In this document: positions 1 to 64,000 of the stretch, in pieces
Layout: each line of letters opens with the position of its first letter
Numbering within the stretch: position 1 is the first letter of the stretch
Assembly: GCF_045037415.1 (NCBI RefSeq)
Contig: NZ_CP173438.1
Source: Escherichia coli
Lineage (GTDB): Bacteria > Pseudomonadota > Gammaproteobacteria > Enterobacterales > Enterobacteriaceae
Direction: 5' to 3' (one strand)
DNA: 64,000 nucleotides
The notes under the pieces: generated by a model
Told to the model about the DNA's origin: nothing
What the model saw: the letters and a program-made list of their open reading frames with translations, nothing else
The model's database searches: none
Position numbers and translations under genes: made by a program

Positions 1-78
1 CGTAAAAAGGTTGGGTTTCGATGTATTGACGGGTAAACTTTGTCGCCCGCTAAACATTTGTTTAAGGAATGATTAATT

Positions 79-825
79 GTGACCAAACTCAAACTTCTGG
101 CACTTGGAGTGCTTATCGCAACGTCTGCAGGCGTAGCGCACGCTGAAGGTAAATTTTCCCTGGGCGCAGGCGTAGGTGTCGTTGAACACCCATATAAAGA
201 TTACGATACCGATGTTTACCCAGTACCGGTAATCAACTATGAAGGCGATAACTTCTGGTTCCGTGGCTTAGGTGGTGGTTACTACCTGTGGAATGACGCG
301 ACGGACAAACTTTCAATTACCGCTTACTGGTCGCCGCTTTACTTCAAAGCTAAAGACAGTGGCGATCACCAAATGCGTCACCTCGATGACCGTAAGAGCA
401 CCATGATGGCTGGTCTGTCTTATGCTCACTTTACCCAGTACGGTTACCTGCGTACCACCCTGGCTGGCGATACCCTGGATAACAGCAACGGCATCGTCTG
501 GGATATGGCCTGGTTGTATCGTTACACCAACGGTGGCCTGACCGTGACTCCGGGTATTGGTGTGCAGTGGAACAGCGAAAACCAGAACGAATACTATTAT
601 GGCGTATCGCGCAAAGAGTCCGCTCGCAGCGGTCTGCGTGGCTATAACCCGAACGACAGCTGGAGCCCTTACCTGGAGCTGAGCGCCAGCTACAACTTCC
701 TCGGCGACTGGAGTGTTTACGGTACCGCGCGCTACACCCGTCTGTCTGATGAAGTTACTGACAGCCCAATGGTGGATAAATCCTGGACTGGCCTGATTTC
801 TACCGGGATCACCTACAAATTCTGA
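79..825 (+). CDS. mipA: MltA-interacting outer-membrane protein MipA (GTG start, N-terminal signal peptide)
   Basis: 248-aa ORF with signal peptide and OMP-like beta-strand composition; synteny with yeaE/gapA. Confidence 0.9.
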   Translation: MTKLKLLALGVLIATSAGVAHAEGKFSLGAGVGVVEHPYKDYDTDVYPVPVINYEGDNFWFRGLGGGYYLWNDATDKLSITAYWSPLYFKAKDSGDHQMRHLDDRKSTMMAGLSYAHFTQYGYLRTTLAGDTLDNSNGIVWDMAWLYRYTNGGLTVTPGIGVQWNSENQNEYYYGVSRKESARSGLRGYNPNDSWSPYLELSASYNFLGDWSVYGTARYTRLSDEVTDSPMVDKSWTGLISTGITYKF

Positions 826-856
826 TAATGCATCTTTCCAGGGCATTTTGTGCATA

Positions 857-884
857 AAAACAGGGCGTAATGCCCTGTTTTGCA
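857..884 (+). terminator. rho-independent terminator after mipA
   Basis: CAGGGC-gtaa-GCCCTG hairpin followed by TTTT. Confidence 0.6.
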
Positions 885-914
885 TTACGGTGGTGCAATA
901 CCTGGGAGGAAACA

Positions 915-1769
915 ATGCAACAAAAAATGATTCAATTTAGTGGCGATGTCTCACTGCCAGCCATAGGGCAGGGAACATGGTATATGGGCGAAGATGCCAG
1001 TCAGCGTAAAACAGAAGTTGCTGCACTACGCGCGGGCATTGAACTCGGTTTAACCCTCATTGATACCGCCGAAATGTATGCCGATGGCGGTGCCGAAAAA
1101 GTGGTTGGGGAAGCATTAATCGGTCTGCGTGAGAACGTCTTTCTCGTCTCTAAAGTCTATCCGTGGAATGCTGGCGGGCAAAAAGCGATAAATGCATGCG
1201 AAGCCAGTTTACGCCGTCTCAATACTGATTATCTCGATCTCTACTTATTACACTGGTCTGGCAGTTTCGCTCTCGAAGAGACTGTCGCAGCGATGGAAAA
1301 ATTGATCGCCCAGGGAAAAATCCGCCGCTGGGGCGTTTCTAACCTTGATTATGCCGATATGCAGGAACTCTGGCAGCTGCCGGGGGGAAATCAGTGTGCC
1401 ACTAATCAGGTGCTTTACCATCTCGGTTCACGAGGGATTGAGTACGATCTACTTCCCTGGTGCCAGAAACAGCAGATGCCGGTGATGGCTTACAGTCCAT
1501 TAGCCCAGGCCGGGCGGTTGCGCAATGGACTGTTAAAAAATGCGGTAGTCAACGAAATTGCACATGCTCACAATATCAGTGCGGCACAAGTATTGTTGGC
1601 GTGGGTAATCAGCCATCAGGGTGTGATGGCGATTCCAAAAGCGGCAACTGTCGCACATGTCCAACAAAATGCGGCTGTGCTTGAGGTTGAACTTTCGTCA
1701 GCGGAATTAGTTATGCTGGATAAAGCGTATCCGGCACCAAAAGGAAAAACTGCGCTGGATATGGTGTGA
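915..1769 (+). CDS. yeaE: aldo-keto reductase YeaE
   Basis: 284 aa from ATG at 915 preceded by GGAGG; AKR-family sequence; track ORF start at 870 is an upstream extension. Confidence 0.85.
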   Translation: MQQKMIQFSGDVSLPAIGQGTWYMGEDASQRKTEVAALRAGIELGLTLIDTAEMYADGGAEKVVGEALIGLRENVFLVSKVYPWNAGGQKAINACEASLRRLNTDYLDLYLLHWSGSFALEETVAAMEKLIAQGKIRRWGVSNLDYADMQELWQLPGGNQCATNQVLYHLGSRGIEYDLLPWCQKQQMPVMAYSPLAQAGRLRNGLLKNAVVNEIAHAHNISAAQVLLAWVISHQGVMAIPKAATVAHVQQNAAVLEVELSSAELVMLDKAYPAPKGKTALDMV

Positions 1770-1778
1770 TGTTGATTC

Positions 1779-1803
1779 GTGCCGGATGCATCGCACCCGG
1801 CAC
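1779..1803. terminator. hairpin between convergent yeaE and yeaD (possible bidirectional terminator)
   Basis: GTGCCGG...CCGGCAC inverted repeat; weak U-tracts. Confidence 0.4.
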
Positions 1804-1819
1804 ACAATATTAACGCAAA

Positions 1820-2704
1820 TTAACGTTTAGCAACGCGAATGGATTGCGCCAGATGTGCAGGTTTCTCTTTGGTGACTTTTTGCGTTTCTGAAGCGTAAGC
1901 CGTTTCTACACAAACAAAGGTCTTGTAGCCATCATCCGGCATATCGCCCATGCTAACTGAAAGCGCCGGTCCTGGGTTCCAGCCTACAACGTTCAGATGA
2001 TGCTGGTGGCCTACGGCGATAATACGATTCAGCGCTTCGTCATTAATTACGCTGCAATCTTGCGGATTCAGATACACGCGATCGGTACGGTCAGGGAAGG
2101 TCTGAATACCGTCGGTCAGTACATCTTCTTTCGCGTCATTTACTTTATCAATGAAGCGATCGCCTAGTCCACTGACGCTTACCTTAGCGATATCACCCAC
2201 GTTAAAGTAGGTATGCAGAGCAGAGGTAGTTTCAAATTCGCCGTGTGCTTCAAGATCGATTTCACAGGTTTTACCCACGTGGAAATGCGCTAACAGCGTA
2301 AAGTCGTGCGGCCAGAATTTTTTCGTCTCTTCGCTTTGTGTCAATTCAAAAGTCAGCGCTACACCATCAGCATCTTCACGATGTGATTTCAGCGTCCACG
2401 GCAGGTTGCGGGCAAAACCGTGCGCAGGCAGACCTTGTTGTGCAGCCGGACCAAACCACGGCCAGCAAACCGGTATGCCACCGCGAATGGCGACGCCATT
2501 TTTGAACGGTGTGTTGTTACTCAACCACAGAACTTCTTCTTCACCCGCAGGTTTCCACGAGAGAAGGTGTGCGCCCTGTAATGCAAAAGAGGCTTTTACC
2601 TGGGGATGATCGACCACAATGAGGTCCAGTTCATCCAGTTTACGACGGGAGAGGACAGGGGAGATTTGTTCGATGACCGGAAGGGCAAAAATTTTCTTAA
2701 TCAT
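1820..2704 (-). CDS. yeaD: aldose 1-epimerase family protein (putative glucose-6-phosphate 1-epimerase) YeaD
   Basis: 294 aa from MIKKIF; aldose-epimerase-like sequence; synteny next to gapA. Confidence 0.85.
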   Translation of the reverse strand: MIKKIFALPVIEQISPVLSRRKLDELDLIVVDHPQVKASFALQGAHLLSWKPAGEEEVLWLSNNTPFKNGVAIRGGIPVCWPWFGPAAQQGLPAHGFARNLPWTLKSHREDADGVALTFELTQSEETKKFWPHDFTLLAHFHVGKTCEIDLEAHGEFETTSALHTYFNVGDIAKVSVSGLGDRFIDKVNDAKEDVLTDGIQTFPDRTDRVYLNPQDCSVINDEALNRIIAVGHQHHLNVVGWNPGPALSVSMGDMPDDGYKTFVCVETAYASETQKVTKEKPAHLAQSIRVAKR

Positions 2705-2735
2705 GACGCAGTCCTTTAACTTCATTTTATCAGGT

Positions 2736-2766
2736 AAAAAAAAGAGCGACCGAAGTCGCTCTTTTT
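2736..2766 (-). terminator. gapA rho-independent terminator
   Basis: AGAGCGAC-cgaa-GTCGCTCT hairpin with U-tract on minus strand just downstream of gapA stop. Confidence 0.7.
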
Positions 2767-2787
2767 AGATCACAGTGTCATCTCAAC

Positions 2788-3795
<1,008 letters not shown>

Positions 3796-4124
3796 CTATT
3801 TGTTAGTGAATAAAAGGTTGCCTGTAAAATTACAAAAACCTTACGCAGCGTCAAGCGGAATCGTGTCAATCATTGCGACAAATCAATCCTGTGCCTAAGC
3901 ATTACGCGACTGACTCGCCTCACTCTTCCTTTGGGCTTGAGACCACATGGGGTCGGCGCCCCGAATTTTAAAGGGCAATTACGATAAAAATGTGATTTTC
4001 ATCACGATTTAGGTGCAGCCATTTCGTCGAGATCAAGTTTAGGACAAAATTTTGCCAGTTGGTGTTAATGTTTTGTTAGAATCAGTCACGTAATGTGAGC
4101 ACGATTAAAGTGAGATGTGAGCAA

Positions 4125-4538
4125 ATGGCTAATAAACCTTCGGCAGAAGAACTGAAAAAAAATTTGTCCGAGATGCAGTTCTACGTGACGCAGAATCATG
4201 GGACAGAACCGCCATTTACGGGTCGTTTACTGCATAACAAGCGTGACGGCGTATATCACTGTTTGATCTGCGATGCCCCGCTGTTTCATTCCCAAACCAA
4301 GTATGATTCCGGCTGTGGCTGGCCCAGTTTCTACGAACCGGTGAGTGAAGAATCTATTCGTTATATCAAAGACTTGTCACATGGAATGCAGCGCATAGAA
4401 ATTCGTTGCGGTAACTGCGATGCCCATCTGGGCCATGTCTTTCCTGACGGGCCGCAGCCAACGGGCGAACGTTATTGTGTTAACTCTGCTTCTTTACGCT
4501 TCACTGATGGCGAAAACGGCGAAGAAATCAACGGTTGA
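4125..4538 (+). CDS. msrB: peptide methionine-R-sulfoxide reductase MsrB
   Basis: 137 aa, two CxxC zinc motifs and C-terminal catalytic Cys; track ORF start at 4095 is an extension. Confidence 0.93.
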
Positions 4539-4579
4539 AAAAACGATTCAGCAACTTATTCCACAGGAGCGGAAAAATT

Positions 4580-4852
4580 ATGAATCTTGATGACATTATC
4601 AACAGCATGACGCCTGAGGTATACCAGCGTTTGTCGACCGCCGTTGAACTGGGGAAATGGCCTGATGGCGTTACGTTGACCGAGGAACAAAAAGAGAACT
4701 GCCTGCAACTGGTGATGCTGTGGCAAGCCCGCCATAATACCGAAGCACAGCATATGACAATTGACACAAATGGTCAGATGGTCATGAAGAGCAAACAGCA
4801 GTTAAAAGAAGATTTTGGTATCTCAGCAAAGCCTATTGCCATGTTTAAGTAA
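4580..4852 (+). CDS. yeaC: DUF1315-family protein YeaC
   Basis: 90 aa MNLDDIINSMTPEVYQRL...; immediately downstream of msrB. Confidence 0.8.
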   Translation: MNLDDIINSMTPEVYQRLSTAVELGKWPDGVTLTEEQKENCLQLVMLWQARHNTEAQHMTIDTNGQMVMKSKQQLKEDFGISAKPIAMFK

Positions 4853-5111
4853 GTGGTTTATCCCCTTTTTGCCGCGGTTATAAAGGGGATAGCCAACAAT
4901 GACCCCACGACTCATCTCAATTATCTCGCCCCGACCTGGCTAAGTCCCAGTCCGATCTCTTGCAGTCGCGTTCACACCTGAATGACTTCTCCTGAACTTA
5001 AGTCTCAGGCCTATTTGGCCGGGAATCCCTCTCGAATTTGCTCTTTTTGCGTCCCGCCTTCCATCAACCTGTAACAACCCCAGCCATTTTCTGCGTAATT
5101 GTGATCTAAGT

Positions 5112-5143
5112 TGTAAAACGCAGATCATTATCTGTGTTTTACA
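5112..5143 (+). promoter_or_regulatory. 13-bp-arm palindrome about 80 bp upstream of ydjL (candidate operator or RNA hairpin)
   Basis: TGTAAAACGCAGA-tcatta-TCTGTGTTTTACA, one mismatch, followed by TTGACC -35-like hexamer. Confidence 0.35.
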
Positions 5144-5221
5144 GATTTAATGTTGACCTCAAAAATCATGTGGGTAAGTATGATGACCATCTAAGCAAAA
5201 CAAAACACAGAGGATGACGCA

Positions 5222-6298
5222 ATGAAAGCACTGGCTCGGTTTGGCAAGGCTTTTGGTGGCTACAAGATGATTGATGTCCCACAACCCATTTGTGGCCCGG
5301 AAGATGTCGTGATTGAAATTAAAGCCGCGGCAATCTGCGGCGCAGACATGAAGCACTACAATGTCGATAGCGGTTCGGATGAGTTTAACTCTATCCGCGG
5401 CCATGAGTTCGCAGGTTGTATTGCGCAGGTTGGTGAAAAAGTCAAAGACTGGAAAGTGGGGCAACGCGTCGTGTCGGATAACAGCGGTCACGTTTGCGGC
5501 GTTTGCCCGGCCTGTGAACAAGGTGATTTTCTGTGTTGTACAGAAAAAGTAAACCTTGGTCTGGATAACAATACCTGGGGCGGTGGTTTTTCCAAATATT
5601 GTCTTGTTCCTGGTGAAATTCTCAAAATTCATCGTCATGCGTTGTGGGAAATCCCTGATGGTGTTGATTATGAGGACGCAGCCGTACTTGACCCTATCTG
5701 TAATGCCTATAAATCCATCGCGCAGCAATCGAAATTCCTTCCAGGTCAGGATGTGGTCGTCATCGGCACTGGCCCACTCGGGCTGTTCTCCGTACAAATG
5801 GCGCGGATTATGGGGGCGGTAAATATCGTCGTCGTTGGTCTGCAAGAAGATGTAACGGTCCGCTTCCCGGTTGCAAAAGAACTGGGTGCGACGGCAGTAG
5901 TAAATGGTTCTACCGAAGATGTGGTGGCACGCTGCCAGCAAATTTGTGGCAAAGACAATCTGGGGCTGGTGATTGAATGCTCCGGTGCCAATATCGCATT
6001 GAAACAAGCCATCGAAATGCTCCGCCCGAATGGGGAAGTAGTACGCGTTGGAATGGGCTTCAAACCTCTTGATTTCTCGATTAATGACATTACCGCCTGG
6101 AACAAAAGCATCATTGGGCATATGGCCTATGACTCCACTTCATGGCGTAACGCTATCAGGCTATTAGCCAGCGGCGCTATCAAAGTCAAACCGATGATCA
6201 CGCATCGTATCGGCCTGTCGCAATGGCGCGAAGGGTTTGATGCGATGGTCGATAAAACTGCAATCAAAGTGATCATGACTTACGACTTTGATGAATAA
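5222..6298 (+). CDS. ydjL: Zn-dependent alcohol/sugar dehydrogenase YdjL
   Basis: 358 aa MDR-family with GHE..G and Cys-rich zinc motifs. Confidence 0.85.
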   Translation: MKALARFGKAFGGYKMIDVPQPICGPEDVVIEIKAAAICGADMKHYNVDSGSDEFNSIRGHEFAGCIAQVGEKVKDWKVGQRVVSDNSGHVCGVCPACEQGDFLCCTEKVNLGLDNNTWGGGFSKYCLVPGEILKIHRHALWEIPDGVDYEDAAVLDPICNAYKSIAQQSKFLPGQDVVVIGTGPLGLFSVQMARIMGAVNIVVVGLQEDVTVRFPVAKELGATAVVNGSTEDVVARCQQICGKDNLGLVIECSGANIALKQAIEMLRPNGEVVRVGMGFKPLDFSINDITAWNKSIIGHMAYDSTSWRNAIRLLASGAIKVKPMITHRIGLSQWREGFDAMVDKTAIKVIMTYDFDE

Positions 6299-6324
6299 CT
6301 ACTCTCCTGAAGGAACGTTATCGC

Positions 6325-7704
6325 ATGGAACAGATAACAAAACCGCATTGTGGTGCACGGCTGGATCGCTTACCGGATTGCCGCTGGCATTCGTCGATGT
6401 TTGCCATCGTCGCGTTTGGCCTGCTTGTCTGCTGGAGTAATGCCGTTGGTGGCTTGATCCTCGCGCAGCTGAAAGCGTTGGGCTGGACAGATAATTCCAC
6501 CACTGCCACATTCTCAGCAATCACGACCGCCGGAATGTTTCTCGGTGCGCTGGTGGGCGGCATCATCGGTGACAAAACCGGTCGCAGAAATGCGTTTATC
6601 CTCTATGAGGCCATTCATATTGCCTCGATGGTTGTCGGTGCTTTCTCACCGAATATGGATTTCCTTATTGCCTGCCGTTTTGTGATGGGCGTTGGGCTGG
6701 GAGCTTTACTGGTTACACTGTTTGCTGGTTTCACCGAATATATGCCCGGAAGAAATCGCGGAACGTGGTCCAGTCGGGTTTCCTTTATTGGTAACTGGTC
6801 ATATCCGCTCTGTTCATTGATTGCGATGGGACTCACGCCGCTGATTAGTGCAGAGTGGAACTGGCGGGTACAACTGCTTATCCCTGCAATATTGTCACTT
6901 ATCGCTACGGCGCTGGCCTGGCGCTACTTTCCTGAATCCCCGCGCTGGCTGGAATCGCGCGGACGTTATCAGGAAGCCGAGAAAGTCATGCGGAGTATAG
7001 AAGAAGGCGTCATACGCCAGACGGGTAAACCTTTGCCGCCTGTGGTTATTGCTGATGACGGTAAAGCACCACAAGCGGTGCCGTATTCAGCCTTACTGAC
7101 AGGAGTATTACTGAAACGCGTGATATTAGGCTCTTGTGTGCTGATTGCCATGAACGTTGTGCAGTACACACTAATTAACTGGTTGCCAACGATATTCATG
7201 ACCCAGGGAATTAATTTAAAAGACTCGATTGTTTTAAATACCATGAGTATGTTTGGCGCGCCATTTGGTATTTTTATTGCCATGCTGGTGATGGATAAAA
7301 TTCCGCGTAAAACAATGGGTGTGGGGCTATTAATCCTGATTGCGGTGCTCGGATATATCTATTCACTGCAAACCAGTATGTTGCTCATAACGCTGATTGG
7401 TTTCTTCCTGATTACTTTCGTCTATATGTACGTTTGCTATGCCTCGGCAGTGTATGTCCCTGAGATCTGGCCGACAGAGGCCAAACTCCGTGGCTCCGGT
7501 CTGGCGAATGCGGTAGGGCGAATCAGTGGTATTGCCGCACCTTATGCCGTTGCAGTGCTGCTCAGTAGTTATGGCGTAACGGGAGTCTTTATTCTTCTGG
7601 GGGCTGTTTCAATTATTGTCGCAATTGCTATCGCCACCATTGGAATTGAAACCAAAGGTGTCTCCGTTGAAAGTTTAAGTATTGATGCAGTAGCCAATAA
7701 ATAA
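6325..7704 (+). CDS. ydjK: MFS sugar transporter YdjK
   Basis: 459 aa, about 12 TM segments, MFS signature GxxxDxxGRR. Confidence 0.85.
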   Translation: MEQITKPHCGARLDRLPDCRWHSSMFAIVAFGLLVCWSNAVGGLILAQLKALGWTDNSTTATFSAITTAGMFLGALVGGIIGDKTGRRNAFILYEAIHIASMVVGAFSPNMDFLIACRFVMGVGLGALLVTLFAGFTEYMPGRNRGTWSSRVSFIGNWSYPLCSLIAMGLTPLISAEWNWRVQLLIPAILSLIATALAWRYFPESPRWLESRGRYQEAEKVMRSIEEGVIRQTGKPLPPVVIADDGKAPQAVPYSALLTGVLLKRVILGSCVLIAMNVVQYTLINWLPTIFMTQGINLKDSIVLNTMSMFGAPFGIFIAMLVMDKIPRKTMGVGLLILIAVLGYIYSLQTSMLLITLIGFFLITFVYMYVCYASAVYVPEIWPTEAKLRGSGLANAVGRISGIAAPYAVAVLLSSYGVTGVFILLGAVSIIVAIAIATIGIETKGVSVESLSIDAVANK

Positions 7705-7720
7705 TACTGGTGGATTCAAA

Positions 7721-8764
7721 ATGAAAAATTCAAAAGCAATGTTGCAGGTGCCGGGCACAATGAAAATTATTTCAGCAGAAATACCTGTACCTAAAGAAGA
7801 TGAAGTTTTGATTAAAGTGGAATATGTCGGTATTTGTGGTTCAGATGTACATGGTTTTGAATCAGGCCCGTTTATTCCTCCTAAAGACCCAAATCAAGAA
7901 ATTGGCCTGGGTCATGAATGCGCCGGGACGGTTGTGGCTGTGGGAAGCCGCGTGCGCAAATTTAAACCGGGGGATCGGGTAAATATCGAACCTGGCGTTC
8001 CTTGCGGTCACTGTCGTTACTGTCTGGAAGGCAAATATAACATCTGCCCGGACGTTGATTTTATGGCGACACAACCCAACTACCGCGGCGCATTAACGCA
8101 CTATCTGTGTCATCCGGAGAGCTTTACTTACAAACTGCCAGACAATATGGACACGATGGAAGGGGCGCTGGTGGAGCCTGCCGCAGTCGGGATGCATGCC
8201 GCGATGCTGGCAGATGTTAAACCGGGTAAGAAGATAATTATTCTGGGAGCGGGTTGTATTGGTTTGATGACGTTGCAAGCGTGCAAATGCCTGGGAGCAA
8301 CGGAAATTGCCGTCGTTGATGTGCTGGAAAAACGTCTGACAATGGCGGAACAGCTCGGCGCGACAGTGGTTATTAACGGCGCAAAAGAAGACACTATTGC
8401 ACGCTGTCAGCAATTTACCGAAGACATGGGCGCAGATATTGTTTTTGAAACAGCGGGTTCTGCGGTCACCGTTAAACAGGCACCTTATCTGGTCATGCGC
8501 GGCGGTAAAATTATGATTGTTGGTACTGTACCCGGCGATTCGGCAATCAATTTCCTCAAAATCAATCGCGAAGTCACTATCCAGACGGTATTCCGCTATG
8601 CCAATCGTTATCCGGTCACGATTGAAGCTATTTCTTCAGGGCGATTCGATGTGAAATCGATGGTGACGCATATTTACGATTATCGGGATGTACAACAGGC
8701 ATTTGAAGAGTCAGTTAACAACAAACGCGACATTATTAAAGGCGTTATTAAAATTAGCGATTAA
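7721..8764 (+). CDS. ydjJ: Zn-dependent sugar dehydrogenase YdjJ
   Basis: 347 aa MDR-family, GICGSD..GHE motif. Confidence 0.85.
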   Translation: MKNSKAMLQVPGTMKIISAEIPVPKEDEVLIKVEYVGICGSDVHGFESGPFIPPKDPNQEIGLGHECAGTVVAVGSRVRKFKPGDRVNIEPGVPCGHCRYCLEGKYNICPDVDFMATQPNYRGALTHYLCHPESFTYKLPDNMDTMEGALVEPAAVGMHAAMLADVKPGKKIIILGAGCIGLMTLQACKCLGATEIAVVDVLEKRLTMAEQLGATVVINGAKEDTIARCQQFTEDMGADIVFETAGSAVTVKQAPYLVMRGGKIMIVGTVPGDSAINFLKINREVTIQTVFRYANRYPVTIEAISSGRFDVKSMVTHIYDYRDVQQAFEESVNNKRDIIKGVIKISD

Positions 8765-8784
8765 TTAATACGGGAGAACAGAAC

Positions 8785-9621
8785 ATGCTCGCAGATATCA
8801 GATATTGGGAAAACGATGCCACAAATAAACATTATGCAATTGCCCATTTTAACGTATGGAATGCAGAAATGTTGATGGGCGTTATCGACGCAGCCGAAGA
8901 AGCGAAATCACCGGTTATTATTTCTTTTGGCACAGGTTTTGTCGGCAACACCTCATTTGAAGATTTCTCTCACATGATGGTATCAATGGCACAAAAAGCA
9001 ACGGTGCCGGTAATAACTCATTGGGATCATGGTCGGAGTATGGAGATTATTCATAACGCCTGGACTCATGGTATGAATTCATTAATGCGTGATGCTTCTG
9101 CATTTGATTTCGAAGAAAATATTCGTTTAACCAAAGAGGCTGTTGATTTCTTCCATCCGCTGGGTATTCCGGTAGAGGCGGAATTAGGGCATGTCGGTAA
9201 TGAAACCGTTTATGAGGAAGCGCTGGCAGGCTATCACTATACCGATCCTGACCAGGCGGCTGAATTTGTTGAACGTACGGGCTGTGACTCATTGGCTGTC
9301 GCCATCGGCAACCAGCATGGGGTTTATACGTCAGAGCCACAATTGAACTTTGAGGTCGTCAAACGCGTACGCGATGCTGTTTCTGTTCCGCTGGTTTTGC
9401 ATGGCGCATCAGGGATCAGTGATGCCGACATTAAAACTGCAATTTCGTTGGGTATTGCGAAAATCAACATTCATACGGAGCTCTGTCAGGCCGCAATGGT
9501 AGCAGTGAAAGAAAACCAGGATCAGCCTTTCCTGCATTTAGAACGTGAAGTGCGTAAAGCTATAAAAGAACGGGCATTGGATAAAATTAAACTGTTCGGT
9601 TCTGATGGCAAAGCGGAATAA
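8785..9621 (+). CDS. ydjI: class II aldolase YdjI
   Basis: 278 aa, FbaA/GatY-like class II aldolase sequence. Confidence 0.85.
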   Translation: MLADIRYWENDATNKHYAIAHFNVWNAEMLMGVIDAAEEAKSPVIISFGTGFVGNTSFEDFSHMMVSMAQKATVPVITHWDHGRSMEIIHNAWTHGMNSLMRDASAFDFEENIRLTKEAVDFFHPLGIPVEAELGHVGNETVYEEALAGYHYTDPDQAAEFVERTGCDSLAVAIGNQHGVYTSEPQLNFEVVKRVRDAVSVPLVLHGASGISDADIKTAISLGIAKINIHTELCQAAMVAVKENQDQPFLHLEREVRKAIKERALDKIKLFGSDGKAE

Positions 9622-9625
9622 TAAT

Positions 9626-10573
9626 ATGGATAATCTCGACGTTATTTGTATAGGTGCCGCTATTGTTGATATTCCATTGCAACCGGTCAGTAAAAATATC
9701 TTTGATGTGGATTCTTATCCTCTTGAAAGAATCGCAATGACCACCGGGGGTGATGCAATAAATGAAGCAACAATTATTTCTCGTCTGGGCCATCGCACAG
9801 CATTAATGAGTCGTATTGGTAAAGATGCCGCAGGGCAATTTATTCTCGACCATTGCCGCAAAGAGAATATTGATATTCAAAGCCTGAAGCAGGACGTCAG
9901 CATAGATACCTCTATTAACGTTGGACTGGTGACGGAGGATGGCGAGCGGACCTTTGTCACAAACCGTAACGGCAGTCTGTGGAAATTGAATATTGACGAT
10001 GTTGATTTTGCGCGGTTTTCTCAGGCGAAATTATTATCACTGGCCAGTATTTTCAACAGTCCTCTATTGGATGGTCGAGCGCTAACAGAAATTTTTACGC
10101 AAGCTAAAACCCGGCAGATGATTATCTGTGCCGATATGATCAAACCGCGGTTGAATGAAACGCTGAATGATATTTGCGAAGCATTGAGTTATGTCGATTA
10201 TCTGTTTCCTAATTTTGCCGAGGCAAAATTACTCACCGGGAAAGAGACACTGGATGAAATTGCTGACTGCTTTCTTGCGTGCGGCGTAAAAACGGTGGTG
10301 ATTAAAACGGGTAAAGACGGCTGCTTTATCAAGCGTGGTGACATGACGATGAAGGTGCCGGCGGTCGCAGGAATAACCGCTATCGACACCATTGGTGCGG
10401 GCGATAACTTTGCTTCAGGTTTTATTGCAGCACTGTTAGAAGGCAAAAATCTGCGAGAATGCGCACGCTTTGCCAATGCAACGGCGGCTATCTCGGTTCT
10501 AAGCATCGGCGCCACCACCGGTGTAAAAAACAGAAAGCTGGTCGAACAATTGCTGGAAGAATACGAAGGATAA
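9626..10573 (+). CDS. ydjH: PfkB-family sugar kinase YdjH
   Basis: 315 aa from MDNLDV; ribokinase-like GAGD motif; track ORF start 9605 is an extension. Confidence 0.85.
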   Translation: MDNLDVICIGAAIVDIPLQPVSKNIFDVDSYPLERIAMTTGGDAINEATIISRLGHRTALMSRIGKDAAGQFILDHCRKENIDIQSLKQDVSIDTSINVGLVTEDGERTFVTNRNGSLWKLNIDDVDFARFSQAKLLSLASIFNSPLLDGRALTEIFTQAKTRQMIICADMIKPRLNETLNDICEALSYVDYLFPNFAEAKLLTGKETLDEIADCFLACGVKTVVIKTGKDGCFIKRGDMTMKVPAVAGITAIDTIGAGDNFASGFIAALLEGKNLRECARFANATAAISVLSIGATTGVKNRKLVEQLLEEYEG

Positions 10574-10582
10574 TGAAGGCAA

Positions 10583-11563
10583 ATGAAAAAGATACCTTTA
10601 GGCACAGCGGATATAACGCTTTCGCGAATGGGGTTGGGTACATGGGCTATTGGCGGCGGTCCTGCATGGAATGGCGATCTCGATCGACAAATATGCATTG
10701 ATACGATTCTTGAAGCCCATCGTTGCGGCATTAACCTGATTGATACTGCGCCAGGATATAACTTTGGCAATAGTGAAGTTATCGTTGGTCAGGCGTTAAA
10801 AAAACTGCCCCGTGAACAGGTTGTAGTAGAAACCAAATGCGGCATTGTCTGGGAACGAAAAGGAAGTTTATTCAACAAAGTTGGCGATCGGCAGTTGTAT
10901 AAAAACCTTTCTCCGGAATCTATCCGCGAAGAGGTAGAAGCCAGCTTGCAACGTCTGGGTATTGATTACATCGATATCTACATGACGCACTGGCAGTCGG
11001 TGCCGCCATTTTTTACGCCGATAGCTGAAACTGTTGCAGTGCTTAATGCGTTAAAGGCCGAAGGGAAAATTCGCGCTATAGGCGCTGCTAACGTCGATGC
11101 TGACCATATCCGCGAGTATCTGCAACATGGTGAACTGGATATTATTCAGGCGAAATACAGTATTCTCGACCGGGCGATGGAAAACGAACTGCTGCCGCTA
11201 TGTCGTGATAATGGCATTGTGGTTCAGGTTTATTCCCCGCTAGAGCAGGGATTGTTGACCGGCACCATCACGCGTGATTACGTTCCGGGCGGCGCTCGGG
11301 CAAATAAAGTCTGGTTCCAGCGTGAAAACATGCTGAAAGTGATTGATATGCTTGAACAGTGGCAGCCACTCTGTGCTCGTTATCAGTGCACAATTCCCAC
11401 TCTGGCACTGGCGTGGATATTAAAACAGAGTGATTTAATCTCCATTCTTAGTGGGGCTACTGCGCCGGAACAGGTACGTGAAAATGTCGCGGCACTGAAT
11501 ATCAACTTATCGGATGCAGACGCAACATTGATGAGGGAAATGGCAGAGGCCCTGGAGCGTTAA
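10583..11563 (+). CDS. ydjG: aldo-keto reductase YdjG
   Basis: 326 aa AKR-family sequence. Confidence 0.85.
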   Translation: MKKIPLGTADITLSRMGLGTWAIGGGPAWNGDLDRQICIDTILEAHRCGINLIDTAPGYNFGNSEVIVGQALKKLPREQVVVETKCGIVWERKGSLFNKVGDRQLYKNLSPESIREEVEASLQRLGIDYIDIYMTHWQSVPPFFTPIAETVAVLNALKAEGKIRAIGAANVDADHIREYLQHGELDIIQAKYSILDRAMENELLPLCRDNGIVVQVYSPLEQGLLTGTITRDYVPGGARANKVWFQRENMLKVIDMLEQWQPLCARYQCTIPTLALAWILKQSDLISILSGATAPEQVRENVAALNINLSDADATLMREMAEALER

Positions 11564-11589
11564 ATACTCAACACGATTCACCTCTGTTT

Positions 11590-11617
11590 CTGTGAAAACT
11601 GTGATGAAAATCTGTGA
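11590..11617 (+). promoter_or_regulatory. three direct CTGTGA repeats upstream of ydjF (candidate regulator binding sites)
   Basis: cTGTGAaaa / cTGTGAtga / cTGTGAttc spaced 9 and 13 bp, about 85-110 bp upstream of ydjF start. Confidence 0.3.
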
Positions 11618-11699
11618 TTCAAACAGGTTATTTTGAAAGTAAACATCGGTTATGCGATAATTGCGCTAATGTGATGTAAAAAGATACAGGGGTGTAATC

Positions 11700-12458
11700 G
11701 TGGCGGCAAAAGACAGGATTCAGGCAATTAAGCAAATGGTTGCCAACGATAAAAAGGTGACAGTCTCAAATTTGAGTGGGATTTTTCAGGTAACCGAAGA
11801 AACCATTCGCCGCGATCTTGAGAAGTTGGAAGATGAAGGCTTTTTGACCAGAACCTATGGTGGTGCTGTTTTAAATACAGCGATGTTGACGGAGAATATC
11901 CATTTTTATAAGCGCGCTTCATCGTTTTATGAAGAGAAGCAGCTTATTGCACGCAAGGCACTACCCTTTGTCGACAATAAAACCACCATGGCAGCCGATT
12001 CCAGTAGTACCGTAATGGAATTGCTCAAATTGTTACAGGACCGTAGTGACCTGACGTTGCTAACCAACTCGGCGGAAGCGATTCATGTTCTGGCTCAGTC
12101 AGAAATTAAAGTCGTTTCAACGGGTGGGGAACTAAACAAAAATACACTTTCACTGCAAGGAAGAATTACTAAAGAGATCATCAGCCGCTACCATGTCGAT
12201 ATCATGGTAATGAGTTGTAAAGGTCTTGATATTAACAGCGGCGCGCTGGACTCTAATGAAGCGGAAGCTGAAATCAAAAAGACAATGATCCGTCAGGCGA
12301 CAGAAGTTGCGTTATTGGTTGATCACTCTAAGTTTGATCGCAAAGCTTTTGTCCAGTTAGCTGACTTTAGTCATATTAATTACATAATAACTGATAAATC
12401 ACCGGGTGCAGAGTGGATAGCATTTTGCAAAGACAATAATATCCAGCTGGTGTGGTAA
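11700..12458 (+). CDS. ydjF: DeoR-family transcriptional regulator YdjF (GTG start)
   Basis: 252 aa, N-terminal HTH and DeoR C-terminal sugar-binding domain. Confidence 0.85.
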   Translation: MAAKDRIQAIKQMVANDKKVTVSNLSGIFQVTEETIRRDLEKLEDEGFLTRTYGGAVLNTAMLTENIHFYKRASSFYEEKQLIARKALPFVDNKTTMAADSSSTVMELLKLLQDRSDLTLLTNSAEAIHVLAQSEIKVVSTGGELNKNTLSLQGRITKEIISRYHVDIMVMSCKGLDINSGALDSNEAEAEIKKTMIRQATEVALLVDHSKFDRKAFVQLADFSHINYIITDKSPGAEWIAFCKDNNIQLVW

Positions 12459-12575
12459 TTTAAGCACACATTGTCAATATTATTTGTTCCTGCGCCTGGA
12501 AATAAAATGATGATAAAGATGCGGCAAGTGAATTTGCCGCAATTGCTACCTTTTTTAGCAAATCCGAGGCACCCA

Positions 12576-13934
12576 ATGGAACAATATGATCAAATTGGCG
12601 CAAGACTGGACCGCTTGCCTTTGGCCCGGTTTCATTATCGTATATTTGGTATAATAAGCTTTAGTCTGTTATTAACGGGGTTTTTGAGTTACTCCGGTAA
12701 TGTCGTCTTAGCAAAGCTGGTAAGCAATGGATGGTCAAATAATTTCCTCAATGCCGCCTTTACCTCGGCATTAATGTTTGGTTATTTCATCGGCTCTCTT
12801 ACCGGTGGGTTTATTGGTGACTACTTTGGGCGGCGCAGGGCGTTTCGCATAAATCTTCTCATCGTCGGTATTGCGGCAACAGGGGCCGCTTTTGTCCCTG
12901 ATATGTACTGGCTCATCTTCTTTCGCTTCCTGATGGGAACAGGAATGGGGGCGCTGATTATGGTTGGCTATGCCTCATTTACGGAGTTTATCCCCGCGAC
13001 GGTGCGTGGAAAATGGTCCGCGCGGCTCTCATTTGTTGGAAACTGGTCGCCCATGCTGTCTGCGGCGATAGGCGTGGTGGTTATCGCTTTTTTTAGTTGG
13101 CGGATAATGTTTCTGCTGGGCGGTATTGGCATACTGTTAGCCTGGTTTCTCTCAGGTAAATACTTTATTGAGTCGCCACGATGGTTGGCAGGGAAAGGGC
13201 GAATCGCAGGTGCAGAAAGCCAACTTCGTGAAGTAGAGCAGCAAATTGAAAGAGAGAAGAGTATTCGTTTACCCCCGCTTACTTTGAACCAGAGCAACAG
13301 CAAGGTTAAGGTAATCAAGGGTACCTTCTGGCTCCTGTTTAAAGGGGAAATGTTACGACGTACATTAGTCGCGATTACTGTTTTAATTGCAATGAACATT
13401 TCGCTTTATACCATCACCGTATGGATGCCGACCATATTTGTTAACTCCGGCATTGATGTCGATAAATCAATATTAATGACCGCTGTTATTATGATTGGCG
13501 CTCCGGTAGGGATATTTATTGCGGCATTAATTATTGATCATTTCCCTCGTCGATTATTTGGTTCCGCCTTACTTATTATTATTGCCGTGTTAGGCTATAT
13601 CTATTCAATTCAGACAACAGAGTGGGCGATTTTAATCTATGGCCTGGTGATGATCTTCTTTTTATACATGTATGTTTGCTTCGCGTCGGCGGTTTATATC
13701 CCGGAACTTTGGCCAACGCATTTACGCCTGCGTGGTTCGGGTTTCGTTAATGCCGTAGGACGGATCGTCGCAGTCTTCACGCCCTATGGCGTTGCGGCAT
13801 TATTAACACATTATGGGTCGATCACGGTGTTTATGGTGCTTGGTGTCATGTTAGTGCTCTGTGCGCTGGTTCTCTCCATTTTTGGCATCGAAACGCGGAA
13901 GGTGTCGCTGGAAGAGATTTCTGAGGTGAATTAA
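12576..13934 (+). CDS. ydjE: MFS transporter YdjE
   Basis: 452 aa from MEQYDQIG; paralogous to ydjK; track ORF start 12471 is an extension. Confidence 0.8.
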   Translation: MEQYDQIGARLDRLPLARFHYRIFGIISFSLLLTGFLSYSGNVVLAKLVSNGWSNNFLNAAFTSALMFGYFIGSLTGGFIGDYFGRRRAFRINLLIVGIAATGAAFVPDMYWLIFFRFLMGTGMGALIMVGYASFTEFIPATVRGKWSARLSFVGNWSPMLSAAIGVVVIAFFSWRIMFLLGGIGILLAWFLSGKYFIESPRWLAGKGRIAGAESQLREVEQQIEREKSIRLPPLTLNQSNSKVKVIKGTFWLLFKGEMLRRTLVAITVLIAMNISLYTITVWMPTIFVNSGIDVDKSILMTAVIMIGAPVGIFIAALIIDHFPRRLFGSALLIIIAVLGYIYSIQTTEWAILIYGLVMIFFLYMYVCFASAVYIPELWPTHLRLRGSGFVNAVGRIVAVFTPYGVAALLTHYGSITVFMVLGVMLVLCALVLSIFGIETRKVSLEEISEVN

Positions 13935-13984
13935 ATCTTTCGTTGATGGCGTCAATTACCAGATGTATCACTGATGTGTTTTAT

Positions 13985-14019
13985 CTGGCCTACAATGCCA
14001 GTACAGAATTGTAGGCCAG
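13985..14019. terminator. hairpin between convergent ydjE and pncA
   Basis: CTGGCCTACAAT...ATTGTAGGCCAG 12-bp inverted repeat. Confidence 0.5.
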
Positions 14020-14026
14020 CGTAAAA

Positions 14027-14668
14027 TTACTCCTGCGTTTCTTCCCAGTCTGCCAGCGTATATAGCGTTGCCCCAGCTGCTGACATTTCCATAAACGCGT
14101 GCGCACTGTCCTGTGGCTGGATATTTACGCCACGACAACCATCGGTAATCACGTTCACCTTATAGCCTAACTGTAAAGCGTCCAGCACGGTAAACTTAAC
14201 GCAATAGTCAGTAGCCAGACCCATAACGATCAATTCATTGATTACATGAGCGCGCAACCAGTCATCGAGCGCAGTTTTCTGCCGACGACCGTTATCAAAA
14301 AAGGCACTGTAACTGTCAACTAAAGGATTTTCGCCTTTATGGAACACCGCTGCGATCGCTTTTTGCTTCAGTAACGGATGTAATTGTGCGCCTTCACTGT
14401 TCTGCACACAGTGATCGGGCCAGAAGGTTTGTGGCAAACCGTCGAGTTGGCCTGGCGTATAAGGCTCTACACCGTGCTGACTGGCAAAACTGCCGTGATT
14501 CGCCGGATGCCAGTCCTGACTGGCGATAACTGCTTCACCGCGCGACTGGCACCAGTCAATCAGGCGGTTAGCGACATCCACCGTACTGTCACCTTCCGGC
14601 ACGGCGAGCGCGCCACCAGCACAGAAATCATTTTGTAAATCGACCAGTAACAGGGCGCGAGGGGGCAT
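14027..14668 (-). CDS. pncA: nicotinamidase/pyrazinamidase PncA
   Basis: 213 aa MPPRALLLVDLQNDFC... isochorismatase-fold nicotinamidase. Confidence 0.9.
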   Translation of the reverse strand: MPPRALLLVDLQNDFCAGGALAVPEGDSTVDVANRLIDWCQSRGEAVIASQDWHPANHGSFASQHGVEPYTPGQLDGLPQTFWPDHCVQNSEGAQLHPLLKQKAIAAVFHKGENPLVDSYSAFFDNGRRQKTALDDWLRAHVINELIVMGLATDYCVKFTVLDALQLGYKVNVITDGCRGVNIQPQDSAHAFMEMSAAGATLYTLADWEETQE

Positions 14669-14678
14669 TGCAGTCTCC

Positions 14679-15695
14679 TTAATCATCCGGCGTCAGTTCG
14701 CCACGCAGGTTTTGGCTCATGGCCTTGCGAATGGTTTCAGTATCAAGTTTCTGGCTAAGCAGGTAATGCAGTTTGGTTAGCGTGGCTTCTACAGTCATAT
14801 CTGCACCGCCAATAACGCCGGCATGGGCGAGGGCGTTACCGGTGGCATAACCACCCATGTTCACTTTACCGGACATACATTGTGTCAGGTTGACCACCAC
14901 AATACCGCGATCGCTGGCTTCTTGTAATTCCTGCAGGAAGGCTTTGTTTTGTGGCGCATTACCCACGCCATATGAGCGCAGAATCAATGCTTTCACAGGT
15001 TGGCGCAGAAAATTGCGCACGACGTCAGCAGAAATCCCCGGATAAATCGTCACTACGCCAATTGGTTGCGGCGTGATTGGATGAACGATCAATTCCCCTT
15101 CGCCGTGCGGGGCGGGTGGCGTATTCAAACGACGAATATGGATACCTGCTTCCAGTAACGGAGGAAGGTTTGGAGAGGCAAACGCATCAAAACCATCGGC
15201 ATGGGCTTTGGTGGTTCGGTTGCCACGATACAGTCGATTATTAAAAAAGAGAGTTACTTCGTTGATAGGATAATTCGCCGCAACGTACAACGCATTCAGC
15301 AGATTAATTTGTCCGTCAGAGCGTAACTCAGCCAGCGGGATTTGTGACCCTGTCACAATGACCGGTTTACTGAGATTCTCGAGCATGAACGACAGTGCAG
15401 AGGCGGTATACGCCATCGTGTCTGTGCCGTGCAGAATGACAAAACCATCATAGTCGTCATAGTGCGCTTTAATATCTTCAGCAATATGCTGCCAGTCTTC
15501 TGGCGTCATATCAGAAGAATCCATCAATGGCGTATATTCATGAATGGTGAAATCTGGCATCTCCGGGCGATGGAATTCCGGCATCAGCGCCAGTTGGCGC
15601 TGTAGATGACCTGACACCGGAATATAACCCTGCTCGGAACGCTGCATCCCGATGGTCCCGCCCGTGTAGGCGACGTAAATTGATTTCTTTTGCAT
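14679..15695 (-). CDS. ansA: cytoplasmic L-asparaginase I
   Basis: 338 aa MQKKSIYVAYTGGTIGM...; asparaginase TGGTIG motif. Confidence 0.93.
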   Translation of the reverse strand: MQKKSIYVAYTGGTIGMQRSEQGYIPVSGHLQRQLALMPEFHRPEMPDFTIHEYTPLMDSSDMTPEDWQHIAEDIKAHYDDYDGFVILHGTDTMAYTASALSFMLENLSKPVIVTGSQIPLAELRSDGQINLLNALYVAANYPINEVTLFFNNRLYRGNRTTKAHADGFDAFASPNLPPLLEAGIHIRRLNTPPAPHGEGELIVHPITPQPIGVVTIYPGISADVVRNFLRQPVKALILRSYGVGNAPQNKAFLQELQEASDRGIVVVNLTQCMSGKVNMGGYATGNALAHAGVIGGADMTVEATLTKLHYLLSQKLDTETIRKAMSQNLRGELTPDD

Positions 15696-15782
15696 GATAT
15701 TGATATGAATGATATCGAAAGAGCAAAAGTATATACGTGAGGGGCAGCGAGCGCACCTGGATACTCTGTGGATATGAGAAAA

Positions 15783-15816
15783 GTCCGGCAGAACGGAGGG
15801 ATTAGTGTCCCGCCGG
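15783..15816 (-). terminator. hairpin plus U-tract downstream of the extra SIMPL-like ORF
   Basis: minus-strand TCCGGCGGGA...TCCC...GCCGGA stem-loop followed by CUUUUCUC. Confidence 0.4.
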
Positions 15817-15826
15817 AGAAAAGTGG

Positions 15827-16549
15827 TTAATCCTGCAACGCATAGGTTACGGTGGTGACTACGCGTACCGTTTTATTAATCGCCGTAGGATCATCTTCAT
15901 CACTGCCACTGGCGAAGATCTGGAACACGCCTTGTGAGGCATCGCTAATTGACCCCACCTGGCTACCTGAGTCCGTTGCAAATTGTAATGCTGCGTTGCG
16001 TGCATCTTTGGTGGCGGCGGCAATCATCTCAGCGCGCAGTGCGCCAATACCATTAAAGCGATAGGCGACTTTGCTCTCAGCGATAGCGCCCTCCGTAGCG
16101 ACTTGCAGTTCGTTTAATTTCGCGACGACTTTTTCGACAGCAGCAACATTATGGGTTTTTATCGTCACTGACCCGTCTGCGTTATAGCGTGGCATTGTGG
16201 GATCATCTTTCAGATAAAAGGAATCTGTTCGCTTGCTTGTCCATTGGCCCAGGGTTATCTCTTTCTCGTTAATCCCCTGAGCATTGAGTTCGGCAACAAT
16301 TTTTTTCTGCGCGTCTTCCAGTTTCGGGAACAGTTCGCCGGGAATATTACCCTTAAAGTTAATCGCAATTGTTAATTCTGCCGTATCTGCGCGAACTTCT
16401 TTTTCAGAAAGCCCACGCACATTTACATAACGGTTATTGGTTTTTAAATGTTTAACACCATCGCCAACAAAATAACCACAGGCGCTAATCCCCAGTCCGA
16501 GGACGATAGCGGCAATTAAAGAGGGGGCCTTATTCACTGATGACTCCAT
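15827..16549 (-). CDS. putative lipoprotein, SIMPL/DUF541-like (YggE/BP26-like); not expected at this locus from K-12
   Basis: uninterrupted ORF (track 15827..16639; probable start MESSVNK at 16549); signal peptide with lipobox-like ISAC; C-terminal A-rich ...GSQVGSISDASQG... pattern reminiscent of SIMPL family. Confidence 0.6.
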   Translation of the reverse strand: MESSVNKAPSLIAAIVLGLGISACGYFVGDGVKHLKTNNRYVNVRGLSEKEVRADTAELTIAINFKGNIPGELFPKLEDAQKKIVAELNAQGINEKEITLGQWTSKRTDSFYLKDDPTMPRYNADGSVTIKTHNVAAVEKVVAKLNELQVATEGAIAESKVAYRFNGIGALRAEMIAAATKDARNAALQFATDSGSQVGSISDASQGVFQIFASGSDEDDPTAINKTVRVVTTVTYALQD

Positions 16550-16616
16550 ATCAGATGCTAAATGAGCAAGGGAATGTAGTGGAGAGAGGGAGTGAAAGAC
16601 AGTCCGATTCAGGAGT

Positions 16617-16645
16617 GTGGCCGACAGCATATCGGCCACATTTTT
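16617..16645 (+). other. hairpin abutting sppA stop; its T-tract faces the plus strand
   Basis: GTGGCCGA-cagcata-TCGGCCAC followed by TTTTT on plus strand. Confidence 0.45.
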
Positions 16646-16652
16646 GCAGGAC

Positions 16653-18509
16653 TTAACGCACGTTGGCGCAGGTCAGGCAAAACGCATAACGGTTTTGTGG
16701 GTCGTTAAACGCGGCCAGCTTGTCGCTTTCACTTTTAACGGTAGAGGCTACCGAGGCCAGCGGTGCAGGTAACATGGCCTGGAACGCATCTGGCAACATT
16801 GCCCGGACAGAACCAGACATGTTGTCCATCACTTTGTCGAAGAAGGTCGGTTCATCAACGTAGTATTCCAGATGCCACTGTTTCACTTTTGCCAGCTCTG
16901 CTGCTTTGGCGACCGCATCATCGAAATCCCCGAGACTATCGACCAGCCCGTTAGCTTTTGCATCCTGACCGGTCCAGACGTGGCCCTGGGCGATTTTATC
17001 AATCTGCTCCGGCGTTGAATGACGCGCATCAGCAACCAGCGTGATAAAGCGTTTATAGCCATTCTCAATGCTTAACTGCATCATCTGCTGCACTTCCGGC
17101 GGCAGTGCCCTGGTGATAGAAACATCCGCCAGCGGTGAAGTTGAGACACCATCAGTATGAACACCAATCGAATCCAGACTATTTTCTACGGTGGTGATCA
17201 CGCCGAAGATACCGATAGAACCGGTCAGGGTGCTGGGGTTAGCCACAATGTAATTAGCTGGTGTGGAAATCCAGTAACCACCAGATGCCGCCATGCCACC
17301 CATCGATACAACCACAGGCTTACCCGCTGCCCGGGCTGCTGCCAGTTCAGCGCGAATCACTTCAGACGCGGTAACGCTGCCGCCGGGACTATTAACACGC
17401 AGAACAATCGCTTTCACTTTCGGGTCAAGGCGAGCGTCGCGGATTTGTGCCGCAGTGGTATCACCGCCAACATTCCCCTGAGTTTCCTCGCCATCCATAA
17501 TTGCGCCATTAGCGAAGACGACACCGATACTGTCACCGGTATCTGCCGGCGTTTTCAATGCGTAATCGTAATAACTGATGGCGCGATAATTTTTATCAGT
17601 TTTACTCCAGCCGAACTCTTTGGTCAGAGTTTTTTCGATTTCGGCACTCGATGCCAGTGCATCGACCAGCTTGTTTTCCAGCGCATATTTCGCGGTATCG
17701 CCACCGGTTTTGGTTAAACCCTCAAGCAACCCTTGCGCGCCAGGGAATACCTGCTGAGCAGGGATCTGGCGGTTAGCGGCAACAGTATTCAGATAGTTTT
17801 GCCACAGCTCACCAATCCAGCGGCTGTCAGCTTCGCGGGCTGCCGGCGACATATCATCACGAATAAACGGTTCAACGGCAGATTTATACGTACCCACGCG
17901 GAACACATGGGTGGAAACTTTCAGCTTATCCAGTAACGATTTGTAGTACAGACCGTTGGTGGCAAAGCCGTGCAGATCAACCACGCCTTGCGGAGACAGC
18001 CAAATTTTATTGGCGAAACTGGCGAGATAATATTGCCCCTGGCTGTAGTTCTCGCCAACGGCATAAACCGGTTTCCCGCTGTCACGAAACTCTTTCAGAG
18101 CTTTGCCGATGTACTGCATAGACGGCTGGTCGCCGCCTGCGAAGTTTTTCAGATCCATCACAATACCGGTGATATTGCGGTCGTCCTTCGCCTGGCGAAT
18201 GGTGTTGACGATATCAAACAGTGAGTTTTCCTGAAGACGATCGGAACTGGCACCAAGCAGCTGGCGGCTTAATTTACTAAACCGCTGAGAACTGTCGGGT
18301 TTATCGACGATCACACCAGAAATGTCCAGCAGCAGTGCGCCACGACTGGCCGTTTCTTTCGAATCACCACCACTGACCTGCATCCAGATCCCCACACCAA
18401 CCAGCACGAGAAAAATAAAGAACAGGTTAAGTACCATTTCACGGACGAAATTCAGCAGACGCCACGTCCATTTAAAAAATCCGGCAATAAATCGCCAAAG
18501 GGTTCGCAT
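16653..18509 (-). CDS. sppA: signal peptide peptidase A (protease IV)
   Basis: 618 aa [21 protein letters not shown]...; tandem ClpP-like S49 domains. Confidence 0.93.
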
Positions 18510-18669
18510 GTATTCTCCCAACTTAAGGTCACACCTGTTTCAGGCGCAATAGATGTGGTTATCGTAATGACCCAACCGGCACTTGTCAGCAGGAATTGCG
18601 GACTGGGCTGTAACAAAATCCACTCTCGTGTTAATTTTGTGAATAAATATCATGACAGGAGTTAATCAA

Positions 18670-19221
18670 ATGGATGCACTCGAACTATTGATCAATCGCC
18701 GTAGCGCCTCCCGCCTGGCTGAACCCGCGCCAACGGGTGAACAACTGCAAAACATCCTGCGTGCGGGTATGCGTGCGCCGGACCATAAGTCCATGCAACC
18801 GTGGCATTTCTTTGTGATTGAAGGGGAAGGGCGCGAGCGTTTCAGCGCCGTACTGGAGCAGGGGGCGATTGCTGCCGGTAGTGATAACAAAGCAATCGAC
18901 AAAGCGCGTAATGCGCCGTTCCGCGCACCGCTCATCATAACGGTGGTGGCGAAATGTGAAGAAAATCATAAAGTCCCGCGCTGGGAACAGGAAATGTCTG
19001 CGGGATGCGCGGTCATGGCGATGCAAATGGCAGCAGTTGCCCAGGGGTTTGGCGGCATCTGGCGCAGTGGTGCATTAACTGAAAGTCCGGTAGTGCGTGA
19101 AGCATTCGGTTGCCGTGAGCAGGATAAAATTGTCGGTTTTCTCTACCTCGGTACGCCGCAGTTGAAAGCATCTACGTCGATAAACGTCCCGGACCCGACG
19201 CCGTTTGTGACTTATTTCTGA
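18670..19221 (+). CDS. ydjA: nitroreductase-family protein YdjA
   Basis: 183 aa [16 protein letters not shown]...; small nitroreductase fold. Confidence 0.88.
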
Positions 19222-19337
19222 TAATTGTCGCGAAACTGTCTGGATTGTGAGCAAAGGCGCAGGAATTCAGACACTCTCACTTATCACTTCATGGAATGAG
19301 GGTTACCATACCCGGATTGCATTGACAGGAGATGTCC

Positions 19338-20381
19338 ATGAGCGAGAACTCGATTCGTTTGACCCAATACAGCCACGGCGCTGGTTGCGGCTGTAAAATT
19401 TCCCCAAAAGTGTTGGAAACCATCCTGCACAGTGAGCAGGCGAAGTTTGTTGATCCGAATTTGCTTGTGGGTAATGAAACCCGCGACGATGCGGCGGTGT
19501 ACGATCTGGGCAATGGCACCAGCGTTATCAGTACCACCGACTTCTTTATGCCGATCGTTGATAATCCTTTCGATTTTGGCCGCATTGCGGCGACTAACGC
19601 CATCAGCGATATCTTTGCTATGGGCGGCAAACCGATTATGGCGATTGCGATCCTCGGCTGGCCGATTAACAAACTTTCCCCGGAAATTGCCCGCGAAGTG
19701 ACCGAAGGTGGACGCTATGCATGCCGTCAGGCGGGTATTGCGCTGGCTGGCGGTCACTCCATCGATGCGCCGGAGCCGATTTTTGGTCTGGCGGTAACGG
19801 GGATCGTACCGACCGAGCGGGTGAAGAAAAACAGTACCGCACAAGCCGGATGCAAACTGTTCCTGACGAAACCGCTGGGGATTGGCGTTCTTACCACGGC
19901 TGAGAAAAAATCACTGCTGAAACCAGAACATCAGGGACTGGCGACGGAAGTGATGTGCCGGATGAACATCGCAGGCGTGTCCTTTGCCAACATCGAAGGC
20001 GTAAAAGCGATGACCGACGTTACGGGTTTTGGTTTACTGGGGCATTTAAGCGAAATGTGTCAGGGCGCAGGTGTGCAGGCGCGCGTCGACTATGACGCGA
20101 TCCCGAAATTGCCGGGGGTTGAAGAGTACATTAAGTTGGGCGCAGTGCCTGGCGGCACCGAACGTAACTTTGCCAGCTACGGTCATCTGATGGGTGAAAT
20201 GCCGCGTGAAGTGCGCGATCTGCTGTGCGATCCGCAAACTTCTGGCGGTTTGCTGCTGGCGGTCATGCCGGAAGCAGAAAATGAGGTCAAAGCTACAGCC
20301 GCCGAGTTTGGCATTGAACTGACGGCGATTGGCGAACTGGTGCCAGCGCGCGGCGGTCGTGCCATGGTTGAGATCCGTTAA
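19338..20381 (+). CDS. selD: selenide, water dikinase (selenophosphate synthetase)
   Basis: 347 aa [23 protein letters not shown]...; AIR-synthase-like fold. Confidence 0.93.
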
Positions 20382-20385
20382 TTCA

Positions 20386-22341
20386 ATGCGGTTGTTTATT
20401 GCCGAAAAACCGAGTCTGGCGCGCGCCATTGCTGATGTCCTGCCTAAACCGCACCGGAAAGGCGATGGCTTTATCGAGTGCGGTAATGGTCAGGTGGTGA
20501 CCTGGTGTATCGGTCACCTGCTTGAGCAGGCGCAGCCAGACGCCTACGACAGCCGCTATGCGCGCTGGAATCTTGCGGATTTGCCAATTGTCCCGGAAAA
20601 GTGGCAATTACAGCCCCGACCCTCCGTGACTAAACAACTTAATGTCATCAAACGCTTCCTGCATGAAGCCAGCGAAATCGTTCACGCCGGAGACCCGGAT
20701 CGCGAAGGGCAACTGCTGGTGGATGAAGTGCTGGACTACCTGCAACTGGCACCGGAAAAGCGCCAGCAGGTACAGCGTTGTTTGATAAACGACTTGAACC
20801 CGCAGGCGGTTGAGCGGGCGATCGATCGTCTTCGCTCCAATAGCGAGTTTGTACCGCTGTGCGTTTCTGCACTGGCGCGGGCGCGGGCTGACTGGCTGTA
20901 CGGCATTAATATGACCCGTGCGTATACCATTCTCGGCCGCAATGCCGGTTATCAGGGTGTGCTTTCCGTGGGACGCGTGCAGACGCCCGTACTCGGACTG
21001 GTGGTGCGCCGCGACGAAGAGATTGAAAACTTCGTGGCGAAAGACTTCTTTGAAGTCAAAGCACATATCGTGACACCTGCCGATGAGCGGTTTACCGCTA
21101 TCTGGCAACCGAGCGAAGCGTGTGAACCGTACCAGGATGAAGAAGGGCGCTTGTTACATCGTCCACTGGCGGAGCATGTGGTTAACCGTATTAGTGGTCA
21201 ACCAGCTATTGTCACCAGCTATAACGATAAACGGGAATCAGAATCCGCGCCGCTGCCTTTTTCGCTTTCGGCGTTGCAGATTGAAGCGGCTAAACGTTTT
21301 GGTCTGAGCGCGCAGAACGTGCTTGATATCTGCCAGAAGCTGTACGAAACGTACAAGCTAATCACTTATCCGCGTTCCGATTGCCGCTATTTGCCAGAAG
21401 AACATTTTGCCGGACGCCACGCGGTGATGAATGCTATCAGCGTTCATGCACCGGATCTGTTGCCGCAGCCAGTGGTAGATCCAGATATACGCAACCGCTG
21501 TTGGGATGACAAAAAGGTCGATGCGCACCACGCCATCATTCCGACCGCACGGAGTTCTGCGATCAACCTGACGGAGAACGAAGCGAAGGTCTATAACCTG
21601 ATTGCCCGTCAGTACTTGATGCAGTTCTGCCCGGATGCGGTGTTCCGCAAGTGTGTTATCGAACTGGACATTGCCAAAGGCAAATTTGTCGCTAAAGCCC
21701 GTTTTCTTGCTGAAGCAGGCTGGCGCACGCTGTTAGGCAGCAAAGAGCGCGATGAAGAAAACGACGGCACGCCGCTGCCTGTGGTGGCGAAAGGCGATGA
21801 ATTGTTGTGCGAAAAAGGCGAAGTGGTAGAGCGGCAAACCCAGCCGCCGCGCCATTTTACCGATGCAACACTGCTTTCGGCGATGACCGGGATCGCGCGC
21901 TTTGTGCAGGACAAAGATCTGAAAAAGATCCTTCGTGCGACCGATGGTCTGGGGACAGAAGCAACGCGTGCCGGGATTATTGAACTGTTGTTCAAGCGGG
22001 GTTTCCTGACCAAAAAAGGGCGCTATATCCACTCCACCGACGCCGGAAAAGCGCTATTCCATTCGCTGCCAGAAATGGCGACGCGACCGGACATGACCGC
22101 GCACTGGGAATCGGTGCTGACGCAAATCAGCGAAAAGCAGTGTCGCTATCAGGACTTTATGCAGCCGCTGGTGGGGACATTGTACCAGTTGATTGATCAG
22201 GCAAAGCGCACGTCGGTAAGGCAGTTTCGGGGAATAATGGCTCCCGGCGGTGGAGAAGGGAAGAAAAAGGATTCGCCACGCAAGAGAGCGCCGAAAAAAA
22301 GCCCGCCATCAGAAGAGGCGGGCAATGGAGTGATAATATAA
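20386..22341 (+). CDS. topB: DNA topoisomerase III
   Basis: [16 protein letters not shown]...; Toprim and type IA topoisomerase domains; start 4 nt after selD stop. Confidence 0.93.
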
Positions 22342-22377
22342 AGGTTCTTTCAACCATCTGATACTGAAGATTTTTAT

Positions 22378-22410
22378 GGCCGGATAAGGCGTTTGCGCTG
22401 TATCCGGCAC
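22378..22410. repeat. REP (repetitive extragenic palindromic) element between topB and gdhA
   Basis: GGCCGGATAAGGCGTTTGCGCTGTATCCGGCAC resembles REP consensus. Confidence 0.55.
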
Positions 22411-22417
22411 AATTGTC

Positions 22418-23761
22418 TTAAATCACGCCCTGGCTTAACATCGCATCCGCAACCTTCACAAAACCGGCAATGTTCGCGCCCTGCACGTAGTTGGTTTGCT
22501 CACCTTCACCACCATGCTCAACACAGGCATGGTGGATATCCAGCATGATGTGATGCAAACGTGCGTCAACTTTCTCGGCTTTCCAGCCCAGGCGCGCAGC
22601 GTTTTGCGCCATTTCCAGGCCCGATGTTGCTACACCGCCAGCATTAGCCGCTTTACCCGGTGCAAACAGTACGCCTGCCTGCTGGAACAGTTCAGTCGCT
22701 TCGATGGTGGTCGGCATATTTGCCCCTTCGGCGACGGCTTTAACGCCATTGGCGATAAGCTGATGCGCGGCGTCAACATCCAGTTCGTTCTGGGTGGCGC
22801 AAGGCAGGGCGATATCAACCGGTACAGACCACGGTTGTTGGCCTTCGAGATAGACCAGACCAAATTCTTTGGCGTAATCTGCCACTCGACCATCGCGGCT
22901 GGCTTTGATTTCGATAAGGCGCGCCAGTTTCTCTTTCGTGAATCCGCTTTCATCAACTACAGTGCCGCTGGAGTCTGACGCAGTGATCACTCGAGCACCA
23001 AATTCCATCGCTTTTTCGATAGCGTACTGGGCGACGTTGCCGGAGCCAGAAACGGAAACGCGCATCCCTTCAAAACCCATACCGTGGCGTTTTAGCATTG
23101 CTTCTGTGAAATAAACCAGACCGTAGCCGGTAGCTTCCGGGCGAATAAGACTGCCGCCAAATGAAAGGCCCTTACCGGTGAAGACGCAGGCGGTATTGTT
23201 GGAGAGCTTTTTCATCATCCCCGCCATAAAGCCGACTTCACGACCACCAACGCCGATATCACCTGCCGGAACGTCAGTATCCGCGCCCAGGTGGCGATAC
23301 AGTTCAGTCATCAGCGCCTGGCAGAAACGCATAACTTCGCCTTCGCTTTTCCCTTTCGGATCAAAGTCGCTGCCGCCTTTACCACCACCCATCGGCAGAG
23401 TAGTCAGGGCATTTTTAAAGGTTTGCTCGAAGCCGAGGAATTTGAGAATGGAAAGGTTTACTGAAGGGTGGAAGCGCATACCGCCTTTGTACGGACCGAT
23501 GGCGGAGCTGAATTGCACACGCCATGCACGGTTGACCTGCACCTGGTTGCGATCATCAACCCATACTACGCGAAATTGGATCACGCGCTCCGGTTCAACC
23601 AGACGCTCCAGTAATGACATCTGACGATATTTGGGATTTTGTTCAAGAAAAGGCCAGAGTGTGGTCATTACTTCACGAACGGCTTGCGCGAACTCGGTTT
23701 GATTCGGGTCGCGCTTTTGGACATGGTTGAGGAATGACTCCAGAGAATATGTCTGATCCAT
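22418..23761 (-). CDS. gdhA: NADP-specific glutamate dehydrogenase
   Basis: 447 aa MDQTYSLESFLNHVQKRDP...; GGGKGG motif. Confidence 0.95.
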   Translation of the reverse strand: MDQTYSLESFLNHVQKRDPNQTEFAQAVREVMTTLWPFLEQNPKYRQMSLLERLVEPERVIQFRVVWVDDRNQVQVNRAWRVQFSSAIGPYKGGMRFHPSVNLSILKFLGFEQTFKNALTTLPMGGGKGGSDFDPKGKSEGEVMRFCQALMTELYRHLGADTDVPAGDIGVGGREVGFMAGMMKKLSNNTACVFTGKGLSFGGSLIRPEATGYGLVYFTEAMLKRHGMGFEGMRVSVSGSGNVAQYAIEKAMEFGARVITASDSSGTVVDESGFTKEKLARLIEIKASRDGRVADYAKEFGLVYLEGQQPWSVPVDIALPCATQNELDVDAAHQLIANGVKAVAEGANMPTTIEATELFQQAGVLFAPGKAANAGGVATSGLEMAQNAARLGWKAEKVDARLHHIMLDIHHACVEHGGEGEQTNYVQGANIAGFVKVADAMLSQGVI

Positions 23762-23996
23762 AGATATAAAACCCTTATATATTAATACGATTATGCTTAT
23801 GTTGTTTATGTCATGTGCTTTTGCAGTTTTCGACTATACCATCAAGAATGTGACGGTAAGCAAGAAAAAAATGACCCAGGAAAGCAAATTAATAACGAGA
23901 GTAATCTCATAACCAAATGCGATAACTCAGACGCTAAAGTTTTGCCGCCCGGCTACCGTTATCTGTAGAAGAGACAATAACGTTAAGGAGTTCCCT

Positions 23997-24269
23997 GTGA
24001 GTCGAGCATTGATCGCCGTAGTATTAGCATTTCCATTAATTACACTGGCTAACCCGCATTATCATCCGGACGTGGAGGTAAACGTACCGCCAGAAGTGTT
24101 CAGTTCAGGCGGGCAGTCAGCGCAGCCCTGTACTCAGTGCTGCGTTTATCAGGATCAAAATTATTCTGAAGGGGCAGTAATTAAAGCCGAAGGAATACTG
24201 CTGCAATGCCAACGGGATGACAAAACCCTAAGCACTAATCCGCTGGTCTGGCGGCGCGTGAAGCCATAA
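23997..24269 (+). CDS. ynjH: DUF1496-family secreted protein YnjH
   Basis: 90 aa with signal peptide; divergent from gdhA. Confidence 0.8.
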   Translation: MSRALIAVVLAFPLITLANPHYHPDVEVNVPPEVFSSGGQSAQPCTQCCVYQDQNYSEGAVIKAEGILLQCQRDDKTLSTNPLVWRRVKP

Positions 24270-24642
24270 ACGCCTCTAATAATGGAATGTCAGCAGGGGC
24301 CAGCGGATATCGCAGCGCCTCTTCAGGTGAGCACCAGACCAGCGCCTGATGTTCATGTGCCTGTAACGTCCCGTGGAAGTCGGGTACGTGCCAGGCATGA
24401 AGATGGATAATCCGCCCCGAAACTTCTCGCTGATGGCTGGCAACATAGTCACCAACAGTTGCTTCGATGCCCAGTTCTTCGTTTAACTCACGCACCAGCG
24501 CCTGCCGCTGGCTTTCATCCGGCTCGATTTTACCACCGGCAAACTCCCATAATCCCGCCTGATCGCTCTGGGCAGGGCGTTGCGCGAGTAAAATTTTGCC
24601 ATCACGTTCGATGATGGCGGCAACAACTTCAATCATTTTCAT
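24235..24642 (-). CDS. nudG: Nudix hydrolase NudG (CTP/5-methyl-dCTP pyrophosphohydrolase)
   Basis: 135 aa, Nudix box GGKIEPDESQRQALVRELNEELG. Confidence 0.88.
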   Translation of the reverse strand: MKMIEVVAAIIERDGKILLAQRPAQSDQAGLWEFAGGKIEPDESQRQALVRELNEELGIEATVGDYVASHQREVSGRIIHLHAWHVPDFHGTLQAHEHQALVWCSPEEALRYPLAPADIPLLEAFMASRAARPAD

Positions 24643-24728
24643 AAATTACACACGGGCAGATAAGCGAAAAATGCCATAATATCCGCACTGTTGCTCAATC
24701 AGAAAGGCTTTATATTTAAGGAGTGCCT

Positions 24729-25349
24729 GTGCTAGACCGCCATCTTCATCCCCGGATTAAACCGTTGTTGCATCAGTGCGTGCGGGTTCTTGATAAACCG
24801 GGCATTACGCCAGATGGTTTAACATTAGTGGGATTTGCCATCGGCGTGCTGGCACTGCCTTTTCTGGCGCTGGGCTGGTATCTGGCGGCACTAGTCGCCA
24901 TTTTGTTGAACAGGCTGCTTGATGGTCTGGACGGTGCGCTGGCGCGGCGCAGAGGGCTTACCGACGCGGGCGGCTTTCTCGATATTTCTCTCGATTTTCT
25001 TTTTTACGCGCTGGTGCCTTTTGGGTTTATCCTCGCCGCACCGGAGCAAAACGCCCTGGCAGGCGGCTGGCTGCTGTTTGCGTTTATCGGCACGGGCAGC
25101 AGTTTTCTCGCTTTTGCTGCGCTGGCGGCGAAACATCAGATTGATAATCCTGGTTATGCGCATAAATCGTTTTATTATCTGGGCGGCTTAACCGAAGGCA
25201 GCGAGACGATTTTGCTGTTTGTTCTGAGTTGCCTCTTTCCGGCCTGTTTTCCGTGGTTTGCGTGGGTATTTGGTGCGTTGTGCTGGATGACGACCTTTAC
25301 GCGGGTGTGGAGTGGGTATCTGACGCTGAAGTCGCTCCAGCGTCAGTAA
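24729..25349 (+). CDS. ynjF: CDP-alcohol phosphatidyltransferase family membrane protein YnjF (GTG start)
   Basis: 206 aa from second GTG, 6-7 nt after AAGGAG; D-G-x-x-A-R motif. Confidence 0.8.
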   Translation: MLDRHLHPRIKPLLHQCVRVLDKPGITPDGLTLVGFAIGVLALPFLALGWYLAALVAILLNRLLDGLDGALARRRGLTDAGGFLDISLDFLFYALVPFGFILAAPEQNALAGGWLLFAFIGTGSSFLAFAALAAKHQIDNPGYAHKSFYYLGGLTEGSETILLFVLSCLFPACFPWFAWVFGALCWMTTFTRVWSGYLTLKSLQRQ

Positions 25350-25357
25350 TTGCAATG

Positions 25358-26665
25358 TTATTTACTGCTGTCCGGGCCGCGTTCACCGGTTGCTACCGGA
25401 TTTTTTGGATCGCTGCTCCATTCGTACCAGCCACCGTCGTAAACGGAGACGTTATTCCAGCCCATTGCGCGTGCGTACATAAAGGTTTCTGACGCGCGCC
25501 AGCCAGTGCCGCAGTAGAATGAAACTTGCTGATCTGGTTTGATATTCCATGCTTTCCACATAGCGGTTATATCATCGGCGCTGCGCATGGTGCCATCCGG
25601 GTTATGGAAATCTTCCATATGCGTCGAGTCGCTACCTGCGTGTCCCCAACGTGCTCCGGCTATTTCACCTTTTGGTTTAATATAGCTGTAACCGCTGGTC
25701 GTACCGATAAATTCTGGCCACGAACGAATGCTCACCAGCGATGCATCCTGGCGATGCAGCAGTCCACGCGCTTGTTCCATATCAAGCATCAGTTGCGGTT
25801 GTGCCGGGATCTTCACGCCGAAATCCGGTTCCGCTTTCACTTTCGGTGGCGTACCGCGCTCAACGGGCAGACCCGCGTCGGACCAGGTTTGCCAGCCTCC
25901 GTCCAGCAGGCGCACATCTTTCACGCCGGCATAAAGCATAATTTGCGCCACACGCGCTGCAGCGTATACGTCACGCCCGTACAGAATGACCGTGGTGTCA
26001 TGGCGAATGCCGTGTTTTGCCAGCATCGCTTTCAGTTGTTCATCAGAAACTTTGTTCCACAGCGGTTCGCTTTCCACTTCGTTGGTGTCGATGTAGTCAG
26101 CGCCGGGAATATGGCTGATAAGGTAAAATTTTGGAGCGCCCCAGGCCGCTTCAATGACTTTCCAGTCACCGGCAGGTTTCGCCGTAACCTCTTTACCTTG
26201 TTGCAGGTCATGCAGCCACTGCGGATATACCAGCTGTTCAAAGTGCGGCAGTTTTTGCAGACGGGAAGGTTCGCTTAGCGCGTCACTCAGGATGGAGATA
26301 TGCGTAAAACCTGCTTTTTGCAGTCGCGTTTTGACGGCGTCGACATCTTTGTCATTACCGTACAGTGCCACCGGGGCATCGGCTTTCAGGTTATGTTGCT
26401 TGATCCACTCGTTGAGCTGTTCGGTGCTCATTTTGTCGAGCCAGCTAGCAGAGAGGTTTAAGGCGGCAGGTTCATGACCGGAAGGGCCATTTAAGGTTTG
26501 TGGCCAGCCGTTATAAAACGCGCTGGGGCGAGTATCTATCGCTTTGCCATTTTGTTGTTGAAGCTGGTCAAGTGTAAGAGGCTTCGCCAGTTCAGCGGCC
26601 CACGAAGAAGCGCAAGCCAGCCCTAAAGCCATTGCCAGCGCGGTCATTTGAGAAACACGTTTCAT
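25358..26665 (-). CDS. ynjE: periplasmic tandem-rhodanese sulfurtransferase YnjE
   Basis: 435 aa from MKRVSQ with signal peptide; rhodanese CGTGWR active-site loop. Confidence 0.85.
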   Translation of the reverse strand: MKRVSQMTALAMALGLACASSWAAELAKPLTLDQLQQQNGKAIDTRPSAFYNGWPQTLNGPSGHEPAALNLSASWLDKMSTEQLNEWIKQHNLKADAPVALYGNDKDVDAVKTRLQKAGFTHISILSDALSEPSRLQKLPHFEQLVYPQWLHDLQQGKEVTAKPAGDWKVIEAAWGAPKFYLISHIPGADYIDTNEVESEPLWNKVSDEQLKAMLAKHGIRHDTTVILYGRDVYAAARVAQIMLYAGVKDVRLLDGGWQTWSDAGLPVERGTPPKVKAEPDFGVKIPAQPQLMLDMEQARGLLHRQDASLVSIRSWPEFIGTTSGYSYIKPKGEIAGARWGHAGSDSTHMEDFHNPDGTMRSADDITAMWKAWNIKPDQQVSFYCGTGWRASETFMYARAMGWNNVSVYDGGWYEWSSDPKNPVATGERGPDSSK

Positions 26666-26731
26666 CGAAAATCCCGACATTGTAGTTTTGAGAGCGCCAT
26701 TCTGAACTGACGCATCGGGAAAAACTTTGCG

Positions 26732-27385
26732 TTATCGCAGTTTGTTGTAATTTTCTGACCACTGCGCCATATCCAGAACGGGGCTATCAGGAGGAACATC
26801 CTGAAGATCGTGCGTCACCTGCACAACAGGGATCGCCATGGCGCGAATTTCGCTGAACACCCAATGGCGAAAATTATCGCGCAGGGCCACATCAAGACGG
26901 CTGAATGGCTCATCCAGTAGCAACGCTTTTGGCTGAGCGAGAAGGGCGCGAAGCAGAGCAACGCGCGCTCGCTGACCGCCAGACAAAGTGGCAGGATCCT
27001 GATGGAACGCTCCGTCAAGGCCTGAACGCTCAAGTGCATCATTCACGGCATTACGTCGGGCATTCCCCTTAAGTGTCGCCGGTAGCGCCAGCAGTAAATT
27101 TTGCCCGACGCTGAACTGGTCAAATAACAGTGCATCCTGGAAAAGAATGCCAATCTGACGCTGTGCGGTGGGTAGCATGTCAATCCGTTGCTCATTAAGC
27201 CATAGCTCCCCTGTACAAGAAAACTGTCCGGCCAGCGCACCAATCATCCACGAAAACAGAGTGGATTTCCCGCAGCCGGATGGTCCCATTAACGTGACAA
27301 TGTCACCTTTATCTACTGTAAAGTTAACGTTTGTCAGCAAGCGGCTTTCTGGTAAACGTAGCGAAACATTTTTCACGCAGAGCAT
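26732..27385 (-). CDS. ynjD: ABC transporter ATP-binding protein YnjD
   Basis: 217 aa, Walker A GPSGCGKST, signature LSGGQRARV. Confidence 0.82.
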   Translation of the reverse strand: MLCVKNVSLRLPESRLLTNVNFTVDKGDIVTLMGPSGCGKSTLFSWMIGALAGQFSCTGELWLNEQRIDMLPTAQRQIGILFQDALLFDQFSVGQNLLLALPATLKGNARRNAVNDALERSGLDGAFHQDPATLSGGQRARVALLRALLAQPKALLLDEPFSRLDVALRDNFRHWVFSEIRAMAIPVVQVTHDLQDVPPDSPVLDMAQWSENYNKLR

Positions 27386-28920
27386 TAGCGGAGTCCTTGT
27401 CTGACATAACCTACCCATTTTACGACTAACGCGGTCAGGGCAAAAATAATAAGCGGTAACAGCAGTTGCCATAAAGCCTGGGCGGCGAGAATACCGTTGC
27501 TGCCGCCGCTGCTTAATGCCACCGCTTCAGTGGTGAGCGTCGGAAAACGCCCCGCGCCCAGCCACAGCGTCGGCATATACTGCGCAATACTGACTGAAAA
27601 TCCCACCGCGAAGGCAATCAGCGCAGGGCGCAACATGAGTGGGCATTTTACGTAAAAGAAGATTTTGGCCCGCGACCAGCCCAGTGTTTGCGCAATCAAA
27701 ATTAACCGTGAATCAATGCGCTGCCAGGCGGGTTGCAGGATAAACAGCATCCACGGCATTACCCACAGCAGATGCCCCCAGACCACCGCCGTCCAGCTTC
27801 CATCCAGGTTCAGCCATAGCGCCAGCGTGTACTGGCCCGCCACCAGCGGCAGAGCGGGTAATAAAATGGGCAACCATAGCCACAACTGGCGACGCTGTGG
27901 CCCCCATTCCAGCCACAGCAGTAACAAGAGCAAAGCGATGAATGCCGCCACCAGCCCCATTGTCAGGCTGTTGATGAGCGCTTGACTATTGATCGTCGAC
28001 TGATCCGCGAGGATCGCCAGCAGAACCACACACAGCACACCGGTTAAGGGTAAAAAACTCGCCAGCGTATTGCTTGGCAATAAAGGCGTGGCAGGCTTAC
28101 GAACGCCATCTACGCGGGGAATAGTACGCCGCCAGCCACGCCATAGCAGATAGCCCAGCAAAACGTAGGCGGCGAGTAACAGCATCAGCAGCAGGCTGGC
28201 GAGTGCGCCTTTCGTTTGTTGATCGGCGTCGCCCTGAGTTAACCACTGCCAGCTAATTACCGCCAGCGTCGGGGGATTACCTGGCCCAAGAATAATCGCC
28301 ACATCCACGACCGACAGCGACCAGGCGACAATCGCCAGCATCGCCATTGCTAACGCAGACGCGACGGAGGGCAACAGCAGCCAGTTCAGGCATTGCCAGC
28401 GGCTGTAGCCCAGCGAATCCAGCACAATGAGTTGCTGCAACAGCCGTTTTTCGCTCAATACTGCCGCTAAGATCCACAGCAGAAATGCGCTTTCTTTCAC
28501 CGCCAGGGTGAGGCCCAGCCCAATACCCAATTTGTCCATTGGCGGAGTGAAATACGGGAAATAGTCATAAAGCAGCCCTCCGTCAGCAAAGAGCAGAAGG
28601 GCGCTGGTGGCAAAAGCCACATGGGGAATGGCGAGCAGCCACGGCAGACGGGCGCACATACGCTGCCATTTCGGCCCTGGCCACAACGCCACAATCACCA
28701 GCAGGGCAATCAACAACGCCCCGACCGCCGCAATGGTTGTCGACACCAGCGTCGCCAGTAATGCCTGCGGTAACTGTGGATCGGCAAATAACGCCTGCCA
28801 GTGCGTCAACGACAAAGCAGGCGATATCAGCGTGAGAGCTGCCGGGATCAGCGGTGCATAAATCACCGCTATCATCGCCCACAGCAAAAAGATTAATGCG
28901 TACCGTAACGGTGTAGCCAT
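27385..28920 (-). CDS. ynjC: ABC transporter permease YnjC
   Basis: 511 aa duplicated permease; overlaps ynjD start and ynjB end. Confidence 0.82.
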   Translation of the reverse strand: MATPLRYALIFLLWAMIAVIYAPLIPAALTLISPALSLTHWQALFADPQLPQALLATLVSTTIAAVGALLIALLVIVALWPGPKWQRMCARLPWLLAIPHVAFATSALLLFADGGLLYDYFPYFTPPMDKLGIGLGLTLAVKESAFLLWILAAVLSEKRLLQQLIVLDSLGYSRWQCLNWLLLPSVASALAMAMLAIVAWSLSVVDVAIILGPGNPPTLAVISWQWLTQGDADQQTKGALASLLLMLLLAAYVLLGYLLWRGWRRTIPRVDGVRKPATPLLPSNTLASFLPLTGVLCVVLLAILADQSTINSQALINSLTMGLVAAFIALLLLLLWLEWGPQRRQLWLWLPILLPALPLVAGQYTLALWLNLDGSWTAVVWGHLLWVMPWMLFILQPAWQRIDSRLILIAQTLGWSRAKIFFYVKCPLMLRPALIAFAVGFSVSIAQYMPTLWLGAGRFPTLTTEAVALSSGGSNGILAAQALWQLLLPLIIFALTALVVKWVGYVRQGLR

Positions 28921-30059
28921 TCTTGTTCCAGCGCATTTACCCAACCTGCGTGCGGTTCAGCCAGTACCGGCGGCAGATCCTGCGGCATTCTCGATTGCAA
29001 TGTTTCGCGCTGCCCGTCAGGCAGTTTTTGCGGGTCGAGAACAGAAGGATCGCCCCAGACAGCAGGATCTGCTTTACGCAGTTGCGCATCGGGTGAGAGC
29101 AGGAAATTGGCAACTACCTTCGCCGCAGCACTGGCATTCGCGTTGGCAGGAATGGTGACGAAATGGACGTTGCCAATCATCCCCTCGCGAAAACCAAAAC
29201 TGTAACTGCTTGCAGGCAAATCGCCGCTGGCGATTTTTTGCTGCGCATGCGCGGGGTTAAAGGTCAGCGACAGGCGCAATGTGTTAGCTTTCAGCAGAGC
29301 ATCCATCCGCGCGGGCGAAGGCGGGAAATCCTTTCCTTCGCGCCACAAATACGGATGCAGTGCATCAAGATATTGCCACAAGGGCGCAGTGACGCGGGCG
29401 AAAGTGGCATCGTCCGGCGCTTCTTTTAATGCTGTGGGATCTGGCGTTAGCATAATCAGCAACTGTTCAAGAAACGCCGTGCCGGTAAAGTCCGGTGGGC
29501 GCGGATAGGTAACCGTGCCGGGATTGGCTTTAGCAAACTCCAGTAAGGCTTGCGGCGTTTGTGGTGGCTGTAGCGTAACATCGCGGCGGGCGATAAACGT
29601 CAGTTGTGCGCCGCCCCAGGGCGATTCAGCCCCTTCTGTAGGCACTGAAAAATCTTCCCGCACCGGAAGCTGTGTGTCGACATAGCGCCAGTTGGGCAGA
29701 GTCTCCGCCCAGCCGGTTTGTAATAAATTGGCCTCTTTTAAGGTGCGGAAGTTTTCGCCGTTCACCCAGAGCAGATCCACCGAACCGCCCGTTTTACGTC
29801 CGGCAGCAACTTCGGTCTGAATGCGTTTCACCGCGTCTGCGGCATCCGCGAGACGAACAATCTTCAGGTTTATAGCGTAATGGGTTTTCATCTCGCCGCT
29901 AACCCAGTCGAGATAGCGGTTAATTGCGGTATCGCCGCCCCAGGCGTTAAACCAGACGGTTTGTCCTTTGGCCTCATTTTTTATTTCCTGCCAGTCACTG
30001 GCATGTGTTGCCAAAGAAAACAGCGATAACAATCCCAGCAACCACCCACAATGGCGCAT
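28893..30059 (-). CDS. ynjB: ABC transporter periplasmic substrate-binding protein YnjB
   Basis: 388 aa with signal peptide. Confidence 0.82.
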   Translation of the reverse strand: MRHCGWLLGLLSLFSLATHASDWQEIKNEAKGQTVWFNAWGGDTAINRYLDWVSGEMKTHYAINLKIVRLADAADAVKRIQTEVAAGRKTGGSVDLLWVNGENFRTLKEANLLQTGWAETLPNWRYVDTQLPVREDFSVPTEGAESPWGGAQLTFIARRDVTLQPPQTPQALLEFAKANPGTVTYPRPPDFTGTAFLEQLLIMLTPDPTALKEAPDDATFARVTAPLWQYLDALHPYLWREGKDFPPSPARMDALLKANTLRLSLTFNPAHAQQKIASGDLPASSYSFGFREGMIGNVHFVTIPANANASAAAKVVANFLLSPDAQLRKADPAVWGDPSVLDPQKLPDGQRETLQSRMPQDLPPVLAEPHAGWVNALEQEWLHRYGTH

Positions 30060-30068
30060 CTTCTCTCC

Positions 30069-30617
30069 TTAAGAACGTTTTTCAGGAATACGGCACAGCC
30101 CCTGAGCGGGAATGTCCATGGCAGAATTAAAACGGGCTGACAGATTTTGCAGGCCTATCAATGCCGTCAGTTCGGTGAGCGCCTGAGCGTCAAAATGCGT
30201 AGCCAGTCGGGCGCGCAGAGCATCATCGACCGTTGGCGGCGTTACGCTTGCGGCTTCGGCGTACTCCAGCGCCAGCCGTTCTTCATCGCTAAAGAGCGGG
30301 CTTTGCCGCCAGTCAGCCACTGCCAGCAGTTTATCGGTGCTGCCGGTACGCTCGGCGACTTTCATACTGGTGATATCCACGCAAAACTCACACAGGCACA
30401 TTTGCGCAATGCGCGCGCTGACAAGCGATCGTACTACCGGATCGAGCGGTGAGCGTTTGCGCTCCAGCCAGCCGACAAACATCGACACCAGATAAAAGAT
30501 AAACGGGATCCGCCCCCACCAGCGAATCGGGCTTAGCACCTCGCCGTAATGGCGACGATGCAGCCACGCCTGCGGACGTAAAATGAAAGGAATTTTGCTA
30601 AGCGGCGGTAAACCCAT
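30069..30617 (-). CDS. ynjA: AhpD/carboxymuconolactone-decarboxylase-like protein YnjA
   Basis: 182 aa; first gene of the overlapping ynjABCD block. Confidence 0.8.
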   Translation of the reverse strand: MGLPPLSKIPFILRPQAWLHRRHYGEVLSPIRWWGRIPFIFYLVSMFVGWLERKRSPLDPVVRSLVSARIAQMCLCEFCVDITSMKVAERTGSTDKLLAVADWRQSPLFSDEERLALEYAEAASVTPPTVDDALRARLATHFDAQALTELTALIGLQNLSARFNSAMDIPAQGLCRIPEKRS

Positions 30618-31324
30618 CAGGCATTCCTCTTCTGGCGCTCAAGCCATATTTTCTTCGCCATAAAAATCACCACGGTCAGGGCAAACAGAATAAACAGTCC
30701 GGTGACAAACCAGAAAGTACCGCCTGTTAACATGCTGCCCGCCCAGGAATAAACAATAGTCGCCGGTAATTGACCAAGCCCGGTGGCGATAAAAAACGAG
30801 CGAAAACGTATTGAAGTCAAACCGGCAGCATAGCTGATTGGATCGAAAGGGACAAAAGGCAATAACCGACATACCAGGATGGTGTGTTTGCCGTAGCGAG
30901 TGAAAAAGCCGTCCATACTGTCAAGTACGGTTTTGCCGGTTAATTTTTCCACCACTTCGCGGCCCATCACTCTGGCGATAAAAAAGCACAGCGCCGCGCC
31001 GGCCATCGAACTGGTCCACGACAGTAAGCCGCCCCAGAACGCGCCAAACAGCGACGCATTGGCAAAGGTGATCAAAAACGCAGGTAGCGGTGCAGCAATG
31101 GCCTGTAAAATCATCAACAAGAACGAGACAACTGCCGCTAGTGCGCCGTAAGACTGAATAAAGCGTTCTATACCCTGTTGGTCCACGGCGGCAAACGCCG
31201 CAACGCTGCGATTGATAAACTCATGGACGCCGGGAAGCAGCGCCCATGCCAGCAGCACAGCGAACAACAGGATGATGAGGGTTATACGGTAGTACCAGAT
31301 TTTACGCGATTGCATCTTCATCAT
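30617..31324 (-). CDS. ydjZ: TVP38/TMEM64 (DedA-like) inner membrane protein YdjZ
   Basis: 235 aa polytopic membrane protein. Confidence 0.8.
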   Translation of the reverse strand: MMKMQSRKIWYYRITLIILLFAVLLAWALLPGVHEFINRSVAAFAAVDQQGIERFIQSYGALAAVVSFLLMILQAIAAPLPAFLITFANASLFGAFWGGLLSWTSSMAGAALCFFIARVMGREVVEKLTGKTVLDSMDGFFTRYGKHTILVCRLLPFVPFDPISYAAGLTSIRFRSFFIATGLGQLPATIVYSWAGSMLTGGTFWFVTGLFILFALTVVIFMAKKIWLERQKRNA

Positions 31325-31337
31325 CCTTTATCCTGCT

Positions 31338-32015
31338 TTATTCGGTGATTTTAAAGGTAACCGTTGCCAGCGTGTTATCCGCCGGGAGAACTGAGGCATT
31401 GCCTTTGAATTTCACTTCGCCGCGTTTTTCCACCGCACCATAAGTGTATGTTGCATTGCTGACGATGCCGACCGGGCAGCTATCCAGACACACCAGGCAA
31501 CCCGTTTTCTTCTCTTCTGCTGCCGTTAAATTACCGCCAAAGCGCATGTCCAGTTTCTTGCCATTACTGTCAACAATCACTTCATCGAAGGAATACGCTT
31601 TTGCCGCCCCTTGCCAGTTGACCGAAATATCCAGTTTGCTGCCTGTGACATGAGTCGTTTCTTTATTATCCATTGTCATGTTTTCGCCCGGCGTACCACC
31701 TGCCTCTTTCAGGGCTTCATAAAATGCTTTCGGGGTCGCATAACCCATAAACAGCGATTTATGTCCGTTGGAGCCATCTTTAAACACAATACCGTGACGA
31801 GTGTCGTCGGTGAGGAAACGACCATTAATTTGCACCAGCATGGTTACCGTATGGTTATTGGCATCGACACGCAGCGGTTGGCTGTTCGAAAGTCCGTCGT
31901 ATTCCACTTTTGCAGCCGCATTCTCTTTTTGATCGCAGCCGCTAAGCCCAGCAACAGCCAGTAAGCAGAGTGCAGCCAGTCCTTTTTTCCATGACACTGA
32001 ATAATGTTGCAACAT
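31338..32015 (-). CDS. ydjY: putative lipoprotein YdjY
   Basis: 225 aa from MLQHYSVSWKK; lipobox LSGC; track ORF start 32177 is an extension. Confidence 0.75.
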   Translation of the reverse strand: MLQHYSVSWKKGLAALCLLAVAGLSGCDQKENAAAKVEYDGLSNSQPLRVDANNHTVTMLVQINGRFLTDDTRHGIVFKDGSNGHKSLFMGYATPKAFYEALKEAGGTPGENMTMDNKETTHVTGSKLDISVNWQGAAKAYSFDEVIVDSNGKKLDMRFGGNLTAAEEKKTGCLVCLDSCPVGIVSNATYTYGAVEKRGEVKFKGNASVLPADNTLATVTFKITE

Positions 32016-32019
32016 CGTT

Positions 32020-32730
32020 CTATCCTTCATTTTTTGGGTGAGAAAGTGGGCTGCGGCGAGAAGCAGACAGATCCACATGTTTGTGTCGGGCGTAGAGTTT
32101 TGCGAGCTGGACGAGAATAAACAGTGCCAGGCCCGCCAGACAGAGTTGTAAAATAAAGCGCAGCGTAATGCCTTCATTGGCGAGATCGCTTGCCATCACG
32201 GTATAAATAACAATACCGGGTAGGGTCGTGAGTGCCGAAATAAGGGTATAAGGCCAGAAGGCGATTGTGGTTAATCCGTAAGCGTAATTTTGAATATTGT
32301 AAGGAAACAACGGGATTAAGCGGGTCAGAATAAGAAAATCAATACCGTTACGCGCAATGCCTTTTTCAATGGCCTGAAAGGTATGGCTATGGCCAACGTA
32401 TTTCAGCAGTAAATCACGTCCCAGCCAGCGCGCCAGAAGGAATGAGCACGAGGAGGCCAGCGTGGCGGCAATTAATGATAGTAGTGTCCCTAAGAGCGGG
32501 CCAAAAACTATTCCTCCCGCGATCACCAGTATGCTTCCTGGTAACAGAAAGAGGGTGGCAATGATGAATAACAGAATATAGAGGCTATAGCCGAACAATC
32601 CGCTCTGGCGAATGAGTGTCTGTAAGTGGGGTAAATCGGTGAGCAGATCGAATAAACCGAAAGCGTGGATAGCGTAAATGACCAGCGCAAAAATAAGACA
32701 GGCAAAAAGAAATTTACGCTCAGCGTTCAT
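32020..32730 (-). CDS. ydjX: TVP38/TMEM64 (DedA-like) inner membrane protein YdjX
   Basis: 236 aa from MNAERKF; paralog of ydjZ. Confidence 0.8.
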   Translation of the reverse strand: MNAERKFLFACLIFALVIYAIHAFGLFDLLTDLPHLQTLIRQSGLFGYSLYILLFIIATLFLLPGSILVIAGGIVFGPLLGTLLSLIAATLASSCSFLLARWLGRDLLLKYVGHSHTFQAIEKGIARNGIDFLILTRLIPLFPYNIQNYAYGLTTIAFWPYTLISALTTLPGIVIYTVMASDLANEGITLRFILQLCLAGLALFILVQLAKLYARHKHVDLSASRRSPLSHPKNEG

Positions 32731-32896
32731 CGTGGAGTTTCCTATATCAAACTTGATAATAGAGAAGTGGTCAGACAACTAAAAACGCAGTGACGGTATA
32801 ACAAAGGACGGCGGGCAACAAATCATTACTGACAGTTTGTTGATTTTTCTCAAGGTTAATTCTCCTGACCCAGTTTGAGCCAGGAGATCAGCTAAA

Positions 32897-64000: not shown

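Follow-up and report, generated by a model that had tools for sequence, protein, structure and literature searches.

Rho-dependent termination and a probable protective 3' stem-loop at the junction of yeaC and ydjL in Escherichia coli

How transcription of the msrB-yeaC unit ends in Escherichia coli is a question raised by the DNA behind yeaC, where a strong stem-loop devoid of a U-tract directly follows the stop codon and a long noncoding stretch leads to the next gene, ydjL. The locus is considered here within a window of 64,000 nucleotides (the whole stretch of DNA analysed; NCBI RefSeq assembly GCF_045037415.1, contig NZ_CP173438.1), to which all coordinates refer unless K-12 is named. The genes concerned and the spacer are the following.

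2788-3792, (-) strand: gapA, in the upstream neighbourhood of msrB-yeaC.
Ending at 4538, (+) strand: msrB.
4580-4852, (+) strand: yeaC (DUF1315), final gene of the msrB-yeaC unit, from the list of open reading frames and the RefSeq annotations of strain SK1144 and K-12.
4853-5221: yeaC-ydjL spacer, 369 bp, between the yeaC stop codon (4850-4852) and the ydjL ATG (5222).
5222-6298, (+) strand: ydjL, followed by ydjK and the remaining operon up to ydjE.
14027-14686, (-) strand: pncA, convergent with the ydj segment.

The positions of the stop and start codons bear out the 369-bp spacer that a first-pass annotation had delimited at 4853-5221. Its sequence is 100% identical to that of strain SK1144 and its orientation is reversed relative to K-12, in which the spacer has the same length (369 bp, NC_000913.3 1861333-1861701), 95.7% identity and the same predicted fold. 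Coordinates are converted as window position = 4853 + (1861701 - K-12 position). The RefSeq records of SK1144 and K-12 carry no annotated feature in the spacer, which as a whole is not unusually structured (fold z = -0.55). The absence of a coding assignment, also claimed by the first-pass annotation, holds for its small ORFs as well. Indeed, none of the five ORFs that lie within the spacer or extend into it matches a Pfam or NCBIfam family, and within E. coli they show mostly amino-acid replacements, start-codon losses or gained stops and are broken in sister Escherichia species. A small protein gene is not supported, given this lack of family match and of ORF conservation.

The inverted repeat first seen at about 4860-4890 after the yeaC stop is real and is made of TATCCCCTTT (4859-4868) and AAAGGGGATA (4882-4891), which form 10 perfect pairs around a 13-nt loop. 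In the RNA, it is extended by a lower stem in the predicted structure given below.

4854-4895, (+) strand: RNA hairpin with an upper stem 4860-4868/4882-4890, a lower stem 4854-4858/4891-4895, a bulged U4859 and a 13-nt loop.

This hairpin comprises 14 pairs and one bulge, with a folding energy of -19.1 kcal/mol (z = -2.36), and a fold as good is obtained in 5 of 200 shuffles. When perfect inverted repeats are counted with a minimum arm of 10 bp and a maximum loop of 15 nt, six loci of the 64-kb window qualify, the yeaC hairpin included, versus a mean of 0.67 in Markov-simulated sequences. At least three of the five others stand directly behind the end of a gene, the gapA terminator and the ydjE/pncA hairpin among them. 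Like the yeaC hairpin, the latter (CTGGCCTACAAT...ATTGTAGGCCAG, window 13985-14019) lacks a U-tract on both strands and combines conserved stems with a loop that varies, here between strains with and without the ydj island.

A stable hairpin located a few nucleotides past a stop codon, with a stem length and an energy in the usual range, recalls an intrinsic terminator. However, the yeaC hairpin departs from such terminators by its 13-nt loop, the lack of an upstream A-tract, its Rho-dependent read-through (see below) and, above all, the sequence that follows it. Only one T is present among the 20 nt 3' of the stem (GCCAACAATGACCCCACGAC), in line with the missing U-run of the first-pass annotation, and a U-tract is absent on either strand. 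The intrinsic-terminator scan does not call the hairpin, which is missing from the terminator-like sites, and this role was rejected.

Published K-12 data locate an RNA 3' end at the foot of this structure. Term-seq identified a 'primary' yeaC 3' end at K-12 1861655(-), with counts of 51,796 and 96,402, reported in three rows of a supplementary file including three tabs, one per growth condition (Adams et al. 2021, eLife 10:e62438). The same study detected a bicyclomycin-sensitive Rho region downstream. Both map onto the window as follows.

4899, (+) strand: steady-state yeaC RNA 3' end (...GCCAACAA-3'), from K-12 1861655(-).
5366, (+) strand: peak coordinate of the bicyclomycin-sensitive Rho region, from K-12 1861188(-), 144 nt into ydjL, with a resolution of +/-800 nt.

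The discrete 3' end sought between 4850 and 5220 is therefore present in K-12, at 4899, 4 nt after the hairpin's last paired base. No second Term-seq 3' end is listed from K-12 1861200 to 1861799 on either strand (Adams et al. 2021), and for ydjL itself none was seen by Term-seq in LB at an OD of 0.4 (preprint version of Adams et al.).

The dependence of read-through on Rho is documented by two types of experiments. First, DirectRNA-seq reads counted in windows of 800 nt, one upstream and one downstream of the junction, amount to 224 and 7 in untreated cells and to 147 and 95 with bicyclomycin, i.e., a coverage drop across the yeaC-ydjL junction of 32-fold that is reduced to 1.5-fold by the inhibitor, with a Rho score of 20.7 and p = 1.8e-24 (Adams et al. 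2021). Second, a lacZ fusion under a constitutive promoter, carrying window 4745-6298, is increased more than 2-fold in the rhoR66S mutant (Adams et al. 2021). The fused fragment begins with GCACAGCATATGACAATTGAC at window 4745, inside yeaC, and stops at the end of ydjL. All these termination experiments were conducted in strain K-12, whose spacer is 95.7% identical to that of the window. As the Rho windows span 800 nt, the peak lies in ydjL and the reporter includes the full ydjL ORF, termination could fall partly or mainly within untranslated ydjL RNA. The Rho-dependent termination and/or RNA-processing site envisaged by the first-pass annotation is supported by the Term-seq 3' end, the bicyclomycin effect and the rhoR66S reporter.

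The RNA immediately downstream of the hairpin has the properties of a loading region for Rho.

4895-5075, (+) strand: C-rich, G-poor, unstructured tract, putative Rho loading (rut) region, from its composition and fold.

This tract contains 63 C and 30 G (C/G = 2.1), placing it in the top 0.03% of windows of the same size on the same strand of the window, and 78-nt windows within it reach a C/G of 2.4 with about 20 YC dimers. Its predicted fold is no more stable than those of its shuffled versions (z = +0.89) and leaves the first 36 nt unpaired. Such a composition is as expected for a rut site, judging from the nucleotide counts. Since C/G is below 1 in the first 250 nt of ydjL, the tract of the spacer is the sole rut-like one upstream of the Rho peak. 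In strain KTa005 (locus L071, 2619-3386), an IS1 interrupts the spacer about 119 nt from its start (window ~4971), within the rut-like tract, and a deletion extends from the insertion point to inside ydjE.

Taken together, the (msrB-)yeaC mRNA very likely ends in a protective stem-loop, the hairpin at 4854-4895, and the spacer that follows very likely acts as a Rho-dependent terminator. RNA polymerase leaving yeaC would transcribe past the hairpin, which does not terminate by itself because it has no U-tract, and then enter the untranslated, C-rich, G-poor and unstructured RNA of 4895-5075. Rho would load there and probably release the transcript at scattered points in the distal spacer and early ydjL. 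The heterogeneous tails would then be trimmed by the 3'-to-5' exonucleases PNPase and RNase II back to the hairpin, which would account for the sharp 3' end at 4899. As a result, the yeaC message would be stable, and the normally silent, gut-induced ydjLKJIHG operon would presumably be insulated from msrB-yeaC transcription. The hairpin, the position of the 3' end, the Rho dependence of read-through and the excess of C over G are established by the K-12 experiments together with the present analysis.

Elements of this kind are already known from the literature, as are the main measurements for the yeaC-ydjL site. Rho-dependent transcripts were found to end just past stable, U-poor stem-loops directly followed by sequence with more C than G, their tails being trimmed by PNPase and RNase II (Dar and Sorek 2018, NAR 46:6797). 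The yeaC site displays the four features of this class, namely a stem-loop just upstream of a sharp 3' end, no U-tract, rut-like RNA with C exceeding G downstream, and read-through that rises with bicyclomycin and in a Rho mutant (published K-12 data, ~800 nt resolution). No essential difference separates it from the class, trimming by PNPase and RNase II being attributed to yeaC by analogy.

REP/BIME elements that stabilise mRNA 3' ends offer another comparison, as they are extragenic palindromes blocking 3' exonucleases behind a gene, the role proposed for the yeaC hairpin. REP elements were reportedly likewise proposed, by Peters et al. in 2012, as protective 3' stem-loops at Rho-dependent terminators. 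Unlike them, the yeaC hairpin is single copy and has no REP consensus. Its assignment to a repeat family was discarded, as it occurs in one place per genome in 4333 genomes and gives one match in the 64-kb window.

An endonucleolytic cut could yield the same 3' end. The end at 4899 would then result from cleavage of a longer transcript by RNase E or RNase III, whatever the site and mode of termination. Indeed, Term-seq is blind to the difference between termination and processing, and the majority of 3' ends are stated to be neither clearly intrinsic nor Rho-dependent and to be likely processing products (Adams et al. 2021). This origin is nevertheless quite improbable at yeaC, as an end just 4 nt beyond the foot of a stable hairpin is the signature of a stalled exonuclease rather than of a single-stranded AU-rich RNase E site, read-through at the junction is strongly Rho-dependent, and the architecture fits the class of Dar and Sorek (2018).

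The evolution of the spacer further distinguishes its parts. Across nine diverse E. coli lineages, spacer identity ranges from 95 to 100%, with most polymorphism in the loop (15%) and the rut tract (13%) and least in the palindrome close to ydjL (3%) and the ydjL promoter (6%). In these lineages, only three stem positions vary: the bulged base, one A-U pair changed to G-U and one U-A pair changed to U-G. In E. whittamii and Escherichia sp. E1V33, yeaC likewise adjoins ydjL. The hairpin arms are identical at 24 of 25 positions between E. coli and both of these species, whereas identity at the four-fold degenerate sites of the flanking genes drops to 45-65% in either comparison, which makes this hairpin a worked example of arms held identical against a background of extensive divergence. 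The loop centre and the region 4898-5037 are unrelated between E. coli and E. whittamii or E1V33 (25-55% identity). The same fold is predicted in the nine E. coli lineages and the two sister species, from -14 to -22 kcal/mol (-14 to -18 in the sisters).

In the hairpin alignment, 96.8% of cells are paired and two lower-stem pairs are altered on both sides. Covariation is restricted to these two pairs; no fully compensatory change occurs in the upper stem, where conservation is at the sequence level. On the evidence of these alignments, the stem is shown to be under purifying selection. The poor conservation that the first-pass annotation had set as an argument against a functional site is thus not found for the stem, kept in Escherichia, whereas the loop and the rut tract diverge in sequence. 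In the latter, the bias of C over G is retained without sequence conservation, with 51/24 in E. whittamii and 48/25 in E1V33. Farther away, C. amalonaticus, Intestinirhabdus and UBA3516 also have yeaC before ydjL, with a different U-less hairpin after the yeaC stop that is followed, in two of the three, by a tract with more C than G, most clearly in UBA3516.

The conservation of both arms in three Escherichia species, around an 11-nt centre free to vary, would also suit a DNA site bound by a dimeric protein. Yet, the variants A-U to G-U and U-A to U-G would break the dyad symmetry of such a site, whereas they preserve pairing in the (+) strand RNA only, favouring an RNA structure. In addition, a mapped RNA 3' end lies at the foot of the repeat, ~290 bp separate the repeat from the ydjL promoter region downstream, and the segment that accompanies ydjL does not include it, so that a role as a protein-binding DNA repeat is barely conceivable. 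An attC-like element and an inversion of the loop were also considered for this pattern of conserved arms and variable loop. On inspection, attC core sites are not matched by the arms, and reverse-complementing the E. coli loop does not give that of E. whittamii. The pattern is more simply explained by near-saturated neutral divergence.

The distal part of the spacer has another history. Outside Escherichia, only spacer positions ~240-369 (~130 bp) find a match by blastn in 39 ydjL upstream regions, whatever gene precedes, and the following elements are recognised there.

5092-5221, (+) strand: ydjL-proximal regulatory region, common to ydjL across genera.
5100-5106: TGTGATC, invariant across 19 genera in the alignment.
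5112-5143: palindrome, in which 5112-5125 pairs with 5130-5143 (93% complementarity).
5153-5158: TTGACC, putative -35 hexamer.
5175-5181: TAAGTAT, putative -10 element.
5210-5214: Shine-Dalgarno sequence GAGGA.

The alignment of 19 genera reveals as conserved elements TGTGATC, the palindrome core CAGAT..ATCTG, TTGAC, TAAGTAT and the Shine-Dalgarno region. From this comparison, the final ~130-180 bp of the spacer are ydjL's own promoter and operator region. Such a module agrees with the reported behaviour of the ydjL promoter, inactive in vitro and induced in the mouse gut (PMC6561318). The ydjL promoter palindrome of the first-pass annotation is confirmed at 5112-5143. As the terminator scan flags 5111-5144, the palindrome was considered as an intrinsic terminator for yeaC and rejected, having no Term-seq 3' end and accompanying ydjL in genomes without yeaC upstream. 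A motif AAAAC[G/A]CAGA occurs three times, twice in the palindrome upstream of the putative -35 (5112-5143) and once in the ydjL 5' UTR (5201-5213). These motifs look like operator sites, for which the DeoR-type YdjF is a candidate regulator.

This proximal module bears on another interpretation, in which the spacer would be a long regulated 5' leader of ydjL, carried by an mRNA starting at about 4745, with Rho acting as a conditional attenuator relieved by some signal. Adams et al. (2021) indeed cloned the 'ydjL 5' UTR + ORF' from window 4745 and placed ydjL among the genes with premature Rho termination. As their constructs begin at dRNA-seq start sites, the 5' end of the published 'ydjL 5' UTR' construct suggests a start inside yeaC, and a good -10 (CATAAT) stands 7 nt upstream.

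4710-4745, (+) strand: putative yeaC-internal sigma-70 promoter, with TGGTGA (4710-4715), a 17-nt spacer, CATAAT (4733-4738) and a presumed start at G4745.

A 16-nt complementarity (88%) between 5125-5140 and 5202-5217 could also mask the ydjL ribosome-binding site in long transcripts only. This pairing, predicted from the letters, would hide the Shine-Dalgarno sequence only in read-through transcripts coming from upstream; it reaches only about 7 bp in Citrobacter and may therefore be a by-product of the repeated operator motif. Against a leader function, Citrobacter, Klebsiella, Raoultella, Yokenella, Budvicia, Serratia and others conserve only ~130 bp upstream of ydjL. Since this stretch carries the TTGAC -35 and the palindrome regardless of the upstream gene, ydjL has a proximal promoter. 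Moreover, divergence in the supposed leader (4898-5037) reaches or exceeds that of neutral sequence, and the leader includes no match to a riboswitch or leader family and no conserved upstream ORF. A regulated ydjL leader is accordingly rated unlikely. Premature Rho termination in 5' leaders, described by Adams et al. (2021) for sugE, mdtJ, cfa and others, with ydjL listed, was recognised with the same data set and reporter, and Rho likewise acts upstream of or within ydjL. However, the yeaC-ydjL element lies at the end of the upstream gene, with a conserved ydjL promoter downstream, which favours termination of the upstream unit over attenuation of ydjL. This suggests that what is listed for ydjL under 'premature Rho termination in 5' UTR/ORF' is better understood as the msrB-yeaC terminator.

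The unannotated small RNA considered as an option by the first-pass annotation finds no support. Such a trans-acting RNA, released from the yeaC 3' end as a discrete species of ~155 nt (4745-4899) or less, would take advantage of the possible start at 4745 and of the very abundant, hairpin-protected 3' end, and the sequence conservation of the stem exceeds the needs of pairing. An abundant 3' end at the end of an mRNA and a possible ORF-internal promoter are also what yeaC shares with 3'UTR-derived sRNAs such as CpxQ, MicL and UhpU. Unlike these, the yeaC RNA has no intrinsic terminator, no U-tail for Hfq and, apart from the stem, no conserved single-stranded seed in its untranslated part, and no Hfq or ProQ association was found in the tables searched. 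Indeed, the sole entry for yeaC in the RIL-seq sRNA-prediction tables is a CDS node (sRNA probability 0.00045), with no 3'UTR or IGR node, and neither the Hfq-CLASH tables nor the EHEC ProQ supplement mentions yeaC. The ProQ FinO domain is reported to recognise RNAs with Rho-independent terminators, which counts against this option. No relevant Rfam match exists either, a permissive scan of 4000-6000 giving only chance snoRNA and lncRNA matches (E > 4), and the Cappable-seq supplements hold no coordinates within the yeaC-ydjL interval. A trans-acting sRNA is thus highly improbable.

The ydjLKJIHGFE segment (window ~4888-13962) is accessory, being missing together with the spacer in about 1097 of 5425 complete E. 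coli genomes (~20%). In island-minus E. coli, examined at three loci (L003, L004 and L005), yeaC faces pncA across ~160 bp. Homology to the window extends ~35 nt past the yeaC stop in these strains, and both hairpin arms are degenerate. The hairpin is thus lost in E. coli devoid of the ydj island, so it is not indispensable for yeaC expression, and it is maintained only where ydjL lies downstream. An island boundary exactly at the yeaC stop codon is ruled out by the residual homology, which local alignment follows through about 4887. Between yeaC and pncA, the island-minus strains carry a long AT-rich hairpin (ATACTTGTTAG...CTGACAAGTAT, locus L003 ~4318-4378) with no counterpart in the window.

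A function connected with ydjL, and not just the capping of an mRNA, would be in keeping with the conservation of the stem only in ydj-island genomes and with a masking of the ydjL ribosome-binding site restricted to read-through transcripts. Along this line, either a stable functional RNA of ~155 nt (~4745 to 4899) or a conditional bypass of Rho that feeds msrB-yeaC transcription into the ydj sugar-acid operon can be imagined, both being very doubtful. Transcription of msrB-yeaC is linked to oxidative stress and iron, and the ydj operon is gut-induced.

The ydj cluster itself is widespread. A scan with YdjL retrieves it in many Enterobacterales as well as in Firmicutes and Actinobacteria at 77-85% protein identity, including Lachnospiraceae, Eubacteriaceae, Enterococcus alishanensis, Anaerococcus, Megamonas and Atopobiaceae (loci L027-L044). 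This level of identity points to recent transfer of the cluster between phyla among gut bacteria.

Beyond annotation, the significance of the yeaC-ydjL site is small. The 369-bp spacer can be described as three parts, with a protective 3' hairpin, a rut tract whose composition is constrained and whose sequence is free, and a mobile promoter/operator module, the last of which moves with the horizontally transferred ydj cluster.

Follow-up and report, generated by a model that had tools for sequence, protein, structure and literature searches.

The ydj region of Escherichia coli raises the question of how a sugar-acid gene cluster that is already known, and still poorly understood, is controlled. 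Its promoter P_ydjL, silent in vitro, is active in the mouse gut, and the way P_ydjL is regulated has been called uncharacterised (PMC6561318). A sequence-only reading of this DNA had singled out a 13-bp-arm palindrome upstream of ydjL and three CTGTGA repeats upstream of ydjF as possible control elements; a description of ydj cis-elements was not found in the literature searched. Here we ask which parts of the two upstream regions are conserved, and which protein they probably serve. All coordinates refer to the window, i.e., the whole stretch of 64,000 nucleotides that was analysed.

The ydj cluster and its regulator

Chromosomes of E. coli match the window (5425 of the 5426 complete genomes), several of them with 100% identity over 4800-14100. 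The RefSeq annotation, carried over to the numbering of the window, places all eight ydj genes on the + strand, and together with the Pfam domains it bears out the gene functions and common direction that had been read from the sequence:

5222-6298, + strand: ydjL, Zn-dehydrogenase (RefSeq; Pfam)
6325-7704, + strand: ydjK, MFS transporter (RefSeq; Pfam)
7721-8764, + strand: ydjJ, Zn-dehydrogenase (RefSeq; Pfam)
8785-9621, + strand: ydjI, class II aldolase (RefSeq; Pfam)
9626-10573, + strand: ydjH, PfkB kinase (RefSeq; Pfam)
10583-11563, + strand: ydjG, aldo-keto reductase (RefSeq; Pfam)
5222-11563, + strand: the ydjLKJIHG catabolic genes as a whole block
11700-12458, + strand: ydjF, GTG start, DeoR/GlpR-family regulator (RefSeq; Pfam)
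12576-13934, + strand: ydjE, second MFS transporter (RefSeq; Pfam)

The remark that the substrate is poorly defined also agrees with the literature, where it is still called only partly defined (PMC9602453). The gene order of the whole cluster, including ydjF, is the same in Agarivorans and in Firmicute loci. In other phyla, ydjE is replaced by SDF or ABC transporters, and the ydjF-ydjE spacer holds no conserved box by alignment and matrix scan.

YdjF is composed of an HTH_DeoR domain (PF08220, residues 6-60, E = 3e-17, Pfam) and a DeoRC domain (PF00455, residues 77-233, E = 3.5e-49, Pfam), and its sole solved homologue is the DeoR C-terminal domain (7l6l). It scores below the cut-off of every named NCBIfam equivalog (GlpR, AgaR, SrlR, FucR, DeoR, UlaR, YgbI, and YciT), with 152 against a cut-off of 260 for AgaR, 137 against 259 for FucR, and 126-171 bits against cut-offs of 300-331 for the GlpR models; these scores place YdjF in a separate subfamily within the DeoR/GlpR family. 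From E. coli to Firmicutes, residues 32-42 of the helix-turn-helix (TEETIRRDLEK) do not vary, which is weak evidence for a common specificity because TIRRDL is a family-wide signature. YdjF is the only regulator co-inherited with the cluster, at 56-63% identity.

A common box upstream of ydjL and ydjF

By phylogenetic footprinting, both intergenic regions are conserved in at least eight enterobacterial genera. Upstream of ydjL (21 loci), the conservation begins abruptly near position 5096 and extends to the ydjL ATG despite a differing upstream neighbour gene between loci, and the mean column identity over 5096-5148 is 91%. Upstream of ydjF, two blocks (11579-11598 and 11608-11646) show 93% column identity and are separated by a variable 9 bp. 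For third codon positions in the genes on either side, the value is 65-77%. Both regions are thus under purifying selection which, together with a common box that tracks ydjF across phyla, supports in part the earlier suggestion that these are control elements.

The recurring element is a box of about 15 bp, AAATCTGTG(T/A)TT(C/T)AA, found before ydjL and before ydjF; it is conserved, fixed in position, and co-inherited with ydjF across phyla. Unbiased enrichment over 14 upstream regions from seven distant taxa returned TCTGTG (p = 6e-10) and ATCTGT (p = 1e-7) as the top hexamers. A 15-bp matrix (AAATCTGTGTTTCAA), trained on non-enteric loci only (Agarivorans, L037, and the Firmicute-type loci), places positions 11608-11622 first (18.1 bits) and 5128-5142 second (17.4 bits) among 127,972 window positions, that is, the same motif at the promoter of the regulator gene and at the promoter of the operon. 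Both sites are the two best matches in 9/11 enteric loci scanned, the one at ydjF being among the two best in all 11 and the one at ydjL in nine. As for the held-out loci, L041 has its three best matches upstream of ydjF and ydjL, and L042 and L043 have mid-ranking matches only, upstream of ydjL; the orthologous locus L039 has no strong box in the stretch examined.

In seven taxa, the distance from the start of the proximal box to a downstream TTGAC -35 element is 23-25 nt, and a position map of the non-enteric taxa places a second box 20-21 bp farther upstream. For E. coli, this distance, taken from the first base of ATCTGT, is 23 nt at both P_ydjL and P_ydjF. The orientation of the boxes varies, being inverted at E. 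coli P_ydjL, direct in Agarivorans and Anaerostipes, and convergent at P_ydjF of L041 and L043; direct-repeat boxes 20-21 bp apart occur in Agarivorans, Anaerostipes, Caproiciproducens, and contig L040. Outside Escherichia, the right half of the dyad is poorly kept, and most other taxa have a degenerate second half-site. In the Firmicute-type loci L035, L036, and L038, the box overlaps the ydjF core promoter, and in L041 it overlaps the ydjL -35/-10 spacer, as would be expected of a repressor site. In E. coli, a gap of 6 nt separates the strong boxes from the downstream -35 at both promoters, and the core promoter is clear of them, which lowers the case for simple steric repression, and not that for an operator.

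Elements upstream of ydjL

The palindrome is located as first described, with TGTAAAACGCAGA at 5112-5124 and its reverse complement, with one mismatch, at 5131-5143, the right end lying 78 nt upstream of the ydjL ATG. Inverted repeats of this kind (13-bp arms, at most one mismatch) are found at four loci in the window; dinucleotide shuffles yield 0.63 on average, and at least one in 66 of 200 shuffles. Since such repeats are not rare by chance, the significance of the palindrome comes from its conservation and not from its symmetry. The left arm reads TGTGAAATGCAGAT in most genera, which makes a poorer palindrome, and the arm spacing differs by ±1 nt in Yokenella and Intestinirhabdus. The conserved unit is therefore not the 13-bp-arm palindrome that had been proposed, but the ATCTGTG-type box. 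The elements assigned in this region are:

5097-5118: candidate CRP site of P_ydjL (AATTGTGATCTAAGTTGTAAAA), exact site presumptive
5109-5125: distal box O2 (AGTTGT-AAAAC-GCAGAT), contains the left arm 5112-5124
5130-5146: proximal box O1 (ATCTGT-GTTTT-ACAGAT), perfect 17-bp dyad, contains the right arm 5131-5143
5153-5181, + strand: putative P_ydjL core, -35 TTGACC at 5153-5158, 17-nt spacer, weak -10 AAGTAT at 5176-5181
5200-5214, - strand: possible auxiliary box, TCCTCTGTGTTTTGT, overlaps the ydjL ribosome-binding-site DNA

O1 is the only 12/12 dyad match to ATCTGT-N5-ACAGAT in the 64 kb. O2 is a weaker inverted copy that reads TGATCTGCGTTTTAC on the minus strand (5113-5127) and reaches 8.5 bits (rank 64 of 127,972) and 9/12 dyad matches. 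The auxiliary box forms a 10-bp inverted repeat with O1 (5131-5140 / 5202-5211); it scores 10.1 bits (rank 33) and 5-13 bits in other enterics, values to which a likeness to the Shine-Dalgarno complement may contribute. TTGAC of the -35 is invariant in the enteric alignment, and P_ydjL is homologous to TTGACT/TTGACA-17-TATAAT/TATTAT in Firmicute loci; we infer a start near 5188, served by the -10 AAGTAT.

CRP, which the sequence-only reading did not mention, is part of the control of this operon: it binds in EMSA and activates ydjLKJIHG, and expression is crp-dependent (PMC8085971). Genomic SELEX lists no CRP peak at ydjL (Shimada 2011). The candidate site has a left half, TGTGA at 5100-5104, that is invariant in 21 enteric loci, and a poor right half that is overlapped by O2; TGTGA-TCTAAG-TTGTA agrees with TGTGA-N6-TCACA at 7/10 positions in E. 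coli and 6/10 in most genera. Its centre at 5107.5 would lie at about -80.5 from the putative start (class I positions are about -61.5, -71.5, and -82.5). The left-half TGTGA is also present in Agarivorans and L037, and is missing at that position in Firmicute-type promoters.

Elements upstream of ydjF

Upstream of ydjF, CTGTGA begins at 11590, 11599, and 11612 (+ strand), and the three copies precede the GTG by 110-88 nt. The hexamer is not enriched in the window (18 observed, 24.8 expected), and three copies within 30 nt were obtained in 0/200 shuffles. The repeats lie where the sequence-only reading placed them; only the first and third fall in conserved blocks. The first reads CTGTGT in most genera, and the middle copy occurs in the E. 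coli window sequence only among 23 aligned enterobacterial loci, being absent from E. whittamii and Escherichia sp. E1V33. The region contains:

11578-11594, + strand: distal conserved block TCACCTCTGTTTCTGTG, with box-like CTCTGT, TTCTGT, and the first CTGTGA
11600-11615: CRP box of P_ydjF (TGTGATGAAAATCTGT), left half is the middle CTGTGA, centre about -60.5 from the putative start
11608-11622, + strand: proximal box AAATCTGTGATTCAA, holds the third CTGTGA
11633-11661, + strand: P_ydjF, TTGAAA-17-GATAAT with an upstream TG, 10/12 matches in a consensus scan, -10 at 11656-11661

CCTCTG in the distal block is invariant in 23 loci, and the block reaches 11.1 bits on the matrix (rank 20). Genomic SELEX has assigned the same promoter hexamers to a constitutive RpoD promoter of ydjF (PMC3946193), and a CRP SELEX peak in the ydjG/ydjF spacer was assigned to the box ACAGATTTTCATCACA (Shimada 2011 Table S4). 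ACAGATTTTCATCACA is the reverse complement of 11600-11615.

Proposed control by YdjF and alternative explanations

We consider it probable, with a chance of roughly two in three, that the boxes serve as tandem YdjF (DeoR/GlpR-family) operators beside CRP sites. The recurring box is most likely a YdjF docking site because it travels with the cluster into distant gut bacteria; the assignment to YdjF rests on co-inheritance, since no binding study was found in the literature mentioning YdjF. At P_ydjL, the strong O1 would sit about -50 from the putative start, with the weaker O2 at about -70, a further one or two helical turns away from that start, and both would be flanked by the CRP site at about -80 on one side and by the -35 TTGACC on the other, in a promoter whose -10 is weak. 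Oligomers of YdjF on O1 and O2 would block the action of CRP and of the RNA polymerase alpha C-terminal domain, possibly assisted via a loop by the weak box over the ribosome-binding-site DNA (5200-5214), and P_ydjL would therefore be off in culture. By family precedent, and given the adjacent PfkB kinase YdjH, the effector should be a phosphorylated sugar from the pathway under control; such an intermediate, produced by YdjH, would bind the DeoRC domain and release YdjF, after which cAMP-CRP could activate transcription from P_ydjL. At P_ydjF, the same proximal box at the same 23-nt distance to the -35 of a strong constitutive promoter, overlapping the CRP box, would provide autoregulation. 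Others have demonstrated that CRP binds, that P_ydjF is a promoter, and that P_ydjL is induced in the gut; YdjF as the binding protein, repression, the start sites, and the inducer are our inference. Control of this type would be of an ordinary kind for a local sugar operon, and the boxes offer a testable handle on a promoter known to turn on in the mouse gut.

YdjF could instead bind the same boxes and activate P_ydjL, recruiting RNA polymerase from about -50/-70 in the presence of inducer, as FucR, an activator in the same family, might suggest. The fixed distance of 23-25 nt between the proximal box and the -35 in seven taxa, the position of the boxes wholly upstream of the -35, and the weak putative -10 (AAGTAT) of E. 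coli P_ydjL are in line with this, as is the score of YdjF on the FucR model, which about equals those on repressor models; furthermore, P_ydjF, and not P_ydjL, was among the constitutive RpoD promoters (PMC3946193). However, the orthologous Firmicute-type promoters are of the consensus type (TTGACA/TTGACT-17-TATAAT/TATTAT) and should need no activator, core-promoter overlap by the boxes is seen in L035, L036, and L038 (P_ydjF) and in L041 (P_ydjL), and activation is already provided by CRP. Most characterised members of the DeoR/GlpR family are, moreover, repressors, and we regard activation by YdjF as unlikely.

A further question is whether the TGTG boxes are sites for YdjF at all, or arrays of half-sites for CRP or another global regulator. 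The TGTG(A/T) within them is similar to TGTGA, the half-site of CRP, the proximal ydjF box shares bases with the CRP box TGTGATGAAAATCTGT known from SELEX, and the ydjL promoter is shifted by CRP in EMSA (PMC8085971). Against this, no box is paired with TCACA at N6, the best match at P_ydjL (7/10) lies upstream of the boxes, and the left half of the CRP box at 11600-11615 is unconserved beyond this E. coli sequence, whereas a matrix built from non-enteric loci places the E. coli sites first and second. The cAMP-CRP system is not known from Firmicutes; the persistence of the box in Firmicute loci, including the ATC before TGTG, speaks against a CRP site, and we find the global-regulator explanation improbable. 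Least plausible is that the palindrome acts as an RNA hairpin, as terminator or attenuator on transcripts that come from yeaC or start upstream of ydjL. It does appear in the list of a terminator scan (15 pairs, tail ATTTAATGTT), and the RNA of E. coli has a folding energy of -18.3 kcal/mol (z -6.6), but it has only four G-C pairs, no clean U run, and no Rfam family match, and its stability is not conserved though the sequence is (z -0.2 in Citrobacter FP75, -2.65 in K. oxytoca). The element also stays with ydjL where the upstream gene differs and is divergently oriented, its boxes are direct repeats in other phyla, and yeaC has its own hairpin at about 4862-4890.

Comparison with known systems

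GlpR has the same domain architecture as YdjF (HTH_DeoR and DeoRC). At E. coli glp, GlpR occupies several tandem operators of about 17-20 bp, about two helical turns, in an operon that, like ydj, is CRP-activated, and its inducer is a phosphorylated intermediate, as would likewise be expected for YdjF. However, YdjF is not a GlpR equivalog, the ydj box (ATCTGTG...) is unrelated to the GlpR consensus, and the strong boxes of ydj are placed ahead of the -35, not over the core promoter. DeoR, of the same protein family, uses a palindromic operator (deo O1/O2/OE), comparable with the dyad of O1 in E. coli; this 16-bp palindrome is unlike the ydj box in sequence. The dispersed deo operators, which act with looping, are a precedent for a possible loop between ydj O1 and the ribosome-binding-site box, about 72 bp centre to centre; unlike in deo, looping in ydj is suggested by a weak third box. 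A different likeness is found with CytR-CRP at deoP2 and cdd, where a specific repressor beside or between CRP sites neutralises CRP activation rather than occluding the -10. This fits the geometry proposed for P_ydjL, with O2 over the right half of the CRP-like site. CytR, however, is a LacI-family protein that depends on direct contacts with CRP, whereas the ydj likeness comes from the site geometry.

A predicted long-range helix at the ydjF ribosome-binding site

A separate observation concerns a conserved long-range helix that, in read-through mRNA, could mask the ribosome-binding site of ydjF:

11572-11591, + strand: 5' arm, upstream of the putative P_ydjF start site
11682-11702, + strand: 3' arm, ydjF Shine-Dalgarno sequence and GUG start

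The helix has an MFE of -42.9 kcal/mol (z -3.7), and 0/200 shuffles are as stable. In 12 taxa, 91.7% of the cells are paired, compared with 47-58% when the partner is slid, in related sequences where most pairs barely vary. Four pairs show double changes and several G-U pairs form on the sense strand only, again among related sequences with little variation. The inverted repeat could instead represent two DNA operators.

Tentatively, and with some doubt, we suggest that ydjF translation is insulated from operon read-through in gammaproteobacteria, and that the entire cassette of promoter and operators was transferred between Firmicutes and Proteobacteria without a change in its geometry. The block CACCUCUGUUUC (11572-11591 when extended in E. 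coli), located upstream of P_ydjF, would pair with the ydjF Shine-Dalgarno sequence and GUG; mRNA from an induced ydjLKJIHG operon would therefore be folded shut, and transcripts from P_ydjF would stay translatable. As in IS10 fold-back inhibition, the promoter of the gene itself is located downstream of the 5' arm of the anti-Shine-Dalgarno helix, and if the same logic applies, repressor dosage would be kept independent of induction. The IS10 gene encodes a transposase, whereas at ydjF the predicted effect concerns a repressor gene downstream of its own operon.

Genomic context and occurrence of the ydj cluster

The ydj cluster is already known and counts among the better-known of E. coli's orphan carbohydrate pathways; its cis-elements, which are real and conserved, are undescribed in the literature searched. 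The ydj enzymes favour unusual long-chain sugar acids, the natural substrate not being known (PMC9602453), and the ydjL promoter, validated as a sensor, stays off in culture and becomes active in the healthy mouse gut (PMC6561318). The following gene coordinates are those of the RefSeq annotation, transferred to the window.

Genes of the ydj region
ends 4852, + strand, yeaC
5222-6298, + strand, ydjL
6325-7704, + strand, ydjK
7721-8764, + strand, ydjJ
8785-9621, + strand, ydjI
9626-10573, + strand, ydjH
10583-11563, + strand, ydjG
11700-12458, + strand, ydjF (GTG start)
12576-13934, + strand, ydjE
3' of ydjE, opposite strand, pncA

The gene classes assigned by the sequence-only reading (two Zn-dehydrogenases, two MFS transporters, a class II aldolase, a PfkB-family kinase, an aldo-keto reductase and a DeoR regulator) were each confirmed by Pfam. 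Positions 4800-14100 are matched by 5425 of 5426 complete E. coli genomes, several at 100% identity; at least 80% of this stretch is found in one place in only 4260 of the 5425 matching genomes, and in some genomes it carries IS insertions, e.g., ISVsa5 in NZ_CM142772.1. Presence of the cluster varies among E. coli genomes, and a low prevalence has been reported for phylogroup B1 (PMC9602453).

Conserved footprints upstream of ydjL and ydjF

A genome scan with YdjF yielded 22 collinear enterobacterial loci at 77–98% protein identity (Escherichia, Citrobacter, Klebsiella, Raoultella, Yokenella, Budvicia, Intestinirhabdus, Symbiopectobacterium, and Serratia), and phylogenetic footprinting, which had been proposed as a check of the suspected control elements, revealed blocks conserved across enterobacteria in both intergenic regions. 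Upstream of ydjL, similarity sets in sharply at about 5096 (TATTTGTGATCT) and continues to the ATG. The mean column identity is 91% over 5096-5148 compared with 73% at ydjL third codon positions, and the footprint is kept whether the neighbour is yeaC or, depending on the genus, a different, divergent gene.

The palindrome noticed earlier in this region is present, with arms at 5112-5124 and 5131-5143, one mismatch, and its right end 78 nt 5' of the ydjL ATG, but it is not significant alone because about 0.6 inverted repeats of this quality are expected per shuffled window. The enterobacterial consensus reads TATTTGTGATCTGAGTTGTGAAATGCAGATCATTATCTGTGTTTTAAAGATTT..TGTTGACC, and the left arm, in its outer part (TGTGAAAT), fails to mirror the right arm in most genera; judged from these alignments, the near-perfect palindrome is a feature of Escherichia. 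The dyad ATCTGT-GTTTT-ACAGAT at 5130-5146 is the sole 12/12 match in the 64-kb window, and we read the palindrome as a mirror-image pair of boxes, O1 (this dyad, proximal to the promoter) and O2 (AGTTGT-AAAAC-GCAGAT, 5109-5125, distal), spaced 21 bp centre to centre. An RNA hairpin or terminator was considered for the palindrome and rejected, since structure varies while sequence is conserved: the predicted fold has a z of -6.6 in E. coli, -2.65 (weak) in K. oxytoca and -0.2 (none) in Citrobacter FP75, and the hairpin has 4 G-C pairs and lacks a U run. An Rfam scan of 4700-14100 at E <= 1 gave two chance-level matches, both outside the intergenic regions considered here. The window holds three more inverted repeats with arms of 13 bp and one mismatch at most, at 2738-2769, 13984-14020, and 49761-49790; the repeat at 13984 lies where ydjE and pncA converge and probably serves as a bidirectional terminator.

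Upstream of ydjF, the three copies of CTGTGA reported previously start at 11590, 11599, and 11612, and three copies within 30 nt occurred in none of 200 shuffles. As conserved motifs they stand in part. Two flanking blocks, 11579-11598 and 11608-11646, are 93% conserved among the enterobacterial loci, whereas the nine variable bases (63%) between them contain the middle copy, which among these loci is peculiar to the E. coli window. The ydjF promoter, TTGAAA-17-GATAAT at 11633-11661, is the same as the constitutive RpoD promoter of ydjF identified by genomic SELEX (PMC3946193).

The box in other phyla

In a protein search, YdjF relatives form a continuum down to 56% identity. Ten contigs were compared, from Agarivorans (locus L034), Anaerostipes (L035), Caproiciproducens (L036), and Vallitaleaceae (L039), together with loci L037, which has a promoter of proteobacterial type, L038, and L040–L043, the last three of which (L041–L043) have a G+C of 30–45%; YdjF-like matches at 27–39% identity (L024–L033), whose clusters are not orthologous, were left out. 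The order dehydrogenase, transporter, dehydrogenase, aldolase, kinase, reductase, and DeoR regulator is common to all ten. A ribulose-phosphate 3-epimerase-like gene is added in six of them (L035 3773-4453; L036 3420-4100; L038 3841-4536; L040 3965-4603; L041 3918-4610; L043 9170-9856), and in Firmicute-type clusters an SDF-family (sodium:dicarboxylate symporter) or branched-chain-type ABC transporter lies 3' of ydjF in place of ydjE. Both differences are possible clues to the substrate.

An unbiased hexamer count over 14 upstream regions from seven distant taxa ranked TCTGTG (p = 6e-10) and ATCTGT (p = 1e-7) highest. An AT(C/A)T(G/T)T box starts 23–25 nt 5' of a TTGAC -35 element in each of the seven taxa, with a second box 20–21 bp further upstream. 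The two boxes are direct repeats in Agarivorans, Anaerostipes, Caproiciproducens, and L040. In the ydjF promoters of L041 (9917-9956), L043 (about 9915-9950), and L040 (about 9919-9955), two convergent boxes make a palindrome of about 40 bp (ATCTGTnnTTCAA...TTGAAnnACAGAT). Because this arrangement is the reverse of that at E. coli ydjL, box orientation is flexible. A strong box is absent from the stretch examined in the Vallitaleaceae locus, where the operon probably begins upstream of the locus end.

Scanning with the dyad consensus at >=9/12 was too permissive (about one match per 1–2 kb), and a 15-bp matrix was used instead, seeded with the enriched word and refined on six non-enteric loci only (consensus AAATCTGTGTTTCAA). 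Over both strands of the E. coli window (127,972 positions), the matches were as follows.

Matrix matches in the window
11608-11622, + strand, AAATCTGTGATTCAA, 18.1 bits, rank 1, proximal box of the ydjF promoter
5128-5142, + strand, TTATCTGTGTTTTAC, 17.4 bits, rank 2, right arm of the palindrome
elsewhere in the window, third best match, 14.2 bits, rank 3
11578-11592, + strand, 11.1 bits, rank 20, distal block of the ydjF promoter
5113-5127, − strand, 8.5 bits, rank 64, left arm of the palindrome

The same two sites, the proximal boxes of the ydjF and ydjL promoters, are the two best matches in 9 of 11 enteric loci. Among the held-out loci, the three best matches in L041 lie upstream of ydjF and ydjL, and matrix support is weaker in L042 and L043; L039 provides none. 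A box-like sequence at 5087-5101 (TTTTCTGCGTAATTG, rank 45), just 5' of a CRP-like site, is found in Escherichia only and lies outside the conserved footprint. Dyad-like sequences also occur inside ydjL, at 5333-5349 (ATCTGCGGCGCAGACAT), recurring in L035, L037, L038, and L040, and at 5529-5545 (TTCTGTGTTGTACAGAA), identical in Agarivorans and L037; they probably reflect coding constraint (the ICGADM motif), although they may be internal operators.

Probable binding protein and CRP input

Firmicutes are not known to have a cAMP-CRP system. The box is unlikely to be a CRP site, because it is kept in Firmicute loci and the matrix learned from such loci finds the E. coli sites again. YdjF alone among regulators is co-inherited with the cluster. 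It comprises HTH_DeoR and DeoRC domains (Pfam), and its residues 32–42, which coincide with the family signature, are invariant from E. coli to Firmicutes; compared with named family members it is the equivalog of none. No binding study was found in the searched literature that mentions YdjF. Taken from sequence comparison, the evidence points strongly to YdjF as the protein that binds the box.

CRP is a second, separate input to ydj control. A CRP SELEX peak has been listed in the ydjG/ydjF spacer with the box ACAGATTTTCATCACA (Shimada 2011, Table S4), which is the reverse complement of 11600-11615, TGTGATGAAAATCTGT. The middle CTGTGA supplies the left half of this site and the core of the predicted proximal YdjF box the right half; the centre of the site, at about -60.5 from the ydjF start inferred near 11668, is at a class I position. 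In a 2021 study that tested promoter fragments for CRP binding by EMSA and followed expression in a crp-null background, ydjLKJIHG is entered as “Crp activation” in a list of Crp-regulon operons described as novel and validated (PMC8085971). The best candidate for the ydjL site is the invariant TTTGTGATCT at 5097-5118, with a perfect left half, a poor right half and a centre at about -80.5; gammaproteobacterial loci have this site, and Firmicute-type promoters lack it at that position. Control of the cluster by a DeoR-type local regulator and CRP would be a new example of an ordinary kind, with a conventional mechanism. The cis-elements are of moderate interest because they open direct access to an orphan pathway that is induced in the gut. 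With a defined operator/regulator pair, derepression of a ydjL promoter reporter or in-vitro release of YdjF could be used as a screen for the natural inducer, and an inducer found that way would provide a route to the ydj substrate. Anaerostipes and Caproiciproducens share both the cluster and the box, which points to a nutrient common to gut bacteria.

Possible mechanism at the ydjL promoter

We infer a core promoter composed of TTGACC (5153-5158), a 17-nt spacer and AAGTAT (5176-5181), with a start at about 5188, which places the centres of O1 and O2 at about -50 and -70, O2 extending into the right half of the CRP-like site. Oligomers of YdjF bound at the two boxes would prevent CRP-dependent activation of this promoter, which has a weak -10; a sugar-phosphate from YdjH would free both boxes of YdjF, and cAMP-CRP would then switch transcription on. 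Such a scheme fits the published behaviour of the promoter in culture and in the mouse gut (PMC6561318). The scheme is weakest in that the strong boxes of E. coli lie clear of the core promoter. Firmicute-type loci do have such an overlap, with boxes reaching into the -10 or spacer at ydjF and into the spacer at ydjL. The main rival is that YdjF activates the ydjL promoter, like FucR, as the fixed distance between box and -35 would suggest, but the consensus promoters of Firmicutes speak against activation. For repression by YdjF, a weak minus-strand box at 5200-5214 (TCCTCTGTGTTTTGT, rank 33), over the ribosome-binding-site DNA of ydjL, may be relevant. It forms a perfect 10-bp inverted repeat with O1 (5131-5140 / 5202-5211), and similar matches of 5–13 bits are found in other enterics. 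This box could support a 72-bp loop with O1, and may be either an auxiliary operator or mere Shine-Dalgarno complementarity.

Additional features around ydjF

The ydjF ribosome-binding-site region has its reverse complement in an invariant CACCTCTGTTTC that lies 5' of the ydjF promoter. The E. coli helix joins 11572-11591 to 11682-11702, a segment containing both the Shine-Dalgarno sequence and the GUG start of ydjF; the MFE of the fold is -42.9 kcal/mol (z -3.7), and none of 200 shuffles was as stable. The predicted unpaired probability of the Shine-Dalgarno sequence and start is 0.07 in read-through RNA compared with 0.37 in RNA from the ydjF promoter. The 13-bp helix core, conserved in enterics, Agarivorans, and L037, is 91.7% paired over 12 taxa, compared with 47–58% with slid partners, and shows double changes at four pairs, with G-U pairs on the sense strand only. 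Based on these models, the helix could provide fold-back inhibition of ydjF translation from read-through transcripts. The same inverted repeat could instead be two DNA operators flanking the ydjF promoter.

A third regulated promoter before ydjE was considered and rejected, the conserved box being absent from the ydjF-ydjE spacer, where the sole matrix match, at 12459, is not conserved. The spacer instead contains a conserved hairpin and a AATGATGATGG block. The loop of the hairpin, at 12520-12541 (TGCGGCAAGTGAATTTGCCGCA), varies, and its stem shows apparently compensatory changes in Citrobacter sp. wls619. This hairpin may terminate transcription or mark a processing site between the two genes.

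Follow-up and report, generated by a model that had tools for sequence, protein, structure and literature searches.

Introduction

In the stretch of Escherichia coli DNA analyzed here (64,000 nt, referred to below as the window), the genes sppA and ansA are separated by an interval of 957 nt (15696..16652, minus strand) that contains one long open reading frame (ORF) on the same strand. This raises the question whether the ORF is strain-specific or newly acquired content that was inserted between the two genes, as the original prediction had proposed from the letters of the sequence, or an old component of the chromosome that other strains have lost. The ORF is present as predicted, and the gene turned out to be already known: it is an annotated, ancestral accessory gene of the genus. 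Taken as a whole, the locus is best explained, and in our judgment quite likely to be explained correctly, as an ordinary gene of the chromosome that is inherited vertically and encodes a cell-envelope protein of the SIMPL/DUF541 family.

RefSeq lists the protein under WP_001030438.1 (MULTISPECIES Escherichia) as 'SIMPL domain-containing protein', and UniRef has it as 'DUF541 domain-containing protein'; these entries and the gene in the window represent the same gene, without any difference between them. Under the name 'MULTISPECIES: SIMPL domain-containing protein [Escherichia]', precisely this protein is listed for at least 1,000 contigs, and its 90% cluster includes members from E. marmotae and Shigella flexneri. 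The allele of O157:H7 (WP_001030441.1) shows a nucleotide identity of 97.8% to the gene in the window.

Gene features

On the minus strand, the interval is bordered by the stop codon of sppA (TAA, 16655-16653) and the start codon of ansA (ATG, 15695). The coordinates of the features within it are summarized in Table 1. The neighboring genes are arranged in the same order as in K-12: a gene for a YdjE-like MFS transporter (12471-13934, plus strand), then pncA, ansA, the SIMPL gene and sppA (all on the minus strand), followed by ydjA (nitroreductase) and selD (18652-20381, plus strand).

The product had been expected to comprise 240 aa, or 270 aa if a start farther upstream is used. The position of the ATG at 16549, with which the 240-aa translation begins, reads AAG in Escherichia sp. 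E1V33 and in E. albertii, and the Shine-Dalgarno sequence ahead of the GTG at 16537 is conserved as AAGGAG or AAGGAA in the alignment of E1V33, E. albertii and E. fergusonii. The annotation pipeline PGAP arrives at the same 236-aa protein, WP_001030438.1, in a locus whose sequence matches the window at 100% identity over 1,201 nt. (Note that the tblastn identity to this locus is 99.6% only because the GTG start of the query was changed to M.) As judged from the alignment, GTG 16537 is the conserved start, the product has 236 aa, and these boundaries are the best for the gene. The 270-aa translation, whose GTG lies within the hairpin next to sppA, was rejected as a mechanical ORF without support.

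A comparison with Rfam yielded no match within the sppA-ansA interval. The sole match above the gathering score in the 64-kb window was the small RNA ES036 (CssrF) at 42724-42766 on the minus strand (42.9 bits, E = 2.5e-05).

Table 1. Positions of the features in and around the sppA-ansA interval of the window
Feature	Position	Strand	Description	Basis
sppA-ansA interval (whole)	15696..16652	-	957 nt here, 166 nt in K-12, CFT073 and O111:H11	
SIMPL (DUF541) CDS	15827..16537	-	236 aa; GTG start, TAA at 15829-15827	ORF list, translation, PGAP, Pfam, dN/dS
Shine-Dalgarno sequence GGAG	16544..16547	-	6-nt spacer to the GTG start	read from the sequence
N-terminal hydrophobic segment APSLIAAIVLGLGISACGYFV	16463..16525	-	codons 5-25; contains lipobox-like ISAC with Cys20	Kyte-Doolittle, AlphaFold2
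Hairpin just 3' of the sppA stop	16617..16640	-	homologous to the K-12 sppA terminator hairpin	fold; comparison with K-12, E. albertii and E. fergusonii
Terminator-like hairpin 3' of the SIMPL stop	15776..15817	-	11-bp stem and 12-nt loop (15784-15817), then CUUUUCUC tail (15776-15783)	

Family assignment and predicted structure

Membership in the SIMPL/DUF541 family, which had been predicted from the pattern of the C-terminal region, was confirmed by a match to the full Pfam model PF04402 (E = 3.2e-18, 67.2 bits, model positions 1-205 of 205, residues 42-236 of the 240-aa translation). Among solved structures, the nearest are PDB entry 10am_A, a full-length 'Periplasmic protein' with nine chains in the entry (E = 1e-27 by sequence, 5.8e-62 by a profile built from 27 homologs), and 7C50/7C51, the Simpl-like protein of Campylobacter jejuni (E = 4e-26 by sequence, 1.2e-59 by profile), whereas BP26 of Brucella (4HVZ) is far more distant by sequence (profile E = 5e-07). 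The AlphaFold2 model of the monomer (mean pLDDT 83.5) gave the same ranking when compared with the PDB using Foldseek: the best match was 7c50 (E = 4.7e-18, TM 0.77, 31% identity) and the second was BP26, 4hvz (E = 3.4e-13), the remaining matches being at noise level (E >= 3e-05, TM about 0.25). The model thus has the predicted two-lobed alpha/beta fold of the SIMPL family.

The proteins from C. jejuni (7C50/7C51) and the near-identical 10am belong to the same subfamily as the Escherichia protein; they have about 230 aa and carry an N-terminal hydrophobic helix followed by the SIMPL domain, but they share only about 30% identity with it and come from another organism and another genomic context. 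BP26 (Omp28) has the SIMPL fold in common with the Escherichia protein and is likewise a periplasmic or envelope protein, yet the identity is 16%, and a membrane anchor is predicted for the Escherichia protein, while in BP26 the signal peptide is cleaved off and 16 subunits assemble into a soluble, channel-like structure.

A resemblance to YggE of E. coli had also been suggested; it holds only at the level of the family. Both are envelope proteins of E. coli from the same Pfam family, encoded at different loci, and the NCBIfam equivalog model for YggE (NF008299) gives a weak match (E = 5e-4). Its score of 19.5 bits lies far below the curated cutoff of 249, and the protein is therefore a member of the SIMPL family but not an ortholog of YggE. 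It could still be imagined as a functional duplicate of YggE, an oxidative-stress defense protein, and as redundant given yggE elsewhere on the chromosome. The shared family and the weak equivalog match agree with such a view. The same low score, the much closer relationship to the C. jejuni subfamily, and the predicted transmembrane anchor, in place of the cleaved signal peptide of YggE, make it improbable. The two genes also differ in occurrence, yggE being a gene of the core genome, whereas the SIMPL gene between sppA and ansA is found in 17% of the complete genomes.

Models for anti-phage defense (PADLOC) matched the SIMPL protein with 0 families, and the phage protein models of PHROGs gave merely one match of 15.5 bits (E = 0.033); a role as an anti-phage defense or phage protein was rejected on these results.

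N-terminal segment and predicted localization

The N-terminus of the protein carries a signal or anchor for export to the cell envelope, the localization itself being predicted. It starts with a lysine at position 3, behind which lies a hydrophobic stretch some 21 residues long. The original prediction had described this part as a signal peptide ending in a lipobox-like ISAC and the product as a lipoprotein, a description that stands as far as the motif in E. coli is concerned but fits the family poorly.

Under a rule in the style of PROSITE PS51257 ([LVI][ASTVI][GAS]C preceded by a positively charged n-region and a hydrophobic h-region), the N-terminus MNKAPSLIAAIVLGLGISA/CGYFVGDG of E. coli qualifies as a lipobox (the slash marks the putative cleavage site), and so do those of E. 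albertii and of the enterobacterial contig L087, all three having MNK, a hydrophobic stretch and LGISA/C. In a true lipoprotein, signal peptidase II would cut before Cys20, and the Gly at position +2 would direct the protein to the outer membrane via Lol sorting. Against this, only seven of the 111 homologs whose N-termini could be placed in register have a Cys at the lipobox position, all seven from Escherichia or from L087, its close enterobacterial relative; the others carry Ala, Met, Gly, Ser or Leu. Among the syntenic orthologs, the residue is Gly in P0009 (contig L095) and Ala in P0010 (contig L090), and E. fergusonii reads ITVC, in which the Val at position -1 is disallowed, so that the rule fails there. 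The 19-residue window of highest Kyte-Doolittle hydropathy (2.12) spans residues 7-25 and has Cys20 inside it. The AlphaFold2 model shows one continuous helix over residues 4-29, prolonged by the nearly invariant motif G-[YF]-F-[IV]-G-x-G (conserved GYFIGDG). Finally, the first residue of the full-length 10am structure to be aligned is chain residue 8, inside the corresponding hydrophobic N-terminal segment. Processing to a lipoprotein is, on balance, possible but doubtful.

The rarity of the Cys, the hydrophobic maximum across it and the helix of residues 4-29 together argue for a family architecture of an N-terminal signal anchor followed by a periplasmic SIMPL domain. The hydrophobic segment is predicted most likely to be a transmembrane signal anchor, and the lipobox is probably a by-product of it. 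It may nevertheless be that in Escherichia an ancestral, membrane-anchored SIMPL protein was turned into a lipoprotein by the gain of Cys20.

Distribution and genomic context

The gene was found in 943 of 5,426 complete E. coli genomes (17%); each of these genomes has a single copy, which is always chromosomal, and the remaining 4,483 (83%) lack the gene. In every carrier locus that was inspected it lies between sppA and ansA. The copy is at least 99% identical to that of the window in 585 genomes, including the ST131 strains MNCRE44 and 'O25b:H4-ST131', and 95-99% identical in 358 genomes, including O157:H7, O55:H7 and O145 (97.8%). Positions 15600-16800 of the window are 100% identical to ST131 genomes, and the source strain is therefore probably ST131 or a near relative within B2. 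The gene is absent from K-12-like strains, as stated in the original prediction, and also from CFT073 (phylogroup B2) and O111:H11 (phylogroup B1). It thus marks ST131, O157:H7, O55:H7, O145 and some others apart from K-12, CFT073 and most E. coli.

Beyond E. coli, the arrangement ydjA-sppA-SIMPL-ansA-pncA is shared by E. albertii, E. fergusonii and Escherichia sp. E1V33 as well as by three further enterobacterial lineages (Table 2). In the protein search, all named matches above about 55% identity were from Escherichia; outside the syntenic enterobacterial loci, the nearest homologs among the matches listed came from environmental metagenomes (about 50-58% identity). The gene had been described as a single gene without partners, and the distant homologs agree with this: among 79 distant loci, a neighbor cluster was common to six at most, and those of the best-shared clusters that were examined came from closely related genomes. 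In the uncultured Enterobacteriaceae bacterium that has the same sppA-SIMPL-ansA-pncA order, a gene of 114 aa with an HNH domain follows pncA (L095, 6697-7041; L096, 3890-4234); this gene is absent from the Escherichia loci examined.

Table 2. Syntenic orthologs of the SIMPL gene and identity of the encoded proteins to those of the window
Source	SIMPL protein identity	SppA identity	Gene order
Escherichia sp. E1V33	93.6%		syntenic
E. albertii	86%	97%	syntenic
E. fergusonii	70%	87%	syntenic
Contig L087 (Logan)	68%	90%	syntenic
Uncultured Enterobacteriaceae, L095	67% (90% cluster representative P0009)		syntenic
Contigs L090/L091 (Logan)	66%	76-80%	syntenic

Ancestry and selection

Pairwise dN/dS values of the SIMPL gene against its orthologs lie between 0.05 and 0.13 in all comparisons. 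Together with the synteny across species, this indicates that the gene is ancestral and under purifying selection. At synonymous sites the SIMPL gene has diverged to a similar degree as its two neighbors, by 1.3-1.8 times their values: dS against E1V33 is 0.54 for the SIMPL gene, 0.39 for sppA and 0.41 for ansA, and dS against E. albertii is 1.19, 0.64 and 0.75, respectively.

These observations leave little room for the proposal that the gene is strain-specific content recently acquired between sppA and ansA. Its absence from K-12 and from most complete E. coli genomes had suggested such an origin, and a GC content at third codon positions slightly below that of the neighbors (0.46 vs 0.52-0.55) and the environmental source of the nearest non-syntenic homologs listed could be cited in its favor. 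However, the same locus is occupied in four or more other species or lineages of Escherichia and in the three further Enterobacteriaceae lineages of Table 2, the overall GC content is unremarkable (0.48 vs 0.50-0.52 in the flanks), and neither repeats nor tRNA, integrase, IS or other mobility genes were found at the borders of the interval. The alleles of phylogroups B2 and E differ by 2.2%, a divergence typical between phylogroups of E. coli, and K-12 has kept part of the gene's 3' flank in diverged form (see below). A recent acquisition is contradicted by the synteny and accordingly regarded as extremely improbable.

A different objection to the reading as an ordinary chromosomal gene is that it could be a decaying, functionless relic that is heading for loss everywhere. 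The SIMPL protein is the fastest-evolving one of the neighborhood, as the comparison with SppA in E. albertii and E. fergusonii illustrates (Table 2), the gene is missing from 83% of the complete E. coli genomes, and a broken copy and a shortened variant exist. Yet the low dN/dS in all comparisons and the intact ORF of 236-237 aa in every species examined are difficult to reconcile with decay, and in all 943 carriers in E. coli, no less than 80% of the gene is matched at a nucleotide identity of 95% or more, the one disrupted case inspected being due to IS1. We consider the relic very unlikely. The broken copy is found in NZ_OX030701.1 (448661-450638, corresponding to 15827-16537 of the window), an otherwise identical genome in which an IS1B-family insertion interrupts the gene and the annotation shows two SIMPL fragments and a transposase; the shortened variant (P0002, 220 aa, 93% identity) occurs on five contigs.

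The empty site

An alignment of the sppA-ansA interval shows which of its two states is derived. The K-12-like strains, CFT073 and O111:H11, representing phylogroups A, B2 and B1, share one architecture of the short spacer, with the same junction and point differences only. From sppA to ansA, this spacer is made up of the sppA hairpin with a T-tract behind it, together a canonical terminator, then of a stretch of 67 nt alignable with the 3' flank of the SIMPL gene in occupied alleles, and lastly of the upstream region of ansA, identical in all strains. Aligned with the window, E1V33 and E. albertii, the 67-nt remnant gives z values of 5.7, 7.2 and 5.1, respectively, relative to shuffled sequences, and none of 500 shuffles scored equally well. 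The common junction and the 3'-flank remnant point to a single deletion of about 791 bp, which took the gene and its 5' spacer. With the sppA-SIMPL-ansA order shared among the Escherichia species, the alignments identify K-12 as the derived, deleted state and not as a site that preceded an insertion; in the three empty-site strains examined, it goes back to one old deletion of about 790 bp. A 4-bp 'CCAC' microhomology at the deletion junction was considered and dropped, as it is indistinguishable from a breakpoint after the ancestral T-tract.

The coding DNA on either side, as compared among these strains, tracks strain phylogeny and not the presence of the gene. CFT073 does not differ from the window in the last 300 nt of sppA, nor does O157:H7 from K-12 in the first 300 nt of ansA, and O157:H7 has the same SppA accession as the gene-less O111:H11 and the same AnsA accession as O111:H11 and the K-12-like strain. 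The T-tract after the sppA hairpin is kept in the empty allele and in E. fergusonii, but every occupied allele of E. coli, E1V33 and E. albertii has lost it and has only an A-tract upstream. Moreover, the 3' remnant shares only about 60% identity with the occupied alleles, though the adjacent coding DNA is 97-100% identical. Given the E. fergusonii-like T-tract and the low identity of the remnant, the empty haplotype seems to predate the strains in which it is found, and recombination has probably moved it.

One may go further and regard presence and absence of the gene as an old, possibly trans-lineage pair of haplotypes that is kept by recombination, by balancing selection on the envelope protein, or by both. 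Put forward jointly with a conversion to a lipoprotein by the gain of Cys20, this is a speculative proposal to which we give a low probability.

Transcription signals

The gene had been predicted to be bracketed by hairpins, and both were found. The 61-nt stretch around the sppA hairpin (16600-16660) has a folding energy of -24.3 kcal/mol (z = -4.7), and the hairpin after the SIMPL stop one of -21 kcal/mol (z = -2.9); a diverged copy of the latter stretch persists in the K-12 spacer. On the strand of sppA and the SIMPL gene, the sppA hairpin of the window has an A-tract upstream (16641-16645) and no U-tract downstream, and read-through from sppA is therefore plausible. A consensus scan of positions 15500-17000 returned no sigma-70-like promoter, although the same scan also missed both hairpins as terminators owing to its loop and tail criteria. 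These signals are weakly suggestive of a co-transcription of the SIMPL gene with sppA in the allele of the window. In E. fergusonii, L087 and L090, canonical terminators are located between sppA and the SIMPL gene, from which we infer that a dedicated promoter must exist at least there.

Proposed function

In the preferred reading, the hydrophobic helix would stay uncleaved as a signal anchor and hold the SIMPL domain at the periplasmic face of the inner membrane; alternatively, the acquired Cys20 might allow processing as a lipoprotein in Escherichia. The SIMPL domain itself would serve, as in BP26, as a non-enzymatic, homo-oligomeric (ring-like) factor for envelope maintenance or stress protection. 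Such a mechanism, which probably applies, is carried over by analogy from BP26 and from the nine chains of entry 10am. In the allele of the window, which has no U-tract after the sppA hairpin and in which no sigma-70-like promoter was detected, the gene may be transcribed together with sppA. The loss of the gene in 83% of the genomes and the IS1 insertion in NZ_OX030701.1 suggest that it is dispensable under most conditions, which in turn may account for its frequent loss.

A literature search found no experimental work on the localization, oligomeric state, expression or phenotype of the protein, and none on the C. jejuni structures. It yielded passing mentions of SIMPL proteins that offer no mechanism, namely in a proteomics table for Bacteroides, as a synonymous SNP in Stenotrophomonas and in connection with the antimicrobial protein jileicin of Paenibacillus. 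The locus has little importance beyond annotation, for which the points of use are the deleted state of K-12, the start at GTG 16537 and the lipobox as a probable by-product of the anchor. The subfamily of membrane-anchored SIMPL proteins is widespread, with members in Bacteroidales, Acidobacteria, Alphaproteobacteria and Campylobacter, and a phenotype found in E. coli would transfer to many bacteria that possess such a protein.

Follow-up and report, generated by a model that had tools for sequence, protein, structure and literature searches.

Based on comparisons of the window, that is, the whole 64-kb stretch of Escherichia coli DNA analyzed here, with K-12, other complete E. coli genomes and related species, we propose with a probability of roughly 0.88 that its topB-gdhA site is unoccupied and of ancestral type, in a B2-type E. 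coli, and that the other forms of this site are cassette-bearing alternative alleles. Three alternative contents were found at the site in E. coli: it is empty in ~28% of the genomes, holds ynjI in ~65%, and holds an island encoding Hsp70 and J/Sel1 proteins in ~7%. As read from the sequences, this polymorphism is not a simple indel between identical flanks, since the 3' end of topB differs as well and a third state is present in strain 536. Over positions 21800-23000, the window shows 100% identity to strain SK1144 and numerous other finished genomes, and it is best assigned to a phylogroup-B2-type E. coli, identical at the topB-gdhA locus to SK1144 and to ST131 strains.

Gene order at the topB-gdhA locus

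The features of the locus, in window coordinates, are as follows.

19338..20381, + strand: selD (tblastn and ORF; the SK1144 RefSeq annotation maps to the same coordinates)
20386..22341, + strand: topB, DNA topoisomerase III, 651 aa (translation; SK1144 annotation WP_001235830.1)
22180..22341, + strand: divergent 3' end of topB, encoding a Lys/Pro-rich C-terminal tail (identity comparison; the allele linked to the empty site)
22342..22376, no strand: half of the spacer without REP, on the topB side (sequence; loose alignment with empty-site Escherichia lineages)
22377..22411, no strand: single Y-type REP hairpin (consensus match, fold energies, sub-threshold naRNA4 hit)
22418..23761, - strand: gdhA, NADP-specific glutamate dehydrogenase, 447 aa (translation; SK1144 annotation WP_000373044.1)

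TopB is full length, starting with the ATG at 20386 and ending with the TAA at 22339-22341 (+ strand), and shares 97% amino-acid identity with K-12 TopB; selD lies upstream as a conserved synteny context. GdhA is likewise full length, with the gdhA stop codon at 22418-22420 on the - strand. The two genes are convergent, and the spacer between their stops (22342-22417) measures exactly 76 bp, in agreement with the distance of about 76 bp given in an earlier note on this DNA. The RefSeq annotation of SK1144, which is 100% identical here, also lists topB and gdhA as adjacent.

The earlier note had placed a gene of about 1 kb, ynjI, at this position in K-12. This was correct: MG1655 ynjI (b1762, 1041 bp) is located between gdhA and topB, so K-12 is not a genome with adjacent topB and gdhA and ynjI placed elsewhere. 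The order in MG1655 is gdhA, a 116-bp spacer with two REPs, ynjI, a 127-bp AT-rich spacer containing the ynjI promoter region, and topB, which gives an inter-stop distance of 1284 bp as opposed to 76 bp in the window. The K-12 locus (b1761-b1763) and the window share the surrounding gene order, i.e., ynjE, ynjF, nudG, ynjH, gdhA ... topB, selD, ydjA, sppA, and both have a REP hairpin within ~10 nt of the gdhA stop, although the REPs themselves are different. Identity to K-12 is 95-100% across sppA, ydjA, selD, most of topB, and from gdhA onward, with homology restarting exactly at the gdhA stop codon. In contrast, the two forms have no intergenic sequence in common, and identity is only 67% over the last ~160 bp of topB. 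The absence of ynjI, also noted earlier, was confirmed by tblastn (E <= 1e-5), which found no match in the 64-kb window, and blastn with a word size of 7 against the K-12 insert detected no ynjI remnant in the 76-bp spacer.

Several smaller differences from K-12 were observed near the locus. The last gdhA codons (22421-22440) encode …AMLSQGVI* instead of the …AMLAQGVI* of K-12 and other Escherichia lineages, with several nucleotide changes within ~20 bp; this variant looks like a B2 allele, as the GdhA of strain 536 is identical to that encoded in the window. Local dips to 85-89% identity, with flanks at 95-100%, were present at 25118-25317 (the ynjF/nudG area) and at 20040-20139 (selD), and may represent further small recombination tracts. 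The sole match above the gathering score in a window-wide Rfam search was the ES036 (CssrF) sRNA at 42724-42766 on the - strand (42.9 bits).

Frequencies in complete E. coli genomes

All frequencies were counted over 5426 complete E. coli genomes. The junction of the window (22185-22425) was present at >=95% identity in 1531 genomes (about 28%), 1485 of them at >=99%, while topB and gdhA were contiguous in 1515/5426 and the K-12 ynjI region was detected in 3506/5426. A chimeric query that joined the ynjI region to the window junction matched 5037 genomes, the sum of 3506 and 1531, with no genome containing both; ynjI is thus not relocated elsewhere in genomes like that of the window. The possibility, raised earlier, that ynjI sits elsewhere in the source genome was therefore not supported, as the gene is absent from the 64-kb window and was undetected anywhere in all 1531 junction-bearing complete genomes. 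This set includes ST131 strains, one of them labelled O25b:H4-ST131, as well as E2348/69, which belongs to phylogroup B2.

Due to the same large set, an assembly or sampling artefact, i.e., a collapsed or mis-joined contig that omits ynjI, can be dismissed: an identical junction is shared by 1531 independently finished genomes, and RefSeq annotates topB and gdhA as adjacent.

The K-12 cassette and the 536-type island

The product of ynjI is a DUF1266 inner-membrane protein (Pfam E = 1.8e-25 for DUF1266). Its gene has a GC content of 41%, compared with 53-55% for the flanking topB and gdhA. In K-12, ynjI is activated by BglJ-RcsB and is influenced, or partly repressed, by H-NS/StpA (PMC3950696), a regulation profile that is common for acquired genes. 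The gene also appears in a strain-comparison listing (PMC10304320); published coverage consisted of these two reports, on regulation and on strain comparison, and no literature on a presence/absence polymorphism of ynjI was found. In E. coli EC24, an IS1A element interrupts the ynjI region (H31, NZ_CP182191.1 2102050-2104887), and its occurrence in at least one strain is a further sign that ynjI is dispensable.

Most genomes with neither ynjI nor the window junction have a third state, first seen in strain 536, with a 6-kb, 42% GC island in the exact same topB-gdhA interval and its own allele of the topB tail. Its coordinates are given below.

L004:14175-19792 (E. coli 536), between topB and gdhA: three-gene island, found in roughly 350/5426 genomes

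The island codes for an Hsp70-family protein and for two proteins that combine Sel1 repeats with a weak J-domain match at the N terminus. The 536 locus differs from that of the window by this 6-kb cargo and by having no REP adjoining gdhA, and no part of the island was found in the window. The hscC region of K-12 also combines Hsp70, Sel1 and DUF1266 genes, and because of this combination ynjI and the 536 island may share a functional theme. In Klebsiella spallanzanii, genes for a related Hsp70 (77% amino-acid identity) and a J/Sel1 partner were observed a few kb downstream of topB (L030:13839-17545). Just downstream of topB in strain 536, there is in addition a repeat of ~130 bp (L004:13864-13995), of which nearly every E. 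coli genome has 1-5 other copies at ~92% identity, none of which is annotated; an intergenic repeat of the ERIC/IRU type is a possible identity.

Alleles of the TopB C-terminal tail

Against K-12, topB identity is 95-100% up to the last 200 bp, where it drops first to 83% and then to 64%, with a sharp boundary at ~22180. Many of the tail differences from K-12 are synonymous, so the sequence itself has diverged, and relaxed constraint on the protein is not the whole explanation. The tail of the window (last ~160 bp; ~54 codons) is 83% identical to that of E. albertii, 82% to E200086 and 80% to SCPM8794, compared with 67% to K-12, 67% to Salmonella and 52% to strain 536. These values must be read with the nature of the segment in mind: the tail is fast-evolving and of low complexity, with ~80% identity even within Escherichia, which inflates the divergence, so that the clustering is suggestive and falls short of a robust tree. 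Directly upstream of the tail, all three E. coli forms agree over 80 nt (100% identity). Across the complete genomes, the K-12-type tail was found in 3525, the window-type in 1531 and the 536-type in 369, which together account for 5425/5426. Each cargo state has its own TopB tail allele, and this is the one mildly notable point of the locus.

The tail of the E. albertii type strain, NBRC 107761 (L008, about 6150), contains an in-frame TAG (…APSSGE*KKKASPRKR…) that would cost the last ~27 residues of TopB and that could be a sequencing error in a draft assembly.

Outgroups and the direction of change

Given the alternative states within E. coli, we located topB, gdhA, ynjI and the 536-island genes in 80 loci of different species, obtained by scanning GTDB species representatives with TopB, a set that does not include E. 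fergusonii. Nearly all sampled outgroup species have topB and gdhA as convergent neighbors, with a spacer of 0-190 bp between them that usually contains one to three REPs or other hairpins. Such short spacers were found in E. albertii, Escherichia sp. E1V33, SCPM-O-B-8794 (SCPM8794) and Salmonella enterica subsp. diarizonae, and in other genera in ~12 Citrobacter species, Pseudocitrobacter, Enterobacter, Lelliottia, Kosakonia, Kluyvera, Yokenella, Trabulsiella, Atlantibacter and others. Among the 80 loci, ynjI was present only in K-12 and in Escherichia sp. MOD1-EC7003, where it occupies the same position and its product has 91% amino-acid identity. Because the outgroups are short-spaced and ynjI is confined to Escherichia, low in GC and regulated like an acquired gene, the empty topB-gdhA site is best read as ancestral and ynjI as an Escherichia-restricted insertion. 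The presence of ynjI in the cryptic-clade MOD1-EC7003 shows that the insertion is old and that both states have long coexisted.

The spacer of the window aligns along its length with the spacers of empty-site Escherichia lineages, with the Y-type REP at the same place after the topB stop. The spacers are not of equal content: there are three REPs in E. albertii, and in E200086, SCPM8794 and E1V33 the REP is followed by further sequence that is missing in the window. The earlier note had left it undecided whether the locus represents an ancestral or a deleted state, with the REP as the mark of the junction. Of these two options the ancestral one is favored by the adjacency of the genes in the outgroups and by the alignment of both the spacer and the topB 3' end with empty-site lineages and not with K-12. 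The deleted state did not hold up, as the topB tail, the spacer and the REP match empty-site lineages and not K-12 or 536, and neither did the role given to the REP, whose orthologue occupies the same position in E. albertii and further Escherichia lineages without ynjI. A deletion scar would be recognized by the flanks of an occupied haplotype together with remnants or a shared repeat at the junction; here the flanks match empty-site lineages and there is no similarity to the K-12 insert. Judged from this alignment, the REP is an inherited resident of the spacer and not a deletion scar. Orthology of the K-12 gdhA-side REP pair to the ancestral REP cluster was also considered and set aside, as the REP types differ and REP clusters turn over fast, so that nothing follows from the comparison.

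Unrelated inserts of 1-5.6 kb were seen at the same site in other Enterobacteriaceae (loci L048, L052, L061, L070 and L035). By their ORF starts alone, these resemble MFS or TRAP-type transporters, LysR-type regulators and a PTS-like cluster, and insertion between topB and gdhA appears to recur across genera. Hot spots of chromosomal insertion and presence/absence polymorphisms of accessory genes are known from the E. coli pan-genome. The topB-gdhA site resembles such hot spots in its mutually exclusive cargoes between core genes, its low-GC inserts and its breakpoints in flanking genes; it has no feature that distinguishes it from them and is a typical example.

The REP hairpin in the spacer

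The earlier description of the spacer as essentially one REP-like palindrome stands in part: the palindrome is real, but the hairpin covers only 35 of the 76 nt, and 22342-22376 is not REP. The element is an imperfect palindrome of 35 nt with an internal mismatch, of the form GCCGGATAAGGCG...ATCCGGCA, and is extragenic, at the 3' ends of the convergent genes. At 22379-22409 it matches the Y-type REP consensus with 2 mismatches over 31 positions (0.00 expected, 100 shuffles), and the consensus used, GCCGGATAAGGCGTTNRCGCCGCATCCGGCA, agrees with the orthologous REPs of relatives (L005-L008) and with a sub-threshold naRNA4 hit. The hairpin at 22377-22411 has a predicted energy of -20.6 kcal/mol (z = -4.3) on the + strand and -18.7 kcal/mol (z = -4.1) on the - strand. 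The Rfam family naRNA4, which is REP-derived and stems from a REP cluster, scored 32.8 bits, below its gathering score of 59.5, and the Rfam search returned no other known RNA family in the spacer.

Following the definition in PMC8266576, the element is like the Y-type REPs of E. coli in being an imperfect 35-nt palindrome that is extragenic and forms a stable hairpin on both strands. It is unlike typical Y-type REPs in that it is a single unit and not a BIME pair, two stem positions are changed, and the 5' GTAG has become TATG. The same work places a conserved GTAG, the guide tetranucleotide, directly 5' of the palindrome (PMC8266576), and in the window TATG is found in its place at 22375-22378. 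Among the orthologous REPs, GTAG is intact in E200086, SCPM8794 and E. albertii, and is GTAA in E1V33. The E. coli REP transposase TnpA(REP) needs an intact GTAG and tolerates no mutation in it (PMC8266576). Because this tetranucleotide has been lost, the REP is probably immobile and no longer a substrate of TnpA(REP), and it may be viewed as a decayed copy, a REP by descent. The 76-bp spacer has this one REP only, with no inverted partner as in a BIME, and a scan of the 64-kb window at <=3 mismatches found one copy.

No intrinsic terminator was found on either strand in 22000-22800, and neither was a sigma-70 promoter; downstream of the hairpin come CACAAUUG (+ strand) and CAUAAAAAUC (- strand). 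The base of the REP stem is 6 nt from the gdhA stop and 35 nt from the topB stop. Since the element is palindromic and no terminator is present, a hairpin would be expected at the 3' ends of both convergent transcripts, where it would block 3'-5' exonucleases and attenuate transcription. The exonuclease barrier and transcription attenuation are classical REP roles (introduction and references of PMC8266576). At 6 nt past its stop codon, the hairpin may also dampen the end of gdhA translation. Liang, Rudd and Deutscher reportedly found in 2015 that a REP lying no more than ~15 nt from a stop codon can stall the ribosome as it terminates and reduce the yield of protein; given the distances of 6 nt and 35 nt, such a rule would concern gdhA and not topB. 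We predict no functional difference between the window and K-12 haplotypes at the gdhA end, because in K-12, too, a REP, though a different one, lies about as far from the gdhA stop.

How the alternative states may have arisen

Under the favored reading, a low-GC cassette of ~1.2 kb, comprising ynjI and its own promoter, would have been inserted in one Escherichia haplotype, that of K-12, and a 6-kb cassette with Hsp70 and two J-domain/Sel1 genes would have been placed in the same interval in the 536 haplotype. The three forms would then behave as alternative alleles swapped by homologous recombination, with the left crossover inside topB at ~22180 and the right crossover at or just inside the gdhA stop. 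A left crossover inside topB would cause each form to carry its own version of the TopB tail. The empty state of B2 may have been retained vertically or regained through homologous recombination, with crossovers in topB and at the gdhA end.

It is possible, although rather unlikely, that the empty haplotype (topB tail and REP spacer) was imported into B2 by homologous recombination, with a divergent Escherichia lineage as donor, and displaced an occupied allele, in which case the site would be ancestral in type and not vertically inherited. The sharp boundary in topB at ~22180, with 100% identity upstream followed by 64-83%, would fit such an import, as would the tail divergence within E. coli (67%), which equals that between E. 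coli and Salmonella over the same segment. The identical sequence right upstream in all three alleles is the pattern expected of cassette exchange with a crossover in topB. However, the sampled lineages include no near-identical donor, the best being E. albertii at 83%; the apparent divergence is inflated by the fast-evolving, low-complexity tail; and the near-identity of 1485 of the 1531 junction genomes (>=99% to the window) is also consistent with clonal inheritance inside B2.

A more far-reaching idea is that the site is an old, possibly trans-species, three-allele polymorphism in which each cargo state is inherited along with its own TopB tail, the tails diverging as much as between genera; we consider this improbable. 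If the tails also differed in function (e.g., in nucleic-acid binding by topoisomerase III), or if selection and not mere proximity kept tail and cargo linked, an exchange of cassettes would also alter a core enzyme.

Secondary loss, in which an ancestor with ynjI or a 536-type island deleted its insert precisely and left the REP at the scar, is very improbable. REPs are known as substrates for rearrangement, and occupied and empty forms do occur in close backgrounds: strain 536, which is also B2 and has an identical GdhA (WP_000373044.1), carries the island. Nevertheless, if a K-12-like or 536-like ancestor had recently lost its insert in this way, its flanks should have remained; the flanks differ, which speaks against a fresh deletion. 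The topB tail has 67% identity to K-12 and 52% to 536 as opposed to 80-83% to the empty-site lineages; the REP is orthologous to that of E. albertii, E1V33, SCPM8794 and E200086, and the gdhA-side spacer has different REPs in K-12 and none in 536. Furthermore, the spacer is without a detectable ynjI remnant, and ynjI is retained in 0/1531 of the junction-bearing genomes. Secondary loss thus appears largely refuted by the comparison of flanks.

Implications for the E. coli accessory genome

The locus is a common, ordinary polymorphism of the accessory genome. For practical work, the three sharply distinct TopB tail alleles could confuse topB allele typing or recombination analyses. The comparison corrects a bias that comes from using K-12 as the reference: relative to the "missing" ynjI, it is the occupied K-12 locus that is in the derived state, and the window has the default enterobacterial gene order. 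The gene ynjI itself, a DUF1266 gene, is a low-GC acquisition missing from ~35% of complete E. coli genomes, including those of ST131, which argues against a core role.

Follow-up and report, generated by a model that had tools for sequence, protein, structure and literature searches.

The closest described counterpart of the locus studied here is that of Escherichia coli K-12 (ydjXYZ-ynjABCD and ynjE, b1750-b1757; EcoCyc/RefSeq), in which genes, order and junctions are identical; DNA identity is 95-100% across E. coli. Our strain differs from K-12 in point substitutions only, two of them in the ynjD-ynjE spacer. The locus is an already annotated, function-unknown operon, ydjXYZ-ynjABCD, with a separately promoted ynjE; it is itself known, and the mechanistic reading given below is what we infer from it.

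YdjX and YdjZ have the VTT domain in common with the COG0398 subfamily of DedA proteins (eukaryotic TMEM41B/VMP1 scramblases). The paper defining the DedA subfamilies (Todor 2023, PMC10127716) used the AlphaFold model of YdjZ (P76221), described disulfide-oxidoreductase fusions for COG0398, the YdjZ subfamily, and rhodanese fusions for COG0586, and predicted the YdjZ type to be phospholipid flippases, now thought to move lipids and not solutes. It tied COG0398 to aerobic metabolism, whereas E. coli ydjX and ydjZ are FNR-activated and have their closest relatives in strict anaerobes, where the neighbours are a Cys-rich lipoprotein and redox proteins of the Fe-S/CCG type.

Cluster-D importers (PotABCD, PhnSTUV for 2-AEP, ThiBPQ, FbpABC and AfuABC) have their binding-protein fold in common with YnjB, and ThiP/ThiQ resemble YnjC/YnjD in combining a fused double permease with a short ATPase; YnjB differs from them in forming its own subfamily, PRK11622.

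YnjE aligns over residues 33-427 of 435 (E 1e-88) with EanB, the anaerobic ergothioneine synthase of Chlorobium limicola (6h98, 6ktv), which is a polysulfide-using, C-S bond-forming enzyme. The two have the catalytic loop FYCGTGWRxSE and the segment SGYxYIKxKG in common, but a signal peptide or lipobox marks YnjE and its YdjY-linked relatives for export, and the E. coli neighbourhood has no EanA-type histidine methyltransferase. E. coli PspE is likewise an exported rhodanese-fold protein carrying sulfane sulfur, differing in being single-domain and thiosulfate-active. Sud of Wolinella is, like PspE, a single-domain periplasmic sulfurtransferase that is exported and carries sulfane sulfur.

Outside the Enterobacteriaceae, frequent neighbours of YdjY/DedA are the ArsS/TIGR04282/TIGR04283 "arsenosugar biosynthesis" sets (formerly rSAM/selenodomain-associated), accompanied by a nucleoside hydrolase and an APH-like kinase; the E. 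coli locus has none of these genes, and the link is one of neighbourhood in other phyla only.

Gene map and transcription units

The window, that is, the whole stretch of 64,000 nucleotides analysed, has 100% identical counterparts in E. coli chromosomes, and the eight minus-strand genes that an earlier note on this DNA had placed there are also those of the RefSeq annotation (Table 1), from the ydjX start (32730) to the end of the ynjE stop (25358). The gene order in E. coli is xthA, ydjX-ydjY-ydjZ-ynjA-ynjB-ynjC-ynjD, ynjE and then the oppositely oriented ynjF, and the segment with the eight genes belongs to the core genome (5383 of 5426 complete genomes). The family calls of the note agree with ours for YdjX and YdjZ as DedA-like proteins (Pfam VTT_dom, 93 and 87 bits), the lipoprotein YdjY, AhpD-like YnjA (Pfam CMD, 37 bits; motif CLCEFC; PDB relatives 2ijc, 2o4d and AhpD) and the ABC set; YnjE, which it had called a tandem rhodanese, has three rhodanese stretches (PDB 3ipo/2wlr matched at E 1e-286). 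YdjY has the lipobox LSGC with Asp at +2, and both a Cys triad (GCLxCLDSCP) and Arg73-His74 are invariant; no solved structure is clearly related to it in fold.

Table 1. Features of the ydjX-ynjF region, in window positions
Feature	Position	Strand	Description
ydjX	32020..32730	-	RefSeq; DedA/VTT inner-membrane protein, COG0398-type subfamily
ydjY	31338..32015	-	lipoprotein
ydjZ	30617..31324	-	second DedA/VTT protein
ynjA	30069..30617	-	AhpD/CMD-like protein
ynjB	28893..30059	-	periplasmic substrate-binding protein, PRK11622 subfamily
ynjC	27385..28920	-	fused double permease
ynjD	26732..27385	-	ABC ATPase, 217 aa
ynjE	25358..26665	-	periplasmic sulfurtransferase, three rhodanese domains
ynjF	24729..25349	+	CDP-alcohol phosphatidyltransferase (RefSeq), convergent with ynjE
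Hairpin, 12-bp	32861..32887	-	just past xthA stop; terminator-like, without U-run; upstream limit of block
FNR box TTGAGAAAAATCAA	32840..32853	-	9/10 consensus positions; 117 nt upstream of ydjX ATG
ynjD-ynjE spacer	26666..26731	-	66 nt
Sigma-70-like match TTCAGA-16-TACAAT	26706..26679	-	promoter scan; inside ynjD-ynjE spacer
Hairpin, 12-bp	25320..25346	-	3' of ynjE stop, within 3' end of convergent ynjF

Read from the sequence, the gaps are 4 nt between ydjX and ydjY, 13 nt between ydjY and ydjZ and 9 nt between ynjA and ynjB. As previously described, ydjZ and ynjA share one base (TGATG) and ynjB overlaps ynjC by 28 nt, given the annotated ynjC ATG at 28920; similar ynjB/ynjC overlaps are also present in Kluyvera and Citrobacter. 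The overlap of ynjC with ynjD had been described the wrong way round, because it is the ynjC stop that lies over the ynjD start (1 nt, TAATG). Shine-Dalgarno-like sequences were found alongside the gene map and junctions. Minimal or overlapping junctions had been claimed throughout; the tightly packed genes are seven (ydjX to ynjD), not eight, and ynjE follows only after the 66-nt gap. Short and overlapping junctions are ordinary in bacterial operons and represent no anomaly.

The hairpin upstream of the block folds at -21.6 kcal/mol (z = -3.97), and none of 200 shuffles was equally stable. The FNR box upstream of ydjX, found by pattern search and local scan, is also carried by K-12, and its position agrees with that of the class-I site, published at -60.5, through which ydjXYZ-ynjABCD is directly FNR-activated (Myers 2013). 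In EcoCyc and in Myers 2013, ydjXYZ-ynjABCD is a transcription unit separate from ynjE, and both units have an FNR peak and sigma-70 occupancy to themselves; the FNR ChIP-seq peak of ynjE is centred ~79 nt ahead of its ATG. According to published ChIP and expression data both units are directly FNR-activated, and they rise together under oxygen limitation, co-induced with anaerobic genes. In our local scan the ynjD-ynjE spacer has no FNR box that matches the consensus at 7 or more of 10 positions. It has no significant hairpin (fold z = -1.58) either, and with no terminator there, read-through into ynjE may occur. These data show that ydjX-ynjD forms one tightly packed operon with a near-consensus FNR box in front of it and that ynjE is a second FNR-activated unit. 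The single operon of eight genes proposed earlier is thus not supported at ynjE, where there is an internal promoter of the kind that the note had counted against its own proposal, though no terminator.

The hairpin beyond ynjE folds at -24 kcal/mol (z = -3.52), ynjF ends 8 nt from the ynjE stop, and the ynjE-ynjF pair has been catalogued among overlapping convergent transcripts.

Conserved neighbourhoods in other phyla

We compared 74 non-enterobacterial YdjY loci, in 67 of which YdjY has a VTT/DedA neighbour. The YdjZ homologues adjoining YdjY are 45-60% identical in Firmicutes and Campylobacterota and 30-36% in Desulfobacterota (tblastn, 74 loci), and the pairing of YdjY with a YdjZ-like DedA protein is conserved among anaerobes from these three phyla at least. 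Neighbours of YdjY further include Fer4+CCG proteins (24/74), YnjB-like binding proteins (11/74), ArsS (9/74) and YnjE-like or other rhodanese proteins (7/74). HdrD-like Fe-S proteins and "arsenosugar" glycosyltransferases likewise recur with the pair of YdjY and YdjZ-like DedA proteins. One Bacillota MAG (L055) has, in a single co-directional cluster, YdjY, a small membrane protein, YdjX-like, YdjZ-like, Fer4/CCG and YnjF-like proteins, YnjB, YnjC and YnjD, with YnjC split into two genes as in Firmicutes (two half-size homologues per locus), and Catonella has this gene set rearranged and accompanied by a YnjE-like lipoprotein. In four lineages the YnjE-like partners lie outside the cytoplasm and retain the loop CGTGWR (CGSGWR in L033), and Fer4/CCG-VTT fusions were found in Desulfobacterota. 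Because YdjY/DedA, YnjB-type importers and extracytoplasmic YnjE-like enzymes co-recur in differing orders in distant phyla, these comparisons support a functional neighbourhood, as had been proposed, rather than a chance row of genes. The cross-phylum synteny could stem partly from horizontal transfer of one cluster and not from independent selection, and a GC step at ydjX-ydjY is compatible with such transfer.

By the same sequence comparisons, ynjF belongs to this neighbourhood, though it lies outside the block first delimited. YnjF-like and YnjB-like ABC genes occur in the same co-directional clusters in five Firmicute loci (L027, L043, L049, L055 and L061), a YnjF-like gene adjoins YdjY/YdjZ at L037, which lacks a YnjB-like gene, and Citrobacter and Kluyvera have a CMD-ynjF pair, the CMD protein of Citrobacter rodentium being 54% identical to YnjA. 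This convergent gene, assigned to the system by the comparative data, had been missed in the earlier note. No YnjA counterpart was found in the non-enterobacterial YdjY loci, so that the equivalence of YnjA with Fer4/CCG proteins is only positional.

These neighbours also fit a lipid head-group system, which we consider unlikely. The head group imported by YnjBCD would be a polar alcohol or resemble a sugar phosphate; YnjF (61 bits to archaetidylinositol-phosphate synthase) would transfer phosphatidyl to it from CDP-diacylglycerol, the DedA pair would flip the product into the periplasmic leaflet, and YdjY and YnjE would act on it there, with sulfur chemistry peripheral. Besides the five YnjF/YnjB clusters and the predicted flippase activity of the YdjZ subfamily (PMC10127716), it is favoured by MprF-like flippase domains in 6 YdjY loci, by APH/choline-kinase-like kinases, CofC-like nucleotidyltransferases and GT2 enzymes in 13-17, and by the envelope phenotypes of a strong fitness gain of the ynjC P213S mutation under colistin and mild induction of ynjA and ynjB by BaeR overproduction. 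However, the kinase, nucleotidyltransferase and GT2 genes are absent at the E. coli locus, and the YdjY Cys triad, the Fer4/CCG and AhpD-like redox partners, the extracytoplasmic EanB-like enzymes and the SelD and ArsS neighbours are left unexplained.

The YnjBCD importer

YnjB is an SBP_bac_8 binding protein (PRK11622, 557 bits) whose AF2 model (pLDDT 95.4) has as top Foldseek matches PhnS-like STM0429, PotD, FbpA, AfuA and TbpA, at TM 0.57-0.68 and 12-18% identity; two of these fold neighbours, AfuA (sugar phosphates) and PhnS (2-AEP), suit head-group import. No sulfate- or thiosulfate-binding protein was among the top 50 fold matches, and phmmer gave neither a PDB match nor a sequence match to TbpA. 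This modelled fold class gives no ligand call; together with invariant Asp/Trp residues, it suggests a binding protein for amines, zwitterions or sugar phosphates more than one for oxyanions or sulfur. YnjC matches Pfam BPD_transp_1 and YnjD matches ABC_tran (103.5 bits, without a regulatory C-domain). All three proteins fall far below the cut-offs of every named NCBIfam importer model, including sulfate/thiosulfate, thiamine (ThiQ), CysT, CysA and taurine, the best sub-cut-off matches being PhnT2, PhnU2 and ThiQ.

A literal reading of the earlier note gives import of a sulfur compound (thiosulfate, sulfonate or similar) by an eight-gene operon, followed by rhodanese processing. We regard it as improbable: co-directional tight packing, a periplasmic sulfurtransferase beside an importer and the missing terminator before ynjE agree with it, but the separate FNR peak and sigma-70 occupancy of ynjE, the model scores and fold matches above and the near inactivity of YnjE on thiosulfate do not, and a periplasmic enzyme works before import, not after.

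YnjE and a possible chalcogen pathway

YnjE carries a signal peptide and is periplasmic also according to the literature, as had been proposed; its active-site loop, FYCGTGWR, is EanB-like. It was inactive in thiosulfate:GSH sulfurtransferase assays, and poor activity with thiosulfate or 3-mercaptopyruvate is cited from earlier work. The argument for a sulfur-containing substrate is weak, YnjE, nearly thiosulfate-inactive when purified, being its only sulfur element; that the genes belong together does not show import of a sulfur compound. The Seebeck laboratory, citing the YnjE structure paper, has suggested that many function-unknown EanB-like enzymes may attach sulfur to heterocycles.

The current EcoCyc/RefSeq name of YnjE in K-12, "molybdopterin synthase sulfurtransferase", would instead make the locus a set of co-regulated but functionally separate neighbours, with YnjE as a sulfur carrier for that synthase, YnjBCD as a thiamine- or polyamine-like importer (JGI names YnjB a [quoted passage not shown]) and the DedA proteins in housekeeping. 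Molybdoenzymes are also under FNR. Nevertheless, Moco synthesis is cytoplasmic while YnjE is exported, deletion of ynjE leaves Moco-dependent phenotypes normal, the ThiQ and TbpA comparisons failed as described, and recurrent clustering across phyla argues against coincidence, which makes this reading highly improbable.

We tentatively propose chalcogen capture, import and reductive release, possibly lipid-linked, as a possible though not a probable function. Under anaerobiosis, periplasmic YnjE would take sulfane sulfur, possibly selenium, from polysulfide-like donors; the recipient would be an organic acceptor or the Cys triad of YdjY, which is tethered to the inner membrane. The species or its carrier would cross the inner membrane via the DedA pair and/or YnjBCD and be released reductively in the cytoplasm by the CxxC protein YnjA, whose slot HdrD-like Fe-S proteins, some fused to a DedA domain, may fill in other phyla; YnjF may join an imported head group to phospholipid. 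This proposal is favoured by the gene map and junctions, the FNR data, the hairpin-free ynjD-ynjE spacer, the 74-locus counts, the L055 and Catonella clusters, the extracytoplasmic YnjE-like partners, the closeness of YnjE to EanB, and the Fer4/CCG-VTT fusions together with the oxidoreductase and rhodanese fusions of Todor 2023 (PMC10127716). It is weakened by the near inactivity of YnjE on thiosulfate, by the YnjB fold class and invariant Asp/Trp, by the lipid rather than solute transport ascribed to the YdjZ subfamily, by the missing YnjA counterpart in non-enterobacterial loci and by possible horizontal transfer as the source of part of the synteny.

A possible role in selenium supply

The most interesting reading, albeit a distinctly unlikely one, is that the YdjY/DedA core, YnjE and YnjA capture and reduce selenium and pass it to SelD for anaerobic selenoproteins, YnjBCD taking up an organoselenium or carrier compound. 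FNR control fits the anaerobic demand of formate dehydrogenases. In 7 of the 74 loci, SelD is no more than 10 kb from YdjY, where a rough back-of-envelope estimate gives ~0.5 loci by chance (20 kb of a ~3-Mb genome), and E. coli selD is 5 kb from the ynjE stop. However, the evidence is wholly circumstantial: the SelD-linked loci are clustered phylogenetically (three Facklamia and four Desulfobacterota, the latter in varied arrangements, adjacent in L025), unrelated ynjF, nudG, ynjH, gdhA and topB separate ynjE from selD in E. coli, the YnjB pocket residues are unlike an oxyanion site, and the literature searched contains no selenium phenotype for these genes. Reviews state that no specific high-affinity prokaryotic selenium transporter is known. 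Also in favour of selenium supply, YnjA matches a "YciW-related (seleno)protein" family at 102 bits, YnjE weakly matches ExtH, the rhodanese of a selenite/tellurite operon, and selenoprotein-type neighbours of YdjY include an ArsS "(seleno)protein", PrdB-like fragments and redoxins.

Gene map and transcription units

The eight minus-strand genes from ydjX to ynjE lie exactly at 25358-32730, as the earlier note had placed them, when the RefSeq annotation is transferred onto the window and the junctions are read directly from the sequence (table below). K-12 has an identical gene map. The 8-kb stretch matches several E. coli chromosomes at 100% identity and, counted at a coverage of at least 80%, is found in 5383 of 5426 complete genomes of the species, indicating that it belongs to the core genome. 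The gene map, the packing of seven genes and the family assignments are firmly established. The junctions look like those of an ordinary operon and are statistically unremarkable; for most starts a Shine-Dalgarno sequence of AGGA or GGAG type lies within the preceding gene, the exceptions being ynjC, with only a weak GGAA, and ynjE, whose GGGA lies inside the ynjD-ynjE spacer. Two details had been misread: the 1-nt overlap of ynjC and ynjD involves the ynjC stop and the ynjD start, rather than the ynjC start and the ynjD stop, and ynjE, described as tightly joined, follows ynjD after a spacer. Because the locus is an annotated y-gene cluster of K-12 with published FNR regulation, recorded in the databases, the initial observation is real but ordinary and adds nothing new.

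Features of the locus, with gene coordinates from the RefSeq annotation
Feature	Position in the window	Strand	Junction or remark
xthA	32897-33703	-	
FNR box	32840-32853		upstream of ydjX
ydjX	32020-32730	-	4-nt gap to ydjY
ydjY	31338-32015	-	13-nt gap to ydjZ
ydjZ	30617-31324	-	1-nt overlap with ynjA (TGATG)
ynjA	30069-30617	-	9-nt gap to ynjB
ynjB	28893-30059	-	28-nt overlap with ynjC
ynjC	27385-28920	-	1-nt overlap with ynjD (TAATG)
ynjD	26732-27385	-	66-nt gap to ynjE
Stretch with two positions differing from K-12	26711-26720		ynjD-ynjE spacer
ynjE	25358-26665	-	
Hairpin	25320-25346		12 bp, inside ynjF coding end
ynjF	24729-25349	+	convergent with ynjE, 8-nt gap
nudG	24235-24642	-	convergent with ynjH
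ynjH	23997-24269	+	35-nt overlap with nudG at the 3' ends
selD	19332-20381	+	upstream of topB

A single operon of all eight genes had been proposed, and this holds from ydjX to ynjD, where the genes are tightly spaced and the terminator scan gave no terminator-like match on the minus strand at any junction of the block; ynjE falls outside it on account of its spacer, a sigma-70-like match therein, and a published FNR peak and sigma-70 occupancy of its own. The locus consists of two FNR-activated, co-regulated units, ydjX-ynjD and ynjE. The 166-nt xthA-ydjX spacer begins with a strong hairpin (z = -3.97), and the FNR box upstream of ydjX, TTGAGAAAAATCAA, has one mismatch to the consensus TTGAT-N4-ATCAA (9/10), so that both the sequence and the published ChIP and expression evidence assign ydjX to the FNR regulon. 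In the FNR regulon study of Myers et al. (2013), ydjXYZ-ynjABCD was directly FNR-activated with the best site at -60.5; ynjE was listed as an operon of its own, likewise under direct activation, with a distinct ChIP-seq peak, increased sigma-70 occupancy and a site at -41.5. Once the 1976-bp shift between versions of the K-12 coordinates is corrected, the centres of the two peaks lie 22 nt (ydjX) and 79 nt (ynjE) upstream of the respective ATG codons.

The support for FNR control of ynjE comes from the literature; in this strain no FNR box with at least 7/10 matches occurs within 200 nt upstream of ynjE, the published -41.5 site thus not being reproduced, and K-12 has only one 7/10 match, about 224 nt upstream. 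The spacer carries a sigma-70-like TTCAGA-16-TACAAT match in a promoter scan in which such matches were rarer than in shuffles (4 versus 8.4). Since it contains neither an intrinsic terminator nor a significant hairpin (fold z = -1.58), the separation of ynjE is argued from promoter evidence, and read-through from ynjD into ynjE is possible. The spacer differs at two adjacent positions from K-12 (locus L088, 7410-7419; tcccgatgcg here versus the ttttctcaat region), and these fall where the published ynjE FNR site should be. The hairpin inside the ynjF coding end (z = -3.5) could end ynjE transcripts, and a 2025 survey lists ynjE-ynjF as an overlapping convergent pair ("excludon"). In line with the co-regulation of the two units, independent expression data from the literature show that ydjY and ynjE rise in O157:H7 under oxygen limitation together with nar, fdn, nap and ynfE, in different clusters; both drop in a ygfI mutant, together with hyc, dms and frd; and BaeR overproduction mildly induces ynjA and ynjB.

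A neighbourhood conserved across phyla

YdjY homologues with 46-61% identity were found in anaerobic Firmicutes (Finegoldia, Peptostreptococcus, Gemella, Catonella, Facklamia and Clostridium), in Campylobacterota (Sulfurospirillum and Campylobacter concisus) and in Desulfobacterota; within Enterobacteriaceae they were found only in Escherichia, one Citrobacter and [Enterobacter] lignolyticus. We compared 80 genome loci by tblastn, six enterobacterial and 74 others, and counted neighbours within 10 kb of YdjY. The full eight-gene block is confined to the six enterobacterial loci. Elsewhere the most frequent neighbour is a DedA protein (67 of 74 loci), the YdjZ-type ones being 45-60% identical to YdjZ, and an HdrD-like Fe-S protein with Fer4 and CCG domains, sometimes fused to a VTT domain, follows in 24 of the 74. 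A YnjB-subfamily binding protein with permeases and ATPase is present in 11, and rhodanese proteins in 7. Further neighbours are TIGR04282/TIGR04283 "arsenosugar" transferases (16-17 of 74), an APH-like kinase (13), the ArsS radical-SAM (seleno)protein (9) and SelD (7). No YnjA homologue was found by tblastn and phmmer in the 74 non-enterobacterial loci.

In a Bacillota MAG (L055), YdjY, a small membrane protein, YdjX-like, YdjZ-like, Fer4/CCG, YnjF-like, YnjB, YnjC (as two genes) and YnjD are encoded co-directionally; this is in essence the gene set of E. coli, Fer4/CCG taking the position of YnjA. Catonella carries that set in rearranged order, together with a YnjE-like protein. The CGTGWR loop is conserved in the YnjE-like partners (as CGSGWR in a Peptostreptococcaceae protein). 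Those of Catonella and a Peptostreptococcaceae MAG are lipoproteins and those of Campylobacter have signal peptides, so that they are exported, as YnjE is. YnjF, which the earlier note left out, is in the same functional neighbourhood as the block: YnjF-like genes share clusters with YnjB-like ABC genes in five loci, and in another (L037) such a gene adjoins YdjY/YdjZ, with no YnjB-like gene. YnjF itself is a CDP-alcohol phosphatidyltransferase by the RefSeq family call and by DGLDGALARRRGLTDAGGFLDISLD in its translation (motif DG-x2-AR-x7,8-G-x3-D-x3-D); its best NCBIfam matches, inositol-phosphate-type synthases, are under their cut-offs. This recurrent synteny in other phyla led us to reject a chance juxtaposition, and a neighbourhood that unites the DedA/YdjY core with the YnjB-type importer, YnjF and exported enzymes of the EanB type across phyla is firmly established, bearing out the functional link that had been proposed for the genes.

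A small four-helix membrane protein of about 125-150 aa with an invariant VWLEMR motif occurs in about 27 of the 74 loci, usually next after YdjY (e.g., L044 2881-3270 and L029 11062-11493); it has no Pfam or NCBIfam match and no E. coli counterpart. In Catonella morbi (L035 3622-5980), Campylobacter (L067) and Facklamia (L075), the YdjY/DedA cluster is accompanied by an APH/choline-kinase-like kinase, a fused TIGR04282+TIGR04283 "arsenosugar"-type transferase, ArsS and a nucleoside hydrolase. These anaerobes, which are host-associated and of oral, gut or animal origin, are not known for arsenosugar synthesis.

Proteins encoded in the block

YnjBCD has the features of a binding-protein-dependent (type I) ABC importer: YnjB has an SBP_bac_8 domain and a signal-like N-terminus (MRHCGWLLGLLSLFSLATHA), YnjC a BPD_transp_1 domain, and YnjD an ABC_tran domain with GPSGCGKST, LSGGQ and LLLDEPFS motifs. 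All named NCBIfam importer models, among them CysT, CysA, ThiQ, PhnT2, PotA and ModB, score well under their cut-offs. A sulfate/thiosulfate importer of the CysPTWA type was rejected on the scores of CysT (21.6 bits versus a cut-off of 246) and CysA (107 versus 502), and Sbp/CysP are absent from the top 50 Foldseek fold matches of YnjB; the taurine-importer model likewise falls short of its cut-off (TauB, 108 bits versus 357), and a molybdate importer was rejected on the NCBIfam scores as well. The thiamine importer ThiBPQ, the KEGG/JGI label of ynjBCD, was also rejected (ThiQ, 131 bits versus 245), and YnjB has no phmmer match to TbpA, the likeness being at the fold level only (TM 0.61, 14% identity). 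For the YnjB model (pLDDT 95.4), the nearest Foldseek folds are PhnS-like STM0429, PotD, FbpA/FutA, AfuA, TbpA and YdcS (TM 0.57-0.68); because these bind ligands as varied as polyamines, 2-AEP, iron, sugar phosphates, thiamine and metal citrate, and are 12-18% identical to YnjB, we make no ligand call. The YnjB family has invariant Asp95, Asp136, Gln326 and Trp381 and nearly invariant Trp98 and Trp239, and there are hints of a cationic or zwitterionic ligand rather than an oxyanion. A literal reading of the earlier note, that one operon imports a sulfur compound, we consider very unlikely.

YnjE had been called a periplasmic tandem-rhodanese sulfurtransferase. The periplasmic location agrees with its Sec signal peptide and with the literature, whereas Pfam gives three rhodanese stretches, not two, and YnjE matches crystal structures 3ipo and 2wlr. 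With three domains and the catalytic Cys in a CGTGWR loop, YnjE is an EanB-like rhodanese; its closest characterised relative is EanB of Chlorobium limicola, a polysulfide-dependent anaerobic ergothioneine synthase (E 1e-88; loop FYCGTGWR identical). EanB itself is a cytoplasmic enzyme acting on hercynine with the histidine trimethylase EanA as partner; YnjE carries a signal peptide and has no methyltransferase in its neighbourhood, which by sequence argues against an ergothioneine synthase. With reference to the YnjE structure paper, the discoverers of EanB note that EanB-like enzymes without a known function may add sulfur to heterocycles. Previous work found no thiosulfate:glutathione activity for YnjE and called its physiological substrate unclear. 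The K-12 name, molybdopterin synthase sulfurtransferase, implies cytoplasmic sulfur transfer to MoaD and a Moco-deficient deletion phenotype; because YnjE is exported, by sequence and literature, and a ynjE deletion has normal chlorate and HAP phenotypes, the name fits poorly. That the genes are merely separate neighbours, with YnjE working in Moco synthesis, is the most improbable of the readings considered here.

YdjY (PF27149), whose Cys triad is C173, C176 and C180, has a predicted lipobox (...LLAVAGLSGC-D...; pattern [LVI][ASTVI][GAS]C after the signal-peptide hydrophobic region), and an Asp at +2 suggests retention of a lipoprotein in the inner membrane. YdjY does not match its K-12 product name, 4Fe-4S ferredoxin, which would call for a CxxCxxCxxxCP cluster motif together with a ferredoxin fold. 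YnjA belongs to the AhpD/CMD family (PF02627, 37 bits versus a cut-off of 23; CEFC motif; AhpD among PDB relatives), its best specific match being the "YciW-related (seleno)protein" family. YdjX and YdjZ are DedA/VTT proteins (PF09335, 93 and 87 bits versus 33.9) and score far too low against the UptA model for UndP flippases of the UptA/COG0586 type (27-36 bits versus 250). YdjZ has been placed in COG0398, a subfamily lacking the conserved Arg pair in the second re-entrant helix of UndP flippases; its AlphaFold model (P76221) is the one shown for this subfamily, which is thought to flip phospholipids, not undecaprenyl phosphate (Todor, 2023; PMC10127716).

Possible mechanism and its rivals

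We tentatively favour, as a whole, a system that handles a chalcogen outside the cytoplasm, moves it inward and releases it in the cytoplasm, with a possible lipid end-point. The exported sulfurtransferase and the Cys-triad lipoprotein would handle the chalcogen, the membrane components would transport it, or an organic carrier of it, towards the cytoplasm, and a thiol or Fe-S redox protein there would set it free; YnjF may provide the lipid end-point. This is supported by the redox partners (Fer4/CCG fusions, AhpD-like proteins and redoxins), to which the published disulfide-oxidoreductase and rhodanese fusions of DedA proteins can be added (PMC10127716), and by the chalcogen or metalloid flavour of the neighbours (SelD, ArsS and rhodaneses). 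The main rival is a lipid head-group system, for which the importer, YnjF, DedA and MprF-like flippases speak, as do two envelope phenotypes, a ynjC P213S change under colistin and the BaeR induction; we regard it as unlikely, and the redox-DedA fusion architecture does not fit a simple lipid-flippase picture. In Desulfobacterota (L004 and L047 of Desulfarculus, L080 and L025), the DedA/VTT protein next to YdjY is fused to Fer4 and HdrD-like CCG domains. The interpretation in the earlier note was partly right, in the functional link and the periplasmic sulfurtransferase, and wrong in the single operon and two details, with sulfur unproven.

More speculatively, and in our judgement rather improbably, the block, ynjF and the nearby selD may make up a route dedicated to acquiring and trafficking selenium, in E. 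coli as well as in many anaerobes. Exported YnjE and YdjY would capture selenium, the DedA pair and YnjBCD would take it across the inner membrane, and YnjA, or HdrD-like proteins elsewhere, would reduce it for SelD. In the window, selD (selenide, water dikinase; 618 bits) and the ynjE stop are only about 5 kb apart, and the SelD neighbours belong to two phyla (Facklamia and Desulfobacterota) and differ in arrangement, against a chance expectation of about 0.5 loci by a rough estimate (20 kb of a ~3-Mb genome). However, this support is circumstantial and phylogenetically clustered, and our literature search found no selenium, tellurium or sulfur-source phenotype for the genes of the block. According to reviews, prokaryotes have no known transporter that is specific for selenium and of high affinity; such a route, if true, would be a long-sought one, and the COG0398 DedA subfamily would gain a non-lipid, redox-coupled transport role.

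Of the core-genome clusters that are induced anaerobically and lack a known function in the best-studied bacterium, this locus is among the larger. The YdjY-DedA core, common to gut and oral anaerobes, gives a frame for it, repeatedly joining a YnjB-type importer, a YnjF-type phosphatidyltransferase, exported EanB-like enzymes, Fe-S disulfide-reductase-like proteins, SelD and ArsS. As a target the locus is worthwhile, since its function could be settled by simple experiments with available E. coli mutants; Keio mutants make testable the cargo of COG0398 DedA proteins, the roles of EanB-like enzymes outside ergothioneine producers and selenium-specific uptake in bacteria.

Variation within Enterobacteriaceae

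Citrobacter rodentium (L090) has xthA, one DedA gene (30-35% identical to YdjX and YdjZ), ynjBCD and ynjE, and Kluyvera ascorbata (L089) has two DedA genes before ynjBCD-ynjE. Both loci lack ydjY, and in both a CMD gene, 54% identical to YnjA in C. rodentium, adjoins ynjF on the opposite strand. These maps indicate that a DedA position upstream of ynjB persists with different genes filling it, and that ynjA has been relocated between the ynjF and ynjB sides; they also place ynjF in the functional neighbourhood of the block. GC content steps from 0.45-0.49 in ydjX-ydjY (31300-32800) to 0.54-0.575 in ynjA-ynjC (27400-30700). The lower value is compatible with a different origin of the 5' module or its replacement by horizontal transfer. 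A 574-aa metagenomic protein (P0122) with CMD and SBP_bac_8 domains is either an apparent fusion of YnjA with YnjB or the product of a gene call that ran through the 9-nt gap.
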